Origin: an uncultured Candidatus Saccharibacteria bacterium
GTDB lineage: Bacteria; Patescibacteriota; Minisyncoccia; SW-4-49-11
Assembly (NCBI GenBank): GCA_964585065.1
Contig: CAZPCB010000001.1
Coordinates: 80,034 to 144,033 of the forward strand
Direction of reading: 5' to 3'
DNA length: 64,000 nt
In this document: one piece after another, positions 1 through 64,000 of the stretch
Numbering within the stretch: the first letter of the stretch is position 1
How the letters are laid out: every line of letters starts with the position of its first letter
Position numbers and translations under genes: made by a program
The notes under the pieces: model-generated
Database searches by the model: none
What the model saw: only the letters and a program-made list of their open reading frames with translations
Told to the model about the DNA's origin: nothing

Positions 1-9
1 TTACTTTTT

Positions 10-1005
10 TTGACTACTAGTAACTACTCAAAGGCTACTATTCGTAATTATGAAAGAGATTTATTGATATTTGAGAAATTCCTCAACGATAATGATTTTG
101 ACTTTAATAGTATTACCAAGAAAACCATAACCATATATCAGGCAGATTTATTAGCTGAGGATAGACAAGTATTCAAAGCTAAATCACAGCATCAAAAAGC
201 TAAACCCTTAGAACCCAAAACTATAAACCGAATGCTAACCAGTATTAGGTCATATTTTGTGTATCTGATAGACAATGAACACCCATGCCCCTTATTACCT
301 CAGCAAATCAAATTAATGAAGCTAGGGAAGTACAAATTACATTTACCCGAGCTAGAAACCTTAATAAAATTCATAGAATCCCCAAAACAATTAGAATCTA
401 ATGCATTTATTGGCCTCAGGAATCAAACCATATTAGAATTAATTTTTGCCTCAGGAATGCGAATTTCTGAAGTTACCCATTTAACCATTGATCAAATTCA
501 TCAAGATGATTCCAAAATTTTGATAAGAGGCAAGGGGAATAAGCAAAGATTTGTGTACTTAACCCCAAGAGCTCATACTATATTAAATGAATATTTGCAA
601 AAAAGATATCAAATTATCAAGCAAGCCCTCCCCTCTCAATATCAAGTGGGGGAGTATATCAATCAATTTACCTATGTATTTATCACCAAAAAGAGTTTTG
701 ATACACTCAAAGGGAATATAAAAGATCATACTCTCCCCTCTTCCCTACTGAATTCCCATATATCCGAGAATTATCTCCAATCCAAAATCAAATCCTATCG
801 TCTATTACTCAATATCCCCTACCCTATCTCCGCCCATACCCTTAGGCATGGATTTGCTACTTATTTAGCTGAGTCAGGAGCCAATCCCGCCGCTATCAAA
901 GTCCTACTCGGACATGAATCCCTCGAGACCACAACCAAATATGTACATGCCTCAGATACCTTTGCCGAAGAAACACATGATAATTTCCACCCCCTCAAAA
1001 AGTGA
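10..1005 (+). CDS. Tyrosine site-specific recombinase, XerC/XerD or phage-integrase family. May be 5'-truncated by the window edge, because the frame is open back to position 1 and the first start is TTG at 10.
   Basis: N-terminal SAM-like region 'SKATIRNYERDLLIFEKFL'. C-terminal catalytic box 'AHTLRHGFATYLAESGANPAAIKVLLGHESLETTTKYVHA' with the R..HxxR..Y signature. Stop is TGA. Confidence 0.75.
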   Translation: MTTSNYSKATIRNYERDLLIFEKFLNDNDFDFNSITKKTITIYQADLLAEDRQVFKAKSQHQKAKPLEPKTINRMLTSIRSYFVYLIDNEHPCPLLPQQIKLMKLGKYKLHLPELETLIKFIESPKQLESNAFIGLRNQTILELIFASGMRISEVTHLTIDQIHQDDSKILIRGKGNKQRFVYLTPRAHTILNEYLQKRYQIIKQALPSQYQVGEYINQFTYVFITKKSFDTLKGNIKDHTLPSSLLNSHISENYLQSKIKSYRLLLNIPYPISAHTLRHGFATYLAESGANPAAIKVLLGHESLETTTKYVHASDTFAEETHDNFHPLKK

Positions 1006-1073
1006 TGTTGATTACTCTTGATAAAGGTTAAACAATATGATATATTTTTTGTCGGACCCTATGACACAAGCTC

Positions 1074-1316
1074 ATGAAAAAAAGGTTTATGTGTCTACTT
1101 CTTTCATTTACATTTGTTCTCTACCTCTTGTTTTTTGGAGGGGATCCAGCTTTTGCTGAGATTCAATATAGCCTTTGTGGTAAAGAACATACATCTGAAG
1201 TTTGTTTAGAATTTATAGAAAATCCTAATATGAACTTCAGGGAAGTGAAATGTCGATTGGATCATATACTTGCTGAAAAAGAAAAAGCTTTGCAAAAAAA
1301 GGATCCTCAGAGTTAG
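1074..1316 (+). CDS. Small secreted hypothetical protein with a signal peptide and 4 Cys.
   Basis: N-terminal hydrophobic signal 'MKKRFMCLLLSFTFVLYLLFFGGDPAFA|E'. No recognisable family. Confidence 0.35.
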   Translation: MKKRFMCLLLSFTFVLYLLFFGGDPAFAEIQYSLCGKEHTSEVCLEFIENPNMNFREVKCRLDHILAEKEKALQKKDPQS

Positions 1317-1357
1317 CTAAGGATCTAAAGCTGGACGCATTACGTGCTCCGGCTTTT

Positions 1358-1999
1358 TCATTCCAATTCTGGTAAATTATCTAAGCTATAACAATTCTCA
1401 ATAGTATATTCTCCTGATTGTCTGCGCTCCAATTCCTCGAGATAAGCTCCTGTACCAAGTTTCATCCCAATATCATACCCAAGGGACCTGATATAAGTAC
1501 CACTAGCACAATAGATATCTAATATGAGATAGGGATACGCATATTCCAATATATCAATACGAGTAATAGTTACTTGACGAGGGGGTATATCTATATGCTC
1601 ACCTTTACGGGCTAATTCATACATTTTCTTACCATTGATTTTGATAGCAGAATACATAGGAGGTATTTGCTCAATTTCCCCAATGAATTGATTGACTACT
1701 AATTTTATTTGTTCTTGAGTAGGGATAATATCCGTATTATACGCTTGTATTGCTCCATCTTTATCATAAGTATCACTTATAAAGCCTAATTTTAGCTTTG
1801 TGCGGTATATTTTATCTTGTTTCATAAACTCGTCGCTTCTTTTGGTAGACTCACGTCCCACAAGCAGAATTAATACTCCAGTGGCAAAGGGGTCTAGGGT
1901 TCCGGCATGTCCAATTTTTTTGATACCATAAAATCGGCGCAGTTTATTAACCACCGTATGTGAGGTAATTCCAGCTGGCTTATTAATAGGAATAATCAT
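1358..1999 (-). CDS. truB: tRNA pseudouridine(55) synthase TruB (short form without PUA domain).
   Basis: 'INKPAGITSHTVVNKLRRFYGIKKIGHAGTLDPFATGVLILLVG' is the TruB catalytic motif (HAGTLDP with the catalytic Asp). Confidence 0.85.
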   Translation of the reverse strand: MIIPINKPAGITSHTVVNKLRRFYGIKKIGHAGTLDPFATGVLILLVGRESTKRSDEFMKQDKIYRTKLKLGFISDTYDKDGAIQAYNTDIIPTQEQIKLVVNQFIGEIEQIPPMYSAIKINGKKMYELARKGEHIDIPPRQVTITRIDILEYAYPYLILDIYCASGTYIRSLGYDIGMKLGTGAYLEELERRQSGEYTIENCYSLDNLPELE

Positions 2000-2152
2000 A
2001 TAGGCTATTGTAGCATATAATTATGATGTTTAGAATTTAGGATAGTGTAAAACAAAATATGCCATAATGGAAAACACAATTGCGGAGTGATATGGTGTTA
2101 GCCTACCTCATAAGTAAGACAATACAGGTTCAATTCCTGTCTTGGATACATA

Positions 2153-2183
2153 ATAAAGAAAAACCCCCCATTCGTTGGGAGGA
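2153..2183 (-). terminator. Rho-independent terminator downstream of the 69-aa ORF.
   Basis: Minus-strand reading 'cctcccaacgaatggggggttttt': stem CUCCC/GGGGG, 7-nt loop, T-run. Confidence 0.4.
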
Positions 2184-2206
2184 AAGTTGATATCAAGGAG
2201 GTAACC

Positions 2207-2416
2207 TCACTCAGTAAGCCCTGGATTTTCGTCTAGAAATTGGCAGATATTGATTCCAAGCTCCAGGTGTTGACTGAGCTCAGTGAAGAGCTTTTGAATA
2301 GTTTCTTTAGCCTGTTGTATGTCTTCTGGGAAATCATTGGTATTTTGGTGATTGACAAGAAATGTTAGAGCTCCAAGGAGTTCATGGACTTTATCATGAA
2401 GGGGTGAACAGCTCAT
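2207..2416 (-). CDS. Hypothetical small protein (69 aa).
   Basis: ORF followed by a terminator. No recognisable motif. Confidence 0.3.
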   Translation of the reverse strand: MSCSPLHDKVHELLGALTFLVNHQNTNDFPEDIQQAKETIQKLFTELSQHLELGINICQFLDENPGLTE

Positions 2417-2474
2417 GAGATTATAGTAGAAAAAATCTTATATAATATACCAAATAATAACCATCTGAGCAACA

Positions 2475-2502
2475 TAAAAAAGCGTCTTATCAACGCTTTT
2501 TT
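2475..2502 (-). terminator. Rho-independent terminator after hup (hairpin is bidirectional).
   Basis: 'aaaaaagcgtcttatcaacgctttttt': stem AAGCGT/ACGCTT flanked by A- and T-runs. Confidence 0.5.
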
Positions 2503-2522
2503 ATGAATGCAAGTTATAATTA

Positions 2523-2798
2523 TTATTTAACTGCATCTTTCAACTTCTTTCCTGCTTTGAATTTAGGAGTTTTGGTTGCAGCGATCTTGATCTTTTCTAG
2601 AGTTCGTGGGTTAACACCTTCTCGTGCTTGTCGTTGGGTTACTGAGAAAGTCCCAAATCCAGCTAGAGTTACGGTTTCACCTTTAGAAAGGGTCTTGGTC
2701 ACTACATCAATGAAAGCTTGAAGTACTGCTTCAGAATCCTTCTTTGAGGTTCCAGCTACATCAGCGATTGCTGATACTAGTTCTGCTTTAGTTGCCAT
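2523..2798 (-). CDS. hup: DNA-binding protein HU.
   Basis: 'MATKAELVSAIA...VTLAGFGTFSVTQRQAREGVNPRT' is the canonical HU/IHF fold signature, 91 aa. Confidence 0.9.
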   Translation of the reverse strand: MATKAELVSAIADVAGTSKKDSEAVLQAFIDVVTKTLSKGETVTLAGFGTFSVTQRQAREGVNPRTLEKIKIAATKTPKFKAGKKLKDAVK

Positions 2799-2900
2799 CT
2801 ACACACACCTCCTTTCTCATATTGTTTTCCATTAGTATTTGATTGGATAATTGTATCCTTGTTTCATCATATAGTATATATGCGGAATTGTAAAGCTTTT

Positions 2901-4427
2901 TTATCTTGCATAGTCAATAATACGGGTTTCTCGTATTAAAGTTACTTTAATTTCACCAGGATATTTAAGCTCTTCTTCTATCTTAAGAGCAATTTTGCGA
3001 GCCATTTTTTTGGCTTGTATATCATTGATTTTATATGGTGTCACAAATACGCGAATCTCACGGCCAGCATTAATGGCATAACTTTTATCTACTCCATAAA
3101 AAGCATTAGTAATAGCCTCCAATTCCCCCAGTCTCTTGATATAATTATCCACAGAATCACGTCGAGCCCCAGGTCGAGAAGCTGACAGGGCATCCGCTGC
3201 CTGTACAATGCGAGATTCTAGGCTCTCATACGGATATTCCTCATGATGAGACTGCATAGCCTTGATTACCTCTTCTTTAATACCATATTTACTGAGTACG
3301 GTGCGTCCAATTTCCACATGAGTACCCTCAACCTCATGATCGAGAGCCTTCCCAATATCATGAAAAAGACCTCCCATTTTTGCAATCATCACATTAGCCC
3401 CGAGTTCTGCCGCAATAGCTCCCGCCAAATGAGCAACTTCCACACTATGCATAAGTACATTTTGTCCATAACTAGTTCGGAATTGCAATCGTCCGAGTAT
3501 ATAGGTGAGTTTAGGATCTATACCCGTAATACCGGTATCATATAGAGCTGCTTCACCAGCCTCTTTAATCTTTTGTTGTACTAATTCTTTTGATTTAATG
3601 ACAAATTCTTCAATACGAGCTGGTTGTATACGACCATCTTCAATCAAAGCCTCTAGAGCAAGCTTAGCAATATGCCTCCGTATAGGGTCAAAACAAGATA
3701 AAACAATACTATCAGGACTATCATCAATAATAACCTGTACTCCTGTTGCATTCTCGAGAGCCCGTATATTACGCCCCTCTTTTCCAATAATACGTCCCTT
3801 TACCTCTTCGCTGTCTATTGCCACACTTGCAGTATTAAATTCAGCAGATTGACCTTGAGCATATTTTTGCATAGCAAGAACCATAATATTCTTGGCTTTT
3901 TGTTCCAATTGATTATGCCTAATTCCCTCTAAACGCTCTATTTGTAATAATAATTCTTCATGAGAAGTCTCTTCTACCTTTTCGAGAAGCTCAGACTTAG
4001 CTTGTTCGGTATTAAGTCCAGCAATATGCCCAAGTTCAGTGATTTGTTTTTGTTTGAGCTCTTCAACCTCTTGATACAAATCCTTAATTCTCTCCCCCTT
4101 TGTCTTGAGTTCCAATCTATGATTTTCTAATTCCTGTACTTGTTGTTCTAAATCCTTTTCCCTTCTCAAAACACTTTCCTCAAGGAGAACCGCTGTTTTC
4201 CTAATTTCTGAGGCTTCGGCTCTGGCCTTATCTTTTAGTATTTCAGCCTCTTGTTCGGCTTCTTTTTTGAGTTTTTTAGATTCTTCTTCGAATATTGCTT
4301 GTAGCGATTGAATTTTAGCTTCTTTTGAATTGATTGATCTTCTGACAATGATTAATCTGAGACCATATCCTATACCAGTACCTATTATTAAGCTTGAAGT
4401 CAACCACAATAATGAAATTGTAGTCAT
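2901..4427 (-). CDS. rny: Ribonuclease Y.
   Basis: N-terminal TM helix, coiled-coil region, KH domain 'GRIIGKEGRNIRALENATG' and HD domain 'HSVEVAHLAGAIAAELG...LFHDIGKA'. Confidence 0.9.
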   Translation of the reverse strand: MTTISLLWLTSSLIIGTGIGYGLRLIIVRRSINSKEAKIQSLQAIFEEESKKLKKEAEQEAEILKDKARAEASEIRKTAVLLEESVLRREKDLEQQVQELENHRLELKTKGERIKDLYQEVEELKQKQITELGHIAGLNTEQAKSELLEKVEETSHEELLLQIERLEGIRHNQLEQKAKNIMVLAMQKYAQGQSAEFNTASVAIDSEEVKGRIIGKEGRNIRALENATGVQVIIDDSPDSIVLSCFDPIRRHIAKLALEALIEDGRIQPARIEEFVIKSKELVQQKIKEAGEAALYDTGITGIDPKLTYILGRLQFRTSYGQNVLMHSVEVAHLAGAIAAELGANVMIAKMGGLFHDIGKALDHEVEGTHVEIGRTVLSKYGIKEEVIKAMQSHHEEYPYESLESRIVQAADALSASRPGARRDSVDNYIKRLGELEAITNAFYGVDKSYAINAGREIRVFVTPYKINDIQAKKMARKIALKIEEELKYPGEIKVTLIRETRIIDYAR

Positions 4428-4551
4428 ATAATATATTATGAGATAGTAAATTAAGTGTATTTTGCATATACATCACTATTATAGCATAGTGACAAGGTAA
4501 ATGCGAATTGTAAATGAGAGGGGTGAAATAATAGTGAGCTCACATAAACAC

Positions 4552-4590
4552 AAAAGCTCCTATCAATATAATTGTTAGGAGCTTTTGCTA
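4552..4590 (-). terminator. Rho-independent terminator after the DEAD-box helicase gene.
   Basis: 8-bp stem AGCTCCTA/TAGGAGCT with a 13-nt loop, followed on the minus strand by a T-run. Confidence 0.5.
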
Positions 4591-4610
4591 GTGAGTCTAA
4601 TTATCTTGGA

Positions 4611-5870
4611 TTAATACTTTTTTACAAAAGTAAGAGCCCAACCAATTTTATTCCCTCGTCCAGTTCTACCAATTCGATGAATATAATCTTCTTCAGTTCG
4701 AGGTAACTCATAATTGATAACATGAGTAATATCCCCAACATCAATTCCACGAGAAGCCACATCGGTTCCAATCATAATCCAAGCCTCATTGTTCTTGAAT
4801 TTCTTCAACGCAATTTGTCTATGCATTTGAGTCTTGTCACCATGAATAGATTCAACATCAAAACCATGTTGTTGTAAATCTCGATACAAATTTTCTACCG
4901 CCATTTTGGTCTCACAGAAAATAAGAACTTTTTTCACTTCATCTTTATTCAAGATATCCATCAATAAGTCCATTTTATTATCATTACGAGTAACAGGTAC
5001 AATATCTTGATGAACATTATTACTAGATACATTGCTAGATAACAATACATTAACTGGATTTACAAGGAAAGTCTCCATCAATTGACGAGTTTTCCCTTCA
5101 GTTGTAGCAGAGAAGAATAATTTTTGAGTATCTTTTGGAAGTAATTCGAGAATATATCGAATTTCATCAATAAATCCCATATCAAGCATTCGGTCAACCT
5201 CATCTAATACGATGGTTGAAAAACTATCCATATGAATAGCCTTACGATTAATCAAATCTTTGAATCGTCCAGGAGTTGCAATGATAAAATGATTATGCCG
5301 AGATAATCGGAACATTTGCTTACGAATAGGAGTTCCCCCAATACAAACAGTACTATAAATACCCTGACCACGATTAGTGATTTTGTGAAGCTCTTGTTCA
5401 ATTTGAAGAGCCAATTCTCGGGTAGGAGCAAGTATCACAGCTGACTTTTTAGGATCTAAAGTCATACTATGTAATAGAGGAAGCAAGAAAGCTAAAGTTT
5501 TACCAGTACCAGTACCAGCAAGTCCAATAACATCATTTCCTTCCATTACAGGTTTAATAGCCTGATCTTGAATAGGAGTAGGATTAATCATACCCTTTTC
5601 AGTAAGAGCAGCATCAATCCATGATGCAAAACCAAAGTCTTTAAAAGTATGAGTGATTTTGGTCTCAGCCTCTGGAAGAGGTTCAGCAACCTTCACAAAT
5701 AAAGAATGGTCAAGTTGTTTAGGACCAGATTTTTTACCATATCTTCGGCCACCACCTCCGCCATAGCGAGGTCGTCCGCCAAAAGAATCACGAGAAGAAC
5801 TATTATTATATCGAGAAGATGAGTTAGAGCGATTAGAAAATCGACTACTACTATTATTAGAGTACGCCAT
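4611..5870 (-). CDS. DEAD-box ATP-dependent RNA helicase with an N-terminal Ser/Arg/Gly-rich low-complexity tail. Start is probably the internal Met 'MAYSNN...' at 5870 rather than 5912.
   Basis: Q-motif and 'AGTGTGKT' (motif I), 'LAPTRELALQI' (Ia), 'DEVDRMLDMGF' (II, DEAD), 'SAT' (III), 'HRIGRTGR' (VI). N-terminus 'SRFSNRSNSSSRYNNSSSRDSFGGRPRYGGGGGRRYG'. Confidence 0.85.
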   Translation of the reverse strand: MAYSNNSSSRFSNRSNSSSRYNNSSSRDSFGGRPRYGGGGGRRYGKKSGPKQLDHSLFVKVAEPLPEAETKITHTFKDFGFASWIDAALTEKGMINPTPIQDQAIKPVMEGNDVIGLAGTGTGKTLAFLLPLLHSMTLDPKKSAVILAPTRELALQIEQELHKITNRGQGIYSTVCIGGTPIRKQMFRLSRHNHFIIATPGRFKDLINRKAIHMDSFSTIVLDEVDRMLDMGFIDEIRYILELLPKDTQKLFFSATTEGKTRQLMETFLVNPVNVLLSSNVSSNNVHQDIVPVTRNDNKMDLLMDILNKDEVKKVLIFCETKMAVENLYRDLQQHGFDVESIHGDKTQMHRQIALKKFKNNEAWIMIGTDVASRGIDVGDITHVINYELPRTEEDYIHRIGRTGRGNKIGWALTFVKKY

Positions 5871-6016
5871 ACAAAATATGATTATGAATATGATATGGAA
5901 TATAGATACCAATCATATACATACTTGTATAAACGCCATCTATGACCACATTGAAAAAGATTATAGCATAGATTATATTATTTGTCAAGTTATAATAACA
6001 CCAAAATTAGGTGCGG

Positions 6017-6080
6017 GTATTCTGTCCTCCCTTGGAGGAGGTGGATTGAGCTAATTCCCCTCTCGAGGGGTGTACAGCTT
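6017..6080. repeat. GC-rich REP-like structured repeat, copy 1.
   Basis: 'ttctgtcctcccttggaggaggtggattgagctaattcccctctcgaggggtgta' shares its core with 6447-6520. It contains the local hairpin CCTCC-cttg-GGAGG and the CCCCT-ctcg-AGGGG hairpin. Confidence 0.45.
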
Positions 6081-6192
6081 TGCTGGACGGGGTTGGGAGT
6101 ATTCTGTCCCTAAAGTTACTCCTCCACCTGTCTGATTGACAGTAAGTATAAATTTTGATATTTTACTTATGTCCACATATTGATAATAGCAA

Positions 6193-6378
6193 ATGACCAA
6201 AACAATAACCCCTCCTCATCCAGATCACGACAAAACAGCTGATCAATCATCTACTCAATTCAAAGAAGATGTCGGTATCGAAGAAAATCCAGATTATAAA
6301 GACTGGGAAGAATGGGAAGAACTAGAAAAAGAACTTAAAGAGGGTAAATACGATCTAAGCGTAATGCTTATGAATTAG
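6193..6378 (+). CDS. Hypothetical small acidic protein (61 aa).
   Basis: ORF bracketed by the two REP-like repeats and followed by a terminator. 'DYKDWEEWEELEKELKEGKYD'. Confidence 0.35.
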   Translation: MTKTITPPHPDHDKTADQSSTQFKEDVGIEENPDYKDWEEWEELEKELKEGKYDLSVMLMN

Positions 6379-6397
6379 AAATTCAACAAAACAACCA

Positions 6398-6427
6398 ACC
6401 CCGGCACATTGTCGGGGTTTTTATTTA
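6398..6427 (+). terminator. Rho-independent terminator.
   Basis: 'ccccggcacattgtcggggtttttattt'. Confidence 0.45.
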
Positions 6428-6446
6428 CCCTAAAATTTACAATGTT

Positions 6447-6520
6447 TTCTGTCCTCCCTTGGGGGAGGTGGCACGGAGTGCCGGAGGTGGATTGAGCTAA
6501 AATTCCCCTCTCGAGAGGTT
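6447..6520. repeat. GC-rich REP-like structured repeat, copy 2, with an inserted hairpin.
   Basis: 'ttctgtcctcccttgggggaggtggcacggagtgccggaggtggattgagctaaaattcccctctcgagagg'. The conserved 18-mer GGAGGTGGATTGAGCTAA is shared with copy 1. Confidence 0.45.
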
Positions 6521-6596
6521 GTATCTTTGATGAAGGGGGGGGATTTTACCTACCTCAAAAACTCCTTCAAAACAGCTGGATCACTCTCGTATATTC

Positions 6597-7517
6597 TTAT
6601 AGAAGATTTAACGAAGAAGCTTCACAACTACTAAAATCAAGAGTAACAAAATAATTCTCACCTTTCTCCGTTGTAAATGAATGCGCAATATCTATCTCTT
6701 GGTCTAAAATATAATTAATAAATTCATTACTACAGTACTCTTTAACCATCAAATCCTTAAGGAATTCTGTAGATAATTGACTAGAATCTATATTTTGTAT
6801 TTCATATGTATATTGAATAGAACCAGATTGCTGCTCCTTAATTCCTAACAGAGTAATATTATCGTTCAATTTACTCGGAAAAGGTCTATCATTTAATATT
6901 GACACCATAGCAGCAAGCTTACTATCTGTCTCTTCACTATACTCCTCTTCTGACGATGAGTCCAAATACATCTCATCCTCTAATGCACTCCACTCAAGAA
7001 AAAAAGTCACCGATAATATACCAAAAGCAATCAAGAAAAAGATAATCCACCCCTTCGTATCAAAATACTTATATACAGGCTTATGTAATGTTGCTACAAA
7101 GTCCTTATTCCTCAATATCTGAATCAAAACAACCCAAGAACATATAAGGAATACAAGCACCCCAACATATACCCAACTCGTAATACTAATTGTATTTTCA
7201 AAAATAATAAACCCTAAGGATATAATACCCATCAATATAATCAATACCTGTAGATACATCCTTATACTACGATCAACCCCAACTCGTACACGATTCCCTA
7301 ATACAACAAAAATACTCGACAAGATAAGAGTTAATATCATATCCGATATCATCACATCAAAAAAATATTGACCAAGCCCATTGGCATATATCCAAAGATA
7401 GAAAGGAGTCACACCCCATATACCCAACCAACCAATTCCAGATATCATAATTCCCATCCATTTCAGAATAGTCTTACTTCTATCTAATTTTTTAGTATCA
7501 ATCGCAACTTCACTCAT
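6597..7517 (-). CDS. Hypothetical polytopic membrane protein with an acidic C-terminal domain.
   Basis: At least 6 predicted TM helices in the N-terminal 200 aa. C-terminal 'DSSSEEEYSEETDSK'. Confidence 0.45.
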   Translation of the reverse strand: MSEVAIDTKKLDRSKTILKWMGIMISGIGWLGIWGVTPFYLWIYANGLGQYFFDVMISDMILTLILSSIFVVLGNRVRVGVDRSIRMYLQVLIILMGIISLGFIIFENTISITSWVYVGVLVFLICSWVVLIQILRNKDFVATLHKPVYKYFDTKGWIIFFLIAFGILSVTFFLEWSALEDEMYLDSSSEEEYSEETDSKLAAMVSILNDRPFPSKLNDNITLLGIKEQQSGSIQYTYEIQNIDSSQLSTEFLKDLMVKEYCSNEFINYILDQEIDIAHSFTTEKGENYFVTLDFSSCEASSLNLL

Positions 7518-7597
7518 ACTATTTTATATATGTATATATCATAACACCATAATCATAGATATCATAATATAATTCATGAAGATAGTAGTATTTTAAA

Positions 7598-7682
7598 CCC
7601 CTTTTAGTACGGTGTACTTGTCTGTTGCGAGGAGCATTCGCTCGAAAATAGTTTCCGCTATTCGTCCTTTGACGAGGCTTTG
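7598..7682. repeat. 85-bp direct repeat, copy A (about 80% identical to 8746-8831).
   Basis: 'ccccttttagtacggtgtacttgtctgttgcgaggagcattcgctcgaaaatagtttc...gaggctttg'. Confidence 0.5.
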
Positions 7683-7962
7683 TATTTGCCTATTACATTT
7701 GAAAGCTTTGTGGAAAATGGTCTGTGCAAATTTTGCACTAACCACTTTTTAATGACATTATATCCCCAACCTTCTTTTTGAGCTATTGCAAAAAATGCAA
7801 CAACTGAATCTTCTCTAGCTTATCCACATTTGCAATATGCATTTTTTACATATTGCTTTTTAATCAAACTCATACCTATCGTATACTTGACAAATAGCAA
7901 ATATTATGTTACTATAAGGTTACAAATGAGTGGACTAGGAATACCTGGGCCACTCATTTTTA

Positions 7963-8703
7963 TTACGGAAATTCTTTATATCCATATCCTTTCACTCTAT
8001 TCCCCTTACGTCTAAATTTTGACTTTAATATAGAAAAAGGAGGCTTATTTTTATACTGATCTTTATCTAAACAAAATCTACTAATTGGATATGCTACAAG
8101 ATCAGCAATTTGATGACCATTAATATTTTTTGTTTTACCAATAAACTCAATTTTTTGAATATGTTTTTCAAAATCATCTTGAGATACATACCGTTTTCGC
8201 CCTTATCGAAAAACATTATACACATTTATTAAGTCATTATTAGACTTATTATCTCTCGCTTCAATTGAGATAATCCCCGTACCATTATGCTCTTGAAGAA
8301 ATTTAATAAATCTTTCAATAATAAACGAAAATGAAAGTTCATATGGATCACTTGGATCATTATATATAGAAGTTAATTTATCTTTACGAATACAACTAGA
8401 GATAATGGTATAATCTAAATCCTGCATTAATATATTCATATCTTCTATAAAAACTTTTCTTTTCAAAGGGTTGAGTAAAGATTTAAAATCATTTTTTGCC
8501 TTACGAATTTCATAAGAATGTAATATGGTATTTTTATTATTAAAATGATTAATTTTAAGCTTATTTACTTTAGCAATAACTTGCTCCTCATAATATACTT
8601 TTTCAAAAATACACCCTACCAAAGTAAAAATAGGATATTGAATATCATACTTTACTAAGTTATGATCTCCAGATTCATCTAAAAATATAATATATTCTTT
8701 CAT
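7963..8703 (-). pseudogene. DUF3800-family gene interrupted by a single in-frame TAA at 8203-8205. N-terminal part is 8203-8703; in-frame continuation is 7966-8202.
   Basis: N-terminus 'MKEYIIFLDESGDH' (DESG motif). After the TAA the same frame continues for 79 aa: 'GRKRYVSQDDFEKHIQKIEFIGKTKNINGHQIADLVAYPISRFCLDKDQYKNKPPF...' with the DUF3800-like QxADL motif. The combined length of about 246 aa is family-typical. Confidence 0.55.
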
Positions 8704-8745
8704 AAATACATTATATCAAACCCAATATCTATTAATCAATAAATG

Positions 8746-8831
8746 CCCCCCTTTTAGAACGGTATAATTCTCTGTAGCGAGGAGCATTTGCTCGAAAATA
8801 GTTTCGTGACCAGCCGCTTAACCAGGCTTTG
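8746..8831. repeat. 85-bp direct repeat, copy B.
   Basis: 'ccccccttttagaacggtataattctctgtagcgaggagcatttgctcgaaaatagtttc...caggctttg'. Confidence 0.5.
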
Positions 8832-8886
8832 AGTGAATTTAATTGGACTTTACTTTTTGACATAAGGAATTTTTAGTCATATACTA

Positions 8887-8915
8887 TTGACAAAATTAAG
8901 AAAATGTGCTACTAT
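8887..8915 (+). promoter_or_regulatory. Sigma70-type consensus promoter.
   Basis: -35 TTGACA (8887-8892), 17-nt spacer, -10 TACTAT (8910-8915), followed by the ATG at 8942. Confidence 0.5.
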
Positions 8916-8941
8916 TTTTCCTGAAACTGATCTTGCTATCC

Positions 8942-9178
8942 ATGGCATTTCAATCCTCAACGATTGTAAAGCGTCACGTACCAGTAACTCACCCCACCCC
9001 TCTCGAAGCGGAAGCCGAGTACATCGCAGCCAATCAAGAAAGGTGTGAGGTCGCTGATGACCTCGATGCAGAGCAAGAAGTACCGGAGCCGATTGATGAT
9101 AGACCTGAAGATTGGGCTGCCTTTGAAAGAGATATCGAGCAAGCCCAATACGACCTTGAAGGATTATTCCTTGAGTGA
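8942..9178 (+). CDS. Small, highly acidic hypothetical protein (78 aa) on a GC-rich, probably horizontally acquired segment.
   Basis: 'MAFQSSTIVKRHV...EAEAEYIAANQERCEVADDLDAEQEVPEPIDDRPEDWAAFERDIEQAQYDLEGLFLE'. Local GC is far above the roughly 30% background. Flanked by a consensus promoter and a strong terminator. Confidence 0.45.
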   Translation: MAFQSSTIVKRHVPVTHPTPLEAEAEYIAANQERCEVADDLDAEQEVPEPIDDRPEDWAAFERDIEQAQYDLEGLFLE

Positions 9179-9199
9179 CACCATCGCCCATAACCTCCA

Positions 9200-9231
9200 T
9201 CCCCCGACACCTTGCCGGGGGATTTTTTTTA
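9200..9231 (+). terminator. Strong rho-independent terminator.
   Basis: 'cccccgacaccttgccggggg' followed by 8 T. Confidence 0.6.
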
Positions 9232-9471
9232 TTACTTAAACAATTTTGAAAACCAGCCGAATAAACTTGGGACTTTGCCCTTGCTCAGTTCTCTGGTATG
9301 TTTGAAAATAGGTTTATTATACCCTATATTATATTTGATTTTTCGCTTAACTCGAGAAGGGCTGAGAGATTGAATTGCAGAAATTCCCGTAGCCTTCTTT
9401 ATCCTACGCTTCAGCTTTGTCACTCCGAGCAATGTTTTGAGAGATGGTTTGCGATAGCGGAAGAGTTTCAT
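9232..9471 (-). CDS. Hypothetical small basic protein (79 aa).
   Basis: Lys/Arg-rich ORF, last gene of the minus-strand operon downstream of the 335-aa gene. Confidence 0.3.
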   Translation of the reverse strand: MKLFRYRKPSLKTLLGVTKLKRRIKKATGISAIQSLSPSRVKRKIKYNIGYNKPIFKHTRELSKGKVPSLFGWFSKLFK

Positions 9472-9488
9472 AGGTGATTGTGTGATTA

Positions 9489-9764
9489 TTATACCATTTT
9501 AATAGTTAAAATATCATCTATCATTTTCTTTGGAATACTAGATGGGATTTCACTTTTAGACTCTTTTATCCTTAAAAAAAGATCATAGATTACTGATTCT
9601 ACTATAGAAACTAGAATAATTGTAATTGGCTTACACAGTCTTCTCTGATCACTTGAAGACGAAGAATTAAATGCATCATATAATACAGCAAGTACTTCAA
9701 GATTATAAATAATATTATCACCATGTGAGAAATTCCATATAAATCCTGACTTCACGGTAAACAT
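9489..9764 (-). CDS. Hypothetical protein (91 aa).
   Basis: ORF in an operon arrangement 8 bp after the 335-aa gene. No recognisable motif. Confidence 0.3.
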   Translation of the reverse strand: MFTVKSGFIWNFSHGDNIIYNLEVLAVLYDAFNSSSSSDQRRLCKPITIILVSIVESVIYDLFLRIKESKSEIPSSIPKKMIDDILTIKMV

Positions 9765-9771
9765 ATCCTAA

Positions 9772-10779
9772 TTATTTAGATATCAAATCAACAAACCTCC
9801 TCACTTTCCCTTTTTCCCAGTCCATAATTTTGGCATATTTCCCCTTATGTTTAAGTGGTCGATTATATTTACATCCTTCACATTCATATTTTTCTATTTT
9901 CTCAGGAGTATATCCATCAATTCTATTTTCTGAGGGTATTATAGTGCTTTCATTATGGTTACAACTCATTGGGATTACATATCTCAAGCCATCCATTTGA
10001 AAAATATTCCAGCTAATTATAATAGCAAATTTTTCTTGTAACTCATTATTTGGTTTTTTCTTGAATTTATCTTCATAATAATCGATAAATGAGTATAAAA
10101 GATTTTCTCTTGCAAGCAAAATATTATCTCCCTGCCATTCATAGCCATAACTTGCTTTAAAAGCTTCTTCTGCCCAATGCAACCAATCTTTTTCATCTTC
10201 GGTATATTTGGATACCACTTGTAATTTAATATCTAAAAAACCTACTCGATTCTTAATCGGTATCAAGTGTCCTTCTTGAGCTGTAGGGTCATATCTACTC
10301 ACAATATACGGAGCCTCTCCACAAGTAATTTCTAGCTTTAATTCTTTGATATATTTTTGCCAATTATGCTTAGTTATGGAATAAATATCCACTGATTTAT
10401 TCATTTGCTTCACTACTGTAAGTGGAGTAAAGACTTCAGCTTTATCTTTGGTACGATATAATTGTTCTTCTTTACTTTTAGAGGCACGAGGTTGAATCAG
10501 GAGATTACCTTTTCCAGTTATTAACTCTGGCTTTATAGGTTTTGTCACACCAAATTTCTTTTTATCAAATTTTTGACTTTCATAAGCATCTGTAGCCCAG
10601 ATAATTCTGCTTTTTGTTATATGGCCTTTTTCAGAATTACTAAGCTTTTCTGTTCGCTGTTTTCTCAGAAGGTTGATAATTTTTTCACTGGGATAATGGA
10701 GTAATAATATATCCAAAATAATCCTCTTGTCTCGAAGAGTATTTTCTAAGATATCAATATTTTTTTGTGCCCCATTCAT
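9772..10779 (-). CDS. Hypothetical 335-aa partner of the helicase-methyltransferase fusion. Carries a degenerate methyltransferase N-terminal motif but no NPPY.
   Basis: Start is 17 nt after the stop of the 1433-aa ORF. 'AEVFTPLTVVKQMNKSV...LEITCGEAPYIV' resembles gamma-class MTase motifs X and I, and echoes 'QIFTPKHVVKMMVNSL' in the big protein. No catalytic (D/N)PP(Y/F). Confidence 0.45.
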   Translation of the reverse strand: MNGAQKNIDILENTLRDKRIILDILLLHYPSEKIINLLRKQRTEKLSNSEKGHITKSRIIWATDAYESQKFDKKKFGVTKPIKPELITGKGNLLIQPRASKSKEEQLYRTKDKAEVFTPLTVVKQMNKSVDIYSITKHNWQKYIKELKLEITCGEAPYIVSRYDPTAQEGHLIPIKNRVGFLDIKLQVVSKYTEDEKDWLHWAEEAFKASYGYEWQGDNILLARENLLYSFIDYYEDKFKKKPNNELQEKFAIIISWNIFQMDGLRYVIPMSCNHNESTIIPSENRIDGYTPEKIEKYECEGCKYNRPLKHKGKYAKIMDWEKGKVRRFVDLISK

Positions 10780-10796
10780 AAGTTTAATATCACTTA

Positions 10797-13700
10797 CTAT
10801 AGGTGGTTTTCAATAAAATCAATTTCTTTTTGGTCTAGGCCATATTTTTTGTATAGCTGCTGATCAATTTCAGGAATAGACTTTGACCAATCTATATCTG
10901 ATTGAGAAGTAAAATCTTGATCTAATATTACATATCCAAAAGAAGATCTTCTATTAGGTTCTTGTAATAATAAAAAAGCAAAAAAATTAGTTTGTGAGTA
11001 TTTGACAAAATTTTCACAATCTTCATCATCATCTGACATAAATAATGAAAGTTTACTCCTTCCAAATGCCGAACCACTAGGAAGTATCTCTATAAGTTCT
11101 TTAGCTCTCAACTTAACATTCTCAATCGTCGGCTTACCCGAAACAAAAGTTTTCTTCGGGTAAGCCGACGTAACAACAACTTTATACTGATCTATATACT
11201 GTTGCCCCTTATTAATTACATTTCTATCTGCCCAAAAAAGCTTAGCTCTTCCTGAAGATCCTGATTTATCGTTAGTGAGTAACTGAATTGCATTATCCCA
11301 ATCTGATTTTTTAAAAGATACTTTTGTAGGGTTCTTCTCTACAAAGTCAGATTCAATTCCAAATACACCTTTTTTAATCCTACTGTTTAATTTTGTACCT
11401 GTTGTTAATTTTTTCCAACTTGAAAAGAAATAAGGATTAGGAGTGAGAGACTGCCAATTTTTTACTTCCACTTCTGCTACATCGTCTGTATATATACGAT
11501 TAGAATACCGATATTTTTCGTGATATTTTGTCATATCACGAAGCACAATAGAAACACCTGCTGATAAGTTAACACTATTCCCAAATATTGGAACAGGGTC
11601 TCTATCCGTTCTATACCAAGCTCTTTTATCAGAGGTACCTTCGTATGCATTTATTAATACCGTATGCCCATCGCTTAATATTTTTTTACCTATCCCTCCC
11701 AGTCTTTCAGGTGCATCAAACCAGCCTCCAAAAGGATAAATAAGACATATATTTTGTGAAATGTTATCAGCCTGTTCCTGGAAATAATAGTATATCCAAT
11801 TTGAATTACCTTGTGTCTGTGTTTGAGATTTACCTACAGTTTCCTGATACGGGGGATTTCCTACTATTGCTGTGAATTTCATATGTTTATCTAGATTAAA
11901 TTGTTCATAGAGTTTGTCTTGGAGAGAAAGACCTTCATCATCTTTCGCATAAGGGATAAGATCTAATTGAGCAAAGTTTTTGGTACTGATGATATGAGCA
12001 TCATCAAAACCAAAGATAAGTGAATTAGTTATAGCGTGCAATACACCAGTTGGGGCAAGTCCATATACCTGATTTTCTAAAATATGTTTTACACAGTCTA
12101 TATCACTACCATATTGACTCCGTGTATTAGTAAAGAGTTTTTTTACAATTTCTGTAATATATAATCCTGACTTCATATACAAATCAATGAAAGTTGTATC
12201 TGTTCGCTTGAATATATCTGGATTATGTTCTTCTAGACTATTTACCATCATTTTAACTACATGTTTAGGAGTAAAAATCTGGTTAGTAGCTTGTGGGGGG
12301 ATAAACTCAAAAATATCTTGTGTACGGTCTTGTAGATAATAATCTGAAAGTTCTGAACGTTTATGCAAAAACTCTTGTACTGATGCATTGAACACATTTT
12401 CATTAAATAGCCCTTCAAAACGACGGCTTTCAATTTGACTAGTTTCTTCATTTTTTGTTTCATATTCAAAGCCATCTCGGAGCTGTCTAAACTCCTCTTT
12501 AGTTATGCTGGTAAGTTCCTGAAATACTTCTTCTGGGATATTCTCGTCAAAGTTATGTAATGTTGTTTTAGAGTCACCATAAGCCATCAAAAAACTGGGT
12601 ATTGTTCTGGAGAATCCTCTGAGACGGTCTCTTGTTTTCTCTTCTTCTGTTTTATCTTTAGGGGCGGGCTTTTCATCTGGTTTTTCTGGCTGATGATAAT
12701 CTGGATCTCCTGGTTGCGGAACTGGATCCGGTATTTTTGCTACAACTTTGGGAAGTTTTTTCTCTAATTCTTTTATAATGACATTGGCCGCATCAGAAGG
12801 TATATTTTTATTACGGAGTTCAGTTGCTACATTGCTTTTAATTGTAGAGACTTCTTTTTCCTCTTCGCTCCCAATTTCTATATATTGCTTATCACCTAAT
12901 AAACCATTAGTAGTGTTAATTATAATATCTTCATTTATATGAATATTATTTTCTTTATCAACCCATATTCGTGGTTTATTTGAGACTTTATTTTTAGTAC
13001 TATCACCTTGTTTACCTCCTTCGTCAGGTGTCATTTTATTAATGATATCCATCACACTTTGAGGAGCTCCAAAAATACCACTAATACTTTCAAATAAGCG
13101 ATTGCTCATAAATCCTCGATTGACTACTTCCTCTGTAATAAGTTTCAAAGGAAGAGTTAATACCTGATTGGCATCGAGTTGTTGCATTCTCCCTTCATCA
13201 TCCTCTGCATACACAAATAATAAATTAATGAGTTCTTGAACTTTAGCTTCTCGTGTGATATTTGTTTTAGCTCCACTTCTATCCGCCATTTCTGCCAAAG
13301 TTTGCAGTATACGATCTGGGGCAAAGTCAAAAACATAACAGTTTTCTTTTGTGTATACTTCTCCTCCGCTCGTTGCAACTTCAAATGGGTTCTGGGCACG
13401 AAAAGCAGTCTGCATATATAATGAAGGGCTCTTACCCCCTTGTAACATCAGCACAGCTGTCCATGAAGGAACAGTAACACCTGTTGTTAACTGACCACAA
13501 GATAACGTAATGGTTTTAGTTTCTAGTGGATGCTTCTCATTATTATGTCCATTTATTGCTGCCCGCACTTCTGCCAGAGCAGAGTTAGTGAGTCTATCTT
13601 CATCACCTTCGCCTGCTGCTAAAATAATAGTATAATCTTGAAAGAAAGGGTGTTCTTGGAGTAATTGCTTCATCAACTTACTTTGAGGTACACCAGGGAG

Positions 13701-15098
13701 TAACCAGAAAGTATGTCGAAGCGATTCGAGAGAGTCTCTATTTGAAAATGGGTATTGATAATTTGGATTAGCTAAATTATCTAAGAAAAGCCTCACTTTA
13801 TCTTCATATACAAATGTATCTTTTCCATTAACTTTGATAACCCTAAAGAATTCTCCTAACTCAAACGCATATTCACTGCCTTCATTTTTTGCTTCTTCTG
13901 CTTTAATTTGCAATGCTCGAGATAATTGATAGGTAAAGATATTGAGCTTTGGTAATGGAGCATATGGATTATTACCATCCTCTATATTCCACTCTGCTTT
14001 AGCATTCTGCTCATCTGTATATGACCAGTTATATATTTGTTTACTATTAAATTTATTACTTGCAAGAGCTTTGAAGGGTGTGCCCGATAAATGGAGTGCG
14101 AAATCATAATTAACAGCCTCTAGAACGCTAAATGAGTGTCTTGTATCTACTCCTTCATGAGACTCATCAATAATTAACACATCCCATTTTATTCCATCTC
14201 CATCTTCTGATTTAAATATCCACTGATTTTTTCTTTTATATGCACTCGCATCCTCTTTTTTGCCTTTTATATCTTGAAGAGATATAAAGTGTACATAATT
14301 TGAATAAATTCCACCCTGACTAAGTTGTTCTTCACGAGTAAGAATACTATCTGAACCAGGAATATCTCTTAGATTTTTTCGAACACTTTCACTAGCAGTA
14401 AATATCCATCTATGTTTATTATCATTTTGACCCGTGTACTTAAAATCAAATTTTTGAAAATCGGTATACCAGCTATCTGCTATAGCTGGTCTATTAGTAA
14501 TAATCAGAACTTTTTTTGCTTGAATATGTTGAGCAAATGAATAGGCCGTAAGAGTTTTCCCAAAACGTGGTTTAGCATTCCATAAAAACTCTGGCTGAAC
14601 ATTGCTATCTACCAATGTATTCTCATAATAAGCAGTGGTTACTTCAACTGCCTGTTGCTGTTCAGTACGTAGTGTAAAGTCAGTAATAATACCCTCTAGA
14701 TTAATTTTGGCGTTTAATTTATAGTTCTCAATGGTTTCAATGATAATGTCTAGATCTGTCTTAAACCATTCTGCCTTTCGATTGGTTAGAGGGTTGATAG
14801 TTTCTTCTCGTTCAATTCCTAATTTTTCTAGTTCTCGATGAATATCATGGTCAGAAAATATTTTCTTGTCGTTTGTGACTGCATTAGTAGTATATAAAAC
14901 TTCATAAGCTACATTACTTGCCTCATGCTGATCAATAATTCTTAGATTATGTCCTTCTCCTATAATATTTAATTTCTTTGTTTGTCCAACCTTTAACCAA
15001 CCCTCATGTGATACGACGTCCAAATGCTTATATACATATATAACTTTTTCTTCAAAAGCTGAGATATTAATATTATCTAAATTATCTGTGGCATTCAT
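10797..15098 (-). CDS. 1433-aa single-polypeptide fusion: N-terminal T5orf172 (GIY-YIG-like) domain, SF2 helicase (DExH), gamma-class N6-adenine DNA methyltransferase, and a C-terminal putative target-recognition region. Resembles Type ISP restriction-modification enzymes.
   Basis: T5orf172: 'VIYVYKHLDVVSHEGWLKVGQTKK...KAEWFKTDLDIIIETIENY'. Helicase: 'KPRFGKTLTAYSFAQ' (Walker A), 'VLIIDESHEG' (motif II), 'LSGTPF' (III), 'QLTTGVTVPSWTAVLMLQ' (V), 'MQTAFRAQNP' (VI). MTase: 'QIFTPKHVVKMMVNSL' (motif X), 'FIDLYMKSGLYI' (degenerate motif I), 'AIVGNPPYQ' (motif IV). Confidence 0.7.
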   Translation of the reverse strand: MNATDNLDNINISAFEEKVIYVYKHLDVVSHEGWLKVGQTKKLNIIGEGHNLRIIDQHEASNVAYEVLYTTNAVTNDKKIFSDHDIHRELEKLGIEREETINPLTNRKAEWFKTDLDIIIETIENYKLNAKINLEGIITDFTLRTEQQQAVEVTTAYYENTLVDSNVQPEFLWNAKPRFGKTLTAYSFAQHIQAKKVLIITNRPAIADSWYTDFQKFDFKYTGQNDNKHRWIFTASESVRKNLRDIPGSDSILTREEQLSQGGIYSNYVHFISLQDIKGKKEDASAYKRKNQWIFKSEDGDGIKWDVLIIDESHEGVDTRHSFSVLEAVNYDFALHLSGTPFKALASNKFNSKQIYNWSYTDEQNAKAEWNIEDGNNPYAPLPKLNIFTYQLSRALQIKAEEAKNEGSEYAFELGEFFRVIKVNGKDTFVYEDKVRLFLDNLANPNYQYPFSNRDSLESLRHTFWLLPGVPQSKLMKQLLQEHPFFQDYTIILAAGEGDEDRLTNSALAEVRAAINGHNNEKHPLETKTITLSCGQLTTGVTVPSWTAVLMLQGGKSPSLYMQTAFRAQNPFEVATSGGEVYTKENCYVFDFAPDRILQTLAEMADRSGAKTNITREAKVQELINLLFVYAEDDEGRMQQLDANQVLTLPLKLITEEVVNRGFMSNRLFESISGIFGAPQSVMDIINKMTPDEGGKQGDSTKNKVSNKPRIWVDKENNIHINEDIIINTTNGLLGDKQYIEIGSEEEKEVSTIKSNVATELRNKNIPSDAANVIIKELEKKLPKVVAKIPDPVPQPGDPDYHQPEKPDEKPAPKDKTEEEKTRDRLRGFSRTIPSFLMAYGDSKTTLHNFDENIPEEVFQELTSITKEEFRQLRDGFEYETKNEETSQIESRRFEGLFNENVFNASVQEFLHKRSELSDYYLQDRTQDIFEFIPPQATNQIFTPKHVVKMMVNSLEEHNPDIFKRTDTTFIDLYMKSGLYITEIVKKLFTNTRSQYGSDIDCVKHILENQVYGLAPTGVLHAITNSLIFGFDDAHIISTKNFAQLDLIPYAKDDEGLSLQDKLYEQFNLDKHMKFTAIVGNPPYQETVGKSQTQTQGNSNWIYYYFQEQADNISQNICLIYPFGGWFDAPERLGGIGKKILSDGHTVLINAYEGTSDKRAWYRTDRDPVPIFGNSVNLSAGVSIVLRDMTKYHEKYRYSNRIYTDDVAEVEVKNWQSLTPNPYFFSSWKKLTTGTKLNSRIKKGVFGIESDFVEKNPTKVSFKKSDWDNAIQLLTNDKSGSSGRAKLFWADRNVINKGQQYIDQYKVVVTSAYPKKTFVSGKPTIENVKLRAKELIEILPSGSAFGRSKLSLFMSDDDEDCENFVKYSQTNFFAFLLLQEPNRRSSFGYVILDQDFTSQSDIDWSKSIPEIDQQLYKKYGLDQKEIDFIENHL

Positions 15099-15319
15099 AT
15101 TAAAATTATATTTAAATATATATCTAGAGCTAGGTTTAACTATTTACTCCTATTATACCACATTTTTCCCTTTTTGGGTAGTGATTATCTCATAAAAAAT
15201 ATATACTATACAGAATTATCTATGTAATGTGTAGTGATTATTGTATATCCAGTAAATCTTTTAACTTTTTACCTTTATATTGCCAATAGGCTGCTCCTTG
15301 ATAGGCTCCACTTTTATTG

Positions 15320-15520
15320 CTATTGCCTTTTTGTTGATATATTTTGAGGGTTAATGGGGATAGTTTGAAAACTTGCAAAGAATCTCTTTAATCCTGAGAC
15401 ATTGTAGTATCCATTTGATTCTAGATTTCTCATCCTTTCTTGATAATTTTGACTGCCTGTTTGTCCTATTTTTATTAGTCCATCGACTACTGTTGTCATT
15501 ATATAGACTATTCCTTTCAT
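15320..15520 (-). CDS. Mini T5orf172 (GIY-YIG-like) ORF of 66 aa, possibly a fragment or decoy copy of the N-terminal domain of the adjacent fusion protein.
   Basis: 'IVYIMTTVVDGLIKIGQTGSQNYQERMRNLESNGY' matches the T5orf172 core (hydrophobic-Y-hydrophobic ... KIGxT ... R). It is shorter than the roughly 90-aa domain and lacks the EWF end. Confidence 0.4.
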   Translation of the reverse strand: MKGIVYIMTTVVDGLIKIGQTGSQNYQERMRNLESNGYYNVSGLKRFFASFQTIPINPQNISTKRQ

Positions 15521-15589
15521 AGATTATGTGAATTTAATGATTATTTGTATTGTAGCATGTTTGAATTTGAATTGGGAGATCTTGAGTAA

Positions 15590-15617
15590 TGAAAAAGCCC
15601 TCCTGAAACAGGGGGCT
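15590..15617 (-). terminator. Rho-independent terminator on the minus strand.
   Basis: Minus strand 'gcccccuguuucaggagggcuuuuuc'. Confidence 0.5.
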
Positions 15618-15943
15618 TGAGTAATGGGTGGTAAAAAATCAGACGCGGACTGCCGAGTGGCGGATACCGGGTGACTCCTCATCCATCTCTTGACACATAC
15701 GCTTGGCATCTTCATCAGAGGGAATGAGGATCGGAGATGATCCACGACCTGTCACTCCTGTGAAAAGTGACTGCCAATGAATGACATACTGAAACATGTC
15801 TAGTAACAAAGAAAGTGAACTTTACATATTATATATACCACATTTTTGCCATTTTGTCAATAGTTAATGACTACTAAATCAACATCTTATTCCACCCTGT
15901 CAGGTAAAAACCTGCCACCTCGCCCCGCCCGAGGGAGAGAGGG

Positions 15944-15976
15944 GAATTTAAAAAGCCACCTTTTGAGGGGTGGCTT
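15944..15976 (-). terminator. Rho-independent terminator on the minus strand, immediately after the 137-aa gene.
   Basis: Minus strand 'agccaccccucaaaagguggcuuuuuaaauu'. Confidence 0.5.
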
Positions 15977-15984
15977 GGGGCAGG

Positions 15985-16398
15985 CTATATCAGAACATTC
16001 ATAATATCTGATTGAGCTCTGTCTAATAAAATTTTATAAACTTTTTCAATCTTATCGGGTAGATGAGACATCCTCTTTACATTATTACGACTGAATGCTG
16101 TAATGTCAAATAAATCACTATCCTTTTCTTGCTTATAATTATCGTATAACTCATTCAGAGTTATGATGATATCATCTACATCCTCATTGATATCTTCATT
16201 TTCAATATACTTTCTCAAATTTACTATTAATGTTATATATTGTAATAATTCGTCTAATCCATTTAGAATAATTCTGAAGAAATCGTTTTTCTCAAAAGAT
16301 TCTGATCTTATAGAGGGATGAGGAATTATTAATTGAGAGAATTCCTCTCGAAGAGTAATAATGCTTTGAACCTGAGTTGAAGAGATTAAAGAGCTCAT
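15985..16398 (-). CDS. Hypothetical protein (137 aa).
   Basis: ORF followed by a terminator. No recognisable family. Confidence 0.4.
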   Translation of the reverse strand: MSSLISSTQVQSIITLREEFSQLIIPHPSIRSESFEKNDFFRIILNGLDELLQYITLIVNLRKYIENEDINEDVDDIIITLNELYDNYKQEKDSDLFDITAFSRNNVKRMSHLPDKIEKVYKILLDRAQSDIMNVLI

Positions 16399-16608
16399 TG
16401 TCTGAAAAGTAGAAGCTTATTGTTTATATCATATTTTTAGTAATTTATCAATATATATTGACCACTATTAAGATAATTCCATCACACCCTTATCTCCCTC
16501 AACGAGGGGTGTATGGTAAAGAAAAAAATGAATTCTCATCATGTTATAATTATTTGATATTATTAATAAAATTATATATACTTATAGTGTTTATCCACAA
16601 ATCATCCC

Positions 16609-16893
16609 ATGGATCCAAAAATTGCAAACACACACCAGTCTGCTGTGTGTTTGATAAGGGTAACTATTATTTGTGTTAGAGAAAATAAAAAAACAATAAG
16701 TAAAGCTCAGTTGATAGATCTTTTAGCGGAGCACCCAGAGTCAGAAGAATATTTAGATTACACACAAAATATTCTTCTAGTAGATTGTAGAGACAATGAT
16801 ATCCTCACAATAGATGTACAAACTAATAATGTGAGATTTCCAATAAAAAGAGATATGTTTGGAAATATCCTAGAGTATCATTATATAAAATAA
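16609..16893 (+). CDS. Hypothetical protein (94 aa).
   Basis: ORF followed by the terminator at 16912-16948. Confidence 0.35.
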   Translation: MDPKIANTHQSAVCLIRVTIICVRENKKTISKAQLIDLLAEHPESEEYLDYTQNILLVDCRDNDILTIDVQTNNVRFPIKRDMFGNILEYHYIK

Positions 16894-16911
16894 AGTATCG
16901 TTTGAGTAAAT

Positions 16912-16948
16912 GGGCTCGGGTATAAAACTCGAGCTTTTTTTGTTACTT
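16912..16948 (+). terminator. Rho-independent terminator.
   Basis: 'gggctcgggtataaaactcgagcttttttt'. Confidence 0.5.
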
Positions 16949-16990
16949 TAAAAAGGTATATCTGGCGAGAGGTGATTTCCCTTCCTTTTC

Positions 16991-17956
16991 TTATACACTC
17001 CTCAAAATTTTAATACATTCCTCAGCTGCATTACATTGCATAAGCTGGGAGCGGATATCGCTGGCTCCTGGAAAATTATTGAGATACATTTTGAAGCATT
17101 TTTTCATCACGGCAAAATTTTTCTCTTGTCCCCAAGTTTGGTCAAAAAGTTGTATATGTTCGATGAGTTTTTGCACCTTTATCTCTGTACTGAGTGTATT
17201 GTGGTCTATATTGGGATTGAATATCCAAGGATTATGGAATACTCCCCTTCCAATCATAATACCATCTACACCATATTGAGTGGCGATATCAAGTCCCTGC
17301 TGATAAGATAGAATATCTCCATTGCCAATAATGAGGGTATGAGGGCTTAGCGCGTCTCTTAGTTTTACTGCTTTTCCGATTTCATCCCAATGAGTAGGAT
17401 AATCGGATAATTCTTTTACGGTACGGCCATGTATGGTGATAGCATCGAGATTAGATTCTAAGAGATGTCCAATCCATTCTTCGGTTTGAATTTCACTAAA
17501 ACCAATGCGAGTTTTGACACTAACTGGTATATCTCCTGCTCCCTCTTTGGCAGCCTGTATAATATCTGAGGCGAGTTGGGGATTTTTGATAAGTGCGGAG
17601 CAAGCTCCTTGTTTGATTACTTTTTTGACTGGGCAGCCCATATTGATATCTAAGCCAGCAAAACCTTGTTCTCTGGCATAAACTCCCGCCTGATAATAAT
17701 GCTCTGGTGTAATACCCCAAATTTGGGCTACAAGAGGCTGTTCCTCTGGAGTATATTGCAATCGATGTATGACTTTGGATCTTCCAATATCTGAAGCTAA
17801 TCCCTCTACGCTGGTAAATTCTGTTACCATCACATCAGGACGTCCACAAGAGCTAATAATACGCCGAAAAACCGTATCAGTAACCTCCTCCATAGGAGCT
17901 AATACAAAAAATGGTTTAGATAATGATTGCCAAAATGATTGCATATATAGTCTCAA
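16991..17956 (-). CDS. dus: tRNA-dihydrouridine synthase (Dus family, FMN-dependent).
   Basis: 'FVLAPMEEVTDTVFRRII' N-terminal Dus signature. TIM-barrel FMN site 'GLDINMGCPVKKV' with catalytic Cys. 'ITIHGRT'. Confidence 0.85.
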   Translation of the reverse strand: MRLYMQSFWQSLSKPFFVLAPMEEVTDTVFRRIISSCGRPDVMVTEFTSVEGLASDIGRSKVIHRLQYTPEEQPLVAQIWGITPEHYYQAGVYAREQGFAGLDINMGCPVKKVIKQGACSALIKNPQLASDIIQAAKEGAGDIPVSVKTRIGFSEIQTEEWIGHLLESNLDAITIHGRTVKELSDYPTHWDEIGKAVKLRDALSPHTLIIGNGDILSYQQGLDIATQYGVDGIMIGRGVFHNPWIFNPNIDHNTLSTEIKVQKLIEHIQLFDQTWGQEKNFAVMKKCFKMYLNNFPGASDIRSQLMQCNAAEECIKILRSV

Positions 17957-17989
17957 TATATTGGATATACTAGCATAATAGCACTAATA

Positions 17990-18025
17990 AGTAAAAACCC
18001 CCGCCTAGACGACGGGGTTTGGGGA
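17990..18025 (-). terminator. Rho-independent terminator after the KsgA/Erm-family gene.
   Basis: Minus strand 'ccccgucgucuaggcgggggtttttac'. Confidence 0.5.
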
Positions 18026-18229
18026 AAAAAACTACTTTTCACGTATACAGCTATCTATATAAAAAGCAGTTAGTAAGCTACCGAAAAGAAATAAAAATAT
18101 TATACCACCTATCAGACCTAATAGACTGAATATTATATTTCTAATTATACCAAGAAAAAGTTTCATTTTTCATAAGCATTGAACAATATAAATATATCAA
18201 AGTGAGCTAATGGGTGTCAAATATAATTT

Positions 18230-19072
18230 TTATATCGATTTCTTCTTTTTCTCGTCTACTGTTTCATAAAAATATCGGAATAATCCTTTCCATTGGGTGA
18301 TGGATAAATCTTGTGGTCGGGATTTGATATGAAATTGATGGGTTTTGGCGAGTCTTTTCCATTGTTCATAGGTGAATATAGGGTCGAGGTTTTTCATCAA
18401 ATTGGACTTTTGCTGTCCAAAAGCATAGGTTATAAACTTGATATAATCTTGTTTTACTTCCCAAATAGGGGTTGGGATTTGCTCTAATCGTAATAGCTGT
18501 ACGCTAACACTAGGAGCTGGGGAGAAATCTGTTTTTTCAAAATTATAGACTACTTCACAATTATATAATGAGTTTAGGATAATAGAGATAATACTCGGCT
18601 CTGTAGCCCCAATTACGCGCTCTATTGCTTCTTTTTGTCCGAATATGAGGGCAGATTCTGGGCTATTATCTCCACTATATAGTCCTTTGATGAGCTCGGA
18701 GAATATAGCAAAGGGTGGATTAGATATAATTGCAAAGCTTTCGCTGGGATAGGTAATTTTACGAATATCCTGATTGATAATAGTTGCTTTATCTCCAAAA
18801 TTATTTTGTAGCTTGCTATATAAATCTGGATCAAGTTCTATTGATTGTACTCTATATCCTCTTGCTACTAGTTCCTTGGTTATAATCCCCTCTCCTGCAC
18901 CAAGGTCTAATACTAGGGAATTGGGGGGCAATGGAATAAAATCAATAATATAGCGTATTAAAGCAGGGTTTTTGACAAAATTTTGAGAATAAGACTTACG
19001 CTTCTCACTATTATAATCTTGCATATCATTTAAGACTCTAAATGCTCTATCAAATCCATAACTTTGACCCAA
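18230..19072 (-). CDS. rRNA adenine N6-dimethyltransferase family protein (KsgA/RsmA or Erm-like). Alternative start at 19024 (M17) would abut the ABC-F stop instead of overlapping it by 43 nt.
   Basis: 'SQNFVKNPALIRYII...VLDLGAGEGIITKELVARG...ISNPPFAIFSELI'. The SQNF start motif, SAM-binding GxGxG and (N/D)PP(F/Y)-like motif are typical of PF00398. Confidence 0.75.
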   Translation of the reverse strand: MGQSYGFDRAFRVLNDMQDYNSEKRKSYSQNFVKNPALIRYIIDFIPLPPNSLVLDLGAGEGIITKELVARGYRVQSIELDPDLYSKLQNNFGDKATIINQDIRKITYPSESFAIISNPPFAIFSELIKGLYSGDNSPESALIFGQKEAIERVIGATEPSIISIILNSLYNCEVVYNFEKTDFSPAPSVSVQLLRLEQIPTPIWEVKQDYIKFITYAFGQQKSNLMKNLDPIFTYEQWKRLAKTHQFHIKSRPQDLSITQWKGLFRYFYETVDEKKKKSI

Positions 19073-20766
19073 AGCGCCTCTTGAGCTACGAGTTTTTCAG
19101 GAGCTTCTGCTATTCCGAGTCTTACATCTTCTTTTAAGTCCGCAATCTTTTTATCTATTTTATTTAATTCTTTGCGAGCTTGGTATAATTCTCTTTTACG
19201 TGTTTTCTCATCTCCGGCATAGGTAGATACGGTTTGCGTAATGGCCTCATTATTCTGCTCTTTAGTTTGATCAGCATGATGCTGTAGACTCCATACATAT
19301 TCTTCATAATTCCCATGATATTTGGTGATGGTGCCGTCTTTTACTTGCCAAATCATAGTTGCAAGATTATTCACAAAACTTCTATCATGGCTTACAAAAA
19401 TAAGAGTTCCTCCCCATTCTGCTAGGGAACTTCCCATAATTTCTACGGTTTCCATATCGAGATGGTTTGTAGGTTCATCCAAAATTAAGACATCATATCC
19501 TTCCAGAAATACTGCTGCGAGTCTTAGTCTAGCTTTTTCCCCTCCTGATAATACGGTGAGAGGTTTATCATGTTCTGCTTTAGAGAATAAGAAACTCCCA
19601 AGAGTTTTTTTGACATCATCATCACTAATAGAGATATCTGCAACTTTTCTCAAATAATCATATACAGTCAACTGATTCTGGGTATCGAATTCTACACTTT
19701 GGGCAAAATATCCAATTTTAAGACCATTCCCAAATTTAAATTCACCATTTAATAGAGGTAATTCCCCTGAAAGAGTTTTCAAAAGTGTAGATTTTCCTTG
19801 TCCATTATCTCCGAGTACGGCAATTTTTTGTCCTCTTTCTACATATAGATTTTGACCCTCTGCGATTATCGTTTTATCGTATCCAATACTGATGCGGGGG
19901 ATATCTAATCCCATACCTGAGCTTTTGGCAATAAAAGGCAAATGCATTCTTACTTTTGAGCTGGGGGTATATATACTTTTTTTCTCTTGAGATAATCTCT
20001 CAATATGTTTTTGCTTGGATTTAGCTTGAGCGGCTTTACTTGCCTTTGCTCCAAATCGGTCTATAAATTCTTGTAATTGGGCTTGCTTTTTCTCGATATT
20101 AGCATTGGTACGGATAATTTGATTCTGCACGGTTTGCTTATATTCTAGATAGTCATCTACATTACCAGGATACAGAGATATTTGCCCCTGATCAACTTCT
20201 ATGGTGCTGGTCATTACACGCCTTAAGAATTCTCTATCATGAGTAATAAGTAATACTGTACCTTTAAAAGATATAAGCCAATGCTCTAATAACAGAATAG
20301 TAGAGAGATCAAGATAATTGGTTGGTTCATCCAAAAGTATAAGATTAGGTTTTGCCATTAACATTCGAATAAGCTTTAATCTCATACGATATCCTCCAGA
20401 AATATCTCCAATAGGAAGCTCTAATTTTTCTTTTGGCATATCGAATTCTAGGGCTTGTTTGAATATTTCCCAATCTTGACTTTGCGTAGTCTCTATCAAA
20501 TAATTAATTCCTGTTTGCTCTAAATCAAATTCATCTTCTTGGGCAATATAACCAATACGAGTAGATTTATCTAAAGTAATACTTCCATCATCAGGCTCTT
20601 CTAGTCCCAAAATCATACGAAATAAGGTACTCTTCCCCGCTCCATTGCGACCAAGTACACCATAAATTTCTCCCTCATGAATAGAGCAAGTAGCAGTATT
20701 AAATATAACCTTGAGTCCATAATGTTTCTCAAGGTTATATATACGAATTAATTCTCTTTTAGCCAT
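19030..20766 (-). CDS. ABC-F family ATPase (two ABC domains, no transmembrane domain). EttA/Uup/ARE-type translation factor.
   Basis: Two Walker A motifs ('GRNGAGKST', 'GDNGQGKST') and two signature motifs ('ISGGYRMRLKL', 'LSGGEKARLRL'), with the inter-domain linker typical of ABC-F. Confidence 0.85.
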   Translation of the reverse strand: MAKRELIRIYNLEKHYGLKVIFNTATCSIHEGEIYGVLGRNGAGKSTLFRMILGLEEPDDGSITLDKSTRIGYIAQEDEFDLEQTGINYLIETTQSQDWEIFKQALEFDMPKEKLELPIGDISGGYRMRLKLIRMLMAKPNLILLDEPTNYLDLSTILLLEHWLISFKGTVLLITHDREFLRRVMTSTIEVDQGQISLYPGNVDDYLEYKQTVQNQIIRTNANIEKKQAQLQEFIDRFGAKASKAAQAKSKQKHIERLSQEKKSIYTPSSKVRMHLPFIAKSSGMGLDIPRISIGYDKTIIAEGQNLYVERGQKIAVLGDNGQGKSTLLKTLSGELPLLNGEFKFGNGLKIGYFAQSVEFDTQNQLTVYDYLRKVADISISDDDVKKTLGSFLFSKAEHDKPLTVLSGGEKARLRLAAVFLEGYDVLILDEPTNHLDMETVEIMGSSLAEWGGTLIFVSHDRSFVNNLATMIWQVKDGTITKYHGNYEEYVWSLQHHADQTKEQNNEAITQTVSTYAGDEKTRKRELYQARKELNKIDKKIADLKEDVRLGIAEAPEKLVAQEALWVKVMDLIEHLES

Positions 20767-20822
20767 AGTATATGATATATTCGTCTCCTACTATGACATA
20801 AAAATCAAGTTTTGACAAGCTA

Positions 20823-21128
20823 TTATTCAGCTGGATTTACTGTTCCCCCTGGAGTATTTTCAGGAAGAGTTCCACCAGCACTATTATCTGTAATAGGAGT
20901 TGCTGCTGGTGCTGATATCCCAGTCGCAGGAGTTGTTGGAATTTCAACACTCTCAGTAACCTCTTCTAATACAGGATCAGGTTCATTATTTTGTTTATAC
21001 AGAAGATATCCAAGTACACCTCCACCTATTACGATAAGAATTAAAAGGATAATAATAGTTTTAGAATTACCACTAGGTTGTAGAGCTTGTTCTTGAGAAA
21101 TTTTAGGTGTTTCGAATGTATCTGGCAT
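20823..21128 (-). CDS. Truncated paralog of the cytochrome b5-like membrane proteins (N-terminus, TM helix and Pro/Thr-rich linker only).
   Basis: 'MPDTFETPK...TIIILLILIVIGGGVLGYLLYK' is homologous to the N-termini of the next two genes. No C-terminal domain. Confidence 0.4.
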   Translation of the reverse strand: MPDTFETPKISQEQALQPSGNSKTIIILLILIVIGGGVLGYLLYKQNNEPDPVLEEVTESVEIPTTPATGISAPAATPITDNSAGGTLPENTPGGTVNPAE

Positions 21129-21141
21129 AATATATATTTAA

Positions 21142-21669
21142 TTATTGTTCTATCTTACCAACGGGTCGAGCATAAGGACTGAATTGACCACTCTCTTCAA
21201 TAGGAGGTTGGCCATTTCTCTCCTCAGTCAAAATTTTAGTTCCATCTTTTCCACAAATATCTTCTGCTTTTATACCTAATGACTGCCCTCTTCTTATGAA
21301 ATCAGAAGTATCATATACTGCTCCATTGATTATAGTCCAGCAACCACCTCTTTTGGAAGTATCCTCAAATTGTTTTTTTGTAATAGTAAAGTCAGGTACT
21401 CTTTCAGCTCTTCTTTTAGCTAAAGTTTCTTTATCTACAGGTGTTGTAGGAGCTGTTGTAGTATTAGTTGTGTCAGATTTTGCTGGGGCTACTTTATTAG
21501 CTTTTTCAGGAGGGTTAGCACTATTATTTTTATTCTGAACTGCTATAGTAATTCCTAAACCAATACTAGCAAAAATAATAAGTACTATGAGAATAATTAC
21601 AGTCTTAGAACTGTTTTTGGATGAACTTATTTCTGGGGATGCTTCTGGTGTACCAAATGTATCTGCCAT
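21142..21669 (-). CDS. Membrane-anchored protein with a degenerate cytochrome b5-like domain (HPGG motif lost).
   Basis: 'MADTFGTPE..' plus TM helix plus Thr/Pro linker, then 'GGCWTIINGAVYDTSDFIRRGQSLGIKAEDICGKDGTKIL', which parallels the b5 fold but has RRGQS in place of HPGG. Confidence 0.5.
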   Translation of the reverse strand: MADTFGTPEASPEISSSKNSSKTVIILIVLIIFASIGLGITIAVQNKNNSANPPEKANKVAPAKSDTTNTTTAPTTPVDKETLAKRRAERVPDFTITKKQFEDTSKRGGCWTIINGAVYDTSDFIRRGQSLGIKAEDICGKDGTKILTEERNGQPPIEESGQFSPYARPVGKIEQ

Positions 21670-21685
21670 ATTGTATTTATATTAA

Positions 21686-22207
21686 TTATTTAGCTAATGT
21701 ACCAATTTTAAATCCTGCTAATACATCACTTGCCCCACCTTCTTTATGTTCCATAGGTTTTGCAAATAATTGAGTTCCATCTTTTCCACAAATTTTTACA
21801 ATTTCTGCCTCTCCACCTGGATGATTCGGTACATATGAAGTAATATCATATACATCCCCATTAATAATAGTCCAACATGAAGATTTAGTATTTTTCTCAG
21901 CAACCTGAGCTACAGTATATGTAGTTCCCGTTGGAATAAAATTAGGTGCGGGAGTAGAGCCAGCTGGTGGAGTTGTTGGGGTGGGAGGCGCAATTGATCC
22001 GGGAGCATCTGTACTAGGTACAGGTTCTGCTACTTTTGCAGAGTCACTTATAGTAGCAGTTTTATTTGATTCCGCATTAGATTTATATACAAGATATCCT
22101 AAAAAACCAGCAGAAATAACTATTAATGCAATAAGAATAATAGTGAACTTTGAAACTTTAGGTGCTGTTTGTTCTACGGGTGCATTAGGGGTGATTTCTG
22201 GTTCCAT
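21686..22207 (-). CDS. Membrane-anchored protein with an intact cytochrome b5-like heme/steroid-binding domain.
   Basis: 'SSCWTIINGDVYDITSYVPNHPGGEAEIVKICGKDGTQLFAKPMEHKEG' carries the HPGG motif and a second His. N-terminal TM helix and Pro/Thr-rich linker. Confidence 0.6.
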   Translation of the reverse strand: MEPEITPNAPVEQTAPKVSKFTIILIALIVISAGFLGYLVYKSNAESNKTATISDSAKVAEPVPSTDAPGSIAPPTPTTPPAGSTPAPNFIPTGTTYTVAQVAEKNTKSSCWTIINGDVYDITSYVPNHPGGEAEIVKICGKDGTQLFAKPMEHKEGGASDVLAGFKIGTLAK

Positions 22208-22266
22208 TGTATTATATTTATTTAATTATTATAAAAATAGTATATCATAATGACTATGTTTTGCAA

Positions 22267-23409
22267 CTACATATTCTTTTTTAATAATGGTATGAAAATG
22301 AGCTCAATATTACGGTATACATATGCAAATCCGAAAGAAATAGGGAGAGTAATAATTAATGTTATAAGAGTATAGAGAATAATTTGTACGAGTAATAATT
22401 GATTAGGAAATGGCTGTAACATAAACATAATTTGTTGTATAGGAAAATGAAATAAGAATATCCATAAGCTAATACGCCCTAGAGGAGTGAATATGTTTTG
22501 GAGAATTTTACTCATGGGACTGGATTTGTGTACATAATTCCATAATGTAAATATAACAGCAAAACCAAAGAATATCTGAACATTATAAAATGATAAAGAT
22601 TTCACTATTGTTTCACTAAGATTAAGATATGGGAGCAATATAATAATAAGAGCTTGTAGTCCAAAATATATCCAAATTAATTCTCTCCATATCGAGGATG
22701 GGGCTTCAGTAAAAATATTTTTCCTTACCATTCCATATATAAAGAATATAAGATATTGTCCACATAGGGGGATTCCCCATATATACCAAGTATCAGGGAT
22801 AAGGAAAGATATAAGAGATATAATAAGAGCTCCTATGAGAAGATATTTGGGACTTCTATTGCGAATATAATCGAGCAAGGGGTATAAGAGATATAATTGG
22901 AATAATACCGGGATAAAATAAAATGGTATGGCAGCCTCCCCAGATATTAGTAATTTAGGAAGATTACTATCCCCACTATACCCTACTTTCCATAATATGA
23001 TGGATAGCATAATATAGGGTATTGCAATACGAATAATTTTACTGCCATAAAAGTATAGTATAGCTCCCCTATTCCATATAAAAGGATTTAATAATAATCC
23101 TGATATAAATAAAAAAACAGGAATAGCAAAGCGGAATATATTATTGATAACACTTAATACAATAATATCAAATGTAGTATTGTATTGAAGCATCAAAAAA
23201 TAACAGGTATGGATAATTATTACCCCAATAATAGCAATTCCCTTGAGGGTATCAATAGCGGGGATTCTTTTTTGAGTAATTTTACTATTTTGGGTATCAA
23301 TATTCCAAAATAATCGTGCATAACGAGGAGTAAACAACAGGATAATAGTTCCTGTAATAATAACCAGATATTCTAATAGGAATTGAATTTGGACTTGTAA
23401 AATATTCAC
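22267..23409 (-). CDS. Acyltransferase family 3 (OafA/YrhL-like) integral membrane protein.
   Basis: 'KRIPAIDTLKGIAIIGVIIIHT' is the N-terminal acyltransferase_3 signature. About 10 TM helices. Confidence 0.65.
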   Translation of the reverse strand: MNILQVQIQFLLEYLVIITGTIILLFTPRYARLFWNIDTQNSKITQKRIPAIDTLKGIAIIGVIIIHTCYFLMLQYNTTFDIIVLSVINNIFRFAIPVFLFISGLLLNPFIWNRGAILYFYGSKIIRIAIPYIMLSIILWKVGYSGDSNLPKLLISGEAAIPFYFIPVLFQLYLLYPLLDYIRNRSPKYLLIGALIISLISFLIPDTWYIWGIPLCGQYLIFFIYGMVRKNIFTEAPSSIWRELIWIYFGLQALIIILLPYLNLSETIVKSLSFYNVQIFFGFAVIFTLWNYVHKSSPMSKILQNIFTPLGRISLWIFLFHFPIQQIMFMLQPFPNQLLLVQIILYTLITLIITLPISFGFAYVYRNIELIFIPLLKKNM

Positions 23410-23849
23410 TATTTTAACTCAGGGATAGGAGTTGGTATATAGGGCTGAATAGGGAAAATAAAAGTACGGGTACCTGTCCTCTTAATTAAATCATTAAATT
23501 GGCGTATATCTATATTATGCGTTTCAACTAATTTATCATATGTACTTTTCTTTGCATTAAAATCATCAACAGATTCATTATATTTTGGTACAAATTCATT
23601 ATATTGTGCTATTTTTTTATTAGAAAGTAATTCATCCAAAGTCTCTTTTTCTTTATTGAGTCCAAGTGTTTTCTGTTCTAATTCCTGTTGTTTCTCTTCA
23701 ATTACAGAATAGTTTATATTAATGGTATTTTCCAATGATCGAGCTGTTTGAGTATCCTCATAGTTGATATATTCTTGCCAACCCCACCAAGCTATATTGG
23801 CAGCTCCATATAAGACTAAGAATATAGCTAATAGTTTTAATATTGTCAT
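23409..23849 (-). CDS. Hypothetical membrane-anchored coiled-coil protein.
   Basis: N-terminal TM helix. ATGA overlap with the upstream gene. Confidence 0.35.
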   Translation of the reverse strand: MTILKLLAIFLVLYGAANIAWWGWQEYINYEDTQTARSLENTININYSVIEEKQQELEQKTLGLNKEKETLDELLSNKKIAQYNEFVPKYNESVDDFNAKKSTYDKLVETHNIDIRQFNDLIKRTGTRTFIFPIQPYIPTPIPELK

Positions 23850-24043
23850 ATCTGTTTAGATCATGTTTATTTGATATACTTTATACATTATATGTGATAC
23901 TGAGGGATAAGTAAAATTTTTGATATAAAGATTTATACTCTTTCATCATATCAGTATAGGCTTCTTGTATGATTTGAATTAATACATGTATATCTATTTG
24001 ATCCTGCAAAATATATTTTCATATTAACTTAAATTATTATCTC

Positions 24044-25576
24044 TTAATTTATTTTATCACTATACTTATATAAATAAAATAAAGGAGCATTATTAGCACC
24101 ATAAAATGTATGTATACGAGTATAATAGTCAGGGACAGAATCAGAGTTTTGGGTAAATATACTTTGCTCCAAAATCCAATCAGCTTGGAATAAAGCGTTT
24201 TTATCTATTTTATAAATACCATTCACTTTATCCGGAAGAAAAGAAGTAAGTTTATGCTCAGGCATTAATAGCGTATAGAATCCTACTGACTCCCCTGGTT
24301 TTACCCATTCATCGAGAGAATTAATAACTTCCAATGTTCCCTGTCCCCAGAATCCAATAGGCAATATATTCTTCTCCCATACTTGAGCAGCTCCACCAGT
24401 AATTTCATTATAATAATCTAGATAAAATGGATATACCATACGCAATTGTATACCAAGATAAGTAATAATGAGAATTGATACTCCAATCAATAATTTCTTA
24501 GATTTTCCTAATAATTGCTGCGTTGCCAATACTGCCAAAATAGAGAAAGGAATATACAGTGGGAGAAGATATCTCATACCCCCTTGTTTAATCGTCGCAA
24601 AAGACCAAATAAACCATATTCCAAATATTGCTATGAGAAAAATATCCTTTCCTTTATAGTGAGGTAGTCGAAATAGCATAGATATTATCTGGAATAACCC
24701 TAATGATATAATAATAAGAGGTGTTTGAGCTACAAAATATACAAGATAATAAGTCCATGGGGTAGTACGTATAGACCCAAAAAATAATTCTTTTGGGTCC
24801 CCGCCCCAATGATTCAAAGTAGATTGTATGCTTTCAATTGGATTTGTCCACCAATACGGAAATATAATAAATAATCCTATCCAAAGACTTATAGGTAACC
24901 ATATTAATATCCAAGGAATTTTGGCTTTCCAGTTAGATTGTTTAGAGAGATTTTTCCACCAAGATATTACCTCCCATATCCAAATAGGCAACATGGCTAA
25001 GATATTATTAAATCGAGAACTAAATGCAAGTACAGCATGAAGATTCATAATAACAAAATGCTTTCTTGACTGAGTTTTTTTGTATAATAGATACCAATAC
25101 CACATTCCTGTCACAAAGAATAGAGATACTGACTCATGTCCCGCCAAGCGCGTATGAGCAATAAAGAGTGGATTCAGTCCTACCACAATCACTGCTAATA
25201 CAGATAGCCAAAAATTGAGATAAAAACGAGCCAAAAAGAATACATATATCAAGGTAGCCGACCCAAGTAATATACTCATCAATCTTGCAAAAGTATATAT
25301 ATGAGAAACATCATCACCCCAATTAGATATTTTTTGCATTCCAATATGCCCAATTTCTGCTATTCCATATACATATTTAGTCACGGGAGGATGCTCTTTA
25401 TTAAAAGACCAGGCTTCTTGTGAGAAATCTAAACGACTAAGAGCTTTTATATAATCCCTCCCCGCCTGTACATATACCGGTTCATCATAAGTAACCCCCT
25501 CTCTTTCAAATCCAATTAATCGAATTCCGGTTAAGAGTATAATTACGATAGTTAGAATAGCAAATTGTCTTTTCAT
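24044..25576 (-). CDS. Polytopic membrane glycosyltransferase, family 39/83 (ArnT/PMT-like).
   Basis: N-terminal TM helix followed by a 'YDEPVY' DE motif in the first extracytoplasmic loop. More than 10 TM helices and a large C-terminal extracytoplasmic domain. Confidence 0.5.
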   Translation of the reverse strand: MKRQFAILTIVIILLTGIRLIGFEREGVTYDEPVYVQAGRDYIKALSRLDFSQEAWSFNKEHPPVTKYVYGIAEIGHIGMQKISNWGDDVSHIYTFARLMSILLGSATLIYVFFLARFYLNFWLSVLAVIVVGLNPLFIAHTRLAGHESVSLFFVTGMWYWYLLYKKTQSRKHFVIMNLHAVLAFSSRFNNILAMLPIWIWEVISWWKNLSKQSNWKAKIPWILIWLPISLWIGLFIIFPYWWTNPIESIQSTLNHWGGDPKELFFGSIRTTPWTYYLVYFVAQTPLIIISLGLFQIISMLFRLPHYKGKDIFLIAIFGIWFIWSFATIKQGGMRYLLPLYIPFSILAVLATQQLLGKSKKLLIGVSILIITYLGIQLRMVYPFYLDYYNEITGGAAQVWEKNILPIGFWGQGTLEVINSLDEWVKPGESVGFYTLLMPEHKLTSFLPDKVNGIYKIDKNALFQADWILEQSIFTQNSDSVPDYYTRIHTFYGANNAPLFYLYKYSDKIN

Positions 25577-25649
25577 AAAATAACCATATATAATCTTATA
25601 TAGTATATCATATGAATATGGTATACTAAGCTATATATATTATAGTAAT

Positions 25650-26051
25650 ATGCATATAAAACCCATATATTATTGGTTTCTCCTATTTGCCACAACTTTT
25701 CTTGCATATCAACTGGTGCAAGACAGTATACGGCCAAATTATAATGGGGATAATGTAATTATCATCTATCTATTAGGTATTGCACCAAATTTTTTCCCTG
25801 CTATTGGGATACCCGCTTTATTTGTCATATTAATTCCTGAGATTAGTAAAAACAAAAGCAATATATGGTTACATGAGAGAAAGCATATAACCGCAATTAT
25901 CACTTCACTCATTGGGTTATTATCATGGGAATTTTTACAAATACTAACTCCGAGTGGACGATTCGATTGGAATGATATTCTGTGGACTTGTATTGGTATT
26001 CTAATGTTCTATTTTATATGGATGATAAGTCCTGAAGGGTATCGGAGGTAA
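25650..26051 (+). CDS. Hypothetical membrane protein (133 aa, 4 TM).
   Basis: Hydrophobicity only. Confidence 0.35.
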   Translation: MHIKPIYYWFLLFATTFLAYQLVQDSIRPNYNGDNVIIIYLLGIAPNFFPAIGIPALFVILIPEISKNKSNIWLHERKHITAIITSLIGLLSWEFLQILTPSGRFDWNDILWTCIGILMFYFIWMISPEGYRR

Positions 26052-26136
26052 ATGCTTATATTTTTATCCACATATACAATTATTAAAGGAAAGTATATAA
26101 TATAAATGATCTTATTATATATTTTTAATTAATAAT

Positions 26137-26877
26137 ATGTTTGATATTCTATTTGCTCGTACATTCTTTATCGTAGGAGGTATGCTTGTTATAACCGCCA
26201 TTACTGCTCTTATCAACAAAGGATTTGAGACATCATTGGAGTATTGGGGAAGTATTATTGCATTGTTTGGATTATTGATTGCCCTTATGTTTTATGCCAA
26301 TATTTTTCCTACGAACTTACTATTAGTGGGACTTTTTTCTGCTATTATGGGCTGGATCATTGGTCCAACAATATCGGCATTAGGGCAACGATATAAGTTT
26401 AGAAAACAGCTCAAGAATAATGGAATTGTTATTGAAAAGGGCCGTAATATCCCTAAAGAATATCAGGAAGAGTTTGCGACATCTTTTGATAGTGAACAAT
26501 ATCAATCAGAATGGAATAATACCGTTTTCCAAGCACTTTTTGCTACAGCAATAGCAGTATTTGCAACTGGAGGTACGGTTTTCTTAACCAATATTGACTT
26601 TAGTTTTTTGAATGGATTTTTATTTATTTCATTAATTATTTTAGTTATTATGGGGCTCTTAAATGTATTCATATTTCGCTCGCATATGTTTACCTTTATT
26701 AGTTCTTATTTTGGGGCTGTTATCTTTACCCTATATCTCTTATTTGATTTTAATAGACTAGAATCAATGGCAGGTGATGAGTCATGGGGAACTGCTATTG
26801 ATATCTCAGTTAATCTTTATTTAGACATTATTAATTTATTTTTGGATTTACTTACTATACTTTCCGAGTTCAATTAG
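26137..26877 (+). CDS. Bax-inhibitor-1/YccA (TMBIM) family membrane protein with an inserted cytoplasmic loop.
   Basis: 7 TM segments and the family-typical C-terminus 'NLYLDIINLFLDLLTIL'. Confidence 0.5.
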   Translation: MFDILFARTFFIVGGMLVITAITALINKGFETSLEYWGSIIALFGLLIALMFYANIFPTNLLLVGLFSAIMGWIIGPTISALGQRYKFRKQLKNNGIVIEKGRNIPKEYQEEFATSFDSEQYQSEWNNTVFQALFATAIAVFATGGTVFLTNIDFSFLNGFLFISLIILVIMGLLNVFIFRSHMFTFISSYFGAVIFTLYLLFDFNRLESMAGDESWGTAIDISVNLYLDIINLFLDLLTILSEFN

Positions 26878-26895
26878 GATACTATAGTAATATCT

Positions 26896-27612
26896 ATGAA
26901 TCCTATCATCAAAGACATACAAAACTCCCTTCGCCAATATGCTAGTCCCGAGAGGAAGCGGAATGTGGAGATATTCTTTAAGACAGGAAAAGGGCAATAT
27001 GGAGAGGGAGATGAGTTCATTGGAGTAAGTAATCCCGATATTAGGAAAGTTGCCCGAGAATATAAAGATATCTCCTTAGATGAGATAGAATTACTACTCT
27101 ATTCCCCTATTCATGAGGATAGACTTTGTGCTCTCATTATACTCGTCAATCAGAATACAAAAGCCAATCCAGAAGCTCAAAAAGAGATAGTAAAACTGTA
27201 TATTGTTAATTTACAATATATCAATAATTGGGATCTGGTAGATCTCTCAGCTCATTATATACTCGGTAAAGCCATATATGATGGAATACAGGAGAAAAGC
27301 ATACTGGACACCCTAGTGGTCTCCCCTATTCTCTGGGAGAGAAGAGTAGCTATTATATCTACCTTTTATTTTATCCGCAAAGCTGATATTGATGAAACCT
27401 TGAGATTATCCAAAATTTTACTCACAGATAAGGAAGATTTAATGCATAAAGCTGTAGGCTGGGCTCTCAGGGAAGCTTGGAAAAAAGACTCCCCTCGAGT
27501 AGAAGCATTCCTCCAAGAGAATTATCCTCAACTCCCCCGCACTACCCTCCGCTATGCTATTGAGAGAATGGAGGAAAGTAAACGCAAGAAATTTTTGAAG
27601 GGTTTTATTTAG
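26896..27612 (+). CDS. DNA alkylation repair protein (AlkD/AlkC-like HEAT-repeat glycosylase family).
   Basis: 'WDLVDLSAHYILGK', 'WERRVAIIS', 'HKAVGWALREAWKKD' match the PF08713 DNA_alkylation pattern. Confidence 0.8.
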   Translation: MNPIIKDIQNSLRQYASPERKRNVEIFFKTGKGQYGEGDEFIGVSNPDIRKVAREYKDISLDEIELLLYSPIHEDRLCALIILVNQNTKANPEAQKEIVKLYIVNLQYINNWDLVDLSAHYILGKAIYDGIQEKSILDTLVVSPILWERRVAIISTFYFIRKADIDETLRLSKILLTDKEDLMHKAVGWALREAWKKDSPRVEAFLQENYPQLPRTTLRYAIERMEESKRKKFLKGFI

Positions 27613-27761
27613 TAAAGATAATTAATTACGAGGCTTAATAATCAAGAGTCCAACTATTTGTATAAGTGGTATGTTTCTTTAATTTTTACAAGTTATTCTA
27701 TTAGTGTTTATATGAAATCAATATTAAAAATCTGAGTATAAGTTTTGTTAAAAGTGAAAAT

Positions 27762-27853
27762 TGGCGGAGAGAGAGAGATTTGAACTCTCGATAGGTTTGA
27801 CCCTATACTGCGTTTCGAATGCAGCGCAATAAACCGGACTATGCGATCTCTCC
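27762..27853 (-). tRNA. tRNA-Ser (anticodon CGA), type II with a long variable arm. CCA is encoded.
   Basis: Acceptor GGAGAGA/UCUCUCC, 3-bp D-stem, anticodon loop UUCGAAA, variable arm AUAGG-GUCAAA-CCUAU, T-arm GAGAG-UUCAAAU-CUCUC, then G-CCA. Confidence 0.8.
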
Positions 27854-27933
27854 AATAGTATGTATTATGGTCTATTTTTGTGATTATTTCAAGATAATGA
27901 TAGGATATATTCATAGTATAAACTCATATTTTT

Positions 27934-28143
27934 ATGTCATTCCAAGCCTATCTTGACAATATTTATACCAAAACAGGTAAAACTCCTGAAGATTTTCGTG
28001 AATTAGCTAAAGCCAAGGGATTATTTACTCCAGAGACCAAGGCTACGGCTATTATTAATTGGTTGCATGAAGATTTTGATTTAGGACGTGGTCATGCTAT
28101 GGCTATTGTAGCTACTTTTAAACAATTTCATAAAGAGCAATAA
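27934..28143 (+). CDS. DUF4287 family small protein.
   Basis: 'MSFQAYLDNIYTKTGKTPEDFRELAKAKGL' is the conserved DUF4287 N-terminus. Confidence 0.6.
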   Translation: MSFQAYLDNIYTKTGKTPEDFRELAKAKGLFTPETKATAIINWLHEDFDLGRGHAMAIVATFKQFHKEQ

Positions 28144-28172
28144 AGAAAAAAAGCCCTCCAAGTTGGACGGCT

Positions 28173-28658
28173 TTATTGAAGTACCCAGACAACAATGAGA
28201 GTCAAAGCAATCAATACTTTCCCAATATGTACCCAAAATGGTGTTACAAAGGGGAGATAATGAGGGATGAAAGAGTTTTGATAGGGTTCTTGCCCTCCCT
28301 TAGACATATACACTTTTTCCCAGAGTGTTAGAGGACATTTCCCTTTATTGAGAATAGGGAAAATTGCCACGCCACTAAAGAAAATGGTGTATGAAACAAG
28401 AAATCCTAAGGAGGCAAAAGGAGTATAGGCAATTCCAAATAAAACCATCAATACCAAGATTTTGTGTAAATTGGCAATTCTTTTTGCCATTATCAAATAC
28501 TCCGCTTGAGAGACCTGATCACTTTTAGGAGTGGAACTCAACATTGGACTTGTAACAAAGAACATAATTATACTAGCATAATATATTAATTGAATCAAAA
28601 CAATATACATATATATTTTATCTTGCCCTCCATAGCCTCTTATGATAGTATAATACAT
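28173..28658 (-). CDS. Hypothetical membrane protein (161 aa).
   Basis: 4 predicted TM helices. Confidence 0.35.
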   Translation of the reverse strand: MYYTIIRGYGGQDKIYMYIVLIQLIYYASIIMFFVTSPMLSSTPKSDQVSQAEYLIMAKRIANLHKILVLMVLFGIAYTPFASLGFLVSYTIFFSGVAIFPILNKGKCPLTLWEKVYMSKGGQEPYQNSFIPHYLPFVTPFWVHIGKVLIALTLIVVWVLQ

Positions 28659-28675
28659 ATATTACAATACATTAT

Positions 28676-30511
28676 ATGAGTGAAAAATTATCTCTAGATA
28701 CAAAAAGACATACCGGTGCACATATACTCGCAGCTGCAGTTTATGAAATGTTCCCAGAAGCTCAATTTGGAGTTGGTCCTACTACTGAGAATGGATTTTA
28801 TTATGATATTCTCCTTCCTCGTACTCTTATACCAGAGGATTTACCTTTGCTTGAGGATAAGATGAAGGCTATTATTAAGGCAAATTTACCTGTTGAGAGA
28901 AGTGAACTCGCTATTGATGATGCAATTGCTCATTTTCGACAAGCTGGGCAATTATTGAAGGTGGAATTATTACAGGATCTTAAAACTCATGGGACTACTA
29001 ATTTTACTGAGATTTATGGAAATGATGAGGCTAATTCAACTCAAGATAAAGCTGATGTCCAGACTGTTAGTGTATATAAAATTGGTAATTTTATAGATTT
29101 ATGTCGTGGTCCTCATATTGAGACTACGGGGCAATTAGATATTACGGCTTTTAGTCTCGACAGTATATCTGCTTCCTATTTCCGAGGAGATCAGAGTCGA
29201 GAGAGTATGCAGAGAATTTATGGCATATTATTCCATTCCAAAAAGGAATTAAAAGAATTTTTGCATAATCGAGAAGAAGCAAAAAAGAGAGATCATCGTG
29301 TATTAGGGAAAAGTTTAGGATTATTTACTTTCTCAGAACTTGTAGGTTCGGGGCTTCCTCTTTATACTCCTGCTGGGACAACTTTGAAGAATAATATTGC
29401 TGGGTTATTAAGGCAAATAAGTAAAAAATATGGAGCTGAGGAAGTATCTATTCCGCATATTGCCAAAAGAGAATTATACGAAATTAGTGGCCATGCTCAA
29501 AAGTTTTCTGAAGAACTCTTGACGGTACACAGTCATTATCAGCAAGATTTTGTATTAAAACCAGTAAATTGTCCTCATCATACGCAAATTTTTGCATCTG
29601 AGCCTCGTAGTTATCGTGATTTGCCTATTCGGTATATTGAGTCAACAATGCAATATAGAGATGAGAAGCCAGGACAAATTGGAGGGCTTACTCGTACTAG
29701 AGGATTCTCAGTAGATGATGGTCATACATTCTTAGCTGTAGATGATATTAAAGATGAGGTGCGTTTAATGATTGATACCATTAAAGATTTTTATACTAGT
29801 TTTGGGCTATGGGAGAATAAATGGGTTTCTCTTTCAGTAAGAGATTATAGTGATTTGACTAAATATACTGGAGTACCTGAGGATTGGGATAAGGCTGAGG
29901 CTATGTTAGAGTCTATTGCTGAGGAAAATGGTCTAGAAGCTCAAAAATGTGAAGGAGAGGCTGCTATTTATGGTCCTAAGCTTGACTTTATGTTCTATGA
30001 TGCTTTAGGTAATAAGCGACAATTAGCTACAATTCAATTAGACTTTGCAACTCCTAAACGATTTGAACTCGAATATATTGATGAGGAAGGAAATGCACAA
30101 ACTCCAGTTATGATTCACAGAGCTATCTTGGGATCATATGAGCGATTCCTCGCTATCCTCATTGAGCATTATGCAGGGCGATTTCCCTACTGGTTAGCCC
30201 CAACTCAAGTATCGGTATTGACGGTAAATGATTCGGATGAAGTCTCTGAATATACCAAGAATATTATTGAACAATTAGATACTATTGTATTATCCTCCCC
30301 TCTCAAATATAATGAGCTTCGCTATACTATAGATAAAAGCTCTGAGTCTTTGGGTAAAAAAATCCGTAATGCAGAATTACAAAAAATTCCAGTCATTATT
30401 ATTGTTGGTCCAAAAGATATAGAAGCTAATCAAGTAAGCATCCGAACTCATACTGGGGAAAGTAAAATTGCTTTAACAGAATTACCAGAATTTTTAGAAA
30501 ACTTTCAATAG
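28676..30511 (+). CDS. thrS: Threonine--tRNA ligase, lacking the N-terminal TGS domain.
   Basis: Editing-domain 'RHTGAHILAAAV...GPTTENGFYYDI' aligns to the E. coli 'RHSCAHLLGHAI...GPVIDNGFYYDV'. Class II motifs 'FRDE...GLTRTRGFSVDDGHTF' and the anticodon-binding domain. Confidence 0.9.
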   Translation: MSEKLSLDTKRHTGAHILAAAVYEMFPEAQFGVGPTTENGFYYDILLPRTLIPEDLPLLEDKMKAIIKANLPVERSELAIDDAIAHFRQAGQLLKVELLQDLKTHGTTNFTEIYGNDEANSTQDKADVQTVSVYKIGNFIDLCRGPHIETTGQLDITAFSLDSISASYFRGDQSRESMQRIYGILFHSKKELKEFLHNREEAKKRDHRVLGKSLGLFTFSELVGSGLPLYTPAGTTLKNNIAGLLRQISKKYGAEEVSIPHIAKRELYEISGHAQKFSEELLTVHSHYQQDFVLKPVNCPHHTQIFASEPRSYRDLPIRYIESTMQYRDEKPGQIGGLTRTRGFSVDDGHTFLAVDDIKDEVRLMIDTIKDFYTSFGLWENKWVSLSVRDYSDLTKYTGVPEDWDKAEAMLESIAEENGLEAQKCEGEAAIYGPKLDFMFYDALGNKRQLATIQLDFATPKRFELEYIDEEGNAQTPVMIHRAILGSYERFLAILIEHYAGRFPYWLAPTQVSVLTVNDSDEVSEYTKNIIEQLDTIVLSSPLKYNELRYTIDKSSESLGKKIRNAELQKIPVIIIVGPKDIEANQVSIRTHTGESKIALTELPEFLENFQ

Positions 30512-30513
30512 AT

Positions 30514-31104
30514 TTAATATTGTAGGAATATTCCAATTATAATAAGAAAAGCTCCTATTCCAAGGTTCACATAAGGCTGTTTAGAATCTATTTTCTCCCC
30601 TAATTGATGTAATTTATCTTTCATTGTATTGATTATTTCCTTACTATCGGTAACTGCAATTAACCAAAATAGTATAATCGGTATATGAAAAGCTATATTA
30701 AGTCCGGTATTGGCAATAATACGATAAATGGTCTTATCAAATAATATATTGATTTGAATAGATAAAAACACATATTCCACTAAAGCTGGAAAATCTATAA
30801 AAGGAGCTATAATCCCCATCACAAAAGGGAGAGTTCCATAATATTTTGGATAAGTTTTGACTTTTTTAGATTTAGGGATTTTAGGTATTAGAGCATAGAT
30901 AATCAAAGCTATGCCTAATAGAATTAATACATAACTATTTATAAGTCCAATATATTGTTTCCACTGATCAATAGTATCCTCTAGTCCCCAAATTATCACA
31001 CCTGAGATTATAAAATGAATCAAGAACAACCCTACCAAAAACCAAAACATATTTTTAGCAGATTTGGAATGAGCCAAATAATATAGACTCAGTATAACTG
31101 TCAT
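30514..31104 (-). CDS. Hypothetical membrane protein (196 aa).
   Basis: 5-6 TM helices. Confidence 0.35.
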   Translation of the reverse strand: MTVILSLYYLAHSKSAKNMFWFLVGLFLIHFIISGVIIWGLEDTIDQWKQYIGLINSYVLILLGIALIIYALIPKIPKSKKVKTYPKYYGTLPFVMGIIAPFIDFPALVEYVFLSIQINILFDKTIYRIIANTGLNIAFHIPIILFWLIAVTDSKEIINTMKDKLHQLGEKIDSKQPYVNLGIGAFLIIIGIFLQY

Positions 31105-31117
31105 ATATTTTTATATA

Positions 31118-32500
31118 TTAGAATTCTCCAAAAGTTTCACTATTAAGATATTGCCCAATATCCTCAATATCTATTCTCAGTTGCTCCATAGTATCTCTAT
31201 GCCTGATTGTCACAGTTCCTTCAGACAAAGTCTCATAATCTACTGTTACACACCAAGGTGTCCCAATTTCATCCTGCCTGCGATATCTCTTTCCGATTGA
31301 TCCGGCCATATCCATATCCGCAAGTATCCCCTTTTTACGTAAATTCATATAGATTTCTTTGGCGCCCTCAGCGAGGCCATCTTTTTTCATCAATGGGAGT
31401 ATAGCAATTTTATATGGTGCAATTTTATAAGGGAATTTGAGTACAATACGACTTTCATCACTTCCTGTAATTTTCTCCTCATTATAGAATTCAAAGAGAG
31501 AAGATAAGAGAAGTCTATTTACTCCGAGTGAAGTCTCAATCACATAAGGGAAATATTGCTCATTGGTCTCAGCATCACGATAGCGCAAATCTTTACCACT
31601 AAATTCACTATGCTGCTTGGTATCATAGTCAGTACGATTATGTATACCCTCCATTTCTTTAAATCCCAAAGCCCCAAATTCATAATCTATATCCCATGCA
31701 TCTTTCGCATAAAATACCAACTTTTCATGTTGTCTAAATTTGAGATGTTCAGGATTATACCCGAGATACTCTGTATAGAATGTATAGCGATAATCTTTCC
31801 AGAATTTATACCATTCATCTTCCACTCCTGGTTTAACAAAAAACTGTAAATCTATTTGTTCGAATTCACGAGTACGGAAAATATATTGTTTAACCGTAAT
31901 CTCATTACGAAAAGCTTTACCAAGTTGTGCAATTCCAAATGGTAATTTACGTCGACTTGTCTCTTGTACTAATTTCCAATTTACATAAATATTCTGACAA
32001 GCCTCTCCTTTTAGATAAGCAACTGTAGACTCATCAACAGTTGCTCCAAGATGAGTTTGTACTAAAAGATTAAATTGTTTTGCACTTGTGAGAGGATTCC
32101 CATCTGGGGATAGAATATTATTCTCTTTAATCACCTTATCTGTCTCTTCTGGAGAAAGGCTATCTGCATTATCCATAATACCAGCATCCTCAATCAAATG
32201 GTCAGCCCGATAGCGTTTATGAGTAACCGTATCCTCTACCAAAAGATCCGCAAATCCTCCAATATGACCACTTGCTTCCCAAACTTTAGGGTGAAGGAAT
32301 ATAGATCCTTCAATCTCAACGACATCATCTCTGAAAGTCACCATATAATCTCGCCATGCTTGCACGAGATTGTCTTTTAGTAATTTACCCAAAGGCCCAA
32401 AATCATAAACAGCTGAATATCCTCCATAAATCTCGGAGGAGGGGAATATAAACCCATTGCGATGAGCATATTTTACAATTGTATCCAGTTTTGTTGACAT
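31118..32500 (-). CDS. glyQS: Glycine--tRNA ligase, alpha2 homodimeric type.
   Basis: 'GFIFPSSEIYGGYSAVYDFGPLGKLLKDNLVQAWRD' is the eukaryote-like GlyRS N-terminal signature, with class II motifs. Confidence 0.9.
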   Translation of the reverse strand: MSTKLDTIVKYAHRNGFIFPSSEIYGGYSAVYDFGPLGKLLKDNLVQAWRDYMVTFRDDVVEIEGSIFLHPKVWEASGHIGGFADLLVEDTVTHKRYRADHLIEDAGIMDNADSLSPEETDKVIKENNILSPDGNPLTSAKQFNLLVQTHLGATVDESTVAYLKGEACQNIYVNWKLVQETSRRKLPFGIAQLGKAFRNEITVKQYIFRTREFEQIDLQFFVKPGVEDEWYKFWKDYRYTFYTEYLGYNPEHLKFRQHEKLVFYAKDAWDIDYEFGALGFKEMEGIHNRTDYDTKQHSEFSGKDLRYRDAETNEQYFPYVIETSLGVNRLLLSSLFEFYNEEKITGSDESRIVLKFPYKIAPYKIAILPLMKKDGLAEGAKEIYMNLRKKGILADMDMAGSIGKRYRRQDEIGTPWCVTVDYETLSEGTVTIRHRDTMEQLRIDIEDIGQYLNSETFGEF

Positions 32501-32562
32501 AAAATATAATATATTAGGTAGTTGTATCTAGTATACCAAATAACTGTATTCTTGTGAACAAA

Positions 32563-33126
32563 TTACCCCCAAGCCCCTTCTGTATGATCCTTATCCTCCA
32601 ATATATCTTCTATAGAATTTAAAAGCTCTTCTTTTTTCTTTTTGACGGCAAGTTCTATTAAGTCTCGCATACTATTAGCATCTTGTATCAGCATTGAGCT
32701 TGCATGTTGCCTGTGATATACCCCTCCAGCCCGTAGTACATCAGGAAAATCTTTAGTACAAATAGTAGGTACAGATTCAAATTCTTCAATTTCTAATATG
32801 AGGAGTTGCTTAGTCTCATATTCTACAGTTTTGATAGTATATCGAGGTAATGGATCAAGATAATTACTTATATATTGATCAATCCAAGTTCTGTCTACAC
32901 TTGCTAAATCCTCAGCAGTAAGTCCTGTTATTTCTTTTTTATCCGATACTCCGAATATGAGCATTCCTCCATCAGGCATATTAGATATAGCGGCTATATG
33001 TTTAGCGAGTTTTACCTTACGATATTCATCAAAAGTATGCCAATTGAATTCTTGCTTGAAGTCTATATGATTATCTTCATAGCTTTCTTTAATCACTTTG
33101 TCTAATAGCTCGGGAGTATACTGCAT
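32563..33126 (-). CDS. Hypothetical cytoplasmic protein (187 aa).
   Basis: ORF only. Confidence 0.35.
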   Translation of the reverse strand: MQYTPELLDKVIKESYEDNHIDFKQEFNWHTFDEYRKVKLAKHIAAISNMPDGGMLIFGVSDKKEITGLTAEDLASVDRTWIDQYISNYLDPLPRYTIKTVEYETKQLLILEIEEFESVPTICTKDFPDVLRAGGVYHRQHASSMLIQDANSMRDLIELAVKKKKEELLNSIEDILEDKDHTEGAWG

Positions 33127-33136
33127 AAGTGTAGAA

Positions 33137-34507
33137 TTAATATAATGGTCTTGGCATTGGCATTACCTCATTCATCCCAGATTGGAAAAGTAATAAATAT
33201 AAACCTAATATAATCGCAAACCAAATAAATTGTAAGATTATAACAGACAATACATTACCCCAACCTTTCCTCAGGCCAACCATAATAGCAGGAGCAAGTA
33301 GAATAAGTGTATATAATAAAGTTGTAATAACTGATATTAGGGAGCTAAAGCTTGGATCATAAAGAAAAGATTGCCAGTTATTATATTGATTTAATATTCT
33401 AAGCACAATATTCACAATAATTATTAAGATAACCGAGCCCAAACTTACCAATATATTAGTTAAATTAAATAAATTAATGGAGTTTTTATTAGCAATATTA
33501 TTAGCTTTATCTTGAGTTTTGGTAGTCTCATCTGCCCCCTTTTTAGATTTGGAACTTATATATTTTGAGATGAGATAAATCAATACAATAATGGCAGCAA
33601 TCACGAGAATTATAATGATAATTTCATTAAGATAAAGCCTCAACCAATTCTTGGCATATTCTCCTCTGACATTAAAACTCTCATTAGGAGCAAGACTTTT
33701 GCCCTCTTTGATAATTGCTCCATAAGAGCCAATATTACTAACTACCCTGTCTAATTCCCTACTAGATATCGCTGATGAATCTCCCAGTTTAGCCATAGGA
33801 ATAGCTCCAGCACCTTCATTGTAATTAACCGAGGACTGCTTACCTTTTAGTAATAAATCACTATCTACATCTACCGCTACTTTAGTTGATTGTATTCTAG
33901 AATTTACTCGTATAGTCTCAAAATTAAATTTATATAGACCAAAACTATTATCTACATACCCCTTGGTAGCATAAGAGATAATAAGCGCAGTAGATTTAGA
34001 AGGATCGACTGAATTAGGTAAAATCAAATTATAAGTGTTTCCCGTTTTCGTATATTTGATTTTAGTATATTCTGCTGATTGTCCTGAGCCATAGTAATAA
34101 TAATCTTGTCCATAATCTGGGTCTCTATATTCCAAACACTTATTAGGTTGAGTATTATAATCATATCTTACACATTCTGGAGGTAATTTCATCTGATACA
34201 TTATCATCTCATAGGGATCAACATTTGGAATTTCAAAACTAAAATCACCGAGAGCCTGCTCCTCTCGATTAGGGATAACTATTTTAGCATAGGTAATAGC
34301 CTCACCATTACCACGAAAGACCACACTATAGGAATGCTTTTGCCCAAATAAAAGTGAGTTGGAAGTATCAGGGGGTATAGGTATAATAGGAGCTATATCT
34401 GGAGCCACAGAATTAGCTTCTTGAGCTAAGACAATACCCCCAAAGTTAGCTAAAAACAGACCTAGAACTAGTACTAGAGCTATAGATTTTGTAATTATTT
34501 TATGCAT
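33137..34507 (-). CDS. Hypothetical surface protein with a signal peptide and C-terminal multi-TM anchor.
   Basis: 'MHKIITKSIALVLVLGLFLANFGGIVLAQE' signal. About 280-aa extracytoplasmic region, then 4 TM segments. Confidence 0.4.
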   Translation of the reverse strand: MHKIITKSIALVLVLGLFLANFGGIVLAQEANSVAPDIAPIIPIPPDTSNSLLFGQKHSYSVVFRGNGEAITYAKIVIPNREEQALGDFSFEIPNVDPYEMIMYQMKLPPECVRYDYNTQPNKCLEYRDPDYGQDYYYYGSGQSAEYTKIKYTKTGNTYNLILPNSVDPSKSTALIISYATKGYVDNSFGLYKFNFETIRVNSRIQSTKVAVDVDSDLLLKGKQSSVNYNEGAGAIPMAKLGDSSAISSRELDRVVSNIGSYGAIIKEGKSLAPNESFNVRGEYAKNWLRLYLNEIIIIILVIAAIIVLIYLISKYISSKSKKGADETTKTQDKANNIANKNSINLFNLTNILVSLGSVILIIIVNIVLRILNQYNNWQSFLYDPSFSSLISVITTLLYTLILLAPAIMVGLRKGWGNVLSVIILQFIWFAIILGLYLLLFQSGMNEVMPMPRPLY

Positions 34508-34626
34508 ATTTTTATTTAGTAGTTTAATACTAAATATATTATAGCATATATTTAGAAAATTATCTCAAATTTAGAGAAAGCAAATATTCTCAGAAAAAAA
34601 CTTTTACAACTAATATAGTAGTGATT

Positions 34627-34971
34627 TTATTCGTTGTGATTTTGATTGACTTTAAAAGCAATAATTCTCTCAATCAAATCATAAGGAATAGGTTTATCAA
34701 GAGGAAATTGTACAGACCCCTTACCTTGTTTATATTGAGATAATTCTTGCGTAAATTGTTTATGAGCTTTAGGATTGGCATATAATCCAATATGATGTTC
34801 AAAGGCGGCAAAATATACCAGAGGCTTATTGTTTAGCTTAAAAGCAGGCATTGCATAAGAAATACTCTCCTCAGCCTCTGGAGCTAAAGTCTTGACCAAA
34901 TCATATAGCTTATTCAAGATGATTTGTGTTGATTCAGGGAATTGTGATATATATTCAGGTATAGAATTCAT
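34627..34971 (-). CDS. DUF1801 (YdhG-like) domain protein.
   Basis: 'ISYAMPAFKLNNKPLVYFAAFEHHIGLY' matches the DUF1801 core. Confidence 0.55.
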   Translation of the reverse strand: MNSIPEYISQFPESTQIILNKLYDLVKTLAPEAEESISYAMPAFKLNNKPLVYFAAFEHHIGLYANPKAHKQFTQELSQYKQGKGSVQFPLDKPIPYDLIERIIAFKVNQNHNE

Positions 34972-35232
34972 ATATTGTTAATTTACATTATATAGTATAG
35001 CATATTAAATACTCCCCTTCCCATCAAGCCCTCTCTTTACATCAGTGATATAGCAAAGCCCCCTAGAACTTAATCTAGGAGGCTTTGTATATAGTGCGCA
35101 GAAGGGAGACTTGAGTCGCAAATAAGATTTGCTCCTTGAAACCACTCGGTTTCAATACTTCCTCCACGGGAAACTCCCGTTTCCCGCCCCCTTCCCGTCA
35201 AGTCCACTTTCTTGCATACATCCAATAATAAA

Positions 35233-35270
35233 ATAAACTCTTAAGGATAATCCTCAAGAGTTTATTTTAT
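35233..35270. terminator. Bidirectional hairpin terminator downstream of tRNA-Leu.
   Basis: 'ataaactcttaagg-ataatc-ctcaagagtttat', a 14-bp stem with one mismatch, AT-flanked on both sides. Confidence 0.5.
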
Positions 35271-35276
35271 ATAGTG

Positions 35277-35365
35277 CGCAGAAGAGGACTTGAACCTCCA
35301 CGGTACTTTGTATTTTCCCACAAGCACCTCAAGCTTGCGTGTCTACCATTCCACCACCTGCGCAT
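35277..35365 (-). tRNA. tRNA-Leu (anticodon GAG), type II with a long variable arm. CCA is not encoded.
   Basis: Acceptor GCGCAGG/UCUGCGC. D-arm GUG-GAAUGGUAGA-CAC. Anticodon arm CAAGC-UUGAGGU-GCUUG. Long variable arm. T-arm GGAGG-UUCAAGU-CCUCU. Discriminator A. Confidence 0.7.
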
Positions 35366-35397
35366 TTGAGAGTTTTTAGACTCTCGGAAAGCTGATA

Positions 35398-35811
35398 TTA
35401 TTCAGCTGAGGTAATTTGTTGTTCTGGAGTAGCTTCTACTACTGGAGCTGATTTTGTTGACTCTGTAGTAATAACTTTTTTGGTTCGCTCTTTTAGACGA
35501 TATTTCTTTCCTACTGCTTCTCTCAAGTAAAAGAGTTTAGCTCGGCGAACTTTATTATGCTTTAGGATTTCTACTTTTGCAATATTAGGAGAATATATAG
35601 GGAAAATTCTCTCAACACCTATTCCAAGAGATACTTTTCTTACGGTGAAAGTAGCAGAAATACTGGTTTTTAGATGTTTTGCAATTACAATACCTTCGAA
35701 TATCTGAATTCGCTCTTTTGTTCCTTCAATAACTTTTTGATGTACTCGAACAGTATCCCCTATTTGTATAGGTTCAAATGGTAATTCTGTAGGTGTTGCT
35801 GCTGTACTCAT
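35398..35811 (-). CDS. rplS: 50S ribosomal protein L19 with a roughly 20-aa C-terminal extension.
   Basis: '[26 protein letters not shown]...[30 protein letters not shown]' is the canonical L19. Confidence 0.9.
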
Positions 35812-35849
35812 ATCATTGTCTTATATAATCTCCCTATAATGTGTTGGGG

Positions 35850-35923
35850 TGGGCGATGTAGGATTCGAACCTACGACCCTCTCGGTGTAAACGAGATGCT
35901 CTAACCAACTGAGCCAATCGCCC
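35850..35923 (-). tRNA. tRNA-Val (anticodon TAC).
   Basis: GGGCGAT-UG-GCUC-AGUUGGUUA-GAGC-A-UCUCG-UUUACAC-CGAGA-GGGUC-GUAGG-UUCGAAU-CCUAC-AUCGCCC-A. Perfect cloverleaf. Confidence 0.85.
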
Positions 35924-35962
35924 CAAGTAGTAGAATGAATCTTCTTATAGCGAAGCTCATTT

Positions 35963-36039
35963 TGGTAGCGATAGGAGGGATCGAACCTCCGACCTCGGGC
36001 TTATGAGTCCCGCGCTCTAACCAGCTGAGCTATATCGCC
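35963..36039 (-). tRNA. tRNA-Met (anticodon CAT). Elongator type is most likely, but a lysidine tRNA-Ile2 cannot be excluded. CCA is encoded.
   Basis: GGCGAUA-UA-GCUC-AGCUGGUUA-GAGC-G-CGGGA-CUCAUAA-GCCCG-AGGUC-GGAGG-UUCGAUC-CCUCC-UAUCGCU-A-CCA. Confidence 0.75.
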
Positions 36040-36063
36040 AATTAAGAGAAAGATACATCTTTG

Positions 36064-36135
<72 letters not shown>

Positions 36136-36198
36136 AATTTATATAACGCTTTACCATTATGACATATTTACAAAAATAATGCAAGAGTATATATACTT

Positions 36199-36801
36199 TT
36201 ATTTTCTATTCTGAAAAGCAGCAATTAGGGTATCTTGATCTACATATTCTAATAATGTTCCATTCGCAAGGCCTCGCCCTAGACTACTAATATTCCCCTT
36301 AAATGATTTGAGTTGTTGGCGAATATATTGCGCTGTCCTATCTCCTTGAGCTGTTGGGCTTGTGGCGATAATAATATCTTGTATATGTTCTGTTTTAATT
36401 CTCTGTAATAGTTCTATGATATGTAAATCTTCAGGCTGTGAGCCTTTAAGCGGGTCTATTACTCCTCCGAGTACATGATAGCGTCCATGAAACACTTCTA
36501 TCCTCTCTATTTGCAATATATCTTCAGCATATTCTATAATACAAATACTCCCTATATCTCTGACACTATTACTACAAATGGAACATATATCCCCTTCTGA
36601 AGTATTGAAACAAATTTGACATTGTCTCACTAATGACTTAATACCATGAATTTCTTTGGCTAATTTAGTGAGATAAGTCTGCTCTTGATTAATAAGCCAA
36701 TAAGCATAGCGGGTTGCTGTTTTGCGACCTACTCCTGGTAATTGACGAATATCTTCTATTAACTCCTTGACTGATTCAGGAGGTGTTATTTTACGATTCA
36801 T
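36199..36801 (-). CDS. recR: Recombination protein RecR.
   Basis: HhH 'LPGVGRKTATRYAYWL', C4 zinc finger 'CQICFNTSEGDICSIC', Toprim domain. Confidence 0.9.
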   Translation of the reverse strand: MNRKITPPESVKELIEDIRQLPGVGRKTATRYAYWLINQEQTYLTKLAKEIHGIKSLVRQCQICFNTSEGDICSICSNSVRDIGSICIIEYAEDILQIERIEVFHGRYHVLGGVIDPLKGSQPEDLHIIELLQRIKTEHIQDIIIATSPTAQGDRTAQYIRQQLKSFKGNISSLGRGLANGTLLEYVDQDTLIAAFQNRK

Positions 36802-36803
36802 AT

Positions 36804-38201
36804 TTATTCATTGTTGTTGTTTTGCTGATGACGATAATCAAGATTAATAAAGGTTGCATATTCTTTTTTGAATCCTAAGGTTACTTTACCAATAGGTCCA
36901 TTTCTCTGTTTGGCTATATGAATCTCCGCTATACCCTTACGCTCTGTATCGGGATTTTCTCGTTCTTCACGATAAATAAATAATACCACATCGGCATCTT
37001 GCTCAATGGATCCGGATTCTCTGAGGTCAGATAATCGAGGAATTTGTGGAGAGCGGCTTTCTACCGAACGAGATAACTGTGACAATGCTACTACAGGAAC
37101 ATTAAATTCTCGAGCAAGTCCCTTTAAGGAGCGAGATATTTCGGATACTTGTTGTACCATATTGTCATTCTTGATACTGGATTCCATCAATTGAAGATAA
37201 TCTACTACGACGAGTCCTAACTCATCTACTTCGGCGAGAATTCTTCGCAATATAGCTCTCATTTTCATAACACTACTTCCTGGGCTATCTTCTATGAATA
37301 GCTGAGACTTTGATAAAGAGTCAAGAGCTGGAGCTAATTGCTCAAAGTCTTGAGGATGAAGCTTTCCTGTTTTCATCTTGAATAAATCTACGCGAGCCTC
37401 GGAGCTAATAAGTCTATCTACTACTTCTTCTTTTGACATTTCAAGACTAAAGAATACTGCCCCTTTACCAGAAGTAATAGCTACATTTTTGATAATCTCA
37501 AGTGCAAGAGAAGTTTTACCTACCGATGGTCGAGCAGCCAAAATCACAAGATTTGATGGTTGTAATCCTCCAAGAGCATTATCCAGAGCATCAAAGCCTG
37601 TTTTAACCCCTTTCATCCCAATTCCATTATTATGGACATCATCAATACGGTCAAAAGCATCATGCAATGCATCGCTCATTTTAACATATTCCTGCTTTAC
37701 TATTTTTTGGGCTACACTAAATACCGCCTGCTCAGCTTGATCTAATACATGGTCAATTTCTTGTGTTTCATCAAATCCAAGTTCTACAATAGAAGAACCA
37801 ACTGCAATCAAACGCCTTAAAGTCGATTTATGCTTTACGGTATAGGCATAATGTTCTATATGAGCTGAAGATGGTACTAAATCGACAAGATGAGCTAAAT
37901 ACTCCTCACCTCCAACTTTATCTAATTCTCCAATTAATTCTAACTTGTGGCTTACTGTTAATAAATCTATAGGTTCTTTGCGATTGAATAATTCAATCAT
38001 CATCTGATAGATTAAACCATTTTTCTCATGATAAAAATCATCTTGAACGAGAATATCTACAATTTTAATCAAAGAGTCTGATTCTATTAAAATTGCACCC
38101 AAAACAGATTCCTCCATATCCACTGCTTGTGGAGGAATTTTATTATGAAGCACTGCCTTCTTATCTTCATATTTCTTTGCTGATTTTTGTATGGTTGCCA
38201 T
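36804..38201 (-). CDS. dnaB: Replicative DNA helicase DnaB.
   Basis: N-terminal DnaB domain. RecA-like core 'ARPSVGKTSLALEI' (Walker A), 'VVVDYLQLM', 'SQLSR'. Confidence 0.9.
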   Translation of the reverse strand: MATIQKSAKKYEDKKAVLHNKIPPQAVDMEESVLGAILIESDSLIKIVDILVQDDFYHEKNGLIYQMMIELFNRKEPIDLLTVSHKLELIGELDKVGGEEYLAHLVDLVPSSAHIEHYAYTVKHKSTLRRLIAVGSSIVELGFDETQEIDHVLDQAEQAVFSVAQKIVKQEYVKMSDALHDAFDRIDDVHNNGIGMKGVKTGFDALDNALGGLQPSNLVILAARPSVGKTSLALEIIKNVAITSGKGAVFFSLEMSKEEVVDRLISSEARVDLFKMKTGKLHPQDFEQLAPALDSLSKSQLFIEDSPGSSVMKMRAILRRILAEVDELGLVVVDYLQLMESSIKNDNMVQQVSEISRSLKGLAREFNVPVVALSQLSRSVESRSPQIPRLSDLRESGSIEQDADVVLFIYREERENPDTERKGIAEIHIAKQRNGPIGKVTLGFKKEYATFINLDYRHQQNNNNE

Positions 38202-38206
38202 AATGC

Positions 38207-39892
38207 CTACATTTCATCTAAAGGCTCAATACTCAAAAGATTTAATCCTTGTTTTAATATACTATTGACTCGCTCTAATAAATATAGGCGATTATTCTTT
38301 ATCTTCTCATCACTTTCTTTTAAAATGGGAGTAGAGTGATAATAGGAATTCATGAGTTCAGCTAATTCATAGAGATAATGAGCAATATGAGATGGATCAT
38401 ATTCTCGAGCTGAATAATCTCTGATTTCACTAAATTTAGCTAATTTAATAATAATTTGACCCTCTATATCATTAAACGGTACTCCCTCTTCATAATAATA
38501 TGGGTTAGCTTTTTTTAATATGGAATTAATTCGAGCATATGTATACAGAATATACGGTCCAGTTTTTCCCGTCAAACTAATAGAAGATGATATATCAAAG
38601 ACTATATCTTTTTTGGAGGATATGGCTAAAATATAATACATATAACTTGCTCGAGCAATAAGCTCAATACGTCGATTTTGCTCCTCTTCTGATAATTGAC
38701 TATCTTTAAAGTATATTGTTTTTACATTATCTTCTATTTCAGCAATAAGCGGGTCAGCATTGACTATAGTTCCCTTTCTAGAGCTCATTTTACCCTCTGG
38801 GAGACGAAATAGTCCATATCCAACATGATATAACCCTTCTTGTTTTATTCCTAGTTGGCGGGCTATTGCAAAGATTTGTTGAAATTGCAGATTTTGTGAA
38901 AAATCAGTAATATAAATAATTTCATCAGCCCCATAACATTTGGATTTTTCTGAAAGTCTATATTGTAATAAAGCTAAATCTTGAGTGATATATAAAGCTG
39001 TACCCTGAGAGCGTAAAAGAATTTTATTTGGCAATCCAAATTCTTCTAAATCTGCATAAATATAGTTATCTTCCGGATGTTTTCTGAATATACCGCGAGT
39101 AAGTCCATCTTTCACAATATTTTTCCCTTCTTGATAAATATCTGATTCATATATATCTTCCTCAAAAGAAGTTCCTAATTTTCGATAGGTGATTTGCTGT
39201 CCTTCTATAACCCAATTTCTGAGCTTAAGCCAAATATCATACCAGTATTTGTCTCCTGCTTCCCATTTGGTTAATATATCTTGTGCTTCATCTATAAGTT
39301 CAGGGTTTTCTTGTGACTTATTCTCAAATTCAATATATAAGTCTCCCGCATAATGATCAGATTTACCAGTGGGGATTTCATCCTTATGGAATTTATCGTA
39401 TATCAACATCATCTTGGCAACCGCAATACCTCTATCATTAATCACTTCGGTTTTAATAACTTGATGTCCCTCGGAAGATAGAATTCTGTATAATGATTCC
39501 CCTAAAGCAATATTGCGAATATGTCCTAAATGAAGAGGCTTATTGGTATTAGGCGAGGCAAATTCAAGAGCAATTTTTTTCTTAGTAGTTGATTGTGTAA
39601 GTAAGCTATCTCCTATGTGCCACACTAAATACTCTAATTTAATAGTAATATTGACATAAGCATTTACTATAGTGATGGATTCTATATACTCTATATCTTT
39701 GAGATTTTCTTGTAACTCAACAGCTATATCCTGAGGAGATTTTTTAAGAACTTTTGCAAAAGCAAAACAAGGAATTGCTAAATGTCCAAATTGAGACTCA
39801 GGATATTCAAACTCAATTCTGAGAGCCTCATCTATTGATAACAATACTCGGATTTGCTTCTCTAAATCCTCTCTAATCCTCTGTAACTGCAT
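38207..39892 (-). CDS. argS: Arginine--tRNA ligase.
   Basis: 'FASPNTNKPLHLGHIRNIALGE' (HIGH-class motif), DALR anticodon-binding C-terminus. Confidence 0.9.
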   Translation of the reverse strand: MQLQRIREDLEKQIRVLLSIDEALRIEFEYPESQFGHLAIPCFAFAKVLKKSPQDIAVELQENLKDIEYIESITIVNAYVNITIKLEYLVWHIGDSLLTQSTTKKKIALEFASPNTNKPLHLGHIRNIALGESLYRILSSEGHQVIKTEVINDRGIAVAKMMLIYDKFHKDEIPTGKSDHYAGDLYIEFENKSQENPELIDEAQDILTKWEAGDKYWYDIWLKLRNWVIEGQQITYRKLGTSFEEDIYESDIYQEGKNIVKDGLTRGIFRKHPEDNYIYADLEEFGLPNKILLRSQGTALYITQDLALLQYRLSEKSKCYGADEIIYITDFSQNLQFQQIFAIARQLGIKQEGLYHVGYGLFRLPEGKMSSRKGTIVNADPLIAEIEDNVKTIYFKDSQLSEEEQNRRIELIARASYMYYILAISSKKDIVFDISSSISLTGKTGPYILYTYARINSILKKANPYYYEEGVPFNDIEGQIIIKLAKFSEIRDYSAREYDPSHIAHYLYELAELMNSYYHSTPILKESDEKIKNNRLYLLERVNSILKQGLNLLSIEPLDEM

Positions 39893-39895
39893 ATC

Positions 39896-40984
39896 TTAAA
39901 ATAGCTTGATAATATCTTTGGCTGTAACCAATAACATTAATAGTAATAGAATACTATACCCCACCAAATGAAATCTATTCTCAACTGTCTGGCTAACTGG
40001 AGATTTTTTAATCCATTCTATAATCACGAATACTATTCTTCCCCCATCAAGAGCTGGTATAGGTAATATATTAAATAATGCTAAGCTCGTACTAATAAGT
40101 CCTATAAAGGTAATAATATAAGCCACTCCCAAATCTTGAAAATCTCCCACAATTTGTACGAGTCCCACTGGTCCTGTTACTTCTGCTTCTGGTGGAAGTG
40201 GGGCTCTGGTGAATATACTTGCTATCATTTGTCCAAGTATAGACAAAGTAGTAGTTACAATTACATAAATTCTTACAAAGGATAATTTGAATGACTCAAA
40301 GAATGATAGTTTTTGTAATCCAGTAAGCTCAATAGTAATACCTGTAGCTCCTTGTCCTTCAGGAGGATTTTCTCGAGGGGTAATATTCTTAGTAATAGTT
40401 TCATCCCCCCTATTCACTACAATATCTATAGATTTACCTGCATTTTCATTAATCACTTGTGAAACTTCTGATTGGGTGACAACTTTAATTCCATTTATGG
40501 ATTGAATTTCATCTCCAAATCTCAAACCTGCGGCTTTTGCTGGTGAGTCCTCAGCCACACTTGTTATCAGGGTTGTAACATTAGTATATTGCCCAGAATC
40601 AATATCTGACTCATTAATTTGTACTTGAGTACCAAGCATTCCAACAATAGTAAATGCTATTACGGCAATAATAATATTCATAATAACTCCTGCTGAGAGT
40701 ATTGCTATTCTTTGCCATGGTTTTTTGGAGGCGAATGATTCTGGATTATCTCTCTTATCTCCTTCTTCTCCTAATAGTTTTACATAACCTCCTATTGGAA
40801 GCAAATTAATATTATATTCTGTGTCACTACCTTTAGGTTTAAAACCCCAAATTTTAGGAGGAAGTCCAAATCCAAATTCTTCTACCTTTACTCCATTCCA
40901 CCTGGCTACAATAAAGTGACCAAATTCATGACCAATTACTACGATTACGAGTATTCCAATAAATAATAAAAGTGTTGTGATCAT
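39896..40984 (-). CDS. rseP: Site-2 protease RseP/RasP (M50 zinc metalloprotease with a PDZ domain).
   Basis: 'HEFGHFIVARWNGV' (HExxH), PDZ 'GLRFGDEIQSINGIKV', 'LNILPIPALDGG' (LDG motif). Confidence 0.85.
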   Translation of the reverse strand: MITTLLLFIGILVIVVIGHEFGHFIVARWNGVKVEEFGFGLPPKIWGFKPKGSDTEYNINLLPIGGYVKLLGEEGDKRDNPESFASKKPWQRIAILSAGVIMNIIIAVIAFTIVGMLGTQVQINESDIDSGQYTNVTTLITSVAEDSPAKAAGLRFGDEIQSINGIKVVTQSEVSQVINENAGKSIDIVVNRGDETITKNITPRENPPEGQGATGITIELTGLQKLSFFESFKLSFVRIYVIVTTTLSILGQMIASIFTRAPLPPEAEVTGPVGLVQIVGDFQDLGVAYIITFIGLISTSLALFNILPIPALDGGRIVFVIIEWIKKSPVSQTVENRFHLVGYSILLLLMLLVTAKDIIKLF

Positions 40985-40985
40985 A

Positions 40986-41540
40986 TTAAATCGTTAGAAT
41001 TTGTTGTTCTTTTTTCTTAGATATTGACTCTAATTCGGCTTGATACTCTTTTGTGATGGTATCAATTTGTTCAAAATCTTTATATTGTTCATCTTCTGAG
41101 ATTTCTTTATTCTTGAGTTGATTTTTGACCGTATTTCGGGATTCATCTCTTACTTGTCTTAGGGCTGTTTTGAATTCTTCAGCTTTATGATTCAATTCTT
41201 TAACTAAAGCAAGTCGCCTTTCTTCAGTTGGTACAGGAATTACCAGTCTAACACCTGCAGACTCAGAAATAGGATTCAGTCCTAAATGTGTCGCTTGTTG
41301 TATAGCTTTCTCAATTCCTGCAATACTTGATTTATCCCATGGGCTAATCATAATGACTCTCGGTTCTGGTATACTAATTGAGGCAATTTGTTTGATAGGG
41401 GTAGGAGTTCCATAATAATCAACAGTAATATCAGCAATCAAATCAATACTAGCTTCCCCTGTACGTAAAGATTGTATATCTTTTTGAAAGGCTTCAATGG
41501 TTTTTTGGAATTGTTGTTTAATCTCTGGAGTATTTAGCAT
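40986..41540 (-). CDS. frr: Ribosome recycling factor.
   Basis: 'SLRTGEASIDLIADITVDYYGTPTPIKQIASISIPEPRVIMISPWDKS' is the canonical RRF. Confidence 0.9.
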   Translation of the reverse strand: MLNTPEIKQQFQKTIEAFQKDIQSLRTGEASIDLIADITVDYYGTPTPIKQIASISIPEPRVIMISPWDKSSIAGIEKAIQQATHLGLNPISESAGVRLVIPVPTEERRLALVKELNHKAEEFKTALRQVRDESRNTVKNQLKNKEISEDEQYKDFEQIDTITKEYQAELESISKKKEQQILTI

Positions 41541-41547
41541 ATATATC

Positions 41548-42627
41548 TTAATTAGTTCCTATATATAGTATATCACTTTTTTCTTTATCTATTAAGAGGG
41601 TAGATATATTCTTGACAATAGAGGATAAATCACTCGTATTCCAACTTTCCCCTCTATTAGATGAGGCATATAATACGGATCCAACCGTATAATATATGAC
41701 ATTAGGATTTGCAATACTTACTGATACATTATTGACGGGTAAGGCTAAATTAGGGGTAAGTATACGAATATTTTCCCATGTTTTTCCAAAGTCTCGGGTT
41801 CGAATTAATTCTCCGGTACTACCAATATATATTTCTTGAGAATCATTTTGATTAATTGCAAATGAGGTTATTTGAGATCCCGTGACAGCTCTTTCTCTCA
41901 GTTTTGGAGTGGAGGCTTCAAAAGTAAATCCTCCATCTTGGCTTACAAATAATTGAGTAAGTCCAATAGCTGAGATAATATCTGGATTATTTTTATCGAG
42001 AGAAAAACCTAATGTTGTAGTTTTAAAATCATATGCCAATACCCAGTCTAATCCTTTATTATATGATTTTAATAAAACTCCACTTGATAACAATCCATAT
42101 ACAATATTATCATTCTTGGGATTTACCCGAATTGCAACAAAAGCCGTACCACTTTTGGGTTCAGTGTATGATTCTGGCCAATTATTATCTTTACCTCCAT
42201 TTGTGGTTCTATATAACCTGGCTCTTTTGGAGGCGATAGCTCCAATATATATCTCATTACTATTATTAAGATTTACTCCAAATGTATTTCCTGCACCTGA
42301 GGAATTGAATACTGTGTCCCAACTTTCTCCCCAATTAGTACTTTTGAATAATCCACCTGTACGAGTAAGCGCAAAAATATCATTATTAGCACCATATTTT
42401 AATTCTATAACATTACGACTTAAATTAATTTTGCTATCCCCATTCACCTTAGATATTGGCTCAAAGGTACGTCCCCCATCAATAGACTTCCATAATGCCC
42501 CCGTTACTCGAGCTGGTGAATTATTATTAGAAGATGGAAGAGAAATAGGTGAAGAATTATTCAAGATAATTCCTGCTACAATTAATATTCCGACAAGTAT
42601 AGTAAGTGGTATAATTAAAACTTTCAT
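41548..42627 (-). CDS. Secreted BNR/Asp-box repeat protein (Ycf48-like beta-propeller).
   Basis: Signal anchor plus at least 5 SxDxGxTW repeats: 'SIDGGRTFEP', 'STNWGESWDT', 'SQDGGFTFEA', 'TRDFGKTWEN', 'SSNRGESWNT'. Confidence 0.55.
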   Translation of the reverse strand: MKVLIIPLTILVGILIVAGIILNNSSPISLPSSNNNSPARVTGALWKSIDGGRTFEPISKVNGDSKINLSRNVIELKYGANNDIFALTRTGGLFKSTNWGESWDTVFNSSGAGNTFGVNLNNSNEIYIGAIASKRARLYRTTNGGKDNNWPESYTEPKSGTAFVAIRVNPKNDNIVYGLLSSGVLLKSYNKGLDWVLAYDFKTTTLGFSLDKNNPDIISAIGLTQLFVSQDGGFTFEASTPKLRERAVTGSQITSFAINQNDSQEIYIGSTGELIRTRDFGKTWENIRILTPNLALPVNNVSVSIANPNVIYYTVGSVLYASSNRGESWNTSDLSSIVKNISTLLIDKEKSDILYIGTN

Positions 42628-42630
42628 ATA

Positions 42631-43473
42631 TTAATGATGTATAAATAATAAAAATTGCTCAATTGCAAGGGTATTTTTTCGATTACTGAATAATAATGTT
42701 TTTTTCAATTTATCTAATTCCTTCAATGCAGTATAATGCCAGGTGACAGAGTTTATGGTAATGAGTTTATCCAATAATTCTCTCAAAGGTTCTGATAGTC
42801 TAATATTAGTATATCGTGTCTTATCTGTAGTTGCAAGTATACAAATCCAATGAATACTTTCCCATATAAATAGGACTAATTCTATTGGATATTTATCCAT
42901 CTCTTGAGTAAATGCAAATATCTCAATTTGATCTTTTTGTAATATGTCTATATAGGATTTCCATAAACTGTCTATAACTGCTTTTAATTCAGAACTTTGC
43001 TCTATTTCTAAAGCCAAATCTCTATGCCCCAAATCCAATCCCCTAGGAATTTCATTATCTAAATATAGGGATAAACAGCGAGAATATATGGTGGGTAATA
43101 ATTGATGATATGTACCTAAAAGAATAATAATACTATGCTCTCCTGGCTCTTCAATTAATTTTAATAATGCATTTTGAGCTTCTTTATTCAAGAAATCAGC
43201 ATCCTCAATCACACAAAAATTATATAGGTGATATAGTGGTGAATTATGAATATGTTGTTTAATAATTTGTATATCCTTCAAGCCTAGGCTTGAAGCTTCC
43301 GCCAATTTAGAAACCCAGGTAATATCTGGTGAGTTCAGGGGAATATACTGCTGTATAATATCTTGTGCTAACAATTTTTGCCCAGACTTATATCCTCCCT
43401 CAATCAAAAAAGTTTGACTATGATGATTATCAATATGTTCCAATATAAGACTTTGAGCTTGACTATATATCAT
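42631..43473 (-). CDS. holB: Probable DNA polymerase III delta-prime-like AAA+ clamp-loader subunit.
   Basis: Size, operon context and the degenerate AAA+ N-terminus 'HSQTFLIEGGYKSGQKLLAQDI'. Weak. Confidence 0.45.
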   Translation of the reverse strand: MIYSQAQSLILEHIDNHHSQTFLIEGGYKSGQKLLAQDIIQQYIPLNSPDITWVSKLAEASSLGLKDIQIIKQHIHNSPLYHLYNFCVIEDADFLNKEAQNALLKLIEEPGEHSIIILLGTYHQLLPTIYSRCLSLYLDNEIPRGLDLGHRDLALEIEQSSELKAVIDSLWKSYIDILQKDQIEIFAFTQEMDKYPIELVLFIWESIHWICILATTDKTRYTNIRLSEPLRELLDKLITINSVTWHYTALKELDKLKKTLLFSNRKNTLAIEQFLLFIHH

Positions 43474-44584
43474 TTTTATGAGAGGTCATAACCGTATTAA
43501 TATATGTTTTTATCTCTTCAGTAAATCGCTTGGTGCTAAATTTTTCTGCATGTCGACGAATAAAAGCTGTATCATACGTTTTTTCTGTAATTCTTCTCAC
43601 TCCATCTGCTAATAATTCTACAATTGGGGCATCAAAAAATTCTCCTGTCTTACCTTCTATAATTGTCTCTAAAGCCCCCCCTTCTCTCAGAGCCAATACA
43701 GGTTTTCCTGCTGCCATAGCCTCAACTGGAGCAATACCAAAGTCATCGGATCCTGCAAAAATAAATCCTCGACAATTCTGATAATATGCTACTATTGTTT
43801 CATCATCAAGAAAACCTTTTATCTCTACATTTGAGGCTGCTAATTTCTCTAGTCTTTGGCGTTCTGGTCCATCTCCAATAATAATAAGCGGTATATTAAG
43901 CTTATTAAAAGCCTCTACGACAATATCTATATTTTTATAGGGGGTTAATTGAGATACAATAAGAAAATAGTCTTTATGTGACTTTTTTGCTCTTATTCTA
44001 TTCACATCTACTGGGGGATAAATGACTACTGAGTCTTTACGATAATATTTTTTGATACGAGATTGTGTAAGTTTGGAATTTGCAATAAAATAATCTACCC
44101 TATCTGCAGCCTGTCTATCCCATTGACGCAAATAATGAGTTAAGAGGAGAATAAAGAAATTGCCAATATTTCCCCTTTTTTGTTGTCTACGATAAGAATG
44201 AAAAGCATTCCAAATAAAGGTGGAGGGTGCATGACAATAAGAAATATGTATAGCTTGTGGTTTAGTAATTACTCCTTTGGCAAAAGAATTAGAGCTTGAG
44301 ATAATAAGATCATATTGAGTTAAATCAAATGACTCCACAGCAGATGGGAAAAAAGGAGCAAGGAATTTAACTCGAGACTTTAACCAAGTAGGGAAATTGT
44401 TGACAAAACTAGGCTGAACTTTATTGGTAGGAAATATTTCTCCTACTTTTGCCTCATTATATAATAAGGTATATATATCTGCTTCTGGATATATATCATA
44501 TATATGTTTTAATACTCGCTCCGCCCCTCCAAGACGAGTCAAATATTCATGCACTAAAGCAACTTTATTCTCCTTTTTACTCAT
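43463..44584 (-). CDS. Glycosyltransferase family 4 (GT-B fold).
   Basis: C-terminal 'EAMAAGKPVLALREGGALETII' nucleotide-sugar binding motif (E-x7-E). Confidence 0.75.
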   Translation of the reverse strand: MSKKENKVALVHEYLTRLGGAERVLKHIYDIYPEADIYTLLYNEAKVGEIFPTNKVQPSFVNNFPTWLKSRVKFLAPFFPSAVESFDLTQYDLIISSSNSFAKGVITKPQAIHISYCHAPSTFIWNAFHSYRRQQKRGNIGNFFILLLTHYLRQWDRQAADRVDYFIANSKLTQSRIKKYYRKDSVVIYPPVDVNRIRAKKSHKDYFLIVSQLTPYKNIDIVVEAFNKLNIPLIIIGDGPERQRLEKLAASNVEIKGFLDDETIVAYYQNCRGFIFAGSDDFGIAPVEAMAAGKPVLALREGGALETIIEGKTGEFFDAPIVELLADGVRRITEKTYDTAFIRRHAEKFSTKRFTEEIKTYINTVMTSHKNDI

Positions 44585-44585
44585 A

Positions 44586-46055
44586 TTATTTCTCTCTTTT
44601 CATTAATGGAAAAGCAGTAGTTTCACGAATAGGCTTTTGCATCAATATACTAAATAATCTTTCTGAATAAGCAAACCCACAAGTTGGGGGAATTCCATAT
44701 TCTAAAGCTTCTACAAAATCTCTATCTATCATCATAGCCTCATCATCTCCTTGCTCTCTCAGTGCCTGTTGCTCCTCAAATCGTACTAATTGGTCAACTG
44801 GATCATTGAGTTCAGCAAATCCATTGGTTAGCTCAGAACCATAGGCTATTAATTGAGCTCTGAGAGTTAAATCAGTATTCTCAGGATTCCTCTTAGCTAG
44901 GGGGGATAAAGCTACCGGATGATCAATAAGCCATACAGGTTCAATACAATTTGGCCGAGCAGTTTTTTTGTAAATTAAATCGACTAATCGTCCATATCCA
45001 TCGGTTCTATTATAATGTAATCCTAAAGTATCAGCTAATACTCTTAGTTTTTCTACCGTATCATATTCTTGCAATGATATATTTGCAAATTTCTCAACAA
45101 ATTCATAATACGATAAGCGTGGCCAATTACCACTCCAATCAATAGTTTTATCTTTATATGGTAAAGAAAGAGTGGAGAAGGTATTCTGAATTACATATTG
45201 TATCAACTCTTCTGAAAAAGATACCATAGTATCAAATTCTGAATAAGCCCAATAAAATTCAAATTGAGTATATTCTTGTAAATGTTCATCATCTATACCC
45301 TCATTACGATAATTCTTATCAATATCGAATACTTTTTCAAATCCTCCTGCAATATAACGTTTTAAGAATAATTCTGAACTAATTCTGAGATAAAAGTCCT
45401 CATCTAGCGCATTATGATGAGTAGAAAATGGAGCTGCTTCAGCGCCTCCCGTAGTATGTTCGAGAGTTGGGGCTTGTAATTCTAAAAAGTCTGAGCGTAT
45501 CATAAAATCTCTTGTTGCCTGCCAGAATTTACTTTTCATTCTGAATATTTCTCTTACTTCAGGATGAAGTTTCATATCAATATATCTTTTGCGATATTTG
45601 ATTTCTATATCATCTAATTGCTCAGGAAGAGATCGTAATGATTTCGTTAATACCCGATATTCTGATACAAAAACACTAGGCTCCCCTCTTTGAGATATGT
45701 CTAATTTTCCTGTAACTTGAATATAATCTCCCCTATCTACTAATTCCTTAAAGTCCTCAAATGTCAGTGGATTTGATTCTAATAAGTCAGATTTAAAAAT
45801 AAATTGAAAACCTTCAGGTAAAGAATCATCCTCTACTGTAGTAAATCCAATTTTCCCTGATAATCGTAATGATTTAATGTATCCCGTAACAGTAATAGTC
45901 TCTCCCTTTTTGTTATCAAAGGTATTTTTTAATTCCAAAAGAGTAATATCTCTCAATACCTTTTCTGTATAGGGATTTTGTCCTTTTTCTCTCAATACTT
46001 GAGCTTTCTGTATACGATTCTCGCGCTCTACTTCAATTGCTGTTAATTGTGCCAT
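44586..46055 (-). CDS. lysS: Lysine--tRNA ligase (class II).
   Basis: OB-fold N-terminus. Class II motifs 'FRNEGID..H..EFT..E' and 'GGFGIGIDRL'-like 'PPTCGFAYSERL'. Confidence 0.9.
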   Translation of the reverse strand: MAQLTAIEVERENRIQKAQVLREKGQNPYTEKVLRDITLLELKNTFDNKKGETITVTGYIKSLRLSGKIGFTTVEDDSLPEGFQFIFKSDLLESNPLTFEDFKELVDRGDYIQVTGKLDISQRGEPSVFVSEYRVLTKSLRSLPEQLDDIEIKYRKRYIDMKLHPEVREIFRMKSKFWQATRDFMIRSDFLELQAPTLEHTTGGAEAAPFSTHHNALDEDFYLRISSELFLKRYIAGGFEKVFDIDKNYRNEGIDDEHLQEYTQFEFYWAYSEFDTMVSFSEELIQYVIQNTFSTLSLPYKDKTIDWSGNWPRLSYYEFVEKFANISLQEYDTVEKLRVLADTLGLHYNRTDGYGRLVDLIYKKTARPNCIEPVWLIDHPVALSPLAKRNPENTDLTLRAQLIAYGSELTNGFAELNDPVDQLVRFEEQQALREQGDDEAMMIDRDFVEALEYGIPPTCGFAYSERLFSILMQKPIRETTAFPLMKREK

Positions 46056-46056
46056 A

Positions 46057-46818
46057 TTATAATTGCGTTAATATTTCTGCTCCATTATCAGTAACCAAAA
46101 CAGTATGTTCAAAATGAGCGGACAAAGATCCATCATCAGTATATACTGTCCACCCATCATCGGCATCGGTAAATACATCATCTGATCCAAGAGTAATCAT
46201 TGGCTCAATTGCAATAGTAAGTCCTGATATTAATTTGTCCCCTGTTCCTGGTCTTCCGTAATTAGGGATATTAGGATTTTCATGAAGATTATACCCTACA
46301 CCATGTCCTGCATAATCTCTCACAAGCCCATATCCAAATTGGTTAATATAAGATTCAACTGCATAACCAATATCTCCTGTTGTTGTCCCAGCTTTCACAG
46401 CCTTAATTGCTTTATTGAGTGATTTTTTGGTTCTCTCAATTAATAGTCTTGACTGTTCTGGTAATTCTCCTATACCAAATGAAATAGCGCTATCTACAAT
46501 AAGTCCTTGATGTTTGAGCCCACAATCTAGCGACACAATATCCCCCTCTTGTACAATAGTTTCAGTATTAGGAACACCATGTATAACCGCGTCATTAAGG
46601 GATACACAAATAGCTCCGGTAAATCCATGATAGCCTAGGAATACTGGTGCTACTTTCTTTTTGTCAAAAAATTCTCGGGTATATATATCAATTTCATGAG
46701 TACTAATACCAGGCTTTACCTTTTCCTCCTGCAACCATATCAAAGTCTCAGCAAGAATTTTACCTCCTTGCCTCATTGATTCTATTTCAATGGAATTTTT
46801 TGACTGGTATTGTGACAT
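46057..46818 (-). CDS. map: Methionine aminopeptidase type I.
   Basis: Pita-bread fold metal ligands 'DIVSLDCG', 'HGVGYNLHE', 'TIAIEPMI', 'EHTVLVT'. Confidence 0.9.
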   Translation of the reverse strand: MSQYQSKNSIEIESMRQGGKILAETLIWLQEEKVKPGISTHEIDIYTREFFDKKKVAPVFLGYHGFTGAICVSLNDAVIHGVPNTETIVQEGDIVSLDCGLKHQGLIVDSAISFGIGELPEQSRLLIERTKKSLNKAIKAVKAGTTTGDIGYAVESYINQFGYGLVRDYAGHGVGYNLHENPNIPNYGRPGTGDKLISGLTIAIEPMITLGSDDVFTDADDGWTVYTDDGSLSAHFEHTVLVTDNGAEILTQL

Positions 46819-46819
46819 A

Positions 46820-47392
46820 TTATTGTAAAGCTTTGAGAATATCTGCTGAAACTAATTCCATTGATTGATTTCCATTAACTGTAATCAGTTTTCCCTTTTC
46901 TTTAAAATATTCAATTGCAGGTACTACTAATTCATTATGAGTCTCAAGACGCTTTTGAATATGCTCTGGCTTATCATCCTCACGATGTAATAAATTTAAT
47001 CTTTCTGATAGTCTAGATGTAGCGACTTCATCAGGCACATCAATATACACAACATAATATTCTCTTTCAAACCAAGTTAAGACTTTATGTACTACAATAG
47101 CTTCCTCTTTAGAGCGAGCTGCTCCATCCAAAATAATTCCTTGATTGGGATTGGAATCATTAATCATATAATCCACTAATACATAGCTTGGAATCCAATA
47201 CGGTAAAAATTCTCCATTATCAATAAGAGAGCCTACTTTTTGAGATAAAAACCCCTCTTGATTTGCTATTCCACGGAAAAATTCACCATAAGGAATTGCT
47301 TCCATACGAAGTTTTTGCTTCAAAATACCACTTTGAGTTCCTTTACCAGCTCCAGGCTTACCAATCAGGATAAGTGCATCTACTTTTTTCAT
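46820..47392 (-). CDS. adk: Adenylate kinase (short form without zinc lid).
   Basis: 'LILIGKPGAGKGTQS' P-loop. Confidence 0.9.
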   Translation of the reverse strand: MKKVDALILIGKPGAGKGTQSGILKQKLRMEAIPYGEFFRGIANQEGFLSQKVGSLIDNGEFLPYWIPSYVLVDYMINDSNPNQGIILDGAARSKEEAIVVHKVLTWFEREYYVVYIDVPDEVATSRLSERLNLLHREDDKPEHIQKRLETHNELVVPAIEYFKEKGKLITVNGNQSMELVSADILKALQ

Positions 47393-47479
47393 ATAGGTAA
47401 TATAATATTATTTTCTTTTATCCTATCATATTATTCTAATAATTTCTACTATTTTTGTCCTTATGCTATACTGACACAT

Positions 47480-47884
47480 ATGAAATATCTTCGTTTTATC
47501 CCAGCTATTATTATCTTTGGATTTATTTGGTATTGGTCAGATCAACCTGGCCTGCAATCTAACTATACGCCTATTATTGACTTTTTTCTTCGCAAAGGAG
47601 CTCATATACTAGAGTATTTAATTCTTTATTTAGCCTTATTCTGGGCATTTTTACCCCAAAAATTCTCTGCACTTTCATTATCTGAAATACATTTTATTCA
47701 TATCAAAACATTTATTCTCGCATTCCTGGCAACTCTCTTTGATGAATGGCATCAAACCTGGGTTTCAGGAAGAGAAGGTAAACCTATAGATATATTATTT
47801 GATGTTATAGGATTCTTAATTGCCTATATTCTTATTTGGGTATTCTGGGCATATATTTCACATCAAAAACATAGTGATAAATAA
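47480..47884 (+). CDS. VanZ-like family membrane protein. The ORF-track start at 47258 overlaps adk; the real start is probably the ATG at 47480.
   Basis: 'FLRKGAHILEYLILYLA...DEWHQTWVSGREGKPIDILFDVIGFLIAY' fits the VanZ family pattern. Confidence 0.55.
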   Translation: MKYLRFIPAIIIFGFIWYWSDQPGLQSNYTPIIDFFLRKGAHILEYLILYLALFWAFLPQKFSALSLSEIHFIHIKTFILAFLATLFDEWHQTWVSGREGKPIDILFDVIGFLIAYILIWVFWAYISHQKHSDK

Positions 47885-47912
47885 AAAAGCCCCTATACCG
47901 GGGGCTTTTTTA
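47885..47912. terminator. Bidirectional rho-independent terminator between the VanZ-like gene and dnaK.
   Basis: 'aaaaaagcccctataccgggggctttttt'. Confidence 0.6.
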
Positions 47913-47928
47913 TTTCAAGAGAAATAGA

Positions 47929-49863
47929 TTATTTCTTTTCTTCAAATTCAGCATCTTTAGGAGCTTCAGCATTAGATCCAGCTTCTTCTTGCTTTTCATC
48001 AGCTTGACCATGATCATGCCCTGAATGAGCATCAGCTTCTCCTTGTGGTTGAGCTGCTTGCTCTGCCTGATATAATTCTGCTCCTACTTTTTGAGAAATA
48101 GTAGATAATTCATCTAAAGCTTTTTGTATATCTTCTTTAGAATCCTTATCTTTTACTTCCTTAAGAGCGGTAACTTTCTCTGTTAGGGCAGTATCATCTT
48201 CAGCTTTAATCTTGTCTTTACTCTCTTTTTGCATTTTTTCAGTAGCATAAATAAGAGTATCGGCTTGATTTCGAATTTCAATTAATTCTTTAGCCTTTTT
48301 ATCTTCTTCTGCATGAAGTTCAGCATCTTTTGTCATTTTCTCAATATCAGCATCGGATAATCCGGATGAAGCCTCAATTCGAATAGATTGCTCTTTATTA
48401 GTTGCTTTATCCTTAGCGGTAACTTTTAATATTCCATTAGCATCAATATCAAAGGTAACTTCAATTTGAGGAATACCTCTTGGTGCTGGAGGAATACCAT
48501 CAAGAATAAATCTTCCTAGAGGCTTATTGTCTTTTGCAAATTCTCGCTCTCCTTGAACAATATTAATATCTACAGATGGCTGATTGTCACTGGCTGTAGA
48601 AAATATCTGTGATTTTGAAACTGGTACGGTAGTATTTCGCTCAATAATTTTAGTTGAAACACCTCCCATAGTTTCAATTCCAAGTGATAATGGAGTAACA
48701 TCTAGGAGAAGCACATCTTTGACATCTCCTTGTAGAATTCCTCCTTGAATACCAGCCCCAATAGCAACTACCTCATCAGGATTAATACTTTGATTAGCCT
48801 CTCTTCCAAAAATTTCTTTTACAAATTCTTGTATTGCAGGCATTCGAGTTTGTCCTCCTACCAAAATAACCTCATCAATATCAGCCTTAGTGAATCCAGC
48901 ATCAGCAAGAGCTTTTTCACAAGGAGCTTTAGTTCTCTCAATTAAATCTCTTACTAATTCTTCTAGTTTTGATCGGGTAAGAGTAATATTTAAATGTTTT
49001 GGTCCTGTATCATCATTGGCAATAAATGGAATACTAATTTCTGTTTGTACGGAAGTAGATAATTCAATTTTTGCTTTTTCAGCAGATTCTTTTAATCTCT
49101 GTATAGCAAGACTATCACCTGATAAATCAATTCCTTGATCTTTCTTGAATTCAGTCAAGAGATAATCCATAATTATTTGATCCAAATCATCTCCTCCTAA
49201 ATGAGTATCTCCATTGGTTGCTCTTACTTCGATAGTATCTTGTGAGACCTCGAGTACAGAAACGTCAAATGTTCCTCCTCCAAAATCATATACTACAATT
49301 TGCTGGTCTTTTTTCTTATCAAATCCATAGGCGAGAGCCGCAGCTGTAGGTTCATTGATAATTCTCTTTACATCAAGACCCGCGATTTTACCAGCATCTT
49401 TAGTAGCTTTTCTCTGTGCATCATCAAAATATGCAGGTACAGTAATAACTGCTTCTGTCACAGGAGCTCCTAATTTTGCCTCAGCATCAGCCTTTAATTT
49501 TTGTAATACAATAGCTGCAATTTCAGCAGGCTGTTTCCATTCTTCTCCTAATTTAATTTCAACTCCCCCATTAGATGCCTCTCGGATTTCATAAGGTAAT
49601 AAAGCCTTATCTCTTTGAACTTCTTCATCAGAGAATTTACGTCCAATAAGTCTTTTGGCTGAGAAAATAGTATTTTTAGGATTAACAACACCTTGTCTTT
49701 TTGCTACAATTCCTACTAATCGCTCTCCACTTTTGGAAACAGCAACAATAGAAGGAGTTGTACGACTTCCTTCAGCATTCTCTAAGATTTTATGTGATCC
49801 TCCCTCAATAACTGCTACTGCAGAATTGGTGGTTCCAAGATCAATACCAATAATTTTACTCAT
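47929..49863 (-). CDS. dnaK: Molecular chaperone DnaK (Hsp70).
   Basis: '[14 protein letters not shown]', '[10 protein letters not shown]', '[14 protein letters not shown]' are canonical Hsp70 signatures. Confidence 0.95.
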
Positions 49864-49903
49864 ATATTCATATATTAATTTTTACTTTTTTATTATACAC
49901 CTT

Positions 49904-49930
49904 TTAGCAATCTACTGTCAAGAGTGCTAA
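49904..49930. promoter_or_regulatory. CIRCE operator (HrcA binding site) upstream of dnaK.
   Basis: 'TTAGCAATC-tactgtcaa-GAGTGCTAA' against the consensus TTAGCACTC-N9-GAGTGCTAA. On the dnaK strand it is followed by a TATAAT -10 box at about 49875-49885. Confidence 0.65.
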
Positions 49931-50700
49931 ATATCTATTGAGAATGTTTTTTTTGCATTAGAGTCTAGAATTTCTGTTAATTTTTGTATATCAATTTGCC
50001 TTAATTCAGCTATTTTATTAATAGTATATAATACAAATAACGGAGTATTCTGTTGTCCTCTATAGGGAATAGGGGTGAGATATGGAGCATCTGTTTCTGC
50101 TAATAATTGATTTTCAGGAACTATTTTTACTGCCTCTTGTATAGACACAGCATTATTAAAGGTAATAATGCCTGAAAAAGAAAAATATATCCTATGTGAT
50201 AAGGTGTTGAACTTATATACCCAATCACTATTTCCCGTAAAACAATGTAATATAATCGTCAAATCTTGATATTCTGATAATACCTGAAATGTCTCTTCAA
50301 ATGAGTCTCTGGTATGAATAATAAGAGGCTTATTATATTCCAATGCAAATTCAATATGCAATCGAAATAATGCCTCTTGTTGCTCTCTAACTTCTTCAGG
50401 TTTATGATAATAAAAATCAAAACCTGTTTCCCCTATTGCAATAATAGCATTTGCTTTTAAGAGTATATTCATCTCCTCTCGAATAGTAGGAATATCTATT
50501 CTTTCATATTCATGGGGATGTACCCCAATCGAAGCATATAAAAAAGAATATTTTGAAGCTAACTCGACAGCTTTTTTACTATCTTCAATACTAGTACCAA
50601 CTAATATTGCTTGTATTGAGTTTTGTTGTAATGCTTGTAATAATTCTTCTCGATTTTCATCAAATTCTTCTGAATGAATATGACAATGAGTATCGAACAT
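49927..50700 (-). CDS. tatD: TatD-family metal-dependent hydrolase (DNase).
   Basis: 'MFDTHCHIH' N-terminus, with conserved His/Asp/Glu metal ligands throughout. Confidence 0.85.
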   Translation of the reverse strand: MFDTHCHIHSEEFDENREELLQALQQNSIQAILVGTSIEDSKKAVELASKYSFLYASIGVHPHEYERIDIPTIREEMNILLKANAIIAIGETGFDFYYHKPEEVREQQEALFRLHIEFALEYNKPLIIHTRDSFEETFQVLSEYQDLTIILHCFTGNSDWVYKFNTLSHRIYFSFSGIITFNNAVSIQEAVKIVPENQLLAETDAPYLTPIPYRGQQNTPLFVLYTINKIAELRQIDIQKLTEILDSNAKKTFSIDI

Positions 50701-53480
50701 TATTTTGTAATTTTATTAGTAGTAGTAATATTACCAGAAGTATCAGTAGCCTTAATCCAAAAATTAAATGGTCCAGCAGTAAGTGGTGGTTTATAGATAT
50801 ATGAATAGGTTTTAGGAGCTATACTTGGCTTTTTAATAAGATTCAATTGACCAATTGTATCGTCCCAGAATTCAACTTGAGCTACCCCCTGTATATCCGT
50901 AATATTAGCTGACAATATAAATCCTGCGACTTTATCTCCCGTGACACTAAAACTTTCTACAACTGGGCTCACTGAATCTAATTTAATAGTAATTTTAACA
51001 CTTGCTTCTGATTTATTGAGATAGGTATCAAAGGCACGTACGGTAAGTATTTTTTCCCCTCCAGATGGAGCAATAACCGTTTGATTAATAGTAGCTGATT
51101 CTGAGGATAATACCGATACATCATCCAGATACACATCTACTTGTTTTACTCCCTGTGAAGCAGTGACTCTAATATCTAATGGCACACTATTTCCTGTTAT
51201 TACTGTACCATTACTTGGGCTATTAATACTAATTTGAGGCTTATTCTCATCAGTATATACGGTATCTTTATCGTCTGGGATATTGGTAATATATCCTTTT
51301 GATCTTGCCCAAGCTAAAACTGGTCCCTCCCAATTATCAAATTGAGGATCTTCTTGTGGTTTTTTGGGCCAAGCCCCAAGAATATCATCTAATTTAACAT
51401 AATATAATTCACTGTGAACAGTTTTCACTTCTCGCTCTTCTATAAGCTCAGGAGGAGTACTATCTGTTGCAATTTTCCCTGTGGCAGTATTAATTTTGAA
51501 TTTTTGATTATACTCAAAACCACCTGTATTTACCATTGGCTTATTCCCCTTTTTAATTTCAGGCTTGGTAAATTTACCTGGAGTCCTTCCAGCTGCAATA
51601 GCTTCCCTCATAAATTTATTCCATATTGGAGAGGCAACTACAGAACCATCTGCACCATTTTTCATTGGTTTATTATCATTACGACCAACCCAAACTCCAG
51701 CAACTAGATTCGTAGTATATCCAACTGTCAAAGCATCTCTAAATTCTTGACTAGTACCAGTTTTAGCGGCAATATCAATACCTGGAATACTAAGATTATT
51801 CGTAAACCCAAATACAGATGCCCTTGCATTATTATCTGAGAGAATATCAGTAATTTGTCTTGCAACATTTATGTCTAGCCCTTGCTTTTCTTTTTTCTCC
51901 CAAGAATATAATGTTTCTCCGCTATTATTGGTAACCTTCATGAGTGGAGTAATAGAATTAAACTTTCCATCATTGGCATAGGCTGAATATGATCCAAAAT
52001 GTTCTATTAATTTAAGCTCTGCTCCACCTAATGCCATTGCAAGTCCTGATTTTCTTGATTCTGAATAATCAGTAATACCAAGCTCCCCTCCTAACTCAAG
52101 AGTATCTTTAATACCCGCTAAATATAGCATTTTTACAGCAGGGACATTCAAAGAAGTTGCCAAAGCTCTTCTTACACTAACTGGACCATTAAATTGCAAA
52201 TTAAAGTTCTTAGGCTCATAGGCTGGAAGTCCTGGTGTTGTTTCAAAATTAGTAGGAAGATCAAATAGGTATGAGTCTGGATTATATCCTTTAGTAAAAG
52301 CTTCAGCATATACCAAAGGTTTAATAGATGACCCTGGAGATTGTGGAGTTGTAAGTACATTCACATTCCCATCTGCATTGGTATCAAAATAATCTTTAGA
52401 TCCTACCAAAGCAAGAATATCCCCATTGGTTGGATCAATTGCACCAAGAGCGGCATTTTGAGTATCATATCGAGATCGAGTTTTTTCTACTTCTTCTTTT
52501 ACCGTCTTTTCAGCAATTTGCTGTAATTTCCAATCAAGGGTTGTCTGAACTTTTAAACCTCCTTGATCTAATACATCTTCTCCAAATTGTTCTGCTAATT
52601 TTTCACGTACATAAAACACAAAATGAGGAGCTTTAATATTCTGAGTAAATGGCTGTACTACTAATTTCTGCTCTTTTTGTTGATTATAAGCCTCTTCAGT
52701 AATATATCCTTGTTCCTTCATCTTTAATAATACCAATTGCTGACGAGACTCTAATTTATCAAAATTAGAACCATATGGGGAATAATAAGTTGGACGCTGA
52801 ATAATTGCTGCCATCATAGCGGCCTGATAGGGCTCTAATTCACTTGGCTTTTTTCCAAAAAAATTCTGAGAAGCAGCCTCTACTCCATAAATATTTCCGC
52901 CAAATGGAATTTCATTTAAATAAAATGCAATTATCTCATCTTTTGAATATTTTTGCTCAATTTGAATTGCCAAAATTGCCTCTCGAATTTTACGAATAAG
53001 AGATCTATCATTGGTTAATAGGGCATTCTTAACAAATTGTTGAGTAATTGTTGATCCTCCTCCACCAACACCACTTCCTGTTACATTTTGAAAAGCAGCT
53101 CTCACAATAGCAGTAGGCCTTACACCCAAATGCTTATAAAATTCTTGATCTTCAATAGATATAAAGGCCTGTTTTAATACATCTGGTATTTGATCAGCAG
53201 GAATAATAGTGCGATTTTCATTACCTGAAATTTCATATAATAGTTGCTCTCCTGTTCTATCGTAAATTTGTGTAGATTGTACGATTTTACGATTATCAAG
53301 ATTAACTACACTTGGCAAATCTTTTGCTACATAAGCATAGGCAATCAAAAAACTTACTATTCCAAAAATAAATAATCCTAATAGAATTCTATAGGTAATT
53401 TTTACCCATTTTTTACTCCAAAATGATGGCTTTTTGTGAATAGCCTTTTGAAGGTCATGAGATTTATGTTTTTTTTTCAT
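50700..53480 (-). CDS. Class A penicillin-binding protein (bifunctional GT51 transglycosylase and transpeptidase) with a roughly 200-aa C-terminal extension.
   Basis: TM anchor. GT51 'EDQEFYKHLGV'. TPase 'SPGSSIKP' (SxxK), 'SLN', 'KTGT'. Extra beta-rich C-terminal region. Confidence 0.85.
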   Translation of the reverse strand: MKKKHKSHDLQKAIHKKPSFWSKKWVKITYRILLGLFIFGIVSFLIAYAYVAKDLPSVVNLDNRKIVQSTQIYDRTGEQLLYEISGNENRTIIPADQIPDVLKQAFISIEDQEFYKHLGVRPTAIVRAAFQNVTGSGVGGGGSTITQQFVKNALLTNDRSLIRKIREAILAIQIEQKYSKDEIIAFYLNEIPFGGNIYGVEAASQNFFGKKPSELEPYQAAMMAAIIQRPTYYSPYGSNFDKLESRQQLVLLKMKEQGYITEEAYNQQKEQKLVVQPFTQNIKAPHFVFYVREKLAEQFGEDVLDQGGLKVQTTLDWKLQQIAEKTVKEEVEKTRSRYDTQNAALGAIDPTNGDILALVGSKDYFDTNADGNVNVLTTPQSPGSSIKPLVYAEAFTKGYNPDSYLFDLPTNFETTPGLPAYEPKNFNLQFNGPVSVRRALATSLNVPAVKMLYLAGIKDTLELGGELGITDYSESRKSGLAMALGGAELKLIEHFGSYSAYANDGKFNSITPLMKVTNNSGETLYSWEKKEKQGLDINVARQITDILSDNNARASVFGFTNNLSIPGIDIAAKTGTSQEFRDALTVGYTTNLVAGVWVGRNDNKPMKNGADGSVVASPIWNKFMREAIAAGRTPGKFTKPEIKKGNKPMVNTGGFEYNQKFKINTATGKIATDSTPPELIEEREVKTVHSELYYVKLDDILGAWPKKPQEDPQFDNWEGPVLAWARSKGYITNIPDDKDTVYTDENKPQISINSPSNGTVITGNSVPLDIRVTASQGVKQVDVYLDDVSVLSSESATINQTVIAPSGGEKILTVRAFDTYLNKSEASVKITIKLDSVSPVVESFSVTGDKVAGFILSANITDIQGVAQVEFWDDTIGQLNLIKKPSIAPKTYSYIYKPPLTAGPFNFWIKATDTSGNITTTNKITK

Positions 53481-53507
53481 AGCTATATGTTAAAAGTATA
53501 TAGACTT

Positions 53508-53849
53508 TTATGAAACTGCTTCTTCGGCTTCTGGCAATATGTCTAATCTTCTCTCATCTATCTCTTCTCCTGTATGAATATCTCGTCCATATGTTCCCTC
53601 TTCAATGCGAGCCAATGCCTTATCAATTTTCAATAATGTTTCTTCTAAAGTTCCTTCTACGAGAATATCTCGCTCATAATTAACCTGCTCCTGAGCATTA
53701 TCTTCCTCATCCTCACTGATATTCTGATATTTAACCTCATAGCCAGTTCCTGTACTGTCTTTAGTAGCCACAGAATCAAGCTCAGAAATAATTCTTTGTC
53801 TTTTTTCAAGAAGTCTATTACGATAGAGTTCTAATTTTACTGAGTCCAT
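53508..53849 (-). CDS. DksA/TraR-family-like protein lacking the C4 zinc-finger cysteines.
   Basis: 'LEETLLKIDKALARIEEGTYGRDIHTGEEIDERRLDILPEAE' parallels the DksA C-terminus, but Cys-x2-Cys is replaced by R-D..H-T. Confidence 0.45.
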   Translation of the reverse strand: MDSVKLELYRNRLLEKRQRIISELDSVATKDSTGTGYEVKYQNISEDEEDNAQEQVNYERDILVEGTLEETLLKIDKALARIEEGTYGRDIHTGEEIDERRLDILPEAEEAVS

Positions 53850-53886
53850 ATATATATACTAATTTTATACTTACTATTATAGTATA

Positions 53887-54651
53887 TTATACCAAGGAAG
53901 TAAATACAAGTAGTCCCAATAATATACTAATCAATACTGTCCTAGCTATTATTTTTTTAGTATTCAAGACTCTCAAATAAATATCTCTAAATATGGATAA
54001 TGAGAATATCAAAAAAGTAGTTAATATTATTGACTGGGTAAGATGAGTTAATGGCAATACTCTAAGTCCAATAAATAATTCCACTATTACAAGTGAAAGT
54101 ATAAAAGACATAATACGATAAAATTCACGATCAACCCCATACATCCATAAAATATATAATGAGATATTAAGCGTAGAAATAAAAGCAATAATACTCAATA
54201 TAATTGGTGATGTTGTTCCTATAAATATAGATCCAAATAAAAAGGCATAGGTGGAGAAAGATACAAATATACTACCGGATATAATAATTTGTCTCATAAA
54301 TTCTGAACTTCTATATTCTTTATGAGAAATAATATCTTGTACAAAAAATAGTCCCAAACCAAGAACAATTACAATAACGGCAATAGGCACTGTATCCCCT
54401 TTTATAACCCTCATAAATAGAATTGATGCAATAATAAAATGTAATGGTATTTGATAAGAACGTATTTTATATTGATACAAAAAAATTAAATACGCAATTA
54501 ATATCAAAAACCCTATTATTCCAAATAAACTAAATAATGATTGATTTGACTTAATAATATATAAATAACTTGGGAAAAACCCAATAAGCAATACAATATT
54601 CCAAAAATTTTTCTGGAATATTATTTGTTGTAACCATTTCACATACTGCAT
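53887..54651 (-). CDS. Hypothetical polytopic membrane protein (254 aa).
   Basis: About 7 TM helices. Confidence 0.35.
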   Translation of the reverse strand: MQYVKWLQQIIFQKNFWNIVLLIGFFPSYLYIIKSNQSLFSLFGIIGFLILIAYLIFLYQYKIRSYQIPLHFIIASILFMRVIKGDTVPIAVIVIVLGLGLFFVQDIISHKEYRSSEFMRQIIISGSIFVSFSTYAFLFGSIFIGTTSPIILSIIAFISTLNISLYILWMYGVDREFYRIMSFILSLVIVELFIGLRVLPLTHLTQSIILTTFLIFSLSIFRDIYLRVLNTKKIIARTVLISILLGLLVFTSLV

Positions 54652-54654
54652 ATA

Positions 54655-56475
54655 TTATCTCCGAAACTTGATTGATCTTCCTTGTGGTATATTATTTTTT
54701 GTAGGTTCTTTAGGTACCATGAGATTTGACTTTACTTCAGATAATAATTCATCCAAAAGCCCATCTACACTTAATTTCTCCTCTTGATTAGATACATGTA
54801 AGTCTTTCAGAAATTTTTCTTTAATCAAATATTCTGATTCCCCATAAGAAGAAGTTGATCTACTAAATACTTCTTTTAATTTTTTTGCCATTATTGGATT
54901 CGTATACTCTACGGATTCTGCAGTAGGAATATCTTGTTTCACTTCTGATATAATTTCTTCTATTTTCACCTCTGCTTTTGGAGTATTATCAATTAGCTCT
55001 GATGATAGAGGTACTTCAATCTCATCTTTAGGTATAGGATTTTCTTTTTCTAATTTTGGATAAACTATAGGATTAGCTTTATTTGAGGTATTATATGACT
55101 TTGATTTATCATTATAGGGTTTAGAATAAGGTTTTGATTTATTCTGGTTATCTGATGACGATTTTACTTGAGGCTCTAAAGATGCTTTAGTGTCTGTATT
55201 CTCAATATGTGCTCCTCTCAGTGAAGATTTAGTGTTTCCATATGTTTTACGAGAATACTCAATAATCTGATCTCGCATAGATATAAGTTCTGGCTCCGGA
55301 TCTGGCAATGTATCTGCACTAAATGGCTGACTAGTAGCCCCATCTATCATAAGCTTCAAATATATTTTCCATTTTGGAAGATTAACCAAATCCTCAATGG
55401 TAAGCACTGGAGTAAATTCTCTTTCCATAAATTCAGCATCAGCTGCCCCAATTCTAAATACAATAGTAGTCCCAACATTACCAAATACCGCACCTCTTAC
55501 AATTTCAGATAACTGTTCTACATATTGATGAGCCAATATAAGACTTAGTCTATATTTACGAGCTTCTGATAATATTTCGGCAAAAGAGTCTGTTGAAAAG
55601 TTTTGAAACTCATCGATATAGGCAAAAAAGTCTTGTCGCTGCTCCTCTGGGATATCAACCCTACTCATAGCAGCCAACTGCATTTTGGTAATCATCATAG
55701 CTCCCAGTAATTGAGCCCCTCCTTCTCCCACCGCTCCTTTCGATAAATTCATAATCAAAATTTTCTTTTGATCCATAATTTCTCGTAAATTGAAAGAAGA
55801 TTTAGCCTGTCCAATAATATTACGAATAAGTGGGGATGAAGTAAATTGCCCTACCTTATTTTGAATAGGAGCAATGGCCTCAACTAATAATTTATCTGTA
55901 TATCCATCAAATTCATTTAACCAGAATTGTTTTAATACCGGGTCATGCATTTTATACACAATATTAGCCCGAAAATTCTTATCTACAAGAATGCGCATAA
56001 TATCAAGCAAGGTACTTTCTTCATTCTCAAGTAGAGTTAAAATGGTATTACGAAGAATATATTCAAGTCTAGGTCCCCACGAATCCGCCCAAATTTTCTT
56101 AAACACTCCAACAAGACCATCAGATACAATATGTCTTTGATTTTCTGGAACATCCCCCAGAACATTAAATGCAATCGGATATTCTAAATCTTGAGGATTA
56201 AAATATACCACATCTTTCACGCGATGCTCTGGAATATAGTCTAGTAGCGCATCTGCTATATCACCATGGGGATCTACAAAAGCAAACCCATCTCCACTAC
56301 GTATATCGGATACTGCCATATTAAGAAGAAGAGAAGTCTTTCCCATTCCTGTTTTACCGATAATATGCATATGGCGACGTCTATCATCTCGCTTAATACC
56401 AAAAATTCTTCCCTGACCATGGAAATTAGTCTTGGCAACAATGGTAATATCTTTATTTGTTTGATTTTGACTCAT
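54655..56475 (-). CDS. HerA/FtsK/TraD-superfamily P-loop ATPase (DUF87-like) with a low-complexity C-terminal tail.
   Basis: 'RRRHMHIIGKTGMGKTSLLLNMAVS...FAFVDPHGD' (Walker A plus DPHG motif), Walker B-like 'FAYIDEFQNF'. C-terminal Ser/Asn/Lys-rich region. Confidence 0.55.
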   Translation of the reverse strand: MSQNQTNKDITIVAKTNFHGQGRIFGIKRDDRRRHMHIIGKTGMGKTSLLLNMAVSDIRSGDGFAFVDPHGDIADALLDYIPEHRVKDVVYFNPQDLEYPIAFNVLGDVPENQRHIVSDGLVGVFKKIWADSWGPRLEYILRNTILTLLENEESTLLDIMRILVDKNFRANIVYKMHDPVLKQFWLNEFDGYTDKLLVEAIAPIQNKVGQFTSSPLIRNIIGQAKSSFNLREIMDQKKILIMNLSKGAVGEGGAQLLGAMMITKMQLAAMSRVDIPEEQRQDFFAYIDEFQNFSTDSFAEILSEARKYRLSLILAHQYVEQLSEIVRGAVFGNVGTTIVFRIGAADAEFMEREFTPVLTIEDLVNLPKWKIYLKLMIDGATSQPFSADTLPDPEPELISMRDQIIEYSRKTYGNTKSSLRGAHIENTDTKASLEPQVKSSSDNQNKSKPYSKPYNDKSKSYNTSNKANPIVYPKLEKENPIPKDEIEVPLSSELIDNTPKAEVKIEEIISEVKQDIPTAESVEYTNPIMAKKLKEVFSRSTSSYGESEYLIKEKFLKDLHVSNQEEKLSVDGLLDELLSEVKSNLMVPKEPTKNNIPQGRSIKFRR

Positions 56476-56484
56476 ACTATTTGA

Positions 56485-57765
56485 TTACTCATTGATAATA
56501 GGAAGTCCCATAGGAGGATTGGCTTTTTTTGCCTGAACTCTCTTAAGTGTTGATGTAGTAACTGAACCACCTGGAAAATGAAATAACGTAGTTAATTCTT
56601 CGGTATTAAAAATAAATTTAGTACTTGCTATTTTACGTTTCACATAATTATCGAGCATTAATATTTTACGCAAACGCTCTTTTCCGCGAATAGGTTTATT
56701 GAAGAAATTACTTACTATAGTTATCGTATCTTCATTGGGTTTAAACGAATTCAAAGTAGAATCATTGAATTGTTTTAAACTACCCAGTAATGCTTTTGGT
56801 TGATTAGGGTTAAATCTTGCTTTTGGGGCTAAATATACTACCCTTAATACCGTTAAGAATCCTGGTTTAGTCATGCTCATTTCAATAGTTTCTATGGTAT
56901 TCTTTTTACCTGGGGTGAGATTTTGATCTACGCCAAACTTTTGCTCTTTAGGAGTAGGTGCCGATGGAGCCTTTACGATACCCAATGAGATAAATTCAAT
57001 AATTGGAGCTATATAGATATCTAGGAATGTTCTCTTATCTTCAAAGTCACGATCCAGTAGCTTATCTAATTCTTTTTTACTCACTTTACTCCAGGTATCC
57101 TCCAGAGATACTATTGGTAATTGCATCCATAATTGTTCATCTGGCTCTATACCTGCCATTACTTCTAATACCTGAGCTAAGGGGTCATTAATATTAGTAT
57201 CAATACTAGGATCTAAGAATTGTTGATAGGTACGAATGGGATAGGCATCATTTTTTGCCATACCAAGATCTATTCCAAAAAGATCATATTCAACTTCTAA
57301 TGTATCATTGCTAAATCCTTTGGTATAATCAGTAACTTCTATAATTTCTACCTCAGGAAAAGCACCATATATACCATTCTCTACCATTTTACGATATTTG
57401 ACATGGGTACGAATCAGGAAATGAATATCTCCTCCAATAGATACAATTTCAAGAGAAAACATATCAGGAAGAGCTCCTTCTATATTCGTCTCCCACCAAG
57501 AATATGAGGTTTGCCCACCATGTAGGGTAGTCAAAAACTGCTCCATAGATTTTGGAGTTTTCTCTTCACCTTTTTCTAATACAATTTCAAGTAATACAAA
57601 TTGTAAATTATTTTTTATCCAATTCCCTCGAATAAAATCAAAATAGAGGGTTCTCAGAATAGTCCAAAGTATAATCGGAAGCCAAACCCACCAAAAAGTT
57701 AAAATAAACCTAAAAATAAAAAATGCCTGATCTATGTTTACATATGATGAAATACCATTAGGCAT
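56485..57765 (-). CDS. Hypothetical membrane-anchored protein (426 aa).
   Basis: Two N-terminal TM helices, then a large soluble domain. Confidence 0.35.
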   Translation of the reverse strand: MPNGISSYVNIDQAFFIFRFILTFWWVWLPIILWTILRTLYFDFIRGNWIKNNLQFVLLEIVLEKGEEKTPKSMEQFLTTLHGGQTSYSWWETNIEGALPDMFSLEIVSIGGDIHFLIRTHVKYRKMVENGIYGAFPEVEIIEVTDYTKGFSNDTLEVEYDLFGIDLGMAKNDAYPIRTYQQFLDPSIDTNINDPLAQVLEVMAGIEPDEQLWMQLPIVSLEDTWSKVSKKELDKLLDRDFEDKRTFLDIYIAPIIEFISLGIVKAPSAPTPKEQKFGVDQNLTPGKKNTIETIEMSMTKPGFLTVLRVVYLAPKARFNPNQPKALLGSLKQFNDSTLNSFKPNEDTITIVSNFFNKPIRGKERLRKILMLDNYVKRKIASTKFIFNTEELTTLFHFPGGSVTTSTLKRVQAKKANPPMGLPIINE

Positions 57766-57816
57766 ACATTTGTGTCTATTATATATATCAAGTATATCAG
57801 GAAATATTTTGTTCGT

Positions 57817-58965
57817 CTACTTATTTATATGCTTTTCTAATAAATGTATAAGTCTTGTATTAAGTTCTTTTCCTGCCGTATGTATATCTTTGTCTGAAGC
57901 ATAACTATATACCAATACACCTTCATCATATTCTCCATCTAAATCAGAGATAAATTCTGACATATCAAGTTTAGAAAAATCAAGATATCCTTGTTTCGTA
58001 CTATTCCCATTATCTAAAAGAATATGAAGTCCCAATGTATCAGCTGGCAAATAGGATAAAATAGTTTGATATATAAGTGGTATATCATGAGGCTTAGTAT
58101 GTGTTTTTGAAAAGTCATGAGGAAAAAGTTTTGAGTAAGCATACCGTTGCTTTTCACCCTCAACAGTAATATCCATCCATTCTAAATGAGCTAAAATACG
58201 TCCAATTAATAATCTTTGACTATCTGTAATAAGGCTATTAAAAGCAGACTGAATAGCATCATAATCCCCTCCTAATTCCCTGATTTCAATAATTGACTTA
58301 TCTATGGCTAAATTATGCTTCTCTGATAATAACAAAGAAAAGAGAAGGGCATTACAAATATTAGCATTCCAAGCTTGAGGATAATAGGTTTTAATATAAT
58401 CAATAATAATTTCAGCATTTGAATTATAAGCTGAATTATATATTGTTTTTTCGGAATATGGATGTTTTATATCAAAAGCAGATATCACTAAAGAGGGAGT
58501 ATCAATAAATATATGGGGATAATCAGTAAAATATCTTCCTAATTGAGTCCAGTTTTGAGTATCTAATGTTACAACCAAATCATAAGGATATTTGCCTGGA
58601 GTAATAGTTACTAATTCAGATTGGAATTTTTCTGAAGGTGAATTAAGATAAATTCTTAGCTCAGAATCTGTTCTATCATATTTGAGAGATTCAATTGGGT
58701 ATTTAGTGGTATCAATAGAAATTACCGACTCTACTGAACCTTGTAATATTGAATTTATCATGGAAGTATCAATCATAGTCAATACTTGTTGTATATGAGT
58801 ATATGATGATATGATGCTCACTTGTTTTCCCTCGGCTTGTAATACAGAAGCAAGAGCCAGGGCTGAACCCAATATATGTATTCCATGAATTTCTGGAATA
58901 GGTATTACAATTGATTGAGCATTTTGTAATGTCTCATGCATTAATGTCAAATCTGATACGGCCAT
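57817..58965 (-). CDS. Hypothetical protein with a degenerate DHH/DHHA1 (NrnA-like) architecture.
   Basis: N-terminus 'IVIPIPEIHGIHILGSALALASVLQAEGKQVSII' resembles the DHH N-terminus, but the catalytic Asp/His residues are not conserved. C-terminal 'GGDYD' sits in place of GGGH. Confidence 0.3.
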   Translation of the reverse strand: MAVSDLTLMHETLQNAQSIVIPIPEIHGIHILGSALALASVLQAEGKQVSIISSYTHIQQVLTMIDTSMINSILQGSVESVISIDTTKYPIESLKYDRTDSELRIYLNSPSEKFQSELVTITPGKYPYDLVVTLDTQNWTQLGRYFTDYPHIFIDTPSLVISAFDIKHPYSEKTIYNSAYNSNAEIIIDYIKTYYPQAWNANICNALLFSLLLSEKHNLAIDKSIIEIRELGGDYDAIQSAFNSLITDSQRLLIGRILAHLEWMDITVEGEKQRYAYSKLFPHDFSKTHTKPHDIPLIYQTILSYLPADTLGLHILLDNGNSTKQGYLDFSKLDMSEFISDLDGEYDEGVLVYSYASDKDIHTAGKELNTRLIHLLEKHINK

Positions 58966-59030
58966 AATCTATCCTTATATAGAGGATTATTATACCAAAA
59001 TACCCGGATATAGTCAAAGACCCTTTCCTT

Positions 59031-59348
59031 TTAAGCTTGTCTCAATGAGTTTCTTATACCTTGTATAAATTCAGATAATTCTTTGTTTGAGATTATATCT
59101 TGTATAGTATTTTCTGAATCTAATGCAATTTGTATTATTGATTGATTATTAATCGTGATATATATATATCGTTCTTTTACAAATAATGCCCGTGGATATG
59201 ATATTAAAATAGGAATATAATTGTCTTGTTTATCTACAAAATTAATAATAAAAGATCCATATTGCAATAATTCTTGTGCAATAAACTCATAGCTATCACT
59301 ATGATTATAGGCTTCTCCGTATTGTAATGAGAGATTTGCTGCATTCAT
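59031..59348 (-). CDS. Hypothetical protein (105 aa).
   Basis: ORF in operon context. Confidence 0.3.
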   Translation of the reverse strand: MNAANLSLQYGEAYNHSDSYEFIAQELLQYGSFIINFVDKQDNYIPILISYPRALFVKERYIYITINNQSIIQIALDSENTIQDIISNKELSEFIQGIRNSLRQA

Positions 59349-59351
59349 AGT

Positions 59352-59975
59352 TTAGAATTTACTAATAAGGAAATAATATAGGGCTGGCTGATAGGCCTCA
59401 GCCCAGTCACGAGCCTGAGACTCACCATCACTATCAGCTGGGAAACAATTCCCCATTAAGCGATAAGAATAATCTTGTAAACTTTTGCTATAGGTATATA
59501 AAACAGGTTTTGCAGATTGTTGGAATAATGGTATGGCATAATAAGAGTCCCCCACTTGGATAGTATGAATAAAAGGAGTTTTGATAGCCAGTAAAATCAT
59601 TTTAATAATTCTAGTAGCCATACCAACATCTCGAGTTTTGGTTTTACCCATAAAATAATTCCCATTTTGTACTAATTTCTCTTCTCCAGCAGAATGTGCA
59701 TAACTACGAATATTTGGCTCAATTCTAGAGTCCATATAGGCATAATGATCTAACATTGAGGGCTGAGTATATTCATTCTCTTCATGAGGAGGTAATAATT
59801 CGAATACTTCTGTATGTTTTTTTACTACAGAGGCGGGAATTTGTATCATACCATATGGTTTTACTTTTACATAAGAATCCAAATCTCGCATATATTCAAT
59901 AATATCCCCACGACGTAAATATGTCATTGTATGAATATATTCGAAATCTTGATTGAGTTTATATCTATCCGCCAT
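59352..59975 (-). CDS. Hypothetical protein (207 aa).
   Basis: ORF in operon context. Confidence 0.3.
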   Translation of the reverse strand: MADRYKLNQDFEYIHTMTYLRRGDIIEYMRDLDSYVKVKPYGMIQIPASVVKKHTEVFELLPPHEENEYTQPSMLDHYAYMDSRIEPNIRSYAHSAGEEKLVQNGNYFMGKTKTRDVGMATRIIKMILLAIKTPFIHTIQVGDSYYAIPLFQQSAKPVLYTYSKSLQDYSYRLMGNCFPADSDGESQARDWAEAYQPALYYFLISKF

Positions 59976-59976
59976 A

Positions 59977-60195
59977 TTATGTTAACAAAAATATAATTTG
60001 AGTCAGTACCAGAGATGCCCCAATACTCCATATTCCCATCACAATAAAGGAAAAGCTTCTCAGCTCACCTTTTTCATTGGGTGACATTTGTTGAATAAAT
60101 CCAGTACTCACAAGCACAAACATAGTAGCTATACTACTTGTTATTGCGATTGATATCAGGGATAATGCCCATACTTGTATAAATGCTGTTGCCAT
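59977..60195 (-). CDS. Small 2-TM membrane protein (72 aa), pilin/VirB2-like in size and topology only.
   Basis: Two hydrophobic helices. First gene of the minus-strand cluster. Putative promoters (TTGACA-like boxes) upstream at 60240-60320. Confidence 0.35.
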   Translation of the reverse strand: MATAFIQVWALSLISIAITSSIATMFVLVSTGFIQQMSPNEKGELRSFSFIVMGIWSIGASLVLTQIIFLLT

Positions 60196-60315
60196 AGTCT
60201 CAAAAGCTTATGATTAAGCGTCCTCATGCTATACAGCTTAGAGAACTGTTAATCGTATCATATCTATATTGTTTTGTCAACAACATACTACAAATTAAAT
60301 GTCAAAAGTTGTCAA

Positions 60316-60346
60316 ATAAAAAAGATGCTGTATGGCACAGCATCTG
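60316..60346 (-). terminator. Rho-independent terminator after the 78-aa ORF.
   Basis: Minus strand 'agaugcugugccauacagcaucuuuuuu'. Confidence 0.5.
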
Positions 60347-60361
60347 ATATAAGAAGAGATC

Positions 60362-60598
60362 TCAATGAGTTTGCATAGGAGTATGAGAAGAAAGCAATTT
60401 CTTCAACTCATGGAGAACTGCTCTCCACTCTTTTGGAAACCAGATTACCAGTTCATGGGCGAGTGAGCTCTCAGAGAACTCTTTCCCCACAAAATGGTTT
60501 TCAAGAATTGAGATAAAATCCTCATCCCAGAAAGATTCAACTCGGAAATGCTCAACAAGCAAATCCCTATGAGGAAGAATATACTTGGTGGTGGACAT
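60362..60598 (-). CDS. Hypothetical protein (78 aa).
   Basis: ORF plus terminator. Confidence 0.3.
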   Translation of the reverse strand: MSTTKYILPHRDLLVEHFRVESFWDEDFISILENHFVGKEFSESSLAHELVIWFPKEWRAVLHELKKLLSSHTPMQTH

Positions 60599-60725
60599 AA
60601 AAAGAACAGCTTATATATGGAAATTATATCTACACCTTGTATATTTGTCAATAGCCTACATATACACCTATCATACAAAATAAAAATCGGCCTCCTGAGA
60701 AGCCGATATTGTGTTGAGATGTGTT

Positions 60726-60956
60726 TTAGCCATATTGGGTGTGAAGAGGAGTCAGCAATGAAAGAGAGATAATCTCCTTTTTTATCCAGATGCTTTTTTC
60801 CCCAAAGGACTTCTGTAGCTTATCTCCAAGATCTTCCACACTCATACACAAATCTGCATATTCAATGAGGAGATCCAGGTCTTGAGCATCCAGCCAATCC
60901 AGAAAATAGTCTCTCAGCTTAGATTCCGAAGGGATAGAAATAGAGGGAACAGACAT
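60726..60956 (-). CDS. Hypothetical protein (76 aa).
   Basis: ORF only. Confidence 0.25.
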   Translation of the reverse strand: MSVPSISIPSESKLRDYFLDWLDAQDLDLLIEYADLCMSVEDLGDKLQKSFGEKSIWIKKEIISLSLLTPLHTQYG

Positions 60957-61005
60957 AATAAAAGTACGTAGGACCTCCCTATATTATGTACAAATACCTA
61001 TTTTG

Positions 61006-61926
61006 TCAAGCCTTTTTATACCAAGCTCGATAAATTACAACAAGTAGTGGTGAGGCGATGAATATAGAAGAATAAGCCCCAAAAAAAGTTCCAAGGAATA
61101 AGGCTAAGGCAAAATATTTTACTGATGCTCCTCCAAATAAGAATATAGCTCCCAATACTACCAATAATGATACCGAGGTATTAATGGATCTTGTAAAGGT
61201 TTGATCTATACTTTTACCTACTGTATCTTCAAAATTATCTCCTCCATAGCGCCGAATATTTTCTCGAATTCTATCAAAAACAACAATAGTATCATTAATG
61301 GAAGATCCTAATATTGATAATAAAGCGATCACAAATAATACATCAATTTGTAATATTCCAAGATATGAAAGATAGGCAAAAACCCCTGTTGGTATTGCAA
61401 TATCATGAATAAGAGCAATAATAGCGGTAAGTCCATAATAGCGAGAAGGTACTGGATAAGAAACCCCTCTAAATACATAGGTTATAAAAATAATAATTGC
61501 AATTAATACAATAGCAATAGCAATTAAAGCTCGGTTTTTCAGCTCTGTTCCAATACTAGAACTAATAAGTGAATTAGATTGCTCTTGGATAATATCAGCT
61601 TTTGGAATTTCTTCAGTATCATATTTAAGAATAATAGCCTGCTTTAAAGTATTATATTGTTCATCATTAATTGGTTCTAAGTCAATGCGAAATACTCCAT
61701 TATCTTGTTTTGTCACAACTCTTGACTTTTGACCATTATCAGTAAGAGCCTGTTTTAATTCATCAGATGTTAAATTGGGCTGACTCGTAATTTTCCATTC
61801 CACTGTTCTCCCCCCAATAAAATCAGGCCCTAATCGGAGTCCAAATACTGCAAGACTGGCAAAAGATGCTACAACAAGCACAAGCCCTATTATTAACCAT
61901 ATTTTTGTATGTCGTATAATCCACAT
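61006..61926 (-). CDS. secF: Protein translocase subunit SecF. Start is probably M18 at 61926, abutting the secD stop, rather than 61977.
   Basis: SecF N-terminal TM plus periplasmic domain, and the C-terminal 5-TM bundle 'GILQIDVLFVIALLSILGSSINDTIVVFDRIREN'. Confidence 0.85.
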   Translation of the reverse strand: MWIIRHTKIWLIIGLVLVVASFASLAVFGLRLGPDFIGGRTVEWKITSQPNLTSDELKQALTDNGQKSRVVTKQDNGVFRIDLEPINDEQYNTLKQAIILKYDTEEIPKADIIQEQSNSLISSSIGTELKNRALIAIAIVLIAIIIFITYVFRGVSYPVPSRYYGLTAIIALIHDIAIPTGVFAYLSYLGILQIDVLFVIALLSILGSSINDTIVVFDRIRENIRRYGGDNFEDTVGKSIDQTFTRSINTSVSLLVVLGAIFLFGGASVKYFALALFLGTFFGAYSSIFIASPLLVVIYRAWYKKA

Positions 61927-61928
61927 AA

Positions 61929-63485
61929 TTATTTCTGTAAGGTAATAAAGCGGCCAAATTTTGTTTTTAATAGCCATTCTTGGTATCCAAGTAAAATAAT
62001 TAATAACCTACTCACGGTAATGGCAGTAAAGAGACTCACACCTATTCCAATAGTAAGTGTCACTCCAAATCCCCTTACTACTCCAGAGGCTAAATAAAAC
62101 AGAATAAGAGCTGATATTAAGGTGGATATATGAGAATCTCGAATTGATTCCCAAGCCCGCTTAAATCCTTCTTTTGCACTTGCCTCAAAGTCCCTACCAT
62201 TAGCAAGTTCTTCCTTCATGCGTTCGAATATCAAGATATTACCATCCACCGCAATTCCAATACTTACAATAAATCCGGTGATTCCCGCTATTGTCAAAGT
62301 AAATCCTAATATATTAAATATAGTAAGCACCAATATTGCATATACTCCTAATGCAATTACTGCAATTACTCCTAAACCTCGATAAAAGAGTATCATAAAT
62401 ATAGCGACGAATAATAATCCAAATCCTCCAGCTCGAATACTTTGATATAAAGACTCTGTGCCAAGACTTGCTTGTATAATTTGTTGTGAAGCAATAGTAA
62501 TTGGTACAGGCAAGGCTCCTGAATTCAAATAATCAACTAATTCCTTGGCACCTTGAGCGGTAAAGTCTCCAGATATGGTAGCCTGTCCATTAGGAATTTC
62601 TTGATTAATTCGAGGGGCACTCACAACTTGACCATCTAACACAATATAAAGAGTTTTTCCAATATTATCCCGGGTAAATTCAGCAAATTTCTTCTTCCCC
62701 TCATCATCAAATTTAATACCAACTTGTGGCTGTCCTGTTTGTGGATCAAAAATAACTTGTGCATTATCCAGATTTTGTCCTGTTAATACTGGAGATCCAA
62801 TAAAATCAAGATTTGCTAAATTATCTAGATTTTCAAAATCACCACTTTGTATCTGCTCTATAATTTTTTGCCTTTCCTCTGGGGGTCTTACTTTATCAAA
62901 AAACTCTAAAGTTGGAGTTTGTCCGATTTGCTTGATTGCTTGCTCTGGATCTTTAATACCAGCAAGCTCTACTACTAATCGAACTGTATCCCCTTGCTCT
63001 AAATAAATATGAGGTTCACTAACCCCAAAAGAGTCTACTCTTTGAGTTACAACTTTTTGTAAACTCTCCAAAGCTTGTTGTTGATCAGCCTCCTTTACAT
63101 CACTCAAATCAATATCATATACTACTCTAACTCCTCCCTGTAGGTCTAGTCCTAATATAAAGGTATTATTTGGTAATTGCGGAATATCTCTTTGAGCTAG
63201 CCATTGATCAAATCCTCGAGACTTAAATGGTAAATTTTCCCATTGAGATAACTTGTCTGTACCCCTATTAATCCCATCAATAACCTTATTAATTGGCTGT
63301 GGATAAATATAAAACAATGCAAACAATGTTAATAGAAGAACTCCAATTGATTGTCTTATGACATTTCCTTTTTTCGTTTTCCCTTTAATACAATACCAAA
63401 TAAATCGTCCTATTTTATCAAATGGGTACCAAATTATTTTGAGTATATTTCCTGGTAGTCGTTTCAGCCAATTCAGCATAATCAT
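61929..63485 (-). CDS. secD: Protein translocase subunit SecD.
   Basis: Large periplasmic domain, then 'TLTIAGITGFIVSIGIAVDGNILIFERMKEE' (RND-like TM bundle). Confidence 0.85.
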   Translation of the reverse strand: MIMLNWLKRLPGNILKIIWYPFDKIGRFIWYCIKGKTKKGNVIRQSIGVLLLTLFALFYIYPQPINKVIDGINRGTDKLSQWENLPFKSRGFDQWLAQRDIPQLPNNTFILGLDLQGGVRVVYDIDLSDVKEADQQQALESLQKVVTQRVDSFGVSEPHIYLEQGDTVRLVVELAGIKDPEQAIKQIGQTPTLEFFDKVRPPEERQKIIEQIQSGDFENLDNLANLDFIGSPVLTGQNLDNAQVIFDPQTGQPQVGIKFDDEGKKKFAEFTRDNIGKTLYIVLDGQVVSAPRINQEIPNGQATISGDFTAQGAKELVDYLNSGALPVPITIASQQIIQASLGTESLYQSIRAGGFGLLFVAIFMILFYRGLGVIAVIALGVYAILVLTIFNILGFTLTIAGITGFIVSIGIAVDGNILIFERMKEELANGRDFEASAKEGFKRAWESIRDSHISTLISALILFYLASGVVRGFGVTLTIGIGVSLFTAITVSRLLIILLGYQEWLLKTKFGRFITLQK

Positions 63486-63502
63486 ATGTTTTTGTAGAGG
63501 TT

Positions 63503-63781
63503 TTATGCACCCATACCCATTTCTGAGGCTACTTCTTTTTGTAAATCTTTCTTTGCTGATTCAATTACTTCAATAATAGTCTTTTCTAATTTTGACTTAT
63601 CTTGTAGCAATTCATCACTAATTTTCAACTCTTTAATAGCTTGAGTCCCATCAAGAGTAATAGTAATTCCTTTTTCTTCTTTAGTAATTCTCTTTTTTGC
63701 GAGTTTTTTCTGTAATTTCTGCATTTCTGAGAATTGAGAAAACATTTCTTTTGCTTGATTGAATCCATCGAACATACCCAT
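63503..63781 (-). CDS. ybaB: Nucleoid-associated protein YbaB/EbfC.
   Basis: 'MGMFDGFNQAKEMFSQFSEMQKLQKKLAKKRITKEEKGITITLDGTQAIKELKISDELL' is the canonical YbaB. Confidence 0.8.
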   Translation of the reverse strand: MGMFDGFNQAKEMFSQFSEMQKLQKKLAKKRITKEEKGITITLDGTQAIKELKISDELLQDKSKLEKTIIEVIESAKKDLQKEVASEMGMGA

Positions 63782-63857
63782 ATTGATATCTCTTAAATCT
63801 TATTATAATATTTAGTATATCAGATAATTGAATATTTGAGAATACTATTGTTCCAAT

Positions 63858-64000
63858 AATAATTTTTTATACAAGTCATAGGTTTGACTTGCCATCTTTT
63901 CCCAAGTAAATATTTTTGATCGCTTTAATCCTTTATCTTTATATTCCTTTGAGAATAAAGGATTATGTACAAAAAATGTAATAGCCTTAGTTATAGCTTC
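63858..64000 (-). CDS. C-terminal end of a glycosyltransferase (partial; the gene continues beyond the window).
   Basis: Minus-strand translation '...EAITKAITFFVHNPLFSKEYKDKGLKRSKIFTWEKMASQTYDLYKKLLLEQ*' is a typical GT4 C-terminal tail (FSWEK..a....y). Confidence 0.4.

Follow-up and report, generated by a model that had tools for sequence, protein, structure and literature searches.

The locus described here is part of a 64-kb stretch of DNA (64,000 nt, called the window throughout) from an uncultured Candidatus Saccharibacteria bacterium. It hosts an interrupted DUF3800 gene on the minus strand, two direct repeats located on either side of it, a small convergent unit on the plus strand, and a set of neighbouring genes and gene relics.

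The DUF3800 ORF starts with an ATG at 8703 and ends with a TAA at 8205..8203. The translated N-terminal part (8203..8703, minus strand) is 166 aa long, starts MKEYIIFLDESGDH and includes the DESGD motif. Past the TAA the frame is open for exactly 79 codons (GRKRYVSQDD...HQIADLVAYPISRF...GYGYKEFP). This untranslated remainder (7960..8202, minus strand), in which HQIADLVAYPI is encoded, is closed by a double stop, TAA TAA, at 7965..7960. Reading of the ORF confirms in this respect an earlier note on the same DNA, according to which the frame continues for 79 codons beyond the stop at 8203-8205 and restores a product of about 246 aa. The PF12686 profile, a search with which that note had recommended, extends across both halves. 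In Pfam searches, the N-terminal half matches positions 1-105 of the 149 of the profile (45.4 bits), the C-terminal half positions 128-148 (18.1 bits, under the cut-off of 21), and the joined 246-aa protein is matched end to end (positions 1-148 of 149) with 68.4 bits. Homologues of the joined protein (n=71) are nearly all 239-250 aa long; an uninterrupted ORF of about 240-250 aa is missing in the window, where codon 167 is TAA. In an alignment of 28 DUF3800 sequences, D9 and E10 of the DESGD motif and the Q198-I-A-D201 tract, all in reading frame in the window, have invariant counterparts. Ten of the 31 invariant columns lie past codon 167, and N193, G196, Q198, D201, A204 and P206, a set including the QxxD motif, are encoded beyond the premature stop. 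QxxD is listed as a characteristic DUF3800 motif (PMC7736814), and DUF3800 proteins, which have an RNase H-like fold, have been tied to mobile elements and defence (PMC7736814, PMC10910872, PMC13594972). No in-frame restart codon is found in the remainder ahead of its last 10 codons, as read directly from the sequence. The 166-aa truncated product misses the C-terminal QxxD block, and the downstream 79 codons are untranslatable by themselves.

A promoter-like site proper to the gene (TTGATT-18-TATAAT, with TG; 8710..8739, minus strand) is located between the upstream repeat and the coding sequence. The -10 box ends 6 nt ahead of the ATG, a position that suggests a leaderless-type transcript.

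The DUF3800 gene occurs as intact, nonsense and deleted alleles among genomes whose identity across the segment is otherwise about 97-99.6%. An intact homologue (P0001), 99% identical to the joined protein, is encoded on contig L004, which is colinear with the window. The two genes are 3 nt apart in 744, and the differences correspond to D97N, V164A and codon 167. The latter is TCA (Ser) in the intact 246-aa alleles of both L004 and L021, and TAA in the window. A third genome, L001 (a MAG labelled Parcubacteria group bacterium ZE-Oct18-75), carries an independent deletion of 470 nt in the gene, corresponding to window 8041..8510. Being interrupted by a premature TAA, the window copy is to be regarded as a pseudogene, and comparison with the sister genomes supports the suggestion of the earlier note that this is a very recent nonsense pseudogene. 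The null allele would have been made very recently by one C-to-A change, which turned TCA (Ser167) into TAA. Recency accounts for the frame beyond the TAA being still open, as near-identical alleles, only 3 nt apart in 744, have TCA. The independent inactivating deletion in the sister genome argues that loss of DUF3800 is under way in the population.

It is improbable that the TAA arose by a sequencing or assembly error in a gene that is intact in the organism. The stop is a single-base difference from the two intact alleles (L004, L021), and a second window-specific substitution is found at 8213, less than 10 nt apart from the stop base at 8204 (9 nt). However, a Logan assembly of run SRR8942238, produced by a different pipeline though possibly from reads shared with the window, is 100% identical over 7,376 nt (window 11578..4203), TAA included. 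The stop base lies moreover outside any homopolymer (TTTCGATAAGGGCG), and the independent inactivating deletion in L001 equally speaks against an error. Programmed read-through or stop-codon recoding leading to a full-length protein, also proposed earlier, would suit a downstream frame that is perfectly open and family-like, but has a negligible chance of being right, as TAA, which terminates 35 of the 47 long ORFs, is used more than any other stop in the window, no suppressor occurs among the five tRNAs detected, near-identical alleles feature a TCA sense codon at position 167, and recoding is required by 0 of the 71 homologues.

The genes flanking the DUF3800 module on its 3' side include a gene encoding a 306-aa membrane protein (6597..7517, minus strand), for which no family match was found. 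Between the DUF3800 module and the downstream repeat, relics of the 5' end of a RhuM-Fic gene are found at 7874..7828 and 7748..7671 (minus strand; 7671..7874 overall), recognized at the DNA level by similarity to the RhuM-Fic genes of L014, L015 and L022, and also by a tblastn match. These relics fit the picture of decaying cargo. On the other side of the gene, a divergent module (8857..9178, plus strand) is composed of two tandem consensus promoter-like sites (8857-8885 and 8887-8915) and a small acidic ORF (8942-9178). The similarity of this ORF to another small acidic plus-strand ORF, located at 6193-6378, is insignificant (E=0.2). Next to the divergent module is a conserved gene encoding a 79-aa protein (9232..9471, minus strand), followed by a GC-rich hairpin (9201-9221). 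PADLOC gave no match for the DUF3800 protein, the membrane protein or the 79-aa protein.

The 79-aa gene, for which 111 homologues were found, anchors the edge of a variable island. The system located beside it is of type IIG in the window, of type I in L001 and L021, of type III in L022, and of type III accompanied by a KAP NTPase in L015-L018; in L025 it is replaced by an OLD-like nuclease and a Schlafen-like helicase. The cargo found after this edge is similarly variable, and includes RhuM, RhuM-Fic, Bro-N, a kinase-like gene and DUF3800. The locus is a hypervariable defence island located downstream of an R-M system in a CPR genome, in which different R-M systems and cargo genes take one anchor point. 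The closest non-identical DUF3800 homologues (41-61% identity) are mostly found within R-M operons, either between Mod and Res in type III systems (L005-L009, L027) or between HsdS and HsdR in type I systems (L010-L011).

The 85-bp direct repeats reported in the earlier note are real. The two copies share a core of 58 nt (7598-7655 and 8748-8805) that is 90% identical, and similarity reaches about 85 nt. A 29-nt pattern derived from the core has 2 matches in the window, versus 0 expected from shuffles. Both repeats precede minus-strand genes: the distances from repeat end to ATG, formerly given as 40-80 bp, are 43 nt for copy 2 (8746 to 8703, the DUF3800 start) and 81 nt for copy 1 (7598 to 7517, the start of the membrane-protein gene).

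The nature of the repeats is revealed by their matches. In two more distant relatives, L025 and L026, the repeat sequence corresponds to the upstream region and the start of an intact 133-aa gene, here called gene X (MLLATGKYTVLKGGYEHTMPLV...PDFILINKK...VDFIEVKY...). Use of the 33 residues encoded by copy 1 as query led to P0191, a 158-aa protein beginning MKNRNHITFTQNLIKGRIAETIFERMFLATGNYTVLKGGYENTMPLV, which is 65% identical to the gene X protein of L025. Copy 1 (7682..7599) encodes QSLVKGRIAETIFERMLLATDKYTVLKG, 82% identical to residues 11-38 of P0191, and copy 2 (8805..8743) corresponds to residues 20-40 (81%). The reading frame defined by these intact homologues (frame B, ETIFEQMLLAT..) is the real one; a small ORF in the alternative frame A (..KLFSSKCSSQQRIIPF*) was ruled out, as it has no codon-position bias. 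On the basis of the matches to P0191 and to gene X of L025 and L026, the 85-bp repeats are truncated 5' stubs of a small nuclease-like gene. The stub in copy 2 (8746..8863, minus strand) extends from an ATG at 8863 to codon 40 or so (..ETIFEQMLLATENYTVLKGG), is frameshifted, and is cut between GGGGGG and CATTTATTG. The one in copy 1 (7598..7682, minus strand) is cut between GGGG and TTTAAAATAC.

All stubs break at, or just after, a G-run encoding K-G-G. The sequences joined at the breaks are AAAAGGGG and TTTAAAATAC in copy 1 (c1), and AAAAGGGGGG and CATTTATTG in copy 2 (c2); in a third stub found in L001 (c3) the break is 12 nt beyond the c1/c2 break point. P0190 and P0192, both short proteins from the database, are likewise gene X fragments that diverge straight after KGG. 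Matches of gene X to Pfam are all sub-threshold (VRR_NUC, E=0.012; PDDEXK_15, E=0.0026; TnsA-like N, E=0.007), and a PDB sequence search gave zero matches. PDF...(I/L)VEVKY motifs are visible in the gene X sequences, and the product may be described as PD-(D/E)XK-like, an assignment made through sub-threshold matches only (E 0.003-0.01).

A profile search of the 64 kb detected no copy of the repeat besides the two described. In the genome collection the repeat was found in one related MAG only, L001, which has three copies. Scanning of JGI metagenomes gave two chance 22-nt matches in high-GC soil contigs and nothing else, no copy was found in viral contigs, and the repeat is missing from all the other DUF3800 loci. 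Both a genome-wide dispersed element, the outcome that would have weighed against the earlier note, and a general part of a DUF3800 cassette were rejected on these grounds.

The 1.15-kb segment bracketed by the repeats varies among strains. L022, L023 and L024 have a single stub placed directly ahead of the membrane-protein gene, and DUF3800 is absent; in L022 and L023 the order is RhuM-Fic, stub, membrane gene. The L024 stub combines a 5' flank and core of the copy 2 type with a 3' flank of the copy 1 type. L021 has an intact DUF3800 gene and copy 1, and is devoid of both copy 2 and the divergent plus-strand ORF module (window 9193..8752); its junction falls within a G-run, between GGGGGATGGGGGGGGG and CATTTATTG. 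Since the DUF3800 module is found there without copy 2, the repeat bracket is not obligatory. In L001 the third stub lies ahead of a different ORF. A patch of copy 1 in the window differs from the L001 and L004 orthologues, and a near-match, inclusive of a 1-nt insertion, is found in the single stub of L022, which points to gene conversion or allele exchange. The DUF3800 block (8770..7669) shows 5 differences from L004 in about 1,100 positions, versus about 94% identity in the flanking core genes, and this argues that the block moved recently between strains.

The earlier note had proposed that the repeats could mark the boundaries of a small mobile cassette. This holds insofar as they delimit a segment that varies between strains and has single-copy empty sites (L022, L023, L024), but not in the sense of self-mobile ends: no inverted repeats are present at the segment ends, no recombinase is encoded by the neighbouring ORFs, and no conserved structure is found in the repeat, so that the terminal inverted repeats or attC-like structure and the transposase or integrase expected of a mobile cassette are missing. 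Homologous recombination between direct repeats predicts the single-copy empty sites equally. The presence or absence of the segment would be explained best by homologous or microhomology (G-run) recombination within a hypervariable R-M island. We infer the order of events, namely deletion versus insertion and the ancestral stub, from five strain arrangements. Gene X would originally have had the divergent small ORF on one side and the membrane-protein gene on the other; deletion of the gene X body just past the G-run (codons K-G-G) would have left a stub, subsequently duplicated upon recombining-in of the DUF3800 module. The stubs would then work as homology arms, and the 1.15-kb segment would come and go by ordinary recombination, with no need for dedicated transposition machinery.

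It is improbable that the repeats are instead sites of the attL/attR type, delimiting a small integron-like cassette moved by a recombinase encoded elsewhere. Such sites would suit the single-copy empty sites of L022 and L024, the occurrence of the stub in at least 3 different 5' and 3' contexts, the stop of at least 4 independent stubs (c1, c2, P0190, P0192) at the same K-G-G G-run, and a 58-nt core more conserved than its flanks. Against them are the lack of a recombinase gene in the segment and its neighbourhood and of inverted ends at the segment, and the finding that the repeat sequence is the demonstrable coding start of a gene. Moreover, the L021 DUF3800 module has no upstream copy and is joined through plain G-run microhomology, the c3 cut is 12 nt further on than in the other copies, and all other DUF3800 loci lack the repeat. 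Recombination between gene X stubs is accordingly preferred here.

Even less credit can be given to the notion that the repeats have a cis-regulatory function, as a shared promoter, an operator or a structured leader RNA, for the genes that they precede. A co-directional gene follows every copy, and copies 2 and 3 also carry along the gene X upstream region. Yet a promoter-like site proper to the gene is present between repeat and ATG in each case, and the intact DUF3800 gene of L021 has retained this site and lacks the upstream repeat. These two findings dispose of duplicated promoter or leader elements, the other option set out in that note. A structured RNA was rejected in view of folding z-scores of only -1.7 to -2.1, of predicted structures that differ among copies, and of the lack of matches to Rfam families. 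Single-sequence folds were weak on both strands, and the RNAalifold consensus of seven copies (-10.7 kcal/mol) shows hardly any covariation.

At the 3' end of the DUF3800 gene a further element, absent from the earlier note, was found: a conserved, putative hairpin RNA gene in antisense orientation. The unit (7887..7970, plus strand) is convergent with DUF3800 and is composed of a promoter, a hairpin and a U-tract. The promoter (7887-7915, plus strand) is sigma70-like (TTGACA-17-TACTAT), the hairpin (7923-7960) has a conserved loop, GACUAGG-N4-CCUGGGC, and the U-tract extends to the DUF3800 stop codons. The hairpin is found in five lineages (window, L005, L010, L027, L028), in which the loop is invariant and the stem covaries; the DUF3800 proteins of the other hairpin-bearing lineages are 41-61% identical to that of the window. 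In the alignment of the five sequences, compensatory double changes are seen at 8 of the 14 pairs. Of the cells of the stem, 91% are paired, versus 33-53% when partners are slid, and the observed value was attained in 0 of 500 shuffles. A covariance model of the hairpin detects exactly one copy at each DUF3800 locus.

Several features set the hairpin on the antisense strand. All the C.A and A.C mismatches of the sense strand become G.U pairs there, the fold is 3-9 kcal/mol more stable than that of the sense strand, and the U-tract is located directly 3' of the hairpin. A promoter of the type TTGACA or TTTACA, 17-18 nt, TAnnAT is found on the same strand in the five lineages, with 10-11 matches out of 12; it ends 5-7 nt short of the hairpin in 5 of 5 lineages, and was equalled in at most 57 of 5000 shuffles in each. 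Promoter, covarying structure and intrinsic terminator, the features taken to define a small RNA gene, are all found on one strand, and the unit at 7887-7970 looks like a self-contained gene for an RNA of about 45 nt. The predicted RNA would overlap the 3' end of the DUF3800 mRNA. The functional unit travelling with DUF3800 would include the DUF3800 gene itself and a convergent gene for a hairpin RNA of about 45 nt, with its own promoter and terminator.

The hairpin was compared to the models of Rfam 15. A 141-nt query gave no match at E<=10, DUF3800-I (RF02969) and DUF3800-IX (RF02968) included; both these models were confirmed to be in Rfam 15, and all eleven DUF3800 RNA motifs are presumably included in Rfam. 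Neither the gathering threshold nor a cut-off of E<=10 brought out a DUF3800 RNA family in the window, in four homologous loci or in 20 IMG/VR loci. Searches of the whole window, and searches at E<=10 of the intervals 7400-9300 and 7860-8000, returned only tRNAs and chance-level matches. In more distant DUF3800 relatives from IMG/VR (28-38% identity), this position is taken by another conserved element, larger and with partial covariation, that has no match in Rfam; upstream of it the promoter signal is mixed, with a mean score of 7.4 versus 6.9 in shuffles.

The hairpin RNA is plausibly a cognate partner of the DUF3800 nuclease, and may be a regulator, an antitoxin-like or antisense RNA, or a substrate. 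The hairpin, with its U-tract abutting the DUF3800 stop codons, could also be a conserved bidirectional terminator. More tentatively, and with the odds somewhat against it, the 7887-7970 unit may represent a kind of DUF3800-partner RNA that has so far escaped description, an antisense RNA of about 45 nt with an invariant loop (GACUAGG-N4-5-CCUGGGC). The RNase H-like DUF3800 protein would bind, cleave or sense this RNA, the two making up a minimal module which inserts into R-M operons. If so, this would be a two-part RNA-protein module similar to toxin-antitoxin or abortive infection systems, and the second, larger unannotated RNA found in the distant relatives would suggest that the whole clade of DUF3800 proteins of about 245 aa is RNA-partnered.

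All the data are very probably explained best by the joint occurrence of a recent null allele of DUF3800, of gene X stubs acting as homology arms, and of a convergent hairpin RNA unit. Neither the pseudogene nor the gene stubs are out of the ordinary; what is modestly novel is the coupling of a predicted small antisense RNA gene to a DUF3800 clade. As far as sequence comparison goes, this gene seems to add a new variant to the known, and unexplained, association of DUF3800 with RNA. The coexistence of intact, nonsense and deletion alleles in near-identical genomes shows how fast the defence island of a streamlined CPR bacterium turns over. DUF3800 proteins are widespread in defence settings, among which are retron type VII and accessory loci of Cas12a2/a3 or Cas13. 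The minimal pair formed by a 246-aa protein and a hairpin RNA of about 45 nt with an invariant loop would offer a simple experimental handle on DUF3800 recognition.

The locus has several features in common with genomic-island hot spots, that is, duplicated gene stubs flanking an indel polymorphism, empty sites in related strains, and a locus at which both the cargo (RhuM, RhuM-Fic, Bro-N) and the R-M type change. It differs from them in that the genome is a reduced CPR genome and the breakpoints recur at one G-run within the stub. With the DUF3800 proteins (PF12686) of other defence islands, the joined product shares a full-length profile match, the N-terminal DE(SG)D and C-terminal QxxD motifs, a length of about 245 aa and a defence context; its closest homologues are mostly found within R-M operons, whereas the window copy is a pseudogene placed in variable cargo beside an R-M system.

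Convergent antisense RNAs overlapping at the 3' end are known from the type I toxin-antitoxin pairs bsrG/SR4 and txpA/RatA of Bacillus subtilis. The unit described here similarly features a short, predicted convergent antisense RNA with its own promoter and terminator, which would overlap the 3' end of the partner mRNA. In contrast, the partner is a nuclease-like protein of 246 aa instead of a small membrane peptide, and the terminator hairpin may be all that overlaps.

The closest comparison is with the eleven unrelated DUF3800-associated RNA motifs, DUF3800-I to DUF3800-XI, described by Weinberg et al. in 2017, for which no functional hypothesis was put forward (PMC5737381). These are located on either side and on either strand of the gene, and several of them feature terminators (PMC5737381). 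The hairpin resembles them as a conserved structured RNA that adjoins DUF3800, has a Rho-independent terminator and belongs to a setting in which either strand is possible. With about 38 nt in a single bulged hairpin, it is far smaller than these motifs. It matches none of the Rfam 15 models, and its architecture is fixed, with its own promoter 5-7 nt upstream on the antisense strand and a terminator directly adjoining the stop codon.

A small unit on the plus strand (window 7887-7970), made of a promoter, a bulged hairpin of about 38 nt and a U-tract, is convergent with the DUF3800 gene. Counterparts are found beside DUF3800 genes encoding proteins 41-61% identical (L005 6741-6778, L010 6739-6776, L027 3742-3779, L028 3725-3763). 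Across these five lineages, the window included, the hairpin has an invariant loop and covarying stem pairs. The unit has no match in Rfam.

A larger conserved element, unlike the window hairpin, occupies the same place in more distant relatives of DUF3800 (IMG/VR contigs L031-L078), about 10-90 nt after each DUF3800 gene. Its sequence in the sense of the gene is AAAAGCGAAAGGCCCC...GGGGCCTAGCGCCGRCCGGG...CCCAATCCATTT. When the element is read antisense, C.A mismatches become G.U pairs, and the element has a terminator-like hairpin at its end. A match to the larger element is similarly missing in Rfam.

Comparison of the window DUF3800 gene (8703-7960) with the intact alleles of the near relatives L004 and L021 gives four allelic differences among the three genomes (I60L, D97N, V164A, S167*), and all four are nonsynonymous; synonymous differences are zero. 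The pattern is consistent with relaxed or diversifying selection, although the counts are too low to be tested.

In both DUF3800 (8710-8703) and the membrane-protein gene (7530-7517), a box resembling a -10 element is separated from the ATG by only a few bases, and neither ATG is preceded by a Shine-Dalgarno sequence, which suggests that the two transcripts are leaderless. A promoter-like module of about 33 nt, TTGACAAAATTAAGAAAATGTGCTACTAT, is found in the window (8857-8915, plus strand), where it is tandemly duplicated, and in the near relative L001 (5119-5151). Within the island the module occurs in both orientations and would drive different small ORFs. After the 79-aa gene comes the GC-rich hairpin TCCCCCGACACCTTGCCGGGGGA (9201-9221), with A- and T-runs on its flanks; it looks like a bidirectional terminator common to this gene and the convergent small ORF 8942-9178. 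Hairpin and 3' end of the 79-aa gene are duplicated together in L001, L004, L021 and L024.

A second family of direct repeats (window 6017-6092 and 6444-6539; about 58-80 nt, 83% identity) includes GC-rich palindromes such as CCCCTCTCGAGGGG. The two copies bracket a small ORF (6193-6378). Sequences resembling these repeats are found at cassette borders in L004, L014, L015, L022, L024 and L025, with Bro-N and RhuM genes between the copies.

G-runs of 6-9 bases are a repeated site of module junctions in the island (window 8746-8751; L021 9165-9173; L004 398-406 and 989-996). At least four independent stubs of the small PD-(D/E)XK-like gene X, among them the protein fragments P0190 and P0192, stop directly after the K-G-G codons. 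Recombination may be especially frequent at the G-run.

At the edge of one locus (window 9232-15098; L001, L015-L018, L021, L022, L025) stands the conserved 79-aa gene, and the system that this locus contains differs from strain to strain. In the related strain L018 (314-2388), the island's type III Mod gene is broken into ORFs of 238 and 377 aa, the unsplit protein of the other strains being 691 aa long; the split gene is likely another pseudogene of the island. The systems hosted are type IIG, type I, type III (alone or together with a KAP NTPase), and an OLD-like nuclease with a Schlafen-like helicase, followed by variable cargo (RhuM, RhuM-Fic, Bro-N, a kinase-like gene).

Follow-up and report, generated by a model that had tools for sequence, protein, structure and literature searches.

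Introduction

Small, highly acidic helical proteins can act as DNA mimics, which bind the DNA-binding site of a target protein. Ocr and ArdA are rigid, elongated homodimers whose surface carboxylates follow the phosphates of B-DNA; they inhibit Type I restriction, and their genes belong to phage early regions or to the leading regions of plasmids and ICEs. T7 gp5.9 and lambda Gam are small mimics of this kind that block RecBCD, the targets of DMP12 and DMP19 are HU or a transcription factor, and the normal home of anti-restriction genes is on phages and plasmids. The controller (C) proteins of restriction-modification (R-M) systems are small HTH proteins whose genes belong to the R-M operon itself and either lie upstream of the endonuclease gene or overlap it. 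Patescibacteria (CPR) are uncultured episymbionts with reduced genomes, and to our knowledge little has been learned of their mobile DNA and defence biology. Ocr, with 116 aa, carries 34 acidic and 6 basic residues (PMC4872106), and gp5.9 forms a coiled-coil dimer that displays Asp and Glu (PMC9836394). In Neisseria, the chromosomally encoded DMP12 and DMP19 are acidic and exert control over a basic DNA-binding protein (PMC3643605, PMC3384305), and DMP12 binds the basic protein HU (PMC3643605).

In this study, we describe a mini-gene for a 78-aa acidic protein in a 64-kb stretch of DNA (the window) from a Patescibacteria (CPR) bacterium. In its charge, helicity and location the protein fits, by analogy, an Ocr/ArdA-like DNA-mimic role; its family, its setting and the mosaic structure of its alleles differ from those of the described systems.

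A self-contained mini-gene convergent to a restriction operon

The mini-gene is monocistronic and occupies positions 8884-9231 of the plus strand, with a promoter, a 78-codon ORF and an intrinsic terminator; an earlier note on this DNA had rightly seen in it a self-contained small gene for an acidic protein. The CDS runs on the plus strand from the ATG at 8942 to 9178 (stop codon 9176-9178 included). A GTG start at 8906, which would give a 90-aa version, was ruled out because it lies inside the -10 element. On the opposite strand, a 107-aa antisense ORF (8877-9200, minus) was also rejected, its second codon position falling on the most variable sense position and its frame being closed in several alleles; long antisense frames are expected opposite GAN/GCN-rich codons.

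The cassette promoter (8884-8915, plus) follows the consensus CTATTGACAAAATTAnGnAAATGTnCTAyTAT, with TTGACA-17-TACTAT at 8887-8915 and a TG extended -10. We also refer to it as the TTGACAAAATnAnnnAAATnTGCTAT promoter. The promoter had been called perfect, which holds for the -35 element, an exact TTGACA, but not for the -10 element, which matches TATAAT at four of six positions only. The promoter core is the same or nearly the same in every allele fetched (the block is 75-100% identical to that of the window in all ten others), the 17-nt spacer is conserved too, and no second match to the core occurs within the 64-kb window at three or fewer mismatches (expected 0.00). The left boundary of the cassette lies about 15-20 nt upstream of the promoter (AGTTA). 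Outside the conserved cassette, a tandem promoter-like site (8857-8885, plus; TTGACA-17-TATACT, 11/12) scores above the cassette promoter; it is lineage-specific and missing from most other contexts. The sequence 5' of CTATTGACA is wholly different in loci L087, L091, L006 and L088, and promoter and terminator are kept while the upstream context changes entirely. The short 5' leader (8916-8941, plus) of the window allele, which is of type A, has no Shine-Dalgarno sequence; alleles of type B (L002, L095, L101) carry AAGGAG 4-6 nt before the ATG.

Folding bears out the strength that had been ascribed to the intrinsic terminator (9199-9231, plus): its hairpin (stem 9199-9223, -14.9 kcal/mol, z -2.8) is followed by a U8 run to 9230. 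A simple terminator scan overlooked this hairpin, which is kept across alleles in two sequence variants.

The GC-rich patch that had drawn attention to the locus is real, with GC of 0.49-0.51 across 8900-9200 versus 0.22-0.33 in the flanks. The richest 300-nt stretch of all 64 kb starts at 8921 (0.513, against a mean of 0.340 and an sd of 0.040), on par with the tRNA cluster. GC1 of the acidic gene reaches 0.70 because the protein is rich in D, E, A and P, and a large share of its GC excess comes from amino-acid composition; its GC3 of 0.42 lies above the 0.16-0.35 of the 13 window genes measured outside the convergent pair.

The convergent neighbour is a 79-aa, very basic ORF (9232-9471, minus; net charge +22, pI 11.7, GC3 0.41). 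A 91-aa ORF (minus) is on the same strand, as are the restriction genes, which comprise a Type II methyltransferase (MTase; 335 aa; 9772-10779, minus) and a 1433-aa T5orf172-ResIII-Eco57I enzyme (10797-15098, minus). The convergent arrangement against an RM-like operon had thus been read correctly, all four of these ORFs being on the minus strand.

A new observation is that the gene borders on a variable island in each of seven independent contexts, and that restriction enzymes, differing in type (IIG/ISP-like, I-like, III, IV), are present in five of these islands, so that the proposed tie to restriction and defence loci recurs beyond the window. In the window the context is a Type IIG/ISP-like enzyme with an MTase; in L006 it is a Type I-like system, in L091 and L088 T5orf172 and Eco57I with or without a KAP NTPase, in L094 a Type III system with KAP, in L101 GmrSD-HNH with an EcoRI-type methylase, and in L087 HTH-SocA. 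The islands bear genes of prophage or ICE type (Bro-N, RhuM, Fic, PemK, an ImmA-like M78 peptidase), and the contigs carry core genes (RNase Y, DEAD-box helicase, def, fmt). PemK, upstream in L088 and L091, is unlikely as a cognate toxin of the acidic protein; a small contig-cut ORF without family assignment overlaps the 5' end of PemK in L091 and could be PemK's own antitoxin.

A small acidic protein family confined to Patescibacteria

The strongly negative charge noted for the 78-aa ORF is borne out: the protein contains 21 D+E (27%) and 5 K+R residues, for a net charge of -16 and a pI of 4.06. Its peptides include EVADDLDAEQEVPEPIDDRPEDWAAFER. Its family comprises 23 proteins among 5.8 billion, and the hosts are a narrow set of uncultured Patescibacteria (CPR) genomes only. 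Acidity is a family trait, since the 20 full-length members (68-114 aa) have net charges of -7 to -21 and pI values of 4.05-4.96; small size and a large Asp/Glu excess, the marks of the DNA-mimic functional class, are conserved family-wide.

The protein has no family match in Pfam, PHROG, PADLOC, NCBIfam, or PDB sequences or folds, and no relatives among 50,697 phage records, 72,556 plasmids or IMG/VR. Pfam returned nothing at E<=0.01 and only the spurious DUF963 (E 0.09) at E<=10; this match was set aside as noise, as were PHROG phrog_8924 (E 0.037) and a PDB chorismate mutase (E 0.8), the PDB-sequence profile search having yielded chance matches only. The profiles of Ocr (PF08684) and ArdA (PF07275) show no detectable homology to the protein, and membership in the Ocr/ArdA families, to whose proteins the earlier note had likened small acidic proteins near restriction loci, is not supported, with no Pfam, PDB-sequence or fold match. 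That note had also proposed a search for homologs in phages and plasmids and had counted ordinary chromosomal homologs as evidence against its reading; such evidence is what the searches give, the homologs being on chromosomal contigs and none turning up among the phages or plasmids, although the islands do have the prophage- or ICE-type genes named above. A DNA-pattern scan recovered one true locus (L094) and one chance match (L093, in a high-GC genome), while peptide-pattern scans of genome and metagenome contigs gave no true locus among the matches listed, which were chance matches to degenerate acidic patterns.

AlphaFold, run on two different alleles, predicts each time two helices with a disordered N-terminus and linker, at modest confidence (pLDDT 66-72, pTM 0.24-0.29), and about 40% of the protein is predicted to be disordered. 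The first ~19 residues are variable and probably disordered; the middle is a strongly acidic helical or disordered stretch with the invariant (W/C)EVADDLDAEQE. The C-terminal helix (residues 55-76), with the conserved motif DWxxFExxI...LxGL, is the most confident part (pLDDT 81-88); it is amphipathic, with a hydrophobic moment of 1.10 that 5% of shuffles reach, whereas helix 1 is not. A Foldseek search returned nothing from the PDB and nothing significant from BFVD.

Mosaic alleles under purifying selection

The second new observation is that near-identical strains carry strongly divergent alleles, in which the N-terminal module reassorts independently of the C-terminal one. Between the window and L002, the flanks are 97-100% identical, but the transcribed region outside the core is only 45-62% identical, with a dS of 0.86 between the two alleles. 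The variable 5' module (8920-9037, plus), which covers the leader and residues 1-32 (the predicted disordered N-terminus and the start of helix 1), has at least five allele types and an identity to the window of 0.95 in L087, 0.92 in L098, 0.50 in L002 and 0.45 in L095. The conserved core (9038-9111, plus; residues about 33-57, (W/C)EVADDLDAEQE...PIDDRPE) includes the 6-bp hairpin repeat GAGGTC-N6-GACCTC, and the recombination breakpoints are located in it. The variable 3' module (9112-9198, plus), made up of the C-terminal helix and the 3' UTR, has at least three types, which reassort independently of the 5' module (identity to the window 0.99 in L095 and 0.57 in L087). Near-identical strains carry very different alleles because modules are exchanged by recombination across the core, and what we see is exchange of alleles within the clade instead of acquisition from outside. 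The pattern is a block-wise mosaic, and an origin through a diversity-generating retroelement, a retron or a CRISPR-like system is unlikely; in the sequences and gene tables read, no reverse transcriptase, repeat array or A-specific mutation pattern was seen.

Indels are in frame, the frame is intact in 10 of 11 alleles, the minimum numbers of changes at the three codon positions are 58/48/85, and dN/dS ranges from 0.17 to 0.65, well under 1 for all pairs. The distant L100 has a synonymous double change in the core that keeps Leu, and P0018 and P0019, both distant members, retain the core motif despite a CTC>TTG change, which is synonymous. Since dN/dS is below 1 and the motifs are kept in distant members with another linker length, the protein itself is under selection; the mini-gene codes for protein, not RNA, and its ORF is under purifying selection as a protein. 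One lineage has a 5-nt frameshift (three contigs from three samples), which indicates that the gene is dispensable.

Proposed role and alternative explanations

We tentatively propose, with less than even confidence, that the 78-aa protein works like a nucleic-acid mimic, as a polyanionic competitor whose binding partner is basic and itself binds nucleic acids. The protein would act stoichiometrically, with the amphipathic C-terminal helix providing docking or dimerisation and the acidic segment occupying the basic DNA/RNA-binding surface of the partner. The likeliest partners would be restriction or defence enzymes, encoded either in the neighbouring island or on an element entering the cell, and a second candidate would be the convergent, very basic 79-aa protein. 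The shuffling of modules and the long-lived divergent alleles form the pattern expected of an interaction arms race, although position at a recombination hot spot alone could yield mosaic alleles. Several points speak against a competitor. The family shares no homology with any inhibitor. Because AlphaFold confidence is modest and helix 1 is not amphipathic, a rigid DNA-shaped surface of the Ocr/ArdA type is unsupported; a constitutive strong promoter for an inhibitor of a cell's own restriction enzymes would be self-defeating unless regulated; and homologs are absent from phages, plasmids and IMG/VR, the gene is frameshifted in one lineage, and the basic neighbour is missing in 5 of 12 contexts. 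An R-M controller protein was rejected, the protein having no HTH domain and its gene being convergent to and outside the operon.

Further cassettes accompany the 78-aa gene. Three mini-units stand at module junctions of the window's island, beside REP-like hairpins. The second, in the same island as the 78-aa gene and flanked by GC-rich hairpin repeats (6136-6420, plus), has a TTGACA extended -10 promoter, a 61-aa acidic ORF (6193-6378) and a terminator; the third (15590-15860, minus), upstream of the restriction operon, has the promoter TTGACAAAATGGCAAAAATGTGGTATATA, which resembles that of the 78-aa cassette, a 52-aa ORF (15797-15642) and a terminator hairpin, and has no homolog among the fetched loci. 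The C-terminal helix of the 61-aa ORF is similar to the one in the 78-aa family (hhalign probability 56%, E 1.1e-4, 22 columns), which is suggestive of a relationship, while the match of this ORF to the family HMM falls short of significance (E 1.3). In L002, the same promoter and terminator recur in a second, inserted cassette, on either side of which stands a direct duplicate of the terminator and the 3' end of the 79-aa gene, and in L101 three cassettes follow one another in tandem. The proteins of 'B-type' cassettes (RLTLRQQKLAD...) look RHH-like when the sequence is read by eye, but this reading was dropped, Pfam giving no match.

The gene could also be a recombination hot-spot passenger or an insulator module, the role of its protein being minor or unrelated to defence: promoter, terminator and GC-rich hairpin repeats would be homology anchors for swaps of island modules, and a strong convergent transcription unit would shield the neighbours from read-through. 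The mini-units at module junctions, the inserted and tandem cassettes, the frameshifted lineage, and a promoter and terminator far better conserved than the ORF all agree with this, as does the terminator hairpin, which lacks a U-tract on the minus strand, so that the restriction operon may read through. We nevertheless consider it unlikely, given that dN/dS is well under 1 in all pairs, that protein motifs persist in distant members despite a different linker length, and that acidity is retained in every allele.

It is more doubtful still that the acidic protein neutralises the convergent basic 79-aa protein as an antitoxin, immunity protein or chaperone. The two have opposite net charges (-16 and +22) and a GC3 unusually high for the genome (0.42 and 0.41), the terminator of the acidic gene adjoins the stop codon of the basic gene, the genes are direct neighbours in 7 of 12 distinct allele contexts, and the binding of HU by DMP12 offers a precedent (PMC3643605). 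However, the two genes do not share a transcript, the basic one is missing from L006, L088, L091, L094 and L101, and neither protein matches a toxin or antitoxin family. Nor does the basic protein co-vary with the acidic allele type: it is 90-97% identical beside acidic alleles that are only 62-78% identical and, conversely, L087 and L097 have similar acidic alleles and basic proteins 90% and 60% identical to that of the window.

That the functional product is a structured, antisense-acting or dual-function small RNA, with the ORF incidental or secondary, is very improbable. A strong promoter and terminator on a GC-rich island are usual for RNA genes in AT-rich genomes, and an RNA gene was suspected first on these grounds; moreover, the window allele has no Shine-Dalgarno sequence, and a 36-nt core holding the GAGGTC-N6-GACCTC hairpin is identical at synonymous sites in most alleles. 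Rfam 15, however, gave nothing at the gathering threshold and only sub-threshold terminator-like matches at E<=10 (RAGATH-25 and others), ARAGORN found no tmRNA, and the fold of the whole transcript is unremarkable (z -1.37), the core hairpin having a z of -1.85. Between strains the outer thirds, 5' and 3', share only 45-60% identity, yet frame, in-frame indels and third-position bias are kept, and a distant member alters a hairpin arm synonymously.

Along the lines first suggested, the patch could be a classical anti-restriction gene of the Ocr/ArdA type that arrived recently by horizontal transfer from a mobile element or a GC-rich donor. This origin has in its favour the GC of 0.49, the GC3 of 0.42 against 0.16-0.35 in the host, and the Bro-N, RhuM, PemK and T5orf172 genes of the island in relatives. 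It can hardly be right: every relative of the gene is itself about 50% GC and all belong to one narrow AT-rich group (locus GC 0.32-0.37), amino-acid content explains the GC1 of 0.70, a promoter of the same style stands 48 nt upstream of a DEAD-box helicase ORF, and the searches of phages, plasmids, IMG/VR, Pfam, PHROG, PADLOC and PDB sequences or folds found no match.

Beyond the competitor role itself, one may speculate, with little confidence, that the chromosomes of Patescibacteria harbour mini-gene cassettes of an undescribed class, in which a fixed strong promoter and a fixed terminator enclose a swappable small ORF, and that some of these cassettes form tandem arrays where defence islands end. 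Their acidic member would be a nucleic-acid mimic of a new and structurally distinct kind, one that tunes or counteracts restriction enzymes (e.g. protecting a new island or the chromosome during exchange) or blocks a phage or host DNA-binding protein, its alleles being held by frequency-dependent selection. The gene persists at the edge of the defence island while adjacent restriction systems are replaced, and its halves are reshuffled between strains; it is therefore a concrete and, at 78 aa, easily synthesised candidate for a new family of proteins that modulate restriction or counter defence. The recombination hot spot that it marks could account for the exchange of defence islands in Patescibacteria. 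Even if its function is ordinary, the case shows that a GC-rich patch with a promoter and a terminator in an AT-rich genome need be neither an RNA gene nor foreign DNA.

Comparison with known systems

Like Ocr (T7 gp0.3) and ArdA, the 78-aa protein is small, very acidic and helical, and its gene lies beside or against restriction systems under a strong promoter of its own. It differs in being shorter and about 40% predicted disordered, with no sequence or fold similarity, and its gene is chromosomal in the owner of the restriction genes, not carried by a phage, plasmid or ICE. Among the systems next to it are some of Types IIG, III and IV, and we know of no report that these are main targets of Ocr or ArdA. 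With T7 gp5.9 and lambda Gam it shares very small size, high acidity and alpha-helical character, and it is plausibly dimeric via the amphipathic helix; the family has no homology to them, no RecBCD context and no phage carriage. Type II antitoxins and the immunity proteins of polymorphic toxins are likewise small and acidic, evolve fast, have modular alleles and occur in islands where toxin-antitoxin and defence genes abound. The 78-aa gene, in contrast to Type II antitoxin genes, is monocistronic with its own promoter and terminator, its neighbours vary by context with no consistently adjacent cognate toxin, and no antitoxin DNA-binding domain (RHH, HTH, AbrB, Phd) was detected in the protein. 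DMP12 and DMP19, to which it has no homology, are housekeeping-like and conserved, whereas the 78-aa gene is a mosaic at the edge of an island; as with these two proteins, the gene is chromosomal, and its usual neighbour is a very basic 79-aa protein, a candidate partner.

Signals and setting of the acidic gene

The compositional anomaly claimed in the earlier note is genuine, with a GC content of 0.49-0.51 at 8900-9200 vs 0.22-0.33 in the surrounding DNA; overall, the window stands at 0.34. The most GC-rich 300-nt segment of the 64 kb begins at 8921 (0.513; mean 0.340, sd 0.040) and is level with the tRNA cluster. The patch holds a 78-aa ORF, the acidic gene (ATG at 8942, stop at 9176-9178, plus strand), whose product is as strongly acidic as had been described (D+E 21, K+R 5, net charge -16, pI 4.06), and the strong intrinsic terminator reported with it was recovered as well (stem 9199-9223 followed by a U8 run, -14.9 kcal/mol). 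The promoter, TTGACA-17-TACTAT with a TG extended -10, is present at 8887-8915 (+), but it had been called perfect and its -10 matches TATAAT at only four of six positions. A second site (TTGACA-17-TATACT) occurs at 8857-8885 (+). The acidic gene is autonomous and is probably strongly transcribed.

Downstream, on the opposite strand, are a very basic 79-aa ORF with no family match (9232-9471, -; net charge +22, pI 11.7, GC3 0.41), a 91-aa ORF, a Type II methyltransferase (PADLOC MTase_II, E 6e-85) and a 1433-aa enzyme (10797-15098, -), so that the proposed convergence on an RM-like operon holds. PADLOC grouped the enzyme with Type IIG enzymes; a T5orf172 (GIY-YIG-like) domain occupies its N-terminus, with ResIII and Eco57I methylase domains after it. 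Type ISP enzymes carry an Mrr-type nuclease at the N-terminal position, whereas here T5orf172 takes its place. Upstream of the enzyme, at 15230-15499 (-), lies a 59-codon remnant with a weak T5orf172 match (E 0.08), followed by stop codons.

Island borders and related cassettes

In every context, the acidic gene borders a variable island of restriction and defence genes. Its downstream neighbours are the Type IIG/ISP-like enzyme and methyltransferase in the window and, in the fetched loci, a Type I-like pair (N6_Mtase-Eco57I-Methylase_S and HSDR-ResIII; L006), a kinase-like gene with an M78 peptidase and T5orf172 and Eco57I proteins (L088 and L091, with a KAP NTPase in L091 only), a KAP NTPase with a Type III-like ResIII / N6_N4 MTase pair and def-fmt on the other side (L094), GmrSD-HNH with an EcoRI-type methylase (L101), or an HTH-SocA gene (L087). 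Upstream neighbours also vary (DUF3800, RhuM(-Fic), PemK, or fmt then GC-rich hairpin repeats). Because such varied neighbours recur, the association with these islands is reproducible and independent of restriction type, which sustains the suspected link to a defence locus. Within a CPR lineage, this fast-shuffling orphan mini-gene marks the edges of defence islands, and the feature is real and not ordinary housekeeping.

The same promoter and terminator frame also houses other small ORFs. B-type cassettes, at 9708-10045 of L002 and at 9647-9885 and 10452-10690 of L101, encode related 60-74 aa proteins (~52% identical; …RLTLRQQKLADxLL…LPxxxEQQRI…) with no Pfam match, whose start looks, by eye, like the strand and helix of a ribbon-helix-helix protein. 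The 74-aa ORF of L002 sits between direct duplicates of a segment made up of the terminator and the end of the 79-aa gene, and in L101 two related 60-aa ORFs on either side of the acidic gene form a three-cassette array with it. Two further mini-units with similar signals are present in the window island. In the first (6136-6420, +), a TTGACA extended -10 promoter precedes an acidic ORF of 61 aa at 6193-6378 (MTKTITPPHPDHD...DWEEWEELEKELKEGKYDLSVMLMN), with a strong terminator after it (-15.7 kcal/mol); among 5.8 billion proteins this ORF has only 3 homologs, its C-terminal helix is similar to that of the acidic family (hhalign probability 56%), and RhuM and Bro-N genes replace the unit in L002. 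The second (15860-15590, -; GC 0.45), just upstream of the restriction operon, has a promoter (TTGACAAAATGGCAAAAATGTGGTATATA) close to that of the acidic cassette, a 52-aa ORF (MFQYVIHWQS...) and a terminator hairpin, with no relatives among the fetched loci.

The 3' end of the basic gene is duplicated on both sides of the inserted cassette in L002 (9457-9558), a diverged second copy of this gene is found in L087 (1739-1915), and the gene apparently serves as a junction for recombination. That the acidic gene is a hot-spot or insulator module whose protein is of little importance would sit well with these exchangeable cassettes, less well with the selection described below, and we consider it unlikely. 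Somewhat less likely still is that the acidic protein neutralises its basic neighbour: their charges are opposite, but the basic gene is absent in 5 of 12 contexts and the two genes do not co-vary.

Other elements were observed in the island. In several genomes, hairpin units that are GC-rich and REP-like (GTATTCTGTCCTCCCTTGGAGGAGGTGG, ATTCCCCTCTYGAGGGGTG...) are concentrated at island module junctions and beside the cassettes (window 6017-6110, 6444-6540 and 15900-15980; L002 9555-9660; L094 11590-11880; L100 60-230). At 7887-7965 (+), another TTGACA-17-TACTAT extended -10 promoter, exactly 1000 bp upstream of that of the acidic gene, is followed almost immediately by a 9-bp hairpin (ATGAGTGG...CCACTCAT) and a T-run; the arrangement may represent a very small transcription unit or a cassette that has lost its contents. 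Read on the minus strand, a 58-nt direct repeat (7598-7655 and 8748-8805, copies 90% identical) lies just ahead of the promoter and start of a 306-aa ORF, where L002 has it too, and of those of the DUF3800 gene; it contains a GAGC-N4-GCTC hairpin, its inter-copy differences are conservative in one reading frame, and it is possibly a regulatory element or else what remains of a gene. The island's far edge encodes another small acidic protein (137 aa; 15985-16398, -), for which the only matches were weak and sub-threshold, to the Tad5 Thoeris inhibitor of Pfam (E 0.056) and to CARF of PADLOC (E 9e-4), both probably noise.

Coding capacity and mosaic alleles

GC-rich islands with a promoter and terminator in AT-rich genomes are usually structured RNAs, and for this reason an RNA gene was tested first. 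Rfam matched only five tRNAs in the window, all away from the patch, with nothing around it beyond sub-threshold terminator look-alikes, ARAGORN found no tmRNA, and the predicted fold of the transcript is no more stable than that of shuffled sequences (z -1.37); none of this supports an RNA role for the patch, which is very improbable.

The acidic gene encodes a protein that is under selection, acidic and, by prediction, largely helical. Its family comprises 23 related proteins among 5.8 billion sequences, all acidic, and searching 1.84 billion cluster representatives with a profile brought up only seven. Indels among alleles are in frame, minimum changes by codon position are 58/48/85, and pairwise dN/dS is 0.17-0.65. 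One allele type has AAGGAG 4-6 nt ahead of the ATG, a core Leu codon is altered synonymously at two positions in L100, and the most distant members (P0018 and P0019) retain the WEVADDLD and DW..FE..I...L.GL.PE motifs with a linker of very different length between them. A 107-aa antisense ORF was rejected as a by-product; its second codon position coincides with the most variable sense position. In one lineage, a 5-nt deletion splits the gene into 52-aa and 41-aa ORFs (L088 3872-4115, L089 and L090). Three contigs, each from a different sample, share this lesion, so the gene is a real pseudogene there and can be lost.

The L002 strain is very closely related to that of the window (RNase Y 98%, DEAD-box helicase 98.6%, DUF3800 98.8% and basic 79-aa protein 96% identical), yet the acidic proteins are only 62% identical, and dS between the two alleles is 0.86. 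The DNA flanks are 97-100% identical vs 45-62% for the transcribed region outside the conserved core (9038-9111). In block-wise comparison of eleven alleles, the 5' and 3' modules reassort independently, with respective identities of 0.95 and 0.57 for the window and L087, 0.45 and 0.99 for the window and L095, and 0.53 and 0.89 for L087 and L002. The gene is therefore a two-module mosaic with breakpoints in the core; promoter and terminator are constant across alleles.

Host and origin

The RNase Y encoded at 2901-4427 of the window shares 87% identity with that of one uncultured MAG and at most 55% with those of many Parcubacteria, Paceibacterota and Patescibacteria MAGs, which indicates a Patescibacteria (CPR) host. 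While the GC1 of the acidic gene (0.70) follows from amino-acid content, its GC3 (0.42) is genuinely above the 0.16-0.35 of 13 window genes measured outside the convergent pair. The earlier note read the composition as foreign acquisition. This was not supported: the relatives are all ~50% GC, although the genomes around them are just as AT-rich (locus GC 0.32-0.37), neither a GC-rich nor a mobile donor could be detected, and the homology search it had suggested, in phage and plasmid collections and likewise in IMG/VR, returned no relative, leaving a classical imported anti-restriction gene scarcely credible. A site in the same TTGACA/extended -10 style lies 48 nt ahead of the DEAD-box helicase ORF. 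The evidence points to old, divergent alleles exchanged within the clade rather than imported from outside.

Possible mode of action

Searches of Pfam, PHROGs, PADLOC, NCBIfam and PDB sequences returned no relative of the acidic protein. Two different alleles were modelled with AlphaFold, at modest confidence (pLDDT 72 and 66, pTM 0.29 and 0.24), and the models share one architecture: some 19 disordered residues at the N-terminus lead into a long acidic helix, which an acidic linker joins to the C-terminal helix, the highest-confidence part. The last helix is amphipathic (hydrophobic moment 1.10, matched by 5% of shuffles) and the first is not. Foldseek returned no PDB match for the model and none significant among viral models.

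Tentatively, we propose that the protein may work as a polyanionic competitor, a reading with an appreciable but less than even chance of being right. The amphipathic C-terminal helix would dock or dimerise, and the acidic segment would then occupy a basic nucleic-acid-binding surface, the candidate targets being restriction/defence enzymes or the basic 79-aa neighbour. Polyanionic competition at such surfaces is the mode of action of Ocr, gp5.9, Gam and DMP12 (PMC4872106, PMC9836394, PMC3643605). Homology, fold and mobile-element location fail or are inconclusive as grounds for membership, and the acidic protein therefore stands outside of their families; at best, it may resemble these proteins in how it acts.

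Follow-up and report, generated by a model that had tools for sequence, protein, structure and literature searches.

A nuclease-helicase-methyltransferase fusion and its half-methylase partner: a candidate ATP-dependent restriction-modification system in a Saccharibacteria genome

Genes at the locus and their surroundings

The window analysed here, a 64,000-nt stretch from the genome of an uncultured Candidatus Saccharibacteria bacterium, carries on its reverse strand an intact ORF for a 1433-aa nuclease-helicase-methyltransferase protein (10797..15098, including the stop codon), followed on the same strand by a 335-aa gene (9772..10779) for a truncated methyltransferase-like protein, which we call the half-methylase, and by ORFs of 91 aa (9489–9764) and 79 aa (9232–9471). 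Recounting on the sequence showed that exactly 17 nt separate the stop codon TAG of the 1433-aa gene from the ATG that starts the 335-aa gene, the spacing reported in the initial annotation of this DNA. That annotation also placed the two small ORFs in the same operon. Both ORFs are present, but they were rejected as components of the system, together with ORFs of 66, 73 and 137 aa and a DUF3800 gene, because none of these has a homologue at any of 82 related loci (0/82). About 55 nt before the large gene's ATG lies an extended −10 promoter-like element (TGGTATAAT, 15152..15160, reverse strand), identified solely by its match to the consensus; shuffled sequence contains at least as many promoter-like sites as the region does. 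An Rfam scan of positions 8500–17000 gave no match above threshold, and NCBIfam holds no model for either the 1433-aa or the 335-aa protein.

The locus is chromosomal, with housekeeping genes on both sides, and lies inside a strain-variable segment of ~9.9 kb. Between the genes for Dus and a DEAD-box helicase, a relative with 93–97% identical flanks holds different genes, so the earlier description of an accessory stretch stands. An adjoining GC-rich foreign segment had been described as well; a GC-rich patch does exist, but it covers only ~450 bp (15550–16000, GC 0.47–0.53). Plasmids also carry homologues of the large protein: 86 plasmid records contain one, 23 being conjugative, and Enterococcus and Lactobacillus plasmids are among the carriers. 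Among 50,697 records, three metagenomic phage contigs encode more than half of the large protein. The strain-variable segment and the plasmid-borne homologues are consistent with a mobile defence gene.

Domain architecture of the 1433-aa protein

Residues 18–129 (14712..15047, reverse strand) form a predicted nuclease domain of the T5orf172 type, in the GIY-YIG clan, with the motifs VIYVY (19–23), GWLKVGQT (33–40), R53, H87 and E110-W111. When the full-length protein was searched against Pfam, the T5orf172 match at residues 20–125 was marginal (20.2 bits, cut-off 20); the first 140 residues alone scored 25.5 bits (PF10544, E = 2e-5, gathering score 20), and 23 of 24 homologous N-termini matched T5orf172, with a best E value of 1e-11. 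G33, K36, G38, R53, E110 and W111 are invariant, and conservation is 90% or higher at Y21, Y23 and H87. Lys (K36) occupies the position of the second-motif Tyr of GIY-YIG domains, as is usual for T5orf172. With a profile built from the N-domains of the family, T5orf172 was found in 75 nuclease-helicase ORFs over the 82 related loci. The isolated-domain score, the homologous N-termini and the active-site residues thus bear out the original assignment of this domain, and its companion claim, that the N-terminus is not an Mrr/PD-(D/E)xK module, agrees with the lack of any PD-(D/E)xK family match in Pfam. The T5orf172 nuclease domain of ICP1 Odn is active in experiment (PMC8263062), and a published list of nuclease domains used for restriction by N6A restriction-modification systems includes T5orf172 (PMC4738411), which has also been termed a DNA-binding domain (PMC9973331).

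The predicted SF2 helicase/translocase core spans residues 141–690 (13029..14678, reverse strand) and contains motifs I (GKT, 180–182), II (DESH, 311–314), III (SGTP, 338–341), V (LSCGQLTTGVTVP, 532–544) and VI (QTAFRAQNP, 563–571), all of them invariant in what is the best-conserved part of the protein. Pfam places ResIII at residues 141–342 (E = 6e-13), and PHROG 16 ('DNA helicase') matches residues 138–682 (E = 3e-24). The PADLOC model REase_MTase_IIG (PDLC03626) matches residues 166–599 (E = 2e-22), a match to the helicase part only, at profile positions 175–623 of 1359. A charged, proline-rich linker between motor and methylase follows at residues 691–815 (12654..13028, reverse strand), delimited by its poor conservation, with column identities of 0.18–0.39 that are among the lowest in the protein.

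A helical lead-in and the N-terminal, AdoMet-binding half of a gamma-class methyltransferase occupy residues 816–1069 (11892..12653, reverse strand), with motifs X (IFTPKHVV, 941–948), I (FIDLYMKSGLY, 970–980), II (VYGLAPT, 1011–1017) and III (NFAQLDL, 1041–1047) that are invariant or nearly so across homologues. The remaining residues, 1070–1433 (10800..11891, reverse strand), make up a C-terminal module that Pfam, PADLOC and its exchange between relatives set apart. It comprises the catalytic half of the methyltransferase, with motif IV (GNPPYQ, 1080–1085), a putative target-recognition region at ~1140–1350, where column conservation is lowest, and a conserved C-terminal helix (DIDWSKSIPEIDQQLYKKYGL, 1401–1421). 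We infer a target-recognition domain here from this variability, a typical trait of restriction-modification systems, and from module swapping. Eco57I (PF07669) matches residues 1009–1149 (E = 2e-11) and PADLOC MTase_II (PDLC03375) residues 1072–1430; Pfam matched no MmeI domain in the 1433-aa protein.

Among 37 homologues with 41–70% identity, FTP (942–944), DLYMKSG (972–978) and NPPY (1081–1084) are invariant and follow the gamma-class order X, I, II, III, IV; Y21, K36, G38, R53, H87, E110 and Q563/R567 are also conserved. Every motif previously quoted for the protein is present and is invariant or nearly so in this set, and Pfam, PADLOC and the motifs support the reported order of an SF2 helicase in the middle region, a gamma-class N6A methyltransferase and a variable C-terminal region. 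Judged from sequence, the invariance of the catalytic residues argues for active nuclease, ATPase and methyltransferase functions.

The half-methylase and the modular family

The 335-aa protein is a truncated methyltransferase-like protein, an AdoMet-binding half without a catalytic loop. It has motifs X (AEVFTP, 114–119), I (LEITCGEAPY, 149–158), II (YGYEWQGDN, 211–219) and III (NIFQMDGL, 258–265), lacks motif IV and ends in a putative zinc ribbon of the form CxH...CxxC (C273, H275, C300 and C303). Its gene is present at 76 of the 82 related loci, which confirms it as a genuine partner, and four of the six loci that lack it start within ~140 nt of a contig end. PADLOC labels the partner MTase_II (PDLC03390, E = 6e-85), and in PGAP annotation its homologues are called 'restriction endonuclease subunit M' or 'N-6 DNA methylase'. 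An ordinary complete methylase was nonetheless rejected, as motif IV and the β4–β7 half of the fold are missing. A predicted model of moderate confidence (pLDDT 66) has only three Rossmann strands before the zinc-ribbon-like tail, and its fold is nearest to the methyltransferase parts of LlaBIII, HsdM, MmeI and PglX. In an alignment of 28 partner sequences, (D/N/S)PP(Y/F/W) occurs nowhere, mean column identity is 64% and no variable recognition region is present. For shorter relatives of the partner, matches to the N6_Mtase and MmeI_Mtase profiles do not extend beyond the first ~120 positions; MmeI_Mtase matches came only from these short half-methyltransferase relatives and stayed below threshold (23–24 bits against a cut-off of 27). 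A collinear Eco57I match appears only where a partner-type protein is fused to an NPPY module. When partner and large protein were compared profile to profile, only motif X aligned (21 columns, probability 1.6%), so the partner did not arise by recent duplication of the N-terminal methyltransferase half of the large protein.

A homologue search with the large protein returned ~7900 matches, and the best 120 are mostly full length with 38–70% identity; P0003, P0004, P0005 and P0017 align over the full length of the 1433-aa protein at 53–70% identity. The architecture is present across many phyla, under the generic name 'Eco57I restriction-modification methylase domain-containing protein', and PADLOC models derived from REBASE match both the 1433-aa and the 335-aa proteins. 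All 80 related loci drawn from a bacterial and archaeal genome collection lie on genome or MAG contigs, again from many phyla. Besides the partner gene, no conserved neighbour was found among the 82 related loci. Stand-alone T5orf172 genes lie near two loci (L084 and L086) and a T5orf172 pseudogene lies at the locus described here; a search with a subfamily-specific N-domain profile, which is a weak test, found no copies outside the nuclease-helicase genes except one that is frameshifted.

Two features of the family are newly found here: the 335-aa protein is its sole conserved neighbour, and the family is modular, with a swappable NPPY-recognition module. The nuclease-helicase, the N-terminal methyltransferase half, the C-terminal module and the half-methylase are distributed over one, two or three genes in varied orders and fusions. 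At 32 of the 82 loci, a three-gene form encodes a half-methylase, a methyltransferase of ~520 aa and a nuclease-helicase of ~850 aa. The NPPY and recognition module can be a separate gene of ~340 aa, part of the motor chain or joined to the half-methylase, and in split homologues the AdoMet-binding half remains on the nuclease-helicase chain. Swaps of the module between close relatives fall exactly at NPPY; P0012, for example, is 70% identical to the large protein up to GNPPYQ and unrelated beyond it.

Relation to known systems and a model for the family

The initial annotation called the large protein Type ISP-like and considered its combination of domains not to be a described type of restriction-modification system. 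Like the Type ISP enzymes LlaGI and LlaBIII (PDB 4XQK), it has the order nuclease, SF2 ATPase, gamma-class N6A methyltransferase and putative target-recognition domain. The Type ISP nuclease, however, is of the Mrr PD-(D/E)xK type rather than T5orf172/GIY-YIG, Type ISP systems have no second gene comparable to the half-methylase found at most loci here, and, unlike theirs, the methyltransferase of this family can be naturally split before motif IV. LlaBIII was not matched by phmmer, or by hmmsearch with full-length or helicase-only profiles, at E values up to 1–10. The likeness is thus one of layout and not of family membership, since no sequence relationship to LlaGI or LlaBIII is detectable. 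Nor did PDB sequences yield anything significant, whether searched with either of the two proteins or with the full-length or helicase-only profile; the best match to a solved restriction-modification enzyme was the Type I HsdR 3H1T (E = 0.1).

Type III enzymes such as EcoP15I (Mod2Res1) resemble the three-gene form of the family in having separate methyltransferase/recognition and helicase-nuclease subunits. In EcoP15I, two Mod-type subunits split the labour, with one recognising the site and the other methylating it; by analogy, this division would be a precedent for a non-catalytic methyltransferase-like partner. In Type III systems, the PD-(D/E)xK nuclease sits at the C-terminus of Res, and Mod belongs to the beta class of methyltransferases; in the present family, a GIY-YIG-like nuclease occupies the N-terminus, the methyltransferase belongs to the gamma class and the 'Mod-like' second protein is truncated. 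Type IIG/IIS enzymes of the Eco57I kind share the Pfam Eco57I methyltransferase domain, the C-terminal 'LY..Y.L...EI.FIE' helix, the fusion of R, M and S functions, an adjacent methyltransferase-like gene and the REase_MTase_IIG match in PADLOC. They differ in that characterised Type IIG enzymes lack a helicase and cleave at a fixed distance by means of a PD-(D/E)xK nuclease.

The same three activities (a gamma-class N6A methyltransferase with target-recognition domain, an SF2 helicase and T5orf172/GIY-YIG) are found in a conserved operon, DnmA(YeeA)-YeeB-YeeC. This class was predicted to be a restriction-modification system in 2009 (PMC2731913), and thus the concept of a GIY-YIG nuclease, a helicase and a gamma-class methyltransferase as one restriction-modification unit had already been proposed (PMC2731913, PMC9973331). 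DnmA/YeeB/YeeC protects Vibrio crassostreae from some phages, and in B. subtilis restriction of phage or transformation is absent (PMC9973331). That system consists of three proteins, with an MmeI-family methyltransferase and T5orf172 at the C-terminus of YeeC. In the family studied here, by contrast, the methyltransferase is Eco57I by Pfam, T5orf172 lies N-terminal to the helicase (in the 75 ORFs noted above) and an extra half-methylase protein is present; YeeB and YeeC were set apart by their description. As for novelty, the literature search, with subscription-only papers and REBASE outside its scope, found no description or characterisation of the fusion as a restriction-modification type and no experiment on any family member, and a paper on BREX diversity does not mention the fusion. 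That part of the original claim stands, but the architecture is not rare, given its thousands of matches across phyla.

We consider it probable, at roughly 60%, that the two genes form an ATP-dependent restriction-modification system that acts in the manner of Type ISP and Type III enzymes with other components. A specific, probably asymmetric DNA site would be recognised by the C-terminal module of the large protein, which, with the AdoMet-binding half just upstream, would methylate adenine to mark host DNA. At an unmethylated site, the SF2 motor would hydrolyse ATP and translocate along double-stranded DNA, and the T5orf172 domain would then nick or cut away from the site. The 335-aa protein may be an obligate subunit that binds to the methylase/recognition module and either regulates its work or completes it, for instance by switching between modification and restriction. 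The analysis shows the identity of the domains, the conservation of their catalytic motifs, the obligate pairing of the two genes, the exchange of the recognition module and the position in an accessory island; all the activities in this scheme, the kind of site and what the partner does are inferred. With two AdoMet-binding halves to one catalytic half, each system has a composition that a simple restriction-modification model leaves unexplained. A three-piece methyltransferase switch is possible, though improbable; in it, both AdoMet-binding halves would share a single NPPY-recognition module: the partner's half would form a modification complex, the half tethered to the helicase-nuclease would form a restriction complex, and competition for the module would decide between methylating and cutting. 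Such sharing would explain why the module occurs free, on the partner or on the motor chain.

Other readings assign the parts differently. The large protein could be a Type ISP/Eco57I-like fusion that modifies one strand, with the 335-aa protein a complete second methyltransferase for the opposite strand, like M.Eco57I. The PADLOC and PGAP labels of the partner and its motif X and motif I-like sequences fit this idea, which we nevertheless regard as quite unlikely: motif IV is missing throughout the partner alignment, the model predicts three Rossmann strands only, shorter relatives cover just the start of the methylase profiles, the strongly conserved partner has no variable recognition region, and collinearity with Eco57I arises only in those loci where the partner is fused to an NPPY module. 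An unlikely alternative of another kind is a methylation-only system or relic, an orphan epigenetic methylase as proposed for B. subtilis DnmA-YeeB-YeeC, where deletion of yeeB or yeeC left phage sensitivity unchanged and loss of dnmA left transformation unchanged (PMC9973331). Regulatory methylation is plausible in the host, a small-genome Patescibacterium judging by RNase Y homologues; however, the ORF is intact and full length, its nuclease and ATPase residues are invariant in distant homologues, which is unexpected for a relic, and the recognition-module swaps and the strain-variable, plasmid-borne locus are hallmarks of diversifying selection on defence.

Exclusion of the BREX kind, without double-strand cleavage, would have motor and methylase recognise foreign DNA and block it, and T5orf172 only bind or nick. 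By structure, the methyltransferase groups with PglX; T5orf172 has been described as DNA-binding (PMC9973331), and among the literature on this domain is reportedly a nicking nuclease effector encoded by a PLE (bioRxiv 10.1101/2021.07.12.452122). Two residues of the GIY-YIG active site, the Arg R53 and the Glu E110 that binds metal, are nevertheless invariant, and other BREX genes are absent near the locus, making this reading quite improbable. The reading hardest to sustain gives the system an establishment or anti-restriction role on behalf of mobile elements, in which it would methylate incoming plasmid or phage DNA so that this escapes restriction by the host. The plasmid and phage homologues would suit such a role, yet all 80 genome-collection loci are on genome or MAG contigs, the locus here is chromosomal among housekeeping genes, phage carriage is rare and a conserved nuclease is unneeded for anti-restriction; we consider this reading highly improbable.

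If the family is active as an ATP-dependent restriction-modification system, it would add GIY-YIG/T5orf172 as a third nuclease solution among ATP-dependent translocating restriction enzymes, and would give a name and a function to thousands of generically labelled genes, some of them on Enterococcus plasmids with optrA, a linezolid-resistance gene. A half-methylase subunit, together with a methyltransferase split just before its catalytic loop, is an unusual and tractable arrangement for studying how modification is coupled to restriction, and the swappable NPPY/recognition cassette may interest enzyme engineers. Basic concepts of restriction-modification would be unchanged unless the shared-module switch is real; if true, that switch would be a new answer to the problem of coupling self and non-self in restriction-modification systems.

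Genes and domains of the two-gene locus

The large gene (1433 aa, 10797-15098, minus strand) is separated by exactly 17 nt, from its stop codon to the next ATG, from the gene for the 335-aa protein (9772-10779, minus), which is followed by ORFs of 91 aa (9489-9764, minus) and 79 aa (9232-9471, minus); all four ORFs and the 17-nt spacing were present as the initial annotation had described them. An extended -10-like element (TGGTATAAT, 15152-15160), which is a consensus match only, lies ~55 nt upstream of the large gene, and promoter-like sites in this region showed no excess over shuffled sequence.

The initial annotation had also proposed that the large protein joins a T5orf172 nuclease domain, an SF2 helicase, and an N6-adenine methyltransferase (MTase) in one chain. 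In Pfam searches of the 1433-aa protein, ResIII matched residues 141-342 (E 6e-13) and Eco57I matched residues 1009-1149 (E 2e-11). T5orf172 scored 20.2 bits over residues 20-125 of the full protein against a gathering threshold of 20, and 25.5 bits (E 2e-5) when residues 1-140 were scanned alone. This family, PF10544, was matched by 23 of 24 homologous N-termini (best E 1e-11), 14 of which also matched the related family MUG113. In an alignment of 37 homologues with 41-70% identity, we scored positions as conserved if they were invariant or at least 90% identical. By this measure, the GIY-YIG core (Y21, Y23, G33, K36, G38, R53, H87, E110, and W111), the helicase motifs (I, GKT 180-182; II, DESH 311-314; III, SGTP 338-341; VI, Q563/R567), and the MTase motifs (X, FTP 942-944; I, D972 and K976-G978; IV, NPPY 1081-1084) were conserved. 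The least conserved parts were residues 1140-1350 and the linker at 691-810. The PHROGs match was to a DNA helicase (E 3e-24), and PADLOC assigned REase_MTase_IIG across the helicase and MTase_II across residues 1072-1430. Thus, Pfam, PHROGs, PADLOC, and the conserved motifs confirm the proposed three-part chain.

A conserved partner and a modular methyltransferase

ORFs were called in all 83 loci, and those lying up to 5 kb from the large gene were clustered. A single neighbor recurred, the homologue of the 335-aa protein, here called the half-MTase. Searches with both of its subtypes detected it in 76 of 82 loci; four of the six loci that lacked it have a system that begins within ~140 nt of a contig end. 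Conversely, when three proteins of the 335-aa family were picked at random, all three directly followed a ResIII+Eco57I protein of 1320-1335 aa. No counterparts of the 91-, 79-, 66-, 73-, and 137-aa ORFs or of the DUF3800 gene of the window were found in the other loci. The system therefore comprises two genes: the 335-aa protein holds up as a partner of the large protein, and the 91- and 79-aa ORFs, which had been proposed as further operon partners, were rejected as parts of the system. The 91-aa ORF, with a non-significant 13-bit match to the RiboL-PSP HEPN N-terminus, is perhaps what remains of a longer gene; the 79-aa product is extremely basic, and a hairpin after its ORF (9205-9240) reads as a plus-strand terminator.

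The half-MTase matched no Pfam or NCBIfam family. An alignment of 28 sequences (64% mean column identity) contained the gamma-MTase motifs X (AEVFTP), I (LEITCGEAPY), II (YGYEWQGDN), and III (NIFQMDGL). Beyond these motifs, C273, C300, and C303 are invariant and H275 nearly so; motif IV was absent from this alignment. An AF2 model of the 335-aa protein (pLDDT 66, pTM 0.67) has three Rossmann strands only and then zinc-ribbon-like hairpins, and the shorter subtype (~217-250 aa) matched Pfam N6_Mtase over positions 23-120 of 311 and MmeI_Mtase over 15-120 of 259 and no further. The missing motif, the three strands, and the partial profile matches indicate a truncated MTase-like protein with a predicted AdoMet-binding half and no catalytic half. 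Its conservation and lack of a variable region rule it out as a specificity subunit.

The MTase of the large protein can be divided into an AdoMet-binding N-half with a helical lead-in (residues 816-1069) and a C-module (1070-1433) that contains the NPPY catalytic half and a putative target-recognition domain. A single chain, as in the window, occurred in 17 loci; in 3 loci a nuclease-helicase-N-half protein was followed by a separate C-module of ~340 aa, and in 13 the C-module gene lay upstream. In 4-5 loci the half-MTase was fused to the C-module (~650 aa) beside a nuclease-helicase-N-half protein, a fusion that is frequent, too, in the 1937 50%-identity clusters matching the partner profile; in one such fusion, the Pfam Eco57I match crosses the junction collinearly. 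Thirty-two loci had three genes, encoding the half-MTase, a complete MTase of ~520 aa, and a nuclease-helicase of ~850 aa. The split always fell at residues ~1066-1072, directly before the beta-4 strand and NPPY. P0012, a homologue of the large protein, is 70% identical to it from residue 10 to GNPPYQ and is unrelated beyond that point save for the last 80 residues. Given the fixed split point, the abrupt switch in P0012, and the low conservation at 1140-1350, the C-module behaves as an exchangeable specificity cassette. Each system has two AdoMet-binding halves per catalytic half, a ratio that prompts the speculative idea of a shared module switch, in which the C-module would pair with either half and thereby choose modification or restriction.

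A strain-variable island

The flanking housekeeping genes encode a DEAD-box helicase, Dus, KsgA, an ABC-F protein, and RNase Y. Judged from this RNase Y, which is 85-98% identical to proteins of Minisyncoccia, Paceibacterota, and Candidatus Elulimicrobium humile, the host is a Patescibacterium (Parcubacteria/Paceibacterota) close to Candidatus Elulimicrobium humile. In L090, from a relative with 93-97% identical flanks, DUF1016/YhcG, Fic/RhuM, and Bro-N genes lie between Dus and the DEAD-box helicase. Synteny is lost at ~6034 and ~15930, so that window positions 6034-15930 correspond to 2970-8155 of L090, and the cargo replaced comprises the restriction-modification (RM) locus, a DUF3800 gene (166 aa, 8203-8703, minus, E 2e-11), and a 306-aa ORF (6597-7517, minus) without a family match; PADLOC matched neither of the latter two products. 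Different cargo between near-identical flanks places the RM locus in a strain-variable island of ~9.9 kb, in agreement with the accessory stretch proposed earlier. For a small Patescibacterium genome, 4.3 kb is much to devote to one RM gene.

The GC-rich foreign segment also claimed for this region exists as a patch (15550-16000, GC 0.47-0.53 versus ~0.33), but it spans only ~450 bp and lies at the right edge of the island. It contains two hairpin-plus-T-run terminators, a 52-codon ORF (MFQYVIHWQSLFTGV…), and a second copy of the promoter-like motif AAAAATGTGGTATA at ~15831-15845, and had no Rfam match. The borders of cassettes in the L090 island repeat 45-55-bp stretches of this patch (2927-2967, 3010-3057, and 4753-4803 of L090). 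Just upstream of the large gene, 15250-15520 (minus) holds what is left of another T5orf172 gene, one that stood alone: its 66-aa ORF matches the PADLOC PDC-S57 N-terminus (E 4e-24) and Pfam T5orf172, and ~25 more residues follow in another frame (…GAYQGAAYWQYKGKKLKDLLDIQ), resembling by eye the end of a DUF4357-type C-terminal domain. The remnant resembles a pseudogene that has lost an internal segment. In two other loci, L084 and L086, the system is flanked by DUF4357 or T5orf172 genes that stand alone and are intact.

Distribution and proposed activity

A protein search with the large protein returned ~7900 matches, the best 120 of which were mostly full length (~1300-1490 aa) with 38-70% identity; the few named entries among these 120 were called 'Eco57I restriction-modification methylase domain-containing protein' or 'superfamily II helicase'. 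The comparison set of 80 loci from representative genomes spans Bacillota, Actinomycetota, Bacteroidota, Patescibacteria, Planctomycetota, Spirochaetota, Pseudomonadota, and other phyla. Homologues occur in 86 plasmid records, 33 from Enterococcus, optrA plasmids included. Multiresistance optrA/erm(A) plasmids of E. faecium, E. faecalis, and E. durans carry a 1456-aa homologue with a 248-aa half-MTase, as in E. faecium pDY28-optrA (NZ_MW207670.1, 5262-10371). WP_096710548 is a homologue encoded on an E. faecium plasmid. More than half of the large protein was found on just three metagenomic phage contigs; Lak megaphages of Prevotella (H24/H25, MK250029, MK250019) encode a protein whose similarity, 24% identity, is confined to the helicase part (residues 170-625).

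Full-text literature searches found no description of the nuclease-helicase-MTase fusion. The initial claim of a new RM type is too strong where the architecture alone is concerned. As far as we found, the system is widespread, apparently uncharacterized, and a version of a type already known. In Odn of phage ICP1, T5orf172 acts as a nuclease (PMC8263062), and this domain is listed with the restriction nucleases of N6A RM systems (PMC4738411). The system falls outside the LlaGI/LlaBIII family: its nuclease is of another kind, no sequence homology was detected, and it has an added subunit. MmeI-like YeeA, helicase YeeB, and GIY-YIG protein YeeC were predicted to form an RM system (Morgan et al., 2009; PMC2731913); the DnmA-YeeB-YeeC trio showed no restriction in B. 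subtilis and was reported to protect Vibrio crassostreae against some phages (PMC9973331). The system in the window is distinct from this trio because MTase family and fusion pattern differ.

We favor, with a probability of roughly 0.6, an ATP-dependent RM system whose mode of action resembles that of Type ISP or Type III enzymes. The C-module would recognize a site and methylate adenine, the SF2 motor would translocate away from unmethylated sites, the T5orf172 domain would cleave DNA, and the half-MTase would be an obligate regulatory or structural subunit; the nuclease, motor, methylation, and partner activities are all inferred. A methylation-only system or a relic is unlikely, and exclusion of foreign DNA without cleavage somewhat more so. 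PADLOC labels the 335-aa protein MTase_II (PDLC03390, E 6e-85) and PGAP names its relatives 'restriction endonuclease subunit M' or 'N-6 DNA methylase', but with its catalytic half missing it is improbable that this protein is a complete second methylase. Least probable is an establishment factor of mobile elements. The unexpected features are the universal half-MTase partner and the naturally split, cassette-like MTase, both of which deserve experimental follow-up.
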